Origin: Candidatus Hodarchaeota archaeon
GTDB taxonomy: Archaea > Asgardarchaeota > Heimdallarchaeia > Hodarchaeales > Hodarchaeaceae
DNA: 24,000 nucleotides
Assembly: GCA_048887065.1 (NCBI GenBank)
Contig: JBHLKC010000017.1
Span: 1 to 24,000, forward strand
Reading direction: 5' to 3'
Shown here: positions 1-24,000 of the stretch, piece after piece
How positions within the stretch are numbered: position 1 is the stretch's first letter
Layout of the letters: every line of letters starts with the position of its first letter
Position numbers and translations under genes: made by a program
The notes under the pieces: generated by a model
Database searches by the model: none
What the model was told of the DNA's origin: nothing
Seen by the model: the letters and a program-made list of their open reading frames with translations, nothing else

Positions 1-57
1 ATGATGACTGATGTATCAGGGATATAAACTGTATATTCCGAAGTTAGAGAGTATCTT

Positions 58-696
58 TCATTCATCTTTCTCACTTTCAGTATTATTTAGTGCTGATTCA
101 TCTCTATATTCATATTCTAACTCATTTGGTTCAAGTTTCAGTTGAGAAGATTGATAGTATGTTACATCTCCAAGACGGTCTACAACCGAGAGCAGAAGCT
201 TTTTTCGATCGATTTTGGTCTGATTTACAATCTGATCCAAAAAATCTAAGTCAAGATCTTCGCCTTCAGGGATAGGGAATATGACAGTTTTGCTTACGGA
301 TTGACCTGGTTTTCCTCCACGAGAATATATTCGGAATGGAGCAGTGATTTTTGTACCCATTTGTACTACATAACCACGATTTCGTAGATCCTTATAGACA
401 AGATAGCGACTCCAAAAATTCTTTTTTAATTTGGAAAAAATAGTAACAATTTCAGAAGGGGAAATAAGTTCTTTTGATAAAGAATTATAAACTTTGATTC
501 GTCCTCGGTCCATGAGAAGAAGAATTTCTTCTGGTTCTAGCGCAAGAGAATTTTCAGAAACCCATTGGCCAAAATATCCATTTTCAAAGATATTCTGGGC
601 AACAGGATTGCTGATTATCAGAATTGAGCTTTTCATATCATAATAAACTATAGGGATTGAATTATCATCAATCTTAGAATTTTGATCGGAAGACAT
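58..696 (-). CDS. endA: tRNA-splicing (intron) endonuclease EndA-family protein; the catalytic His position is substituted
   Basis: 212-aa ORF with an ATG start. The C-terminal half shows the EndA nuclease-domain pattern RYLVYKDLRNRGYVV...PFRIYSRG...DRKKLLLSVVD...DVTYY. Tyr124 and Lys165 have the same 41-residue spacing as the Tyr115/Lys156 catalytic residues of the M. jannaschii enzyme. The position 10 residues after the Tyr (His125 equivalent) is Val134 (codon 295-297, GTA on the minus strand). The C-terminal tail is acidic. Confidence 0.8.
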   Translation of the reverse strand: MSSDQNSKIDDNSIPIVYYDMKSSILIISNPVAQNIFENGYFGQWVSENSLALEPEEILLLMDRGRIKVYNSLSKELISPSEIVTIFSKLKKNFWSRYLVYKDLRNRGYVVQMGTKITAPFRIYSRGGKPGQSVSKTVIFPIPEGEDLDLDFLDQIVNQTKIDRKKLLLSVVDRLGDVTYYQSSQLKLEPNELEYEYRDESALNNTESEKDE

Positions 697-1044
697 AATG
701 AGCAGGTTCCAAACAGTGACATAATTGACGAGATAAATAACCTTCTCTTGGTATCTCTCAACTATCTAAATAACTGTAGATCTCATTTTTCGCGATATTC
801 CGCAGTTCTATATAAATCAATATAGACCATCTCTATTGTTTGTGAATAGGATAAGATGTTTTTTAGAGAAACACTTGAAGATAATTGTGAAGTACTATTA
901 TTCTTGATAATTAAACAATAAACTCGTCATTATAAGAGAATGGAGGGTTATCCTCAAAAGTACGGAGGATTTAAATCATTTACCGAAAAAGCATCAGGTA
1001 GACGTGTATCAACTGATACAAGTAAGTCCATTTACTATCGCAAT

Positions 1045-1060
1045 ATTATTCTATATTGAA
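1045..1060 (+). promoter_or_regulatory. Candidate TATA-like box upstream of rpl3
   Basis: ATTATTCTATATTGAA lies about 25-35 nt upstream of the rpl3 ATG (1083). This would imply a very short leader. The call rests on sequence pattern only, in an AT-rich background. Confidence 0.3.
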
Positions 1061-1082
1061 CAGAGATAAGTGAGTGTAAGCA

Positions 1083-2090
1083 ATGGGTCATCGAAAAAAA
1101 CATGCACCCCACCGTGGTTCACTTGGTTACAAACGGAAAAGAGCGAGAAGACATACAGCTCGATGGAGGACTTGGCCTAGTTCAGATAAGTCTTCTAAAC
1201 CAAGACTGTTAGGATTTGCAGGTTATAAAGCGGGTATGACACATCTTGCTATGGTGAATACCGATAAAAGGTCCCCATTTTACAAACAGGAACAATTTAT
1301 TCCAGTAACAATACTTGAAACACCCCCAATAATGATATTTAGCATAAAAATATATAAAAGAAATCCAATCGGGAATGAAATGCATACTTTGACCCAGTTA
1401 TGGGGAAAGAAAATTAATAAAGATTTAGAACGACGGATCAAGATCCCTAAGGAAAAGCAAGAACAAAAGCAACTAATTGAGGATATAAGAAAAACACTCA
1501 ACGAAATCGTTGAAATACGCGTTTTGGCTCACACTTTACCAAGGGAAGCAGGTTTACCACAAAAAACCCCAGATATAATGGAAATTAAGGTAGGAGGATC
1601 AGTTAATGAAGCATTTGAGTATGCTTTGGAAATTCTGGATAAAAAGATTGATCTGGAAGAAGTCTATGGACCTAGTGTCTTTGTAGACGTTAATGCTACA
1701 ACAAAGGGAAAGGGATTTGCAGGTCCCGTTAAAAGACACGGAATAAAGATACTTCCACGTAAAACAAGAAAAGGAAGACGGGTTGTTGGATGTATTGGTC
1801 CTTGGCATCCAGCTAGGGTGATGTGGACAGTACCAAGAGCAGGACAGCTAGGTTATTTTGCACGAACAGAATATAATAAGCAAATCTTGAAAATTGGCGA
1901 AGATGGAGAAGAAGTAACTCCCACTAGCGGATTCAAACGGTACGGAAAGGTGGGAAAACATTGTGTGATTCGGGGAAGTGTCCCAGGGTCAACAAAACGA
2001 TTAATCAGATTGAGAGACTCAATCAGACCGAAACCAAAAGCGATTGAAGATATTCAAATTACCTTTATCAGTACAATTGCGAAAAACTAG
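1083..2090 (+). CDS. rpl3: 50S ribosomal protein uL3
   Basis: 335-aa ORF. The N-terminus MGHRKKHAPHRGSLGY and the motifs FAGYKAGMTH, TKGKGFAGPVKRHG and GQLGYFARTEYNK are typical of archaeal L3. It is the first gene of the L3-L4-L23-L2 order. Confidence 0.97.
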   Translation: MGHRKKHAPHRGSLGYKRKRARRHTARWRTWPSSDKSSKPRLLGFAGYKAGMTHLAMVNTDKRSPFYKQEQFIPVTILETPPIMIFSIKIYKRNPIGNEMHTLTQLWGKKINKDLERRIKIPKEKQEQKQLIEDIRKTLNEIVEIRVLAHTLPREAGLPQKTPDIMEIKVGGSVNEAFEYALEILDKKIDLEEVYGPSVFVDVNATTKGKGFAGPVKRHGIKILPRKTRKGRRVVGCIGPWHPARVMWTVPRAGQLGYFARTEYNKQILKIGEDGEEVTPTSGFKRYGKVGKHCVIRGSVPGSTKRLIRLRDSIRPKPKAIEDIQITFISTIAKN

Positions 2091-2108
2091 GTTCAAGGGG
2101 TATGAAAT

Positions 2109-2906
2109 ATGAGTTCTTCAAAGGTTCCATTTTTTAATTTAGATGGTAAGGAAATTGGAAAAATGAAAGTCGACTCGGTATTCTCGACTCCTTTTCGTCC
2201 TGATGTGATAAAAAGAGCTGTCTTAGCTAGCCGTAGAAATCGACAGATTCCTTATGGAGTTGATCCACGTGCTGGAAAAAAGACTTCAGCAGAAAGTTGG
2301 GGAACTGGCCGTGGGGCAGCAAGAATTCCGAGAGTAAAAGGCTCACGTACACATTCAGCTAGTCGTGGTGCTTTTGTACCGTTTGTTGTAGGAGGTCGAC
2401 GTACGCACCCTCCTGATGGAAAACAAAACTTTAAGGAGAAAGTTAACAAAAAGGAGCGTATTTTAGCTAGAAAATCAGCAATTGCAGCAACAAGCAATCC
2501 AATATTGGTTGAATCAAGAGGTCATATCATCGAAGAAATAGAGAATTTGCCTCTAATTGTATCAGATGACTTTGAATCCTTAAAAAAGACTCAAGAAGTC
2601 CAGAAGGCTTTTAAAAATTTAGGATTATCATTTGATTTAGCAAAAGCTAAACGAAGAAATTCTCAAATTCGACCAGGTAAAGGAAAAAGACGTGGGAGGA
2701 AATATAAGGGAGGTAAATCAGTACTGGTAGTCGTTACTTACGATCACGGAGTATGTTCTGCTGCTAGAAATATACCTGGAGTTGATATAGTAAAAGTTGA
2801 TCAATTAAATATTGAACATCTTGCCCCTGGAACACATGCTGGAAGATTAACAGTATGGACAAAATCTGCAATTGAATTTCTTAAGGAGCAGGATTCAGCA
2901 CAGTGA
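2109..2906 (+). CDS. rpl4: 50S ribosomal protein uL4
   Basis: 265-aa ORF with an SD-like AAGGGGT 8-14 nt upstream. It shows archaeal L4 features ([36 protein letters not shown]). Its position is conserved between L3 and L23. Confidence 0.95.
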
Positions 2907-2920
2907 GATGTGAAATCAAG

Positions 2921-3196
2921 ATGAAGTTTAGACAACTGCAGGATATAATTAAATATCCGTTAATAACAGAAGCAGCTTTTAATAAAATGGATAATATTAA
3001 CGAAAATGCTCTTGTTTTTATCGTTGATCGTCGTGCAACAAAACACGAAATTAAACATGCGTTTGAAACTCTTTACAAAGTAAAAGTAATAAAAGTAAAC
3101 ACTCTTATAACTCCACTTGGTAAAAAGAAGGCTTTTATAAAGCTATCATCGGACTATAATGCATTAGACTTGGCAACAGAAGTTGGAATAATATAG
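2921..3196 (+). CDS. rpl23: 50S ribosomal protein uL23
   Basis: The ORF track begins at GTG 2903, overlapping the L4 stop (GTGA). The in-frame ATG at 2921 ([20 protein letters not shown]...) gives a typical ~91-aa L23 ([19 protein letters not shown]...[18 protein letters not shown]). The true start, 2903 or 2921, is unresolved. Confidence 0.9.
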
Positions 3197-3208
3197 TAGG
3201 TATTTAAG

Positions 3209-3952
3209 ATGGGAAAACGAATACTGGTGCAACGTCGTGGTAGAGGCTCCCCTGCTTTCCGTTCACTTTCACATCGGAAACGTGGAAAAGCTCGATATTT
3301 ACCTATAAAGGAAAAAGAAAAGGAAAATAGGGTTGAGTTTACAATTATCGATTTTATTCATGAACGGGGTCGAGGGGTGCCTTTAATGCTCGTAAAATAT
3401 GAAGATGGAAGTGAATGTTTCCTTCCTGCTCCTGAAGGTGTTCATGTAGGTCAAAAATTTGAACAAGGCTTAAATGCTGCATTAGAGGTTGGAAATATTC
3501 TTCCTGTTCACAAAATTCCTGAAGGGACATGGATTTGTAATGTAGAAATGCGACCTGGTGATGGAGGAACTTTATGTCGAGCATCAGGAACACATGCTTT
3601 AATTAGGGGGCAGTCTAAAGAGGGTTCAGGGATAGAATTACCTTCCAGATACACAAAAACCGTTCATCGGGATGCTCGTGCAATGATCGGTATTATTGCA
3701 GCGGGTGGAAGACCCGACCGTCCGTTCTTAAAAGCAGGTTTGAAAAGAGCGTATATGAGGGCAAAAGGACACAAATCCTTCCCTGTAGTCAGAGGAGTAG
3801 CAATGAACGCTGCCTCACACCCCCACGGTGGTGGTGCGCACCAGGGACCCGGTCAGCCAACAACTGTTTCCAGAAATGCTCCCCCAGGAAGAAAAGTTGG
3901 TTTGATCGCAGCTCGCCGTACGGGTCTTAGACGTGGTCGGATCCGCCGTTAA
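3209..3952 (+). CDS. rpl2: 50S ribosomal protein uL2
   Basis: 247-aa ORF with MGKRILVQRRGRGS..., GTWICNVEMRPGDGG and VRGVAMNAASHPHGGGAHQGPG, which is a canonical L2 C-terminal region. Confidence 0.97.
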   Translation: MGKRILVQRRGRGSPAFRSLSHRKRGKARYLPIKEKEKENRVEFTIIDFIHERGRGVPLMLVKYEDGSECFLPAPEGVHVGQKFEQGLNAALEVGNILPVHKIPEGTWICNVEMRPGDGGTLCRASGTHALIRGQSKEGSGIELPSRYTKTVHRDARAMIGIIAAGGRPDRPFLKAGLKRAYMRAKGHKSFPVVRGVAMNAASHPHGGGAHQGPGQPTTVSRNAPPGRKVGLIAARRTGLRRGRIRR

Positions 3953-4009
3953 GTTTATCATAAGATCTTCAAGAATTAACCTTCTGGAAAAATAACCAAG
4001 AATATCTGC

Positions 4010-4024
4010 TTTTTTTCAATTTTT
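4010..4024 (+). terminator. Candidate oligo-T transcription terminator after rpl2
   Basis: A T7 run (4010-4016) and a T5 run (4020-4024) lie about 60 nt downstream of the rpl2 stop. Archaeal RNA polymerase terminates at oligo-T tracts. The next feature is convergent. Confidence 0.35.
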
Positions 4025-4098
4025 CCAAAAATTCGGTACAGGGAAAAGAATTTAAACGAATAGAAAACTTAGAATGCTTTGAAAATTAAATGGAGTGA

Positions 4099-4213
4099 TG
4101 CGGGGGGTGAGATTTGAACTCACGAAACGCTATCGTAATAGATGACTCACTATGAGATGTTGTTGCAATAAGTCTTGAGTCTATCCCCGTTGACCTGGCT
4201 AGGGTACCCCCGC
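4099..4213 (-). tRNA. tRNA-Leu(CAA) with a 30-nt intron at the canonical 37/38 position (intron 4144-4173)
   Basis: The reverse complement reads GCGGGGG-TA-CCCTAGCCAGGTCAACGGGG-ATAGA-CTCAAG[30 nt]A-TCTAT-TACGATAGCGTTTC-GTGAGTTCAAATCTCAC-CCCCCGC-A. It has a 7-bp acceptor stem, a class II long variable arm, a T-arm with a TTCAAAT loop, and anticodon CAA. A hand-folded BHB has central helix CTCA/TGAG flanked by 3-nt bulges AGA and TCA. No CCA is encoded. Confidence 0.85.
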
Positions 4214-4378
4214 GGCCATTCAATGTTTTTCACGAGGAGACAATTTTTTACTTATTTTCAGTTTTAACTTATACTAATTTTTTTTTAAATTTTAGTTTAG
4301 ATCAAAGTCGTAAAATTTAGATTTTTATTTTTTGCTTTATTCTTTCGATTTTTCAATTACACCATTCTTCAAAGTAAT

Positions 4379-5221
4379 CTAGGATTCTTTTAGTCGATCT
4401 TCGAGCTTACTAAATGTGATCATCATTGCTTCTTCCAATCGGAGTGAGCGTGTTCCGTAGTTTGATGTCATTATATTGAAGCAGGCATCAAATATATCAC
4501 TAATCTTTTTTCCTTCTGATTTGGTCATCTCTGGAATTCCTTTGTATGGCCCTCCAAAAGCAATTATAAGATGCCTACTTTTTAAATTCCCAATAGAAAA
4601 TTGTTTTATTGGTTGACACGATCTAGAAGTAGCTATTTTCATTTCTCGTCTGTTACTAAGCAATTTAAAAATTGTTGTTGCTGAAGAATGAACCGAGTAC
4701 CCCCAATATTTATCTGTGGGGGGAGACGGTAAAGCAATTGCTTTAAAGTTACCGTTAGTTTTTATAATTTTTATTGTTGTACGGATTGTACGATTCATTA
4801 AAGGTTTATTAGGCGGGGAAATGACCTCCAGAAGGTGAGTTGCTCCCACGTCCGCTAATACTCTCCCCTGATTGAGAAAAATCGCAGCCTCGCGAATTTC
4901 ATTAGGTTTCAACTCCTTAGATCTTATATGGTGGGGGATAGCTAGAGGAGATAGAGCGCCAACCGCAGCAGTGTCTCGAGAGATGGGAAATAATCTTTTT
5001 CTAAGGTATTGAGGACATTCAAGGTATTGGAGTATTCTTTTAATGATCCGTCGTTCACGATTGGCCCGAACAGGCTTTAGAAATGGATCGTGATATATTA
5101 AAATTTCTTTGATTTGAAAAATTGCTGCAATTCGTGCAAATTGGAAAATCTTTTCGGTCTTTGACCGAATATCAGAACAGTCACTAACAGCAGAATCAGG
5201 GATGGCTACAGATAATTGCAA
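4379..5221 (-). CDS. SPOUT-superfamily putative RNA methyltransferase (DUF171 / COG2106, MTH1- and C9orf114-like)
   Basis: 280-aa ORF with a TTG start. The N-terminus LSVAIPDSAVSDCSDIRSKTEKIFQFARIAAIFQIKEILIY matches the characteristic start of the DUF171 family. The C-terminus contains FGGPYKGIPE and LRLEEAMMITFSKL, which are knot-region-like. The assignment is by recalled family pattern, not by search. Confidence 0.65.
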   Translation of the reverse strand: MQLSVAIPDSAVSDCSDIRSKTEKIFQFARIAAIFQIKEILIYHDPFLKPVRANRERRIIKRILQYLECPQYLRKRLFPISRDTAAVGALSPLAIPHHIRSKELKPNEIREAAIFLNQGRVLADVGATHLLEVISPPNKPLMNRTIRTTIKIIKTNGNFKAIALPSPPTDKYWGYSVHSSATTIFKLLSNRREMKIATSRSCQPIKQFSIGNLKSRHLIIAFGGPYKGIPEMTKSEGKKISDIFDACFNIMTSNYGTRSLRLEEAMMITFSKLEDRLKES

Positions 5222-5266
5222 CTCTAAAATTCACTTCTTAATCTGTCTAGCGCCAAATGTTAAAGT

Positions 5267-6151
5267 TCAAGTTATTTTATTGTCATAGAAATCGACATAA
5301 GCACTGATAATAGCTTTTTGGTTGATTATTCCAAGAAGATCTCCACTTGCTCCGACTACAGGAAGTTGGTCAATTTGCTTTTGCACCATTTTTCTTGAAA
5401 CCTCGTTTATTGTGCTACCAAGATAACAAATTTCGATATTTCGTTCCATTATCTCACTAACTTTCATATTAGAAGGTAGTGTGAGAGTCTTTGAGCCAAT
5501 AATCAACACTGATTCACTGTCCCAAGAAGAGCTATCATTTTCAGTTCCGTGCCCTGTACGACTTTTTTGTTGTGAATCAAGTATTTCTGCTACCTTAAGA
5601 AAGTCGTGTTGAGTGATTATCCCTATCATCCGAGTTTGATTGATAACAGGAATTCCTTTCTGATGACATAATCGAAGTATTTTTGCTGCAACTGGGAGTG
5701 GAGTTGCTTCCCAAATTGTTGTGACATTTTTATTACAATAATTCTCAATATCAGTTTGAATTTTAGCTGGTACAATGACCTTTTTGACAATATCACTTCT
5801 GGATATTAATCCACAAAGCTTATTTTCTTCTTTTTCGTCAACAATTGGAATTCTCTGAAAAACTTCTTTGCAAAAAATTCTCGCTGCTGAAATAACAGTG
5901 TCTGTTTGCTTTAATGTAACAATATTTCGTTGCATTAATAAAGAGAGTTGTGTTTCATCTGGATTTTTGAAAAGATCTGACCTAGAAACTACTCCCACAA
6001 GAGAATCAGAATCTTTTTTTAAAACAGGGTAAACACTATGTCCTGTTTTAAGGATTGTATCTAAGAGAATCTCACGATTTCCTGGAATGTTCATTGTAAT
6101 GAGATTCTCTCTCTTTGTCATAATCTTGGAGATTGGAATATCCTTTTCCAT
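5267..6151 (-). CDS. CBS-domain protein (four CBS repeats = two Bateman modules)
   Basis: 294-aa ORF with four recognisable repeats. Each ends in a hydrophobic-G-(I/V)-(I/V)-(S/T)-x-x-D motif (LVGVVSRSDLF, LCGLISRSDIV, MIGIITQHDFL, LLGIINQKAII). No additional catalytic domain is evident. Confidence 0.8.
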   Translation of the reverse strand: MEKDIPISKIMTKRENLITMNIPGNREILLDTILKTGHSVYPVLKKDSDSLVGVVSRSDLFKNPDETQLSLLMQRNIVTLKQTDTVISAARIFCKEVFQRIPIVDEKEENKLCGLISRSDIVKKVIVPAKIQTDIENYCNKNVTTIWEATPLPVAAKILRLCHQKGIPVINQTRMIGIITQHDFLKVAEILDSQQKSRTGHGTENDSSSWDSESVLIIGSKTLTLPSNMKVSEIMERNIEICYLGSTINEVSRKMVQKQIDQLPVVGASGDLLGIINQKAIISAYVDFYDNKIT

Positions 6152-6239
6152 TTGTTTTTACCTGATCTTCATTTTTTTTCTTTAAAAGGATTTCAGCTTA
6201 AATACATCTTTCCCCGAATCATAAACACAAAAAGAATAT

Positions 6240-6425
6240 CTATGCATTAAGTTGAAGGAGATTTAAGATCAATATTAAAGCAACAAAAGCTATTGCTATT
6301 GCTAATGTCCAATAAGGGCCTATCTTTAATCCTGGTGAATCTGATTCGGAATAAAATCGAATTAATCCTGCTCCAGTAGCAGGCATCGGGGATTCATCTT
6401 TTTTCTTTGCTTTTCTAACGCTCAA
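6240..6425 (-). CDS. secG: Protein translocase subunit Sec61-beta (archaeal SecG)
   Basis: 61-aa ORF with a basic N-terminus, PATGAGLIRFYSE (the conserved AGLIRY-type motif), then a single C-terminal TM helix (WTLAIAIAFVALILILNLL). The start is either TTG 6425 or an ATG 13 codons downstream. Confidence 0.7.
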   Translation of the reverse strand: MSVRKAKKKDESPMPATGAGLIRFYSESDSPGLKIGPYWTLAIAIAFVALILILNLLQLNA

Positions 6426-6833
6426 TCCTGATTACTTTCCTTATTTTTCATATTTATAAACAGAATATGCCTCTATGAGAGTATACTATTTGTTTTTGAC
6501 TTTGCTGCAAGTAATTTTTTACCTTTCCATTTTTACAATCATCATATAAGTGCCGTTATTTAAAAGTACTTCCACAATTGTCCATTAAACTTTTGGAAAA
6601 AATAAAAGCTTTAACTGTCAAGAAGGATCATTAAAGGATTTTAGGTGATTTTTATGAATTTAAATAAAAAAATACACTTTGTTTCCAAAAATTAAATGAA
6701 TTAATTAAGCACTCCTTGAAATTGCATTATTGAATGAGAGAAATATCAAAATCATTGTGAAAGTTTTATTACATTCGTATCTAAAAACAGAAATCCTTTG
6801 TTCTAATTAATAAGAAAAGAAGAGTGAGTGTTC

Positions 6834-7580
6834 TTAAAAAAACTGACTGTATAATTTATTAACTCTCCACCACATGTAATCAAGCCAATCAGCAAATTGA
6901 TCAATTATCGGTACACCCATTTTTTCAATGATGAATGCAAATACAATAGTACCAAAAAATCCAATAACTTTTGAAGATACATCATGAGCCCAATAAAAAG
7001 CTGTTTCTGAATCCAATTGGAATTGTGTTACTAGAAATGAAACACACCATAAATGGAATGTGATGCGTAATGCATTACCAATGAATAATGCTAGAAAGAA
7101 AACAAGACTTGCACGAATTTTTGAAGTCCACGGTGCTTCGGATACAATGATAATTGCTATTAATAATCCTCCAGCCTGCATTCCTGTACAAGCTTTAACA
7201 ATCCAATAATCTCCATTTGTCCCTGGAATGTGAATTCCAGGAGTTTGGATTGTAGCTTCTAAAAATGGGAAAGCACCACCTCTTAAATCTTCTGGAATAA
7301 CAGAGCTAGGATTAGCTGTAGGGATAATTGAGTTTTCTATTCCAAGAAATCGCAACAGTGTACTTATAATGTCTCTGGTAGGGATTTCTAGAAACACCCA
7401 ATCAGGAACAGTATAAATTAGGAATGTAATAATGATGGCAATCGCCAATGTTGATAGCATTAGCTTATCATTGTGAAATCGTTTTGTTTGAGAAATCGTT
7501 ACATCAGATTTAATCTCTTCATCAGTTTTTGAACCTAAAGCGTGTCCTGGAGTGGATATGGTCTGTGTATCACTTGTCAT
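6834..7580 (-). CDS. Archaeosortase/exosortase-family integral membrane protein
   Basis: 248-aa polytopic membrane ORF. The three signature elements of the exosortase/archaeosortase family occur in order: Cys in VKACTGMQAGG, Arg in FIGNALRITF, and His in YWAHDVSSKVIGFFG. The subfamily (ArtA-G) cannot be assigned by eye. Confidence 0.65.
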   Translation of the reverse strand: MTSDTQTISTPGHALGSKTDEEIKSDVTISQTKRFHNDKLMLSTLAIAIIITFLIYTVPDWVFLEIPTRDIISTLLRFLGIENSIIPTANPSSVIPEDLRGGAFPFLEATIQTPGIHIPGTNGDYWIVKACTGMQAGGLLIAIIIVSEAPWTSKIRASLVFFLALFIGNALRITFHLWCVSFLVTQFQLDSETAFYWAHDVSSKVIGFFGTIVFAFIIEKMGVPIIDQFADWLDYMWWRVNKLYSQFF

Positions 7581-7811
7581 TATAGTTTCTCTCTTCGATT
7601 TTGAATATCTAAAATAAAAGTTTCAAGAATTTCTGTTTTGATCAGTTTGTTTTCGTAATACTTTCTAAATGTTGTCATCTCTGAAAAAATATTAAACTGA
7701 TCCTGCTTAAAATGCTTTTTCTTCGAATTATTATAAAACCTTCACTTTAAATCTTACAAAACAAAGGAAGGCCTTTCAGTTTTGTTTAAATGTTCTTTTA
7801 AAAAGAGGATT

Positions 7812-9521
7812 TCATGTTGTTTGAAAACGCTCTGGATTCTGAAGTTGGTACCAACCATACTTTACCTGACAAATCTCCTTTTCGACTAAATCTCTTAAGA
7901 TTTGCTTAACATGTTCTTTTGGGAATTTTACCTCTGGAGTTAATAGGTTACTTTGTGCTTTATATTGTGGTCGTTGTAAAAGAGCTTGTATCACTTTTTC
8001 TTCAGCAGAAGAGAGGTTTAGTTCTTTGGGTATCTTATATTGGGGTATTTTCATAGATTGATCAATCGAGGAAGGACCTCGTTTCTGTTCTAAAATGTGT
8101 TTGTCCTTCAAGATATACCAACCATATGAGACTCGCAATATTCCTTTGTCAACAAGATTCCTTAAAACTTCTTTTAAAACACTTTGTTTCAACCCTGTAG
8201 GCCGTGTTAATAGATTTGATTGTGCTTTTAGGTTCGGTCTTGCTTTTATAGCTTTTATTGTAGCGATCTCTTCTAAAGTCAACCCTTCACCTACTCGAGA
8301 GATACGAGGGGATTTCTTTTTCTTTTTTCTTTTATCAACATCTGTAAATGTTCTTTTAAAGAAGGGTAAGTGGCTTTTCTTTATAATATACCATCCCACC
8401 TGAGTTCGAAGCAATCCCTTTGAAATTAAACTTCGTAAATGGGATTCTGCAACTTCTATAGGTACCCCTAGATCTTTGGCTAGGATTTCAGGCTTCGTTC
8501 GATGTTTTATACGCATGTAAGTGCGTTCAAGAATTTCCATCTCGAATTCTGAGGGTAAATCTTCCTCCCAATTATCTCGTCTAAATAATGTGGTCGTTTG
8601 TTTTAAAAAAGGTGCTATATCATCTGAATAAGATTTATCGGGAACCTTAGGATGAAAAAGGTCCCGTTCTAAATCATCCGTTGTCATTTTTAAATCAAGA
8701 TGTGTGTTTTCCGAGTCAGTAACAAAATCTTGCCCCAATTCATCCTTTAAAATAGGTTCTTTATCATTTGATGAAGTAAAGGTCTGTTCTTTTGGCGTTG
8801 AATTTGTATTATTAATATTTGGGGTTGGAGAAGTTGAGGTACTTCTCAAATCATCTGATGGAGGGGAAACTGTTCTTACTTGATCGAAAGCTGTTTCTTT
8901 TACTTGGGAGATCGTTTTCTTTGCTAGGGGCTTCTTCTTAGGTGTTTTTTCCAAATCATAAGGTGCTTCAATATCTATTTGGTTTGTTTTGATAGGTTGA
9001 TGTTTGATAGTTGCATCTATAGATGCTGCTTGGTTTCTCGTTTGAGTTTTTGTTAAAACTTGAGGTGATCGGTGGTGTTTTAGATTTTTTTTGCTTGCAT
9101 TAAGACTGAAAACAAGTGTTTTTTGAGTTGCTTTTATGGAATATTGACTTGTTTCGATGAGGTTAGAAATTTGATCTTCTAAAGTTTCAAAAGGGGAACC
9201 GATTCCTTCAATTTCAATAGTGAGCAATTCACCGTTAATAGTTTCAAGATAATCTTTAATCCTAATAATACTTAACTCTAATTGATTTAAATGGAAAAAT
9301 TCCAAGATTTCTCGATTCATCACTGTAGATTCATTACCATGAATTTCAAGAGTGTATAGTTGCTCTGATTGGGTTTCTTCAATATAAAAAATCAGTGATG
9401 GAAAATCAGGAATCCGAGGTGTCGCATGTACACTATTATCGATAAATTCAATTTCGCGGAACCTACCCCGAGCTTTCAAAAAATTAACAAAATCATTCAA
9501 AACAGTGTTTTGACGGTACAA
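7812..9521 (-). CDS. Hypothetical protein: N-terminal globular domain, ~175-aa low-complexity linker, three tandem winged-helix-like repeats
   Basis: 569-aa uninterrupted ORF (TTG start; no nearby in-frame ATG). aa ~145-320 are rich in S/T/P/K/N/D. aa ~326-381, 414-471 and 503-560 are three repeats, each ending in GWY (GWYIIK / GWYILK / GWYQLQ). Repeats 2 and 3 share RPxxKAQSNLLT. A K-rich spacer (KRKKKKKSPR) lies between repeats 1 and 2. Confidence 0.75.
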   Translation of the reverse strand: MYRQNTVLNDFVNFLKARGRFREIEFIDNSVHATPRIPDFPSLIFYIEETQSEQLYTLEIHGNESTVMNREILEFFHLNQLELSIIRIKDYLETINGELLTIEIEGIGSPFETLEDQISNLIETSQYSIKATQKTLVFSLNASKKNLKHHRSPQVLTKTQTRNQAASIDATIKHQPIKTNQIDIEAPYDLEKTPKKKPLAKKTISQVKETAFDQVRTVSPPSDDLRSTSTSPTPNINNTNSTPKEQTFTSSNDKEPILKDELGQDFVTDSENTHLDLKMTTDDLERDLFHPKVPDKSYSDDIAPFLKQTTTLFRRDNWEEDLPSEFEMEILERTYMRIKHRTKPEILAKDLGVPIEVAESHLRSLISKGLLRTQVGWYIIKKSHLPFFKRTFTDVDKRKKKKKSPRISRVGEGLTLEEIATIKAIKARPNLKAQSNLLTRPTGLKQSVLKEVLRNLVDKGILRVSYGWYILKDKHILEQKRGPSSIDQSMKIPQYKIPKELNLSSAEEKVIQALLQRPQYKAQSNLLTPEVKFPKEHVKQILRDLVEKEICQVKYGWYQLQNPERFQTT

Positions 9522-9804
9522 CTTAAAACAATTCCTTCTGAATGGAGAATGAAACCTTAAGATAATATCATACTAAGTATAATCCAGCTAGAAGCTTTTT
9601 TGAATCATCTTGAAAAATTTTTCGTCATTCTACTGAAATTCTCGGCTATTTCTCGACCATTTTAGATTTTGGGTATATTAAGATAAGTGGTCTCATCTTT
9701 AAGAGTTAAATTTCAATATAATCTCATATAAAAGGAGGTAAATTACTGATTCAGTGTTATTAGGAGCATTTTTTTACAGCTGTCTCGTTCATTAAGTTTA
9801 ATGA

Positions 9805-10272
9805 TCAAGAAGAAGGATTCAATAGCTTAACTCGAATTTCATCTGGTGTACTGTTGATAAATATTTTAGCTAATTGATTTGGAACGGAGAATGTTCTTTT
9901 TTTTAGCTCTTCAAAATCCTTCTCATTGGGATCCTGCTGAACATTTTCCCAAAGAGAAATATAATCTACTAATGGGATTCCCAAAGTGGGTTTATGTGTC
10001 TGAAGGACTATGTCCTGAAGATTATCAGAATCTCTTTCAATTTTATTTGATCTTTGGGGAAGTTCATCCTTTCCTATAGGTTTAGATTGTTCAACTAGTC
10101 CAAAGTAATAAAGCTCAACAAGGATGGCTAAAATTGTTGAGGAATCAACATCATCTTCAATTGAGTTTAAGATTTGGGCAATGGTTAATGGTCTTTTTGA
10201 CAACTTCTTTAGTATTGGTATAGTTAAAGGATGATCTAAGAGTTTTGATATCATTGTACGAGCGATCACCAC
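9805..10272 (-). CDS. Hypothetical protein with an N-terminal ArsR/MarR-like winged HTH
   Basis: 155-aa ORF (GTG 10272, or ATG 10254 giving MISKLLDHP...). The N-terminal ~55 aa (PLTIPILKKLSKRPLTIAQILNSIEDDVDSSTILAILVELYYFGLVEQ) fit a wHTH pattern. I do not recognise the C-terminal ~90 aa. Confidence 0.55.
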   Translation of the reverse strand: MVIARTMISKLLDHPLTIPILKKLSKRPLTIAQILNSIEDDVDSSTILAILVELYYFGLVEQSKPIGKDELPQRSNKIERDSDNLQDIVLQTHKPTLGIPLVDYISLWENVQQDPNEKDFEELKKRTFSVPNQLAKIFINSTPDEIRVKLLNPSS

Positions 10273-10544
10273 TGGTAAAATCAGTCGATGCTCAATAAGT
10301 TTCTAAATTTATAAAGATGTACTTTGTTCAACTGATTTTGAAGAATGGATTTAGAAAAAATGGATAAAATCTGTTTCCTCTATGGAAATGTTAATAACTC
10401 CATGAAAATAATCCTAAACGTCAATAATGGAGACTCTCGAAAGGTTAGCATCCACTGCAATAAGCTTAAGACGGGAAAATTTCCAGTCACAGAAACTAAT
10501 GAGAATTGAATGTCTAAAAAGGTTTTTTTGAAAGAGGAGTAAAA

Positions 10545-11258
10545 ATGTCTCAATCTAGGAGCGATGAAACAAATGTCATTGTTGAATGTGTCAACCTAAA
10601 AAAGTACTACATTCTCGGAGAGGTAAAGGTTGAAGCGCTTCGGGGGATAAATATGAAAATTGAACGGGGAGAAATGATTTCGATCATGGGCCCTTCTGGA
10701 TGTGGAAAAACCACTTTATTAAACATCATTGGATCATTGGATAGTCCTAGTTCTGGTAAAGTCTTCTTAGAAGGGCGAGATATTTCGAATGCTAATGAAA
10801 AAGAACTTACAGAAATTCGTCGAAAAAGTGTTGGATTTATTTTTCAATTTTATAATTTACTTCCCGTTTTAACTGCTTTTGAGAATATTGAGCTTCCGAT
10901 GTTAATTGCAGGAGTTCCTAAAGAAGAAAGACAAAAAAGAGCATTAGAACTTTTAGAAAAAGTTGATTTGATGACAAGAAGAGACCATAAACCAGATGAA
11001 TTAAGCGGGGGAGAGCGACAGAGAGTGGCAATTGCCAGATCTTTGGCAAATAATCCAGCGATACTCTTGGCAGACGAACCAACAGGAGATTTAGACACTG
11101 AAACTGGTTTTACAATCTTAAATCTTCTGAAAGAAGTTAACAAGACGGAAAATCAGACACTTGTACTAGTCACCCATGATGCAAGCATTGCCCGCCAATC
11201 AAATCGAATTTTCCATATAAAAGATGGAATGATAAACGATATAGAAGGAATCAATTAA
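10545..11258 (+). CDS. ABC transporter ATP-binding protein (COG1136, MacB/LolD/FtsE-like ATPase)
   Basis: 237-aa ORF with SD-like GAGGAG upstream. It has Walker A GPSGCGKTT, the Q-loop region, ABC signature LSGGERQRVAIARSL, Walker B ILLADEPTGDLD and H-loop VTHD. No permease gene is adjacent. Confidence 0.93.
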   Translation: MSQSRSDETNVIVECVNLKKYYILGEVKVEALRGINMKIERGEMISIMGPSGCGKTTLLNIIGSLDSPSSGKVFLEGRDISNANEKELTEIRRKSVGFIFQFYNLLPVLTAFENIELPMLIAGVPKEERQKRALELLEKVDLMTRRDHKPDELSGGERQRVAIARSLANNPAILLADEPTGDLDTETGFTILNLLKEVNKTENQTLVLVTHDASIARQSNRIFHIKDGMINDIEGIN

Positions 11259-11315
11259 TTCCGCTTATTATTGCATTCTTAATTGAGATTTTGAAGAATA
11301 CCAACGTTAGCTTCA

Positions 11316-12254
11316 TTAAACCATGAGCGTACGAAGTGAATCGTTACCTGTTCTTTTAGACTCTGAATCTAAAATTTTTACTAACTCTTTAAATCGATTT
11401 CTTATTGTCACAGGAGTGATTCTTGCAACTGTTGCTATTTCTTGCTGTGTACGACGTTCCCCAGTTTGAATAGTTGAAATATAAAGAGAAGCTGCGGCAA
11501 GACTCATGGGATTCTTCCCTACTGTAGCTCCCCTTGATCTAGCTACATTCAAGATCTTAACAGCTTGTCTACGAGCTTTCATTGTAACACGTAAATTTAT
11601 CCCAAGTCGATGAACAAGAGCTCCATAATCGCTAGGACTTACTTTTAAGTCAAGTTTTTGAAGAATAATTCTAATACAACGACCAAGTTCTTTCGAGGAG
11701 ATATTAGATACAGATGCAATATCCTTTAGTGTCTGAGGTAACTTCTTTTTCCTGCACGCTAAATAGAGACTTGCTGCGATCATACCATCAATCGATCGAC
11801 CACGAATCAGGTTTTTTTTCAGTGCTTTCCGATAGATCATAGCTCCCATCTCCGCTACGTCTTCAGGAAGTTCTAGCTGGCTTTTAATTCTTTTTAATTC
11901 TTTTAGGGCAAATCTAAGGTTACGAATCTCAGATTTACGTGTGCGATTGTCTATACGAGACAAACGTCTATATTTCGTTTGGGATGTGAAAGGAAGGGTT
12001 CGTCCAGAAATATCTTTCCTTATGTTCCCGATTTGCGTTCTTAATCCCATTTCTGCTTTCAATGGAGTGATTGGGCTTCCTGTTCGAGATCGTTCAGCGA
12101 GTTCACTTGAATTATAAGCCCGCCATTCGGGTCCTAGGTCCATTTGCATATCAATAACGAGCCCACAAGAGGCACAGATCGATGTACCTTTAGTAGCATC
12201 CATTACAATATCGGTACTGCCGCATTCTGGACATTTTCGTTCTTCTGGCGGCAA
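11316..12254 (-). CDS. tfb: Transcription initiation factor B (TFB / TFIIB)
   Basis: 312-aa ORF with a TTG start. It has an N-terminal Zn ribbon CPECGS...CASCGLV, a B-reader/linker region and two cyclin-like repeats (RSIDGMIAASLYLACR..., MSLAAASLYIST...TQQEIATVARITPVTIRNRFKEL). Confidence 0.95.
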   Translation of the reverse strand: MPPEERKCPECGSTDIVMDATKGTSICASCGLVIDMQMDLGPEWRAYNSSELAERSRTGSPITPLKAEMGLRTQIGNIRKDISGRTLPFTSQTKYRRLSRIDNRTRKSEIRNLRFALKELKRIKSQLELPEDVAEMGAMIYRKALKKNLIRGRSIDGMIAASLYLACRKKKLPQTLKDIASVSNISSKELGRCIRIILQKLDLKVSPSDYGALVHRLGINLRVTMKARRQAVKILNVARSRGATVGKNPMSLAAASLYISTIQTGERRTQQEIATVARITPVTIRNRFKELVKILDSESKRTGNDSLRTLMV

Positions 12255-12437
12255 AGGGAAGCCCTCCTGAAGAATTATTAGACTTAATATTTATTCTTGA
12301 AAAAGTTTTTATATAAGTTTGGTTTCAAAGAAGCAACTTTTAATGATTTTGATATCGCTTGAAATCTATTTTTTTTTAAAAACATCATTAAAAGTACTAA
12401 TATATTCAGATTTTTTTATTTTTTTACCTATGGGCAC

Positions 12438-12449
12438 ATTAAAAACCAC
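12438..12449. repeat. Copy 1 of an exact 12-nt direct repeat ATTAAAAACCAC in the TFB/TBP intergenic region
   Basis: Read directly from the sequence. It is identical to 12508-12519, 70 bp away. Both copies are preceded by a short G/C-containing patch (GGGCAC / GGCGCT) in an otherwise A/T-rich spacer. Confidence 0.6.
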
Positions 12450-12507
12450 TTTCCCCATTGAATAACCTAATTTCGATATATTTTTATAAATATTTAGTTA
12501 AGGCGCT

Positions 12508-12519
12508 ATTAAAAACCAC
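12508..12519. repeat. Copy 2 of an exact 12-nt direct repeat ATTAAAAACCAC
   Basis: Read directly from the sequence. It is identical to 12438-12449. Confidence 0.6.
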
Positions 12520-12586
12520 AATTTTCTCATAATTAACAATAATTTGACGCTTATTGTGTTGTAAATTAATTTTGGAAAACTCATCT

Positions 12587-12623
12587 CTTTATAAAGCTTA
12601 TAAATGCTTATAAAATATATAAG
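12587..12623. promoter_or_regulatory. Cluster of three tandem TATA-like elements (CTTTATAAAG-CTTATAAATG-CTTATAAAATATATAAG)
   Basis: GCTTATAAA occurs twice with a 10-bp period (12596-12604, 12606-12614), preceded by TTTATAAAG. The cluster lies about 100 nt upstream of the TBP start. Orientation and usage are unknown. Confidence 0.3.
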
Positions 12624-12700
12624 TTTAACTAAAGATTGGGCAGGAGAAGGATTATTTTTTTTCATAGAATCCCCTCCCATCCATAAGAGACTTTTAACCG

Positions 12701-13321
12701 TTGAATCAGATCAATATGGTGGTTTTCGTGTCGAGTGAGTTGGAAAGAGACGATTTATTTGCTGAAGTTCAAAATGTAGTGGCTTCAGTAGATTTAAGAT
12801 GTAAAATCAAGTTAGAAAGGGCAGCTAGTCGTTTACCAGGAGATGTACAGGTTTCTTATATTCCCGAACAATTTCCAGGCGTTGTAGTTAAGATAAAAAA
12901 ACCAAAAGTATCAATTCTTGTCTTCTCCTCTGGAAAATTAGTAGTTACTGGAGCAAAATCCGTGCCAATGATTGAGGAAGCCGTAGAAGTCATTTCTGAA
13001 CTGTTGCGCCAAGCAGGACACAGTGTAAAACATGAAGCAACTATTACTGTCCAAAATATTGTTGCTTCAGGAACCTTAGGGAAAAGAATCAATTTAGAGC
13101 TTGCAGCACTCTTATTAGAACATTCTATGTATGAACCCGAGCAATTTCCAGGGTTAATTTATCGAATGCAGGAGCCTAAAGTAGTTCTACTCCTTTTTCA
13201 ATCAGGAAAACTTGTTTGTACAGGTGCAAAGAAAGAAGAGTATGTATACCAGTCTATACATAAAATTTACTCAATTCTTGAAGAAATAGATGCTTTTGAA
13301 GTTAGTGGCGTTCAATTCTAA
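12701..13321 (+). CDS. tbp: TATA-box binding protein (TBP)
   Basis: It has two imperfect TBP repeats: VQNVVASVDL...EQFPGVVVKIKKPKVSILVFSSGKLVVTGAKS and VQNIVASGTL...EQFPGLIYRMQEPKVVLLLFQSGKLVCTGAKK. The ORF track starts at TTG 12701. ATG 12716 (MVVFVSSELERDD...) is an equally plausible start. Confidence 0.95.
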   Translation: MNQINMVVFVSSELERDDLFAEVQNVVASVDLRCKIKLERAASRLPGDVQVSYIPEQFPGVVVKIKKPKVSILVFSSGKLVVTGAKSVPMIEEAVEVISELLRQAGHSVKHEATITVQNIVASGTLGKRINLELAALLLEHSMYEPEQFPGLIYRMQEPKVVLLLFQSGKLVCTGAKKEEYVYQSIHKIYSILEEIDAFEVSGVQF

Positions 13322-14840
13322 TGAACTGATCTTTCCTAATAAAAGTTAAACTCTTCTGTATTGCAATTGGAACCTTTTTGAGCAATTGTGAAAGAGAAAA
13401 TTTTTCTCTAGCCAACTCACCAGCCTTTCCATTTATGAATGTACCAATACAAGCAGCATAAAATATTGATTTTGATTGTTTAACGAAACCACTGATTAAT
13501 CCAGCTAATATGTCTCCAGTCCCACCTCGTGTCATATGAGAAATACCAGTCCTGTTGATTTTTAAACGTGAATTATCTGTTACTATGTCCCAATGTCCTT
13601 TAACTACCCAAATATTAGGAAAATTCAAAGAAACTTCCTGAACTAAATCTATACGTTCTTGAAATCTTTCTGTACCACTTGGTATGATTACATTTGTAAG
13701 AATGGAAAATTCTCCTGCATGAGGAGTCAAAATTGTATTCTTGGTAACTTTTTTTAAATCTATAAGTTTGAGAGCATCCGCATCTAATATTATTGGTTTA
13801 TCAAATCTTTTGACTAGATCTAAGATTTTTAATACGGATTTCTGGGTATCCTCATGTTGTCCTAATCCAGGTCCAAGAAGAATAACATCATTCTGCTTTA
13901 TAAGTTCAGTTGAAACTGATTCAACGGTCAGATGAGAAGCAGCATAGTCTATAACAATAAGTTCTGGTGAATAAGATCTAATCGCTGAACTAATTCTTTG
14001 AGGGGCTAAAATTGTAACTAAATCGGCACCTGCCTGAATAGCACCCATTGCAGCTAATGCAGGGGCCCCTGAATAAGTTTCATTCCCTCCAATAACTAAA
14101 ACTTTCCCTCTATCTCCCTTTTTTGACCATTTATGACGGGGTTTTAGAGACAATAGATCACCAGGCCCAATAATCTTTTCTGCTTCAGGAGGTATCCCAA
14201 TAGGCAAGATCTTAATCTTACCTGAATTCTTGGGGGATAATCCCTGCTTCCGCTTGTGAAATATTCCTGTGTAATCTGGTTTGAGGAAGATATTAGATCT
14301 TTTTCCTGTATTTGGATCAATTCCTGTAGGAGTATCGGCACTGATTACGATAGCTCCTCTTTCCTGCGATTTATTTATGAGATTTAACAGAGTTGCAAGG
14401 GGCTCGTGAATGCTCCCTTTAATCCCCGTACCAAGTAATGTATCTACAATTAATGATGTTGAATTAATCTCTAGATGTTCAACCTCATTAACTTGTTTGA
14501 TTTCTGATAGTCTTATCGAATCAGTCATATTTCTTAAGATTTCCCAATTCACAGATGTTGATCGTTTGCTAATATCTTTATTTGATCCCAAAAGATATAC
14601 ACTAACTGGGATGTAACGTGCAAGGTGTCTAGCTGCAACCATTCCATCCCCACCATTTCCCCCCTTTCCTGCAAAAATAATTAGGTTTGTTCTATTTTTT
14701 TTCTGATAAATATCCCAAATAAGATCAGCTAATCCTCTACCAGCATTTTCCATAAGGATATTTCTGTTAACGCCTAAAAATTCTGAATTTACGTCAATTA
14801 TACTCATTTCTAGAGTAGAAATTGCATCTGACTTCATCAA
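13302..14840 (-). CDS. nnr: Bifunctional NAD(P)H-hydrate repair enzyme Nnr (YjeF_N epimerase + ADP-dependent dehydratase)
   Basis: 512-aa ORF. The N-terminal domain has FAGKGGNGGDGMVAARHL. The C-terminal carbohydrate-kinase-like domain has KGDRGKVLVIGG, YSGAPALAAMGAIQAGADLVT, GPGLG, TPHAGEF and GGTGDILAGLISG. The start is TTG 14840 or the adjacent ATG 14837. The 3' end overlaps the TBP 3' end by 20 nt (convergent). Confidence 0.9.
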   Translation of the reverse strand: MMKSDAISTLEMSIIDVNSEFLGVNRNILMENAGRGLADLIWDIYQKKNRTNLIIFAGKGGNGGDGMVAARHLARYIPVSVYLLGSNKDISKRSTSVNWEILRNMTDSIRLSEIKQVNEVEHLEINSTSLIVDTLLGTGIKGSIHEPLATLLNLINKSQERGAIVISADTPTGIDPNTGKRSNIFLKPDYTGIFHKRKQGLSPKNSGKIKILPIGIPPEAEKIIGPGDLLSLKPRHKWSKKGDRGKVLVIGGNETYSGAPALAAMGAIQAGADLVTILAPQRISSAIRSYSPELIVIDYAASHLTVESVSTELIKQNDVILLGPGLGQHEDTQKSVLKILDLVKRFDKPIILDADALKLIDLKKVTKNTILTPHAGEFSILTNVIIPSGTERFQERIDLVQEVSLNFPNIWVVKGHWDIVTDNSRLKINRTGISHMTRGGTGDILAGLISGFVKQSKSIFYAACIGTFINGKAGELAREKFSLSQLLKKVPIAIQKSLTFIRKDQFIRIERH

Positions 14841-15009
14841 GATCGCCTTAAGTAATGTTGAGAAAGATACGGAAACCAGATGAAATAATAATCAATTCAT
14901 CTCAAAGTTTCATAAACTATTTCTAAGAAAATTGATTTTACATATTAATTAAACCAATAAATATTCAAAGTTCTTAAAATTTCACCAAGTATTAAAGGAT
15001 AGTTTCGCC

Positions 15010-16470
15010 TTGGATTGGTTATTCCTTCTCCTACTCACAATTAATATTATTTCTGGCCTTATCCTTATTCCTTACCCAATTAATCTGTTTCTTCTAGCAA
15101 TTTCTTCAAATAATTGGAAAGATCCTGTAATAAGCGAATATTATGAAAAATCAAAACTGCCTAATGTTACAATACAGCTCCCCGTTTTCAATGAGACAAA
15201 TGTTATCAGACGTACTCTCTCTGGTATTACAAAGCTCGTGTATCCTTCTGAAAAATTATTCATTCAAATTCTTGATGATTCTACCGATCAAACATCATTA
15301 ATCATTGATTCTATCATTGATTCCCTTGAGGAAAAAGGATTTAATGTTGAAATTATCCGCCGAAAGAACCGAAAAGGCTATAAAGCCGGAGCTCTAGAAA
15401 ATGGAATAGAAAGTGGAGTATCTGAATTTGTAGCTATTTTTGATGCTGATTTTCAAGTCAATCCACATTTTTTAGAGAAAACGATTCATTATTTTAAAAG
15501 CAACGAACATGTTGGAGCTGTTCAAACTCGATGGGAGCATAATAATCTTCGTTATTCGATCTTTACTCGCGCAATGTCAATTGGCCTTGATGGTCATTTT
15601 CTTGTTGAGAAAATGGGGAGGAAAAGGAGGAATGCAGCAATTAGTTTTAATGGTACTGGAGGTATCTGGCGATCTTCAGTAATCAAAGAAAGCAGCGGAT
15701 GGTCCTCAGAAACACTTGCTGAGGATCTAGATCTGGCTTATCGGTCTCAAATGAGAGGGTACGATATTTTATATTTGAAAGATATAACTAACTCTCAAGA
15801 AATTCCTCCAACTATTAGATGTTGGATCATCCAGCAAAGTAGATGGGCTAAGGGATTTTCACAGAATTTAAGAAAAAACTTTATTCAGTTTTGGATGGAT
15901 TCAAGAGGAAAATCACGTATCCAAGGCTCAATCCATCTCACGCAATACTTTGTGCCTCTAATGATTCTCTTAAACACTAGTTCTGGTTCTTTGCTTCTTT
16001 ATTTTTCTCAATTTAAAGGTGAATTTCTCTTTGTATTTGGCCTTTTATTCACTTTAGCTGCTTTTCTAGGCATCCTAGCTTATGTGATAGCTGTCGTGAG
16101 GGCAAAAAGACCTTTATGGCATATTCTTTTAATCCCACTTTTCTTATTCTGGGGTGCAGGGTTAATTGTGAGAATGGGTCTAGGTTCACTAAGTGGTTTA
16201 TTACATAAAGGAGGAGAGTTTGTAAGAACTCCTAAATTCAATCTAATCGACGATCAAAAAATCATTTCAGCAAGTATCCGTGAAAATATTCCTTTAGATA
16301 GAATAATCTTAGTTGAATTAGCCTATATAGTAATTATTTGCTTTGGTTTGCTTAAAAGTCTAGAATTAGGTGGTACTTATCTCTCTCAAGCACTGTATTA
16401 CATATTTCTACTTCTAAGTACACTGAATTTAGTATTTTCAGAGCTGTTACATGCTTATAGCTCTTATTGA
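15010..16470 (+). CDS. Membrane-integrated family-2 glycosyltransferase (CslA / cellulose-synthase-like / glucosyl-lipid-synthase-like, Glyco_trans_2_3)
   Basis: 486-aa ORF with a TTG start. One N-terminal TM is followed by a GT-A domain with VTIQLPVFNE, ILDDSTD, FDADF, TLAEDLDL and QQSRWAKG (QxxRW), then about 5 C-terminal TM helices. Confidence 0.85.
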   Translation: MDWLFLLLLTINIISGLILIPYPINLFLLAISSNNWKDPVISEYYEKSKLPNVTIQLPVFNETNVIRRTLSGITKLVYPSEKLFIQILDDSTDQTSLIIDSIIDSLEEKGFNVEIIRRKNRKGYKAGALENGIESGVSEFVAIFDADFQVNPHFLEKTIHYFKSNEHVGAVQTRWEHNNLRYSIFTRAMSIGLDGHFLVEKMGRKRRNAAISFNGTGGIWRSSVIKESSGWSSETLAEDLDLAYRSQMRGYDILYLKDITNSQEIPPTIRCWIIQQSRWAKGFSQNLRKNFIQFWMDSRGKSRIQGSIHLTQYFVPLMILLNTSSGSLLLYFSQFKGEFLFVFGLLFTLAAFLGILAYVIAVVRAKRPLWHILLIPLFLFWGAGLIVRMGLGSLSGLLHKGGEFVRTPKFNLIDDQKIISASIRENIPLDRIILVELAYIVIICFGLLKSLELGGTYLSQALYYIFLLLSTLNLVFSELLHAYSSY

Positions 16471-16476
16471 ATCTTA

Positions 16477-16896
16477 TTATTGATTTAAAATACCATGACA
16501 ATCATGTTTTTCTGGTAATCGGTGTTCTGGGCAGTAATACTCGTTACAATAACTACAAGTAAATCCCATCAAGGCTGATTCTCCACAAAAATGGCATGTT
16601 CCTCTCATTACAGTCTTTTTTACCTGTTTAGAAGGAGGAATGATAGTAGGACTAAATGATTGAGAAGAGGGAGTTGAATATCGGTTAAATAATGATGTTC
16701 CTCCATAACGGCCTTTCATTGGCTGCAATATGAAGATAAAAATGAATAATATAGAGATACAAATAGTACTTATCCCAAGAGATAGCAATCTTAGATTATT
16801 TTCAGGAGGAAGGGCTAATAGCTCTATTAATGTAATTATGAGTATCACTATCCCAAGGAAGGTTGCTAATTGTTCTTGTTGTGTAAGATTGTTCAT
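16477..16896 (-). CDS. Two-TM membrane protein with a C-terminal AN1-type zinc finger
   Basis: The ORF track extends to 16944, overlapping the upstream gene. ATG 16894-16896 (MNNLTQQEQ...) lies 4 nt after the upstream TAA stop and gives 139 aa. It has two hydrophobic helices and an S/P-rich linker. The C-terminus is C-HF-C-GESALMGFT-C-SY-C-NEYY-C-PE-H-RLPEK-H-D-C, an exact fit to the AN1 pattern C-x2-C-x9-12-C-x1-2-C-x4-C-x2-H-x5-H-x-C (nt 16498-16596). Confidence 0.75.
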   Translation of the reverse strand: MNNLTQQEQLATFLGIVILIITLIELLALPPENNLRLLSLGISTICISILFIFIFILQPMKGRYGGTSLFNRYSTPSSQSFSPTIIPPSKQVKKTVMRGTCHFCGESALMGFTCSYCNEYYCPEHRLPEKHDCHGILNQ

Positions 16897-16900
16897 TATA

Positions 16901-17527
16901 TTAATTCCCCATGATTCCAAGAGGGTGAAAGGCCCATAAAACAATAGTTAAACTAAATATCAATAGAAAAACCCTTTGATTCCATTCAAAAATCTTAGCT
17001 CCGTCTAAAACTGATATAGGTATCAAATTAAATAAAGCTAGATCAAATGAAAATTTACTAGCAAGCAAGAATAGTGAATACCAATAATTTGGCAAGATAC
17101 CTGCAAAAATCAAAAAAATCCCTCCTATTAAGATGTTTGTTAATGGTCCAGCCATTGAAATCCTAGCTGGCATATCAGGGACATGTCTTCCTGAAGATAA
17201 AACAACACCAGGAGCAATAATTTTAATTGGCATAAATATGGAAAATAATGAGATAATTGCCATATTAGGGAAAAATCTAAATTCAGAAACAAGACCACTA
17301 CCCTGAGCTACAAATTTATGAGCTAATTCGTGAAAAAGAAAAAGAGGGATGCTCAGGATGCCCAGAATAATAAGGGTCATATATGTAGAGATGTCAAATT
17401 GGAGGAAATCCAATAATAACAGACTGGTGGCTCCTAATGGTAATATTATAATGGAAAGTTCTACTAGTACAAAAATTAAAGTTGCAACAATCAATTCTTG
17501 CTTTTCATTTGTAGAGAACTTAAACAT
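16901..17527 (-). CDS. Site-2 protease family (peptidase M50) intramembrane zinc metalloprotease, minimal form
   Basis: 208-aa polytopic ORF with an ATG start. HELAH (aa 66-70, nt 17318-17332) sits in a hydrophobic segment, and NLIPISVLDGAKI (the NxxPxxxLDG motif of M50) sits in a later TM. It has no PDZ or CBS accessory domains. Confidence 0.8.
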   Translation of the reverse strand: MFKFSTNEKQELIVATLIFVLVELSIIILPLGATSLLLLDFLQFDISTYMTLIILGILSIPLFLFHELAHKFVAQGSGLVSEFRFFPNMAIISLFSIFMPIKIIAPGVVLSSGRHVPDMPARISMAGPLTNILIGGIFLIFAGILPNYWYSLFLLASKFSFDLALFNLIPISVLDGAKIFEWNQRVFLLIFSLTIVLWAFHPLGIMGN

Positions 17528-17545
17528 ACGAAACTATTCTCCATT

Positions 17546-17740
17546 TTATTTCTCTGAAATTTGATCTACAAGCTTTTCCCAAGTTCCTAGTTCCCTATTG
17601 AGTAAATCCTCTATGGCTGTTCTCAAAAAGTGAGAACGAGATTCGTAATGGCCAAGTCGTACAAAATTATCTATCAAAATCAATATTTGATCTGGAATTT
17701 TGATACTAATGGGTTTTTGCCTTGTCATTGATGTTTTCAC
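17546..17740 (-). CDS. Ribbon-helix-helix (CopG/NikR-N-like) DNA-binding protein
   Basis: 60-64 aa (GTG 17740 or ATG 17728). ISIKIPDQILILIDNFVRLGHYESRSHFLRTAIEDLL fits the beta-strand/helix/helix RHH pattern (sRSefiR.Ai). It lies 18 nt upstream of the S2P gene on the same strand. Confidence 0.7.
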   Translation of the reverse strand: MKTSMTRQKPISIKIPDQILILIDNFVRLGHYESRSHFLRTAIEDLLNRELGTWEKLVDQISEK

Positions 17741-17933
17741 GCGCTTCTGAGATTCATTATTGTTTGTTATTTCAAATCATTTGTATTCGTTTAAAATTTC
17801 TTCGACTAAATGTATTTTTAATTTCTTTTTTGTATTCTTTCGTGAAATAATATCCAAACTAAGGATTGTTGAAAAAAGAAACAGTTTTATGTTTTTTTAA
17901 ACAGGCGCAATTCGTAGCAGCGGGTGTTCTAAT

Positions 17934-19229
17934 TTGAAATGCATTCTAGTAACAGCCACAGGCCTTCTCATTGGAGAATCTGATGAATCAAGCATAATAG
18001 AAAAGTCAGCTAAGATAGTTGATTCAATTTGGTTTGATCAGAAAGATGTCTTAACAAGTGAGAGCCTAGCAGAGTTCATAAAAACCAACAGTTCACGGAT
18101 TTTAGGTTTTTTAGATCAGTTTGATGATGAAATTATTTCGGATAACTCACAAATAATTGAATATCTTCGACAAGAAGGATTCAATAATGCTAGATATGCT
18201 AATATGGGAGAATTAGCTCCTTTTCGAGCCCAGGTTTTTGAATACTTGAAAAATAACATCCAATTAGCTTCTTCTGATACAATTGCTAATTTCATTCGTG
18301 ATAGAGCAATGGCAAAAACTCGCTTACTTTTAAGAGAGGGCGTAGAAACTAGAGACGCTTACATTGCACAGACAATAAACAGTATAGATGATGTAAATGC
18401 TATTCTTAATTTAATTTATGCCAGATTATCAGAATGGTATGGAATCCACTTTCCTGAGCTTCAAGAATTGGTTCGTGATAATACTCAATACATTAAATTA
18501 ATTTCAAAAACTAAAGCTGCTATCAGAACCGATTTAAATGAGGAAGTCTTAAAACATTTGTCTGATAAAAGACGAGGAAATATTTTAGAAGCAGCAAAAT
18601 TATCTCTTGGTAGTTCTATTTCAAAATTTGATGCAAATCCAATATCACAACTCGCGAGTTTTGGAGTCGAAATTCTCAAAATAAAAGATGGTTTAGAAGC
18701 TTATATTGACGAAAGTATGAAAGAAGTTGCTCCTAATATCCAATGTTTAGTTGGAAGTCTATTGGGTGCACGTCTGATTTCACTAGCAGGGAGTCTTGAA
18801 AATTTAGCCAAGTCTTCTTCGGGTACAATACAAGTCCTCGGAGCAGAAAAAGCTCTTTTTAGACATCTTAGATCTGGAGAAAACCCTCCAAAACATGGTG
18901 TTATTTTCCAATCACCATACATTCATTCAGCTAAGAAACATCAACGAGGAAAAATTGCAAGAGCATTAGCTGGTAAACTAAGTATAGCTACTCGGGTTGA
19001 CTTCTTTAGTGGTGAGTTTATTGGCCCAACTCTTCTTCAAGATTTAGATAAAAAAGTAGAGGAAATTAAGTCATCTTTTCCTGAACCTTCTGAACGTCAA
19101 CTTGCAGAAAAACGTCGAAAAAAAAAGCCTAAACAAAAATTTCCTTTTAAAAAGGGAAAATTTGTGTCTAAAGGGAGAAAAAGAGGCATTTCTGAGAAAA
19201 AAACAAAAAAAAGAAGAAAGGAGACTTAA
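17934..19229 (+). CDS. nop5: Nop56/58 (archaeal Nop5) C/D box snoRNP core protein
   Basis: 431-aa ORF with a TTG start (MKCILVTATGLL...). The Nop domain has LSEWYGIHFPEL, APNIQCLVGSLLGARLISLAGSLENLAK, GTIQVLGAEKALFRHL and PKHGVIFQSPYI. The C-terminal tail is Lys/Arg-rich. It is followed directly by fibrillarin. Confidence 0.93.
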   Translation: MKCILVTATGLLIGESDESSIIEKSAKIVDSIWFDQKDVLTSESLAEFIKTNSSRILGFLDQFDDEIISDNSQIIEYLRQEGFNNARYANMGELAPFRAQVFEYLKNNIQLASSDTIANFIRDRAMAKTRLLLREGVETRDAYIAQTINSIDDVNAILNLIYARLSEWYGIHFPELQELVRDNTQYIKLISKTKAAIRTDLNEEVLKHLSDKRRGNILEAAKLSLGSSISKFDANPISQLASFGVEILKIKDGLEAYIDESMKEVAPNIQCLVGSLLGARLISLAGSLENLAKSSSGTIQVLGAEKALFRHLRSGENPPKHGVIFQSPYIHSAKKHQRGKIARALAGKLSIATRVDFFSGEFIGPTLLQDLDKKVEEIKSSFPEPSERQLAEKRRKKKPKQKFPFKKGKFVSKGRKRGISEKKTKKRRKET

Positions 19230-19254
19230 ATTTACTTTAGGAAAGAGGCTGTAC

Positions 19255-19938
19255 ATGATGAAGCTAATCAAAACCAGTGTAGAAGGGTTATTCCAAGCGA
19301 AAAATGAAAAAAAATCTCGTTTAATAACTCTCAATAAAGTTCCAGGAGTCTCTGTTTATGGAGAACAATTAATTGTTATAGATAACAAAGAATATCGAGT
19401 TTGGGATCCTTACAGATCGAAATTTGCCGCAGCTTATTTATCGGGGATGAAAAAACTCCCTCAGATTCGTGGAAAAAAGATTCTATACCTTGGAGTTTCT
19501 ACAGGGACAACATCATCTCATTTTTCTGATATTTTAGGAGAAGGTATCATCTATGGAATTGAATTTTCACCCAAAGTAATGAGAAAGTTCTTCCGTTTAG
19601 CTGAGCAAAGAAATAATTTAATCCCAATTCTAGCAGATGCTAGACGGCCAGAAGAATATTCCTCGTATGTTTTTGAGGTTGATTTAATCTATCAGGATAT
19701 TGCACAGCCAGATCAAGCTACAATATTCGGTCGAAATGCATTTGAATTTCTAAAATCAGGCGGAGAAGGAATATTGGCAATCAAATCACAAAGTATAGAT
19801 GTAGTCCAAGAACCTGATGAGATTTTTTCTAAACAAATGAATGAGTTAGAACAAAATTTTGGATTAGAAATCACTGAATATCGTTCTATTGACGCATTTG
19901 AGAAAAAACATGCCGTTATAACTGTACAAAAACCCTAG
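19255..19938 (+). CDS. flpA: Fibrillarin (rRNA/tRNA 2'-O-methyltransferase)
   Basis: The ORF track starts at 19102 inside the Nop5 tail. ATG 19255, preceded by the SD-like AAGAGG, gives 227 aa. It contains EYRVWDPYRSKFAAA, KILYLGVSTGTTSSHFSDI, IYGIEFSP, IPILADARRP and DLIYQDIAQPDQ, a canonical fibrillarin SAM-MTase. Confidence 0.93.
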   Translation: MMKLIKTSVEGLFQAKNEKKSRLITLNKVPGVSVYGEQLIVIDNKEYRVWDPYRSKFAAAYLSGMKKLPQIRGKKILYLGVSTGTTSSHFSDILGEGIIYGIEFSPKVMRKFFRLAEQRNNLIPILADARRPEEYSSYVFEVDLIYQDIAQPDQATIFGRNAFEFLKSGGEGILAIKSQSIDVVQEPDEIFSKQMNELEQNFGLEITEYRSIDAFEKKHAVITVQKP

Positions 19939-20031
19939 AATAAAAATTAATGATTATTTGTCAAGAAAAAGAAGAAGAGATAATGTTTAGAAGAGTGATA
20001 AACGCTTTAGAGATAAAAGCATTGATAATAT

Positions 20032-20370
20032 TCAGCCATAGTCTCTCCAAGTGAATCCACATTTTGTGCAACGATAAAACGTTGTGGATCCTTCGTCACC
20101 GCTCCTTGTTTGTACCTGCCAAAAGATAGCTTTATTATTCGAACATTTCTTACAGTTGGCATTTGTTGAAGGCATAGGTTCTACTTCATTTGGATCTTCG
20201 ATAACAACCATTTTTTCTAAATCTGAATGTCGGATTGTTTGTTTAATTTCAAAAGCCTTTGAATTCGTATCGGAGCTAATTATTTTGCCACAAGCAGGGC
20301 AACGCATTTGAATTTTTCCATCTGGTTGTTTATCAGGTACTAAAAGGGCACCACAATCACAGAATTGCAC
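20032..20370 (-). CDS. tfs: Transcription factor S (TFS; TFIIS/Rpb9-like cleavage factor)
   Basis: 112-aa ORF with a GTG start. It has an N-terminal Zn ribbon (CDC...CPAC) and a C-terminal TFIIS-type ribbon CKKC...FWQVQTRSGDEGSTTFYRCTKCGFTW that retains the acidic DE hairpin. Confidence 0.9.
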   Translation of the reverse strand: MQFCDCGALLVPDKQPDGKIQMRCPACGKIISSDTNSKAFEIKQTIRHSDLEKMVVIEDPNEVEPMPSTNANCKKCSNNKAIFWQVQTRSGDEGSTTFYRCTKCGFTWRDYG

Positions 20371-20517
20371 TTGTCATCATCATTTTTCAGTTTAGAGAAC
20401 ATATTAAGCGAAATAAACCCACTTTTTTAAATAACTAGGACAAAGCACAAAACTTTTCAAAATACATGTATTAAGTGTCTTTGCTTGAAAAGTGGCTTAA
20501 AAACAGAAGGAAATGGA

Positions 20518-20826
20518 ATGAGAAGAAAACTAACAATACCTTACAGTGAGACAACAATAATGGTTCTTGTAAATTTAACAAGCGATACAAAATTTCTGTT
20601 TATCGCAAAGGTTAAGGATATTAATGAATCTAAAATCACGGTCACTGACAATCTTGAAGAGTTAGAACTTAGTATAGAGGGCGAAATTCTGTCAAATTTG
20701 GATGTGGGAGAGACTATAATCGTTTTTGGGGAGAAAAAGGATTCTATAATTAGGAAAGAACATATTATGAAGTTGAACATTGATTGGAATCTATATTTTA
20801 AAACACAGGAAATTGAATCAAGGTAA
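20518..20826 (+). CDS. Hypothetical small protein, possible OB-fold (RPA14/Ten1-like pattern)
   Basis: ~102 aa from ATG 20518 (the ORF track starts at TTG 20485). An alternating beta-strand pattern FLFIAKVKDI..ITVTD....LSIEG...LDVGETIIVFGEK....I.....MKL is followed by IDWNLYFKTQEI, which resembles the FDLGLYNEA-type C-terminal helix of RPA14. This is weak evidence from pattern only. The antisense ORF 20541-20852 competes for the same DNA. Confidence 0.45.
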   Translation: MRRKLTIPYSETTIMVLVNLTSDTKFLFIAKVKDINESKITVTDNLEELELSIEGEILSNLDVGETIIVFGEKKDSIIRKEHIMKLNIDWNLYFKTQEIESR

Positions 20827-21218
20827 ATTCTAATCTTGGATTCATTTAACAACTTTATAGGCTATTAAACTTTCAATTTTAGTGTTATCGGAACATCAGA
20901 AACTCAAATCTGGTTTATTGTGACCATTTTTACTTAACATCGGAATTCATACTTTAAGACCTTTAGTTTTTTAGCAATTCTTAATACTTATATGAATACA
21001 TTTATCACAAAAAATAATTGTTGCAAATAAACGAATCATTACAGCATGGGTATAACTCATTGAGAACCTATCTGTTAATAATCATCACATTCACTATATA
21101 ATTCTTTCTAAAGACACATGGAAAGGATTAATATTCATTTAAAGGAATAGCTTTTCGATATCAGATGATAGAAAAATCTGGTAATTAGAACGGCTCAAAT
21201 CTCTTTGGAGGCATTTTT

Positions 21219-21662
21219 ATGAGTATGGTTGGAGCTGCCAAAAGAACTTACCAAAAGGAAATCATTGCATTCACAAATAAGCGTGTCGCTGTGATCCTCA
21301 AAGATGGGAAAAAATATATTGGCGAATTAAAGGGAGTAAACCCTGAAACTCTCACTTGCGTGTTGATCAAGGCAAAACGTGAGGGAGATTCAGCTGAACT
21401 TCATAGAATTTGTTTGAATGGCGATCAAGTGTCAGAAATATTCTTAGAAGAAGCACCCTTTGATCTTACGGGATTGAAAGAGGAATTAGAGCAAATCTTC
21501 CGTCGTCCTGGAGATGTGAAGGTGTACGATGAAGCTGGGTTAATAGTTGTACTAGAACGAGTTAGAGTCTCAGAAACTGGCGTGGAGGGTACAGGTCCTG
21601 TTGCTGATCGAGTTCGTGCAATATTTAATCGATATACAGATGCTAGAGAAACAGAAGAGTAA
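21219..21662 (+). CDS. Sm-like (LSm) fold protein with a ~70-aa C-terminal extension
   Basis: 147-aa ORF with SD-like GGAGG upstream. It has an Sm1-like RVAVILKDGKKYIGELKGVNPETLTCVLIKAK and an Sm2-like ICLNGDQVSEIFL. I do not recognise the C-terminal domain (PFDLTGLKEELEQIFRRPGDVKVYDEAGLIVVLERVRV...). Confidence 0.55.
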   Translation: MSMVGAAKRTYQKEIIAFTNKRVAVILKDGKKYIGELKGVNPETLTCVLIKAKREGDSAELHRICLNGDQVSEIFLEEAPFDLTGLKEELEQIFRRPGDVKVYDEAGLIVVLERVRVSETGVEGTGPVADRVRAIFNRYTDARETEE

Positions 21663-21679
21663 ATATTAAGGGGTCTTCT

Positions 21680-22042
21680 ATGAAAATAAACGCTGAGAGA
21701 ATGCGAATTGAAGAGGATACTGATAATGATCTTTGGTTAGTAGATTTTCGCGATGAAGAGAAGAGCTTAAGAGGAAGGCTAGAAATTCCCACAAAGATCA
21801 TCTCATTTGAGGAAGTAAAAAATTTTGAAATCGAAATACTTTCTCGTAAAAAAGCAAAGAAAGATGCAAACTACAACGATGCGCGACTTGTTTTAAATGC
21901 CACTAGCTTTCGTACAAAACCTTTGGGTGATGAAAAAACCTATTCTTTTTCCGCAGGTGGTTTAATGTTACGAGTTTTCAGCGGAAAGCCAATATCAGAG
22001 TTCAAAGCAGCTCTTAAAGAATATATATTGATAATCAGATAG
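21680..22042 (+). CDS. rpo8: Probable RNA polymerase subunit Rpo8 (RpoG / Rpb8 homologue)
   Basis: 120-aa ORF, 18 nt after the Sm-like gene, with SD-like AAGGGG. The C-terminus KTYSFSAGGLMLRVFSGKPISEFKAALKEYILIIR parallels the Rpb8 C-terminus (..YYSFGGLLMRLEGN...L.......AYLLIRR). Its size matches archaeal Rpo8. The call is by recalled motif, not by search. Confidence 0.6.
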   Translation: MKINAERMRIEEDTDNDLWLVDFRDEEKSLRGRLEIPTKIISFEEVKNFEIEILSRKKAKKDANYNDARLVLNATSFRTKPLGDEKTYSFSAGGLMLRVFSGKPISEFKAALKEYILIIR

Positions 22043-22054
22043 AAGTTCTAGATA

Positions 22055-22068
22055 AAAATTTATTTAAG
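22055..22068 (+). promoter_or_regulatory. Candidate TATA-like box for tRNA-Leu(GAG)
   Basis: AAAATTTATTTAAG lies 27-40 nt upstream of the mature tRNA 5' end (22095). The call rests on pattern only. Confidence 0.3.
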
Positions 22069-22094
22069 AAAAAAAACGATATGATAAAAAGCTC

Positions 22095-22211
22095 GCGGGG
22101 GTTTCCCAGCCAGGTCAAAGGAGCTAGGTTGAGGTCCTAGTCGCGTAGGCGTTCGTGAGTTCAAAGTTCAGGGAAGTGTGTCTTCTCTGGAGGAAAATCT
22201 CACCCCCCGCA
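22095..22211 (+). tRNA. tRNA-Leu(GAG) with a 32-nt intron in the T-loop (position 59/60; intron 22166-22197)
   Basis: The sequence reads GCGGGGG-TT-TCCCAGCCAGGTCAAAGGAG-CTAGG-TTGAGGT-CCTAG-TCGCGTAGGCGTTC-GTGAG-TTCAAA[32 nt]T-CTCAC-CCCCCGC-A. Removing 22166-22197 restores exactly the T-arm GTGAGTTCAAATCTCAC seen in the other tRNA-Leu. The anticodon loop is uninterrupted, a class II variable arm is present, and no CCA is encoded. Confidence 0.8.
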
Positions 22212-22298
22212 CTAGTTGGACTGAAAAGGACTTAAAAACCTTATTTCCTTAAAAATTCTTATGATATCAACCCTCAAGATAGGTTTAAGGGTTCATTT

Positions 22299-23087
22299 AT
22301 GAGATTTAGCTTGGATTCATTACTCTATCGTCTTTATGAAAGGCGATTGTGGTCTCAAATCAAAGATGGCATAAAACAGGGAGTCCATCCTGAGCATGTA
22401 GCTTTAATTATGGATGGTAATAGACGTTTTGCTAGAAATAAGAATTTACCAAGCCATTTAGGACATTATTTTGGAAAAGAGAAGCTTAAACAGATATTGA
22501 ACTGGTTTTGGGATTTAGAAATCAAATATGTAACCCTATACGCATTTTCAACCGAGAATTTCGAACGAGATGAAGACGAAGTAAAGGAATTAATGCAACT
22601 TGCCGAAAAAGCATTTCGAGAAATAGTTGAACATCCTGAAATTAAGAAGCGTAATGTACAATTGAAAACAATTGGTCGAACTCATCTACTACCTCCAAAA
22701 GTTCAAGAAGCAATACGAGATGCAGAAGCAAGTACATCCTTATATGAGGATAAGGGCCCTGTATTAATTATCGCAATTGGATATGGGGGACGAGCTGAAA
22801 TGATTGATGCAATTAAATCGATTGCCAAAAAGATTGAGCGGAGAGAAATGACAGTTGAGGATATAAATGAAGTTGTTGTTCAGCGTCATCTTTATACCAA
22901 TGGTATTCCTGACCCTGATCTAATTATTCGAACTTCAGGGGAGGAACGGTTATCAGGATTTCTTACTTGGCAATCTGCTTATAGTGAACTGTACTTTGCG
23001 GATGTTTATTTTCCAAGTTTCCGAAAAATAGATCTTTGGCGTGCAATTAGGACTTATCAATCTCGTCAGCGGCGTTTCGGAAAATAG
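22299..23087 (+). CDS. uppS: Undecaprenyl/polyprenyl diphosphate synthase (cis-prenyltransferase, UppS)
   Basis: 262-aa ORF with HVALIMDGNRRFA, TLYAFSTENFERDEDEV, IRTSGEERLSGFLTWQSAYSELYF and RRFGK, which are canonical cis-IPPS motifs. Confidence 0.93.
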   Translation: MRFSLDSLLYRLYERRLWSQIKDGIKQGVHPEHVALIMDGNRRFARNKNLPSHLGHYFGKEKLKQILNWFWDLEIKYVTLYAFSTENFERDEDEVKELMQLAEKAFREIVEHPEIKKRNVQLKTIGRTHLLPPKVQEAIRDAEASTSLYEDKGPVLIIAIGYGGRAEMIDAIKSIAKKIERREMTVEDINEVVVQRHLYTNGIPDPDLIIRTSGEERLSGFLTWQSAYSELYFADVYFPSFRKIDLWRAIRTYQSRQRRFGK

Positions 23088-23151
23088 TACTTTTTATTGG
23101 ATAACAAATTCTTTCGTATTTTATCACTAATGAAATCTAATCTTTTAACGC

Positions 23152-23907
23152 TTATGTATACATTCGTCTAGAAGTAAGTTTTTCTCTATCTGTTTCTTCC
23201 ATTGGGGCTAATTGTCTTTTTATTTCCTCTTCAATCTTCCGAGCATTTTGTATCAATTCTTCTGTCCCAATTCTCGTATTTAGTAGTTCATTAAGCTTTT
23301 CTATCGCTGAAACTGCCCCTAGAGGATCAGGCTGCTCCCGTTTCGCGTACGCCAGAAGACCGACTGCAGGGAACATATTCATATCAAGATAACCCAACAT
23401 AATAGCTAGAGGCCCGGCAACAAATAAACCTGAATCCAATAAATTATTACGAACCTCTTTAGAAAATCCTTCAGGTAAATTAGCATATTCATAAAAGGCC
23501 CGACTTGGGATATATTGTAAGGGATTTTCAGATTTTTTCAGATGAATATCAACACCTCCCAGAAAATAAGCAATCTCGAAGTGTTTCAGGTTTAGAATCC
23601 ATTCCGAGAGTTTTTCTGAAAATTCAATCTGAACATGGCGATATGGTTGAAGATGAGGGACAAAAACTGCAAAATCAAGATTATCCTTTCCATAAATTTC
23701 GAAAGGTAGCCGAAGTTGATTTTCTTGAACTGAAATAAAAGGTGGAGCCCCACTTGACATAATAGTCGCGATCCGTTCCATTTTAAGATCCTGAACTAAA
23801 TGAGACACAATTATATATCCAATTTCTCCAAGTCCATGCCATCCTCCAACAAATATACTACAGTGGTCTAGAATTTCTTGTTTTTCATTGAAAATTTTGA
23901 ACTTCAA
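23152..23907 (-). CDS. PAC2-family proteasome assembly chaperone (PbaA/PbaB-like)
   Basis: 251-aa ORF with a TTG start and GGAG 9 nt upstream. The N-terminus VGGWHGLGEIGYIIVSHLVQDL fits the PAC2 G-x-G-x-(V/I)-G pattern. The extreme C-terminus ...RRMYT ends in a hydrophobic-Tyr-X (HbYX) tripeptide. Confidence 0.7.
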   Translation of the reverse strand: MKFKIFNEKQEILDHCSIFVGGWHGLGEIGYIIVSHLVQDLKMERIATIMSSGAPPFISVQENQLRLPFEIYGKDNLDFAVFVPHLQPYRHVQIEFSEKLSEWILNLKHFEIAYFLGGVDIHLKKSENPLQYIPSRAFYEYANLPEGFSKEVRNNLLDSGLFVAGPLAIMLGYLDMNMFPAVGLLAYAKREQPDPLGAVSAIEKLNELLNTRIGTEELIQNARKIEEEIKRQLAPMEETDREKLTSRRMYT

Positions 23908-24000
23908 ATCAGGAAACTCCTTACTTGTATTTTATTCCAATCTTTCATTACGTGAAATGTATCGGGCGCGACTCTGTATTTTTTTCATATGTTCAAAAGT

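Follow-up and report, generated by a model that had tools for sequence, protein, structure and literature searches.

The AN1 finger is among the least understood zinc fingers, and we know of no natural substrate of an archaeal site-2 protease (S2P). A 2011 paper by Burroughs, Iyer and Aravind reportedly noted the partnership of AN1 with membrane peptidases. In archaea, AN1 is found fused to M50 proteases, giving proteins of about 260-330 aa, in Nitrososphaeria (including Caldarchaeales and Wolframiiraptor), Odinarchaeota and Baldrarchaeota. Fusions of AN1 to rhomboid or Rce1-like (CPBP) proteases occur in Halobacteria, Archaeoglobi, Hadarchaeota, Nanohaloarchaea and Lokiarchaeum ossiferum, and Haloferax volcanii RhoII is presumably of the AN1-rhomboid type. 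Elsewhere, the stress protein Cuz1 binds the proteasome and Cdc48 (PMC5035049), and a transmembrane (TM) segment of BofA occupies the active-site cleft of SpoIVFB (PMC9042235). Literature searches for work tying AN1 to S2P, rhomboid, other membrane peptidases or Asgard archaea returned nothing relevant, and neither AN1 nor M50 is mentioned in Eme et al. 2023.

The window, that is, the whole stretch of 24,000 nucleotides analyzed here, comes from a Hodarchaeota MAG and contains genes for an RHH protein, an M50 protease and a two-TM protein ending in an AN1 finger (2TM-AN1). The original prediction, made from the sequence alone, knew of no characterised archaeal system of this composition; this is true of experimental work, but the association of AN1 with membrane peptidases proved to be widespread in the form of fusions. 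The M50 and 2TM-AN1 proteins are interpreted here, with a probability of about 0.55, as the two subunits of an intramembrane metalloprotease, a split AN1-S2P. Because most other archaea fuse the AN1 finger to the protease itself, a single enzyme divided over two genes is a better reading of the pair than a new signalling pathway.

Organization and conservation of the locus

The three genes were found in the predicted layout, all on the minus strand and separated by gaps of 18 nt (17528-17545) and 4 nt (16897-16900). The first encodes an RHH (CopG/Arc/MetJ-type) protein of 60 aa (17546..17728, starting from the ATG at 17726-17728), the second an M50/S2P protease of 208 aa (16901..17527, with an ATG start and a TAA stop at 16901-16903) and the third the 2TM-AN1 protein of 139 aa (16477..16896, with its ATG at 16894-16896 and 16477 as the end including the stop). 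For the RHH gene, the ATG is a more likely start than the proposed GTG at 17740 (64 aa), because homologues in public data are annotated with lengths of 59-61 aa and because many loci have a Shine-Dalgarno-like element (GTGA/GAGTG) ~10 nt upstream of it. A longer, TTG-initiated AN1 reading frame from 16944 is also present in the ORF list, and family alignment backs the ATG that had been chosen over it.

The RHH-M50-AN1 unit presumably has its promoter and 5' leader in the intergenic region common to the RHH gene and the divergent Nop56 gene (17729..17933, no strand assigned). Several related loci have TATA-like, A/T-rich elements such as GCATTTAAAAAA at ~70 nt upstream of the start of RHH. A search of the upstream sequence for a conserved RHH operator returned only the TATA-like and Shine-Dalgarno-like elements and weak, non-conserved palindromes. 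A scan for sigma-70 promoters and intrinsic terminators, which is not suited to archaea, gave counts at or below shuffle expectation.

The order RHH-M50-AN1 was kept in all 20 other genomes with a full-length relative. At these loci RHH and M50 share a strand with 12-59 nt between them (18 nt in the window), and the distance from M50 to AN1 ranges from -8 to +5 nt. At the level of sequence, the M50 and 2TM-AN1 genes are shown to be translationally coupled. Adjacency of the triad is weak evidence by itself, because the whole ~12-kb block (TFB, TBP, NnrD, GT2, the triad, Nop56, fibrillarin, TFS and Lsm) is syntenic and the genomes that hold it are close relatives, with TBP 93% identical; conservation across the 20 genomes was accordingly down-weighted as a proof of coupling. 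At one locus (L009) upstream synteny is broken and RHH is still joined to the M50-AN1 pair.

The two membrane proteins and their fused relatives

Profile search, invariant residues and fold all uphold the M50 assignment of the original prediction. The window protein matches PF02163 (Peptidase_M50) with 29.5 bits (cut-off 27.2), and both hallmarks on which the assignment had been based can be read directly from its sequence. The HELAH zinc-binding/catalytic motif (17318..17332, minus strand; residues 66-70) lies at the cytoplasmic end of TM2, and the NLIPISVLDG motif (17000..17029, minus strand; residues 167-176) supplies D175 as the third zinc ligand. Residues H66, E67, H70, N167, P170, D175 and G176 are invariant in the M50 family alignment of 57 sequences. 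The AF2 model (pLDDT 92.8, pTM 0.89), in which HELAH sits in a helix spanning residues 46-76, has the S2P core fold in minimal form, with five TM helices, a re-entrant beta/helix element and just a single helix beyond the DG motif; the distribution of K+R indicates an N-in/C-out topology. No sequence-level match was found in the PDB, and the best Foldseek matches there to the model were MjS2P (3B4R) and SpoIVFB (8VJM/8VJL), with probabilities of 0.98-1.0. As read from these alignments and the model, the protease is a minimal S2P that has kept its catalytic residues intact, with its active site (H66/E67/H70/D175) near the cytoplasmic face.

Sequence and AF2 model likewise bear out a two-TM protein with a C-terminal AN1 finger. 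Its transmembrane hairpin (16711..16881, minus strand; residues 6-62) is modelled as helices 6-28 and 34-62, with pLDDT of about 75-87 by 10-residue block; E8, G41 and S48 are invariant in the family alignment and F55 is nearly so. The family comprises 29 clusters, all from Hodarchaeota/Heimdall-type MAGs or metagenome contigs. Among 1.84 billion representatives ~4 true relatives of the hairpin were found, with none detectable outside the Hodarchaeota lineage, and on this evidence the two-TM hairpin is a module specific to the lineage. Derivation of the hairpin from TM1/TM2 of the protease itself was considered and rejected, because the similarity detected by hhalign is confined to AN1.

A basic disordered linker follows (16603..16710, minus strand; residues 63-98), with pLDDT <50 at residues 64-79 and 86-89. 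Its C-terminal end is a conserved motif, F-x-P-x-(I/V)-I-P-P-S-K-x-x-K-K-T, in which I86, P87 and K93 are invariant and P88, K90, K94 and T95 nearly invariant. The C6H2 AN1 zinc finger itself (16498..16596, minus strand; residues 101-133) matches the AN1 pattern exactly, as first noticed by eye, with the ligands C101-x2-C104-x9-C114-x2-C117-x4-C122-x2-H125-x5-H131-x-C133, all eight of which are invariant in 21 family members. Pfam supports the assignment (zf-AN1, PF01428; 36.0 bits, cut-off 27.9, E 7.6e-9) and returns nothing else for this protein save one sub-threshold match. Twelve AN1 domains in the PDB were matched, the best being that of yeast Cuz1 (5IJ4, E 4.2e-10). Mean K+R is 8.2 in the linker after TM2 vs 0.8 in the inter-TM loop, which places the finger in the cytoplasm, the side that the original prediction supposed. 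The protein has a cytoplasmic N-tail of ~9 residues, an extracytoplasmic inter-TM loop of ~5-9 residues and an N-out/C-in TM2, with the finger C-terminal of TM2.

To place the pair among its relatives, the best 60 AN1 fingers outside Hodarchaeota by similarity were examined. In 32 of these 60 the finger is N-terminal and fused, through a linker of 36-70 residues, to an HExxH-bearing M50 protease of the same subfamily; 19 are fused to rhomboid and 1 to Rce1-like CPBP. Three families of intramembrane protease, unrelated in mechanism, carry the same AN1 subtype. Outside the lineage, most of the nearest relatives of the window M50 (33-47% identity) have both PF02163 and PF01428. The two examined that seemed to lack AN1 (P0101 and P0144) were start-codon miscalls, in which an in-frame upstream AN1 had been missed by gene callers. 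The core of the split AN1 shares a median of 63.7% identity (range 58.6-68.5) with M50-fused fingers and 56.4% (range 51.7-60.5) with rhomboid-fused fingers, and hhalign matches it to the AN1 of fused members with 99% probability. In these comparisons, both the M50 and the AN1 of the Hodarchaeota pair belong to the fused subfamily. The window and 20 of 20 relatives have one gene for M50 and another for AN1, in which the finger comes C-terminal of a hairpin of its own, and the split-family finger has an invariant Gly (G111, LMGF) vs Pro (L[ML]PF) in fused AN1.

At Nitrososphaeria-type loci, an Hsp20 gene lies divergently just upstream of the fused gene in 17 of 32 cases, and an M17 aminopeptidase gene follows 0-39 nt downstream in 11 of 32. 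These neighbours point to proteostasis; the context comes from a single class-level lineage, and the window lacks it. Stand-alone TM-anchored AN1 proteins from other archaea (L023, L042, L064 and L067) had no M50, rhomboid or CPBP neighbour in phmmer searches.

A proposed split AN1-S2P and the alternatives

Taken as 'Rosetta stone' evidence, the fusions are judged the decisive observation for a split AN1-S2P. AN1 occurs in fusions and both halves of the pair are closest to fusion halves; 2TM-AN1 is therefore read as a detached accessory subunit. The narrow spacing of M50 and AN1 at 20 of 20 loci and the predicted placement of the protease active site and AN1 on the same membrane side count for the same reading, as does the proteostasis context of the fused genes, and the invariant small or polar residues of the hairpin (E8, G41 and S48) would suit specific helix packing. 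The hairpin and the basic flexible linker (~40 residues) hold AN1 on the cytoplasmic side, in a place equivalent to that of the N-terminal AN1 of fused proteases. In a split enzyme, the hairpin would dock on the protease within the membrane and so set AN1 at its cytoplasmic face. AN1 would serve as a protein- or peptide-binding accessory module, which could bind those parts of substrates that lie in the cytoplasm or pass cleavage products to the cytoplasmic proteostasis machinery; that the closest solved AN1 belongs to Cuz1, a stress protein, counts by analogy for a proteostasis-linked subunit. The RHH gene would be co-transcribed with the pair and probably regulate the unit or be co-regulated with it, the RHH-protease link being the weakest step.

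Several observations count against a split enzyme. The arrangement is not one of simple fission, with AN1 C-terminal of its own hairpin and not N-terminal of the protease, and the hairpin is without detectable relatives outside the lineage. The Gly-for-Pro exchange in the split AN1 could mark a changed function. Because the entire block is syntenic, adjacency within the lineage is a confounded argument, and the Hsp20/M17 context, which the window lacks, is drawn from a single class-level lineage. Conservation of RHH, finally, is far above that of both neighbours.

The RHH gene is also the subject of the alternative that survives best. Its assignment in the original prediction holds at the level of the family, 33 of 34 members matching RHH_1 at E<=0.01 (best 2e-6); the window protein itself, with 20.1-20.4 bits, comes 0.1-0.4 bit short of the cut-off of 20.5. 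NCBIfam matches are only weak, sub-threshold ones to the generic RHH regulators NikR, CdrS, aCcr1 and ParD. RHH proteins from 20 loci are 64-91% identical to that of the window, and the RHH median of 82% compares with medians of 82% for Lsm, 76% for fibrillarin, 55% for M50 and 47% for AN1. Judged by these identities, RHH evolves like a core factor, conserved far above its two neighbours. No RHH homologue was found with the family HMM within 6 kb of any fusion gene; the conserved neighbourhood proposed as a check thus holds for the triad in 20 of 20 other genomes but does not extend to RHH at the fusion loci, and the RHH gene is specific to the Hodarchaeota lineage. The transcriptional arm originally seen in RHH is a putative role. 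It is possible, if somewhat doubtful, that RHH is a core transcription factor throughout the lineage whose place is frozen with the syntenic block, independent of its neighbours, and that only M50 and 2TM-AN1 form a functional unit. Its Lsm-like identity, the synteny of the whole block, the fusions without a nearby RHH gene and the generic NCBIfam matches favour independence, whereas the short same-strand gap to M50 at 20 of 20 loci, the failure of a scan not tuned to archaea to find a terminator-like site, and the persistence of RHH with the pair at L009 despite broken upstream synteny speak against it. Independence of RHH is compatible with a split AN1-S2P.

It had been proposed that 2TM-AN1 is either the substrate or a partner of the protease. 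Fusions to M50, rhomboid and Rce1-like proteases strengthen the partner half of this proposal, whereas a releasable substrate is disfavoured because of topology, the finger following an N-out/C-in TM2 with a short external loop of 5-9 residues. As a substrate or anti-factor, 2TM-AN1 would be cleaved at its tether by M50, freeing AN1 or an AN1-sequestered RHH in an analogue of sigma/anti-sigma/S2P systems. The presence of transcription factor, S2P and small membrane protein genes in one unit is consistent with this, as is a cytoplasmic AN1 on a flexible linker, and the very high conservation of RHH would suit a double constraint from DNA and a protein partner; bacterial membrane-bound zinc-binding anti-sigma factors are S2P substrates. 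However, characterised S2P substrates are, as far as known, cut in N-in/C-out segments, an architecture unlike that of 2TM-AN1, and the short N-tail and loop leave no room for an effector, site-1 cleavage or a sensor domain. That the finger is fused in cis to the protease at 32 loci, and elsewhere to intramembrane proteases of two unrelated families, is unexpected for a released substrate, and the RHH gene is absent near the fusion genes. A substrate or anti-factor role of 2TM-AN1 is thus considered unlikely.

Similarly improbable is a role for 2TM-AN1 as an inhibitor or gatekeeper, in which the hairpin would block the protease cleft or lateral gate until a cytoplasmic cue acting through AN1 (zinc/redox state or client binding) relieved the block. 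The BofA segment in the SpoIVFB cleft offers a precedent, SpoIVFB is among the best structural matches to the M50 model, and a small two-TM protein with conserved hairpin residues, co-encoded and translationally coupled with an S2P, would fit. Against this, 2TM-AN1 has no sequence relation to BofA by Pfam, the releasing signal is hypothetical, and the ancestral role of AN1 was not cleft-plugging because the AN1 of fused relatives works without an extra hairpin. Least probable, and something of a long shot, is a wider reading in which the Hodarchaeales AN1 is a freed membrane adaptor coupling intramembrane cleavage to an unfoldase/proteasome (PAN or Cdc48 with 20S), a forerunner of ZFAND/Cuz1/AIRAPL and ERAD-like extraction, with RHH as its transcriptional output. 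Hodarchaeales is one lineage proposed to be closest to eukaryotes.

The general association of AN1 with membrane proteases was already known, and the organisms are uncultured; new here is an AN1 detached as a separate, translationally coupled subunit in one Asgard order. The split pair is a natural two-component version of the enzyme, in which finger and protease can be expressed, mutated and titrated apart. Because the genes are separate, the role of AN1 (substrate capture, proteostasis hand-over or regulation) becomes experimentally separable. For the question of how eukaryotic AN1 stress adaptors arose, the pair also offers a concrete point of departure in archaea.

Comparison with known systems

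One resemblance is to regulated intramembrane proteolysis (RIP) cassettes (sigmaE-RseA-RseP and SREBP-S2P), which likewise bring together a transcription factor, an S2P and a small membrane protein; the hairpin recalls SREBP. Here, unlike in those cassettes, the effector-like domain follows TM2 on its C-terminal side instead of preceding a type II segment, both an extracytoplasmic domain and a site-1 step are lacking, and the transcription factor is a soluble RHH protein with a putative link to the tether. The BofA-SpoIVFA-SpoIVFB complex similarly has a small two-TM protein beside an S2P in the membrane (PMC9042235), but BofA is not homologous to 2TM-AN1 and has no zinc finger, and an inhibitory role of 2TM-AN1 is putative. 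With the S2P of Methanocaldococcus jannaschii (3B4R) and SpoIVFB of Bacillus subtilis (8VJL/8VJM), the window protease has in common its S2P core fold and both zinc sites, HExxH and NxxPxxxxDG, at ~20% identity and a TM-score of only ~0.4; it has no CBS or PDZ domain.

The finger shares the AN1 fold with Cuz1, ZFAND1 and AIRAP(L), Cuz1 being its best solved match, and the L-P-F element of archaeal protease-fused fingers sits where Cuz1 has its exposed LDFLP motif (PMC5035049). Unlike these proteins, 2TM-AN1 has no UBL, UIM, A20 or VIM modules by Pfam and is embedded in the membrane by its own helices. The AN1-rhomboid and AN1-Rce1-like fusions also attach AN1 to the cytoplasmic side of an intramembrane protease; they differ in using serine or glutamate catalysis (zinc here), in the lower identity of their fingers (median 56.4%) and in being single polypeptides throughout. 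The AN1-M50 fusions are closest. The Hodarchaeota locus departs from them in its two genes, in an AN1 placed downstream behind a lineage-specific two-TM hairpin, in Gly for the conserved Pro of the finger, and in having an RHH gene ahead and no Hsp20/M17 neighbours. It shares with them the M50 subfamily (33-47% identity), the 5-TM core, an N-terminal F-x-F-S-x-T-E before TM1, the AN1 subtype (median 63.7% core identity) and a cytoplasmic AN1 carried on a flexible linker by the protease.

The three-gene locus and its surroundings

Re-reading of the sequence bore out the positions and orientation first described for the triad, in which an RHH gene (17546-17740), an M50 site-2 protease gene (16901-17527) and a gene for a two-TM protein with an AN1 finger, 2TM-AN1 (16477-16896), lie on the minus strand with gaps of 18 and 4 nt. 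Only the RHH start, originally put at a GTG at 17740, was revised; the ATG at 17726-17728 is probably the true start because its 60-aa product fits public homologues. The protease matches Peptidase_M50 in Pfam (29.5 bits; cut-off 27.2) and carries HELAH (residues 66-70) and NLIPISVLDG (167-176), the key residues of which are invariant in a 57-sequence alignment. Likewise, 2TM-AN1 matches zf-AN1 (36.0 bits; cut-off 27.9), and the exact pattern C-x2-C-x9-C-x2-C-x4-C-x2-H-x5-H-x-C at its C-terminus is invariant in the family. The 2TM-AN1 sequence is 100% identical to that of a protein in a Candidatus Hodarchaeota MAG. The RHH assignment holds for the family, with 33 of 34 members matching RHH_1, but the window protein itself scores 20.1 bits, just under the cut-off of 20.5. 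In NCBIfam, only sub-threshold generic RHH matches were obtained, to NikR, CdrS, aCcr1 and ParD.

Scanning one genome per species for AN1 gave 121 relatives, from which 80 loci were kept (20 full-length and 60 others). Nearly all of the 20 are labelled Hodarchaeota, Heimdallarchaeota or Promethearchaeota, with one Thorarchaeota, one Hermodarchaeota and one "uncultured archaeon." The order and orientation of the three genes were the same in 20 of 20, with M50-to-AN1 gaps of -8 to +5 nt and RHH-to-M50 gaps of 12-59 nt. This conservation is confounded, however, because the whole ~12-kb block is syntenic and the genomes are close relatives (TBP 93% and TFB 90% identical). In L009, the sole locus in which upstream synteny is broken, the triad is retained. 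Few genes in the block evolve faster than M50 (median 55% identity) and AN1 (47%). The 60-aa RHH protein (17546-17728) is far more conserved than these operon neighbours, with a median identity of 82% (range 64-91%, 20 genomes) that equals that of Lsm (82%) and exceeds that of fibrillarin (76%). This pattern, together with the finding of no RHH gene within 6 kb of AN1-M50 fusion genes elsewhere, favors RHH as a possible independent core regulator and not the transcriptional arm originally proposed, although co-transcription is suggested by the tight spacing of RHH from the pair on the same strand and by its persistence in L009.

The window is a housekeeping region, running from ribosomal proteins L3, L4, L23 and L2 through TFB, TBP, NnrD/YjeF, a GT2 glycosyltransferase and the triad to Nop56 and fibrillarin (divergent from the triad), TFS, Lsm, UPP synthase (22299-23087) and a PAC2-family (proteasome assembly chaperone-like) protein (23152-23907, minus strand, ~5.4 kb from the triad). 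The glycosyltransferase (15010-16470, plus strand), which has TM helices at its C-terminus, is convergent with the AN1 gene, the two stop codons being separated by 6 nt, and is present in 21 of 21 loci, L009 included; Haloferax volcanii RhoII affects S-layer N-glycosylation (PMC9263693). Pfam gave no match for four ORFs of 113-248 aa (6834-7580 and 9805-10272, minus strand; 20485-20826 and 21680-22042, plus strand), of which the latter two are conserved, beside TFS and Lsm, at 15-16 related loci. In a 569-aa protein (7812-9521, minus strand), TrmB-like and SAMD1-like winged-helix matches are confined to the C-terminal 150 residues. The fibrillarin ORF was called mechanically (19102-19938, plus strand) from a TTG within the lysine-rich tail of Nop56, a 128-nt overlap; its Pfam match begins only at residue 58, and therefore the true start probably lies just after the Nop56 stop.

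AN1 fusions in other archaea

In 52 of the 60 loci without a full-length relative, the AN1 finger was found N-terminal on a polytopic membrane protein. These comprise 32 M50 proteases with HExxH, 19 rhomboids and 1 Rce1-like CPBP protease, each architecture being confirmed by Pfam on representatives. The last, an Rce1-like CAAX/CPBP intramembrane protease that bears an AN1 finger and is encoded on chromosome CP104013.1 of the cultured Asgard archaeon Candidatus Lokiarchaeum ossiferum (L058:6001-6729), adds a third protease class. A reciprocal search with the window M50 showed that its nearest relatives outside Hodarchaeota (33-47% identity) are in most cases annotated with PF02163 and PF01428 together. 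Both of the seemingly unfused M50 relatives examined, P0101 and P0144, have public starts that are too late, with a complete AN1 finger missed by gene callers encoded upstream in frame (L081:3884-4627 and L082:3704-4567); database counts therefore understate the frequency of AN1-M50 fusions. A soluble HEVAH-motif protein encoded by a Hadarchaeales MAG (L075:5584-6627) runs on into a canonical AN1 finger and then another Cys/His cluster resembling AN1; this protein is a candidate AN1-bearing soluble metalloprotease.

The AN1 core of the split, two-gene family has a median identity of 63.7% to M50-fused fingers versus 56.4% to rhomboid-fused ones. By sequence comparison, both Hodarchaeota halves are nearest to the two halves of one protein of TACK archaea, Odinarchaeota and Baldrarchaeota. 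On Rosetta-stone reasoning, this correspondence suggests that the two products work together and argues for AN1 as an accessory module of the protease. The split finger is equivalent to the cis-fused domain of the sister proteases.

Membrane arrangement and role of 2TM-AN1

AF2 gave a confident model of the protease (pLDDT 92.8, pTM 0.89), which places TM1 at residues 6-28, TM2 at 46-76 with HELAH close to its cytoplasmic end, a re-entrant beta/helix element at 80-112, TM3 at 119-142, TM4 at 147-168 with N167/P170 at its end followed by D175-G176, and a final helix at 184-199. Its top structural matches are MjS2P (3B4R) and SpoIVFB (8VJM/8VJL), with probabilities of 0.98-1.0 and TM-scores of only ~0.4, and no sequence-level match to the window M50 was found in the PDB. 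Counts of K+R indicate an N-in/C-out topology, in agreement with the cytoplasmic N-terminal AN1 of the fused relatives; the active-site residues are intact and on the cytoplasmic side.

For 2TM-AN1, the model (pLDDT 71.5) begins with a hairpin of two helices (residues 6-28 and 34-62), continues through a disordered linker (roughly 63-95) and closes with a folded finger. Mean K+R is 8.2 in the linker versus 0.8 in the short inter-TM loop, and therefore the finger is cytoplasmic, as first envisaged, so that the translationally coupled partner tethers it to the active-site side of the membrane. In length, the linker (~40 residues) resembles the stretch of 36-70 residues that separates AN1 from TM1 in the fused proteins. 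The hairpin is lineage-specific: no profile similarity was found between it and the protease helices, and a search of 1.84 billion representative proteins gave only ~4 true relatives. Within the split family E8, G41 and S48 are invariant and F55 nearly so, the motif I-I-P-P-S-K-x-x-K-K-T preceding the finger is conserved, and an invariant Gly (LMGF) occupies the position of Pro in fused fingers.

The hairpin would dock on the protease, with the finger acting as a putative protein- or peptide-binding accessory. A gatekeeper role for the hairpin, for which BofA is a precedent (PMC9042235), is possible. Gatekeeping cannot, however, be the ancestral role of AN1. Of the two roles originally offered for 2TM-AN1, partner or substrate, the former is favored, and a substrate or anti-factor is disfavored because other archaea carry the finger in cis on the protease itself, the fusion genes have no RHH neighbor and the tether geometry is wrong, in that S2Ps prefer N-in/C-out segments whereas AN1 follows an N-out/C-in helix, with a cytoplasmic N-tail of ~9 residues and an external loop of ~5-9.

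Possible link to protein quality control, and known systems

AN1 is attached to intramembrane proteases of the zinc, serine and glutamate types, and its role should therefore be generic. Two hints, gene neighbors and a likeness to yeast Cuz1, point to protein quality control. Hsp20 is divergently paired with the AN1-M50 gene in 17 of 32 Nitrososphaeria-type loci (19 of 32 within 2 kb), and in 11 of 32 the AN1-M50 gene is followed after 0-39 nt, on its own strand, by a gene for an M17 leucyl aminopeptidase, although the loci come from a single class-level lineage, which limits independent support. This context is seen within L021-L062 (e.g. L047:5432-5926, minus strand, and L040:4284-5777, plus strand). 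The closest solved structure to the window AN1 is that of Cuz1, which is induced by stress, binds both the proteasome and Cdc48, and needs its AN1 for zinc-dependent proteasome binding (PMC5035049).

The split form seems to occur only in Hodarchaeota/Heimdall-type Asgard archaea, a lineage proposed as sister to eukaryotes (PMC10307638), a placement that is contested (PMC12222021, PMC12395588). This two-gene form, its lineage-specific hairpin and the ultra-conserved upstream RHH appear to be undescribed in the searchable literature. The general association of AN1 with membrane peptidases is already known, though uncharacterised experimentally, since Burroughs, Iyer and Aravind (Mol Biosyst 2011) reportedly found that in prokaryotes the B-box, AN1 and LIM domains partner with a variety of membrane-associated peptidases, and H. 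volcanii RhoII is an AN1-rhomboid.
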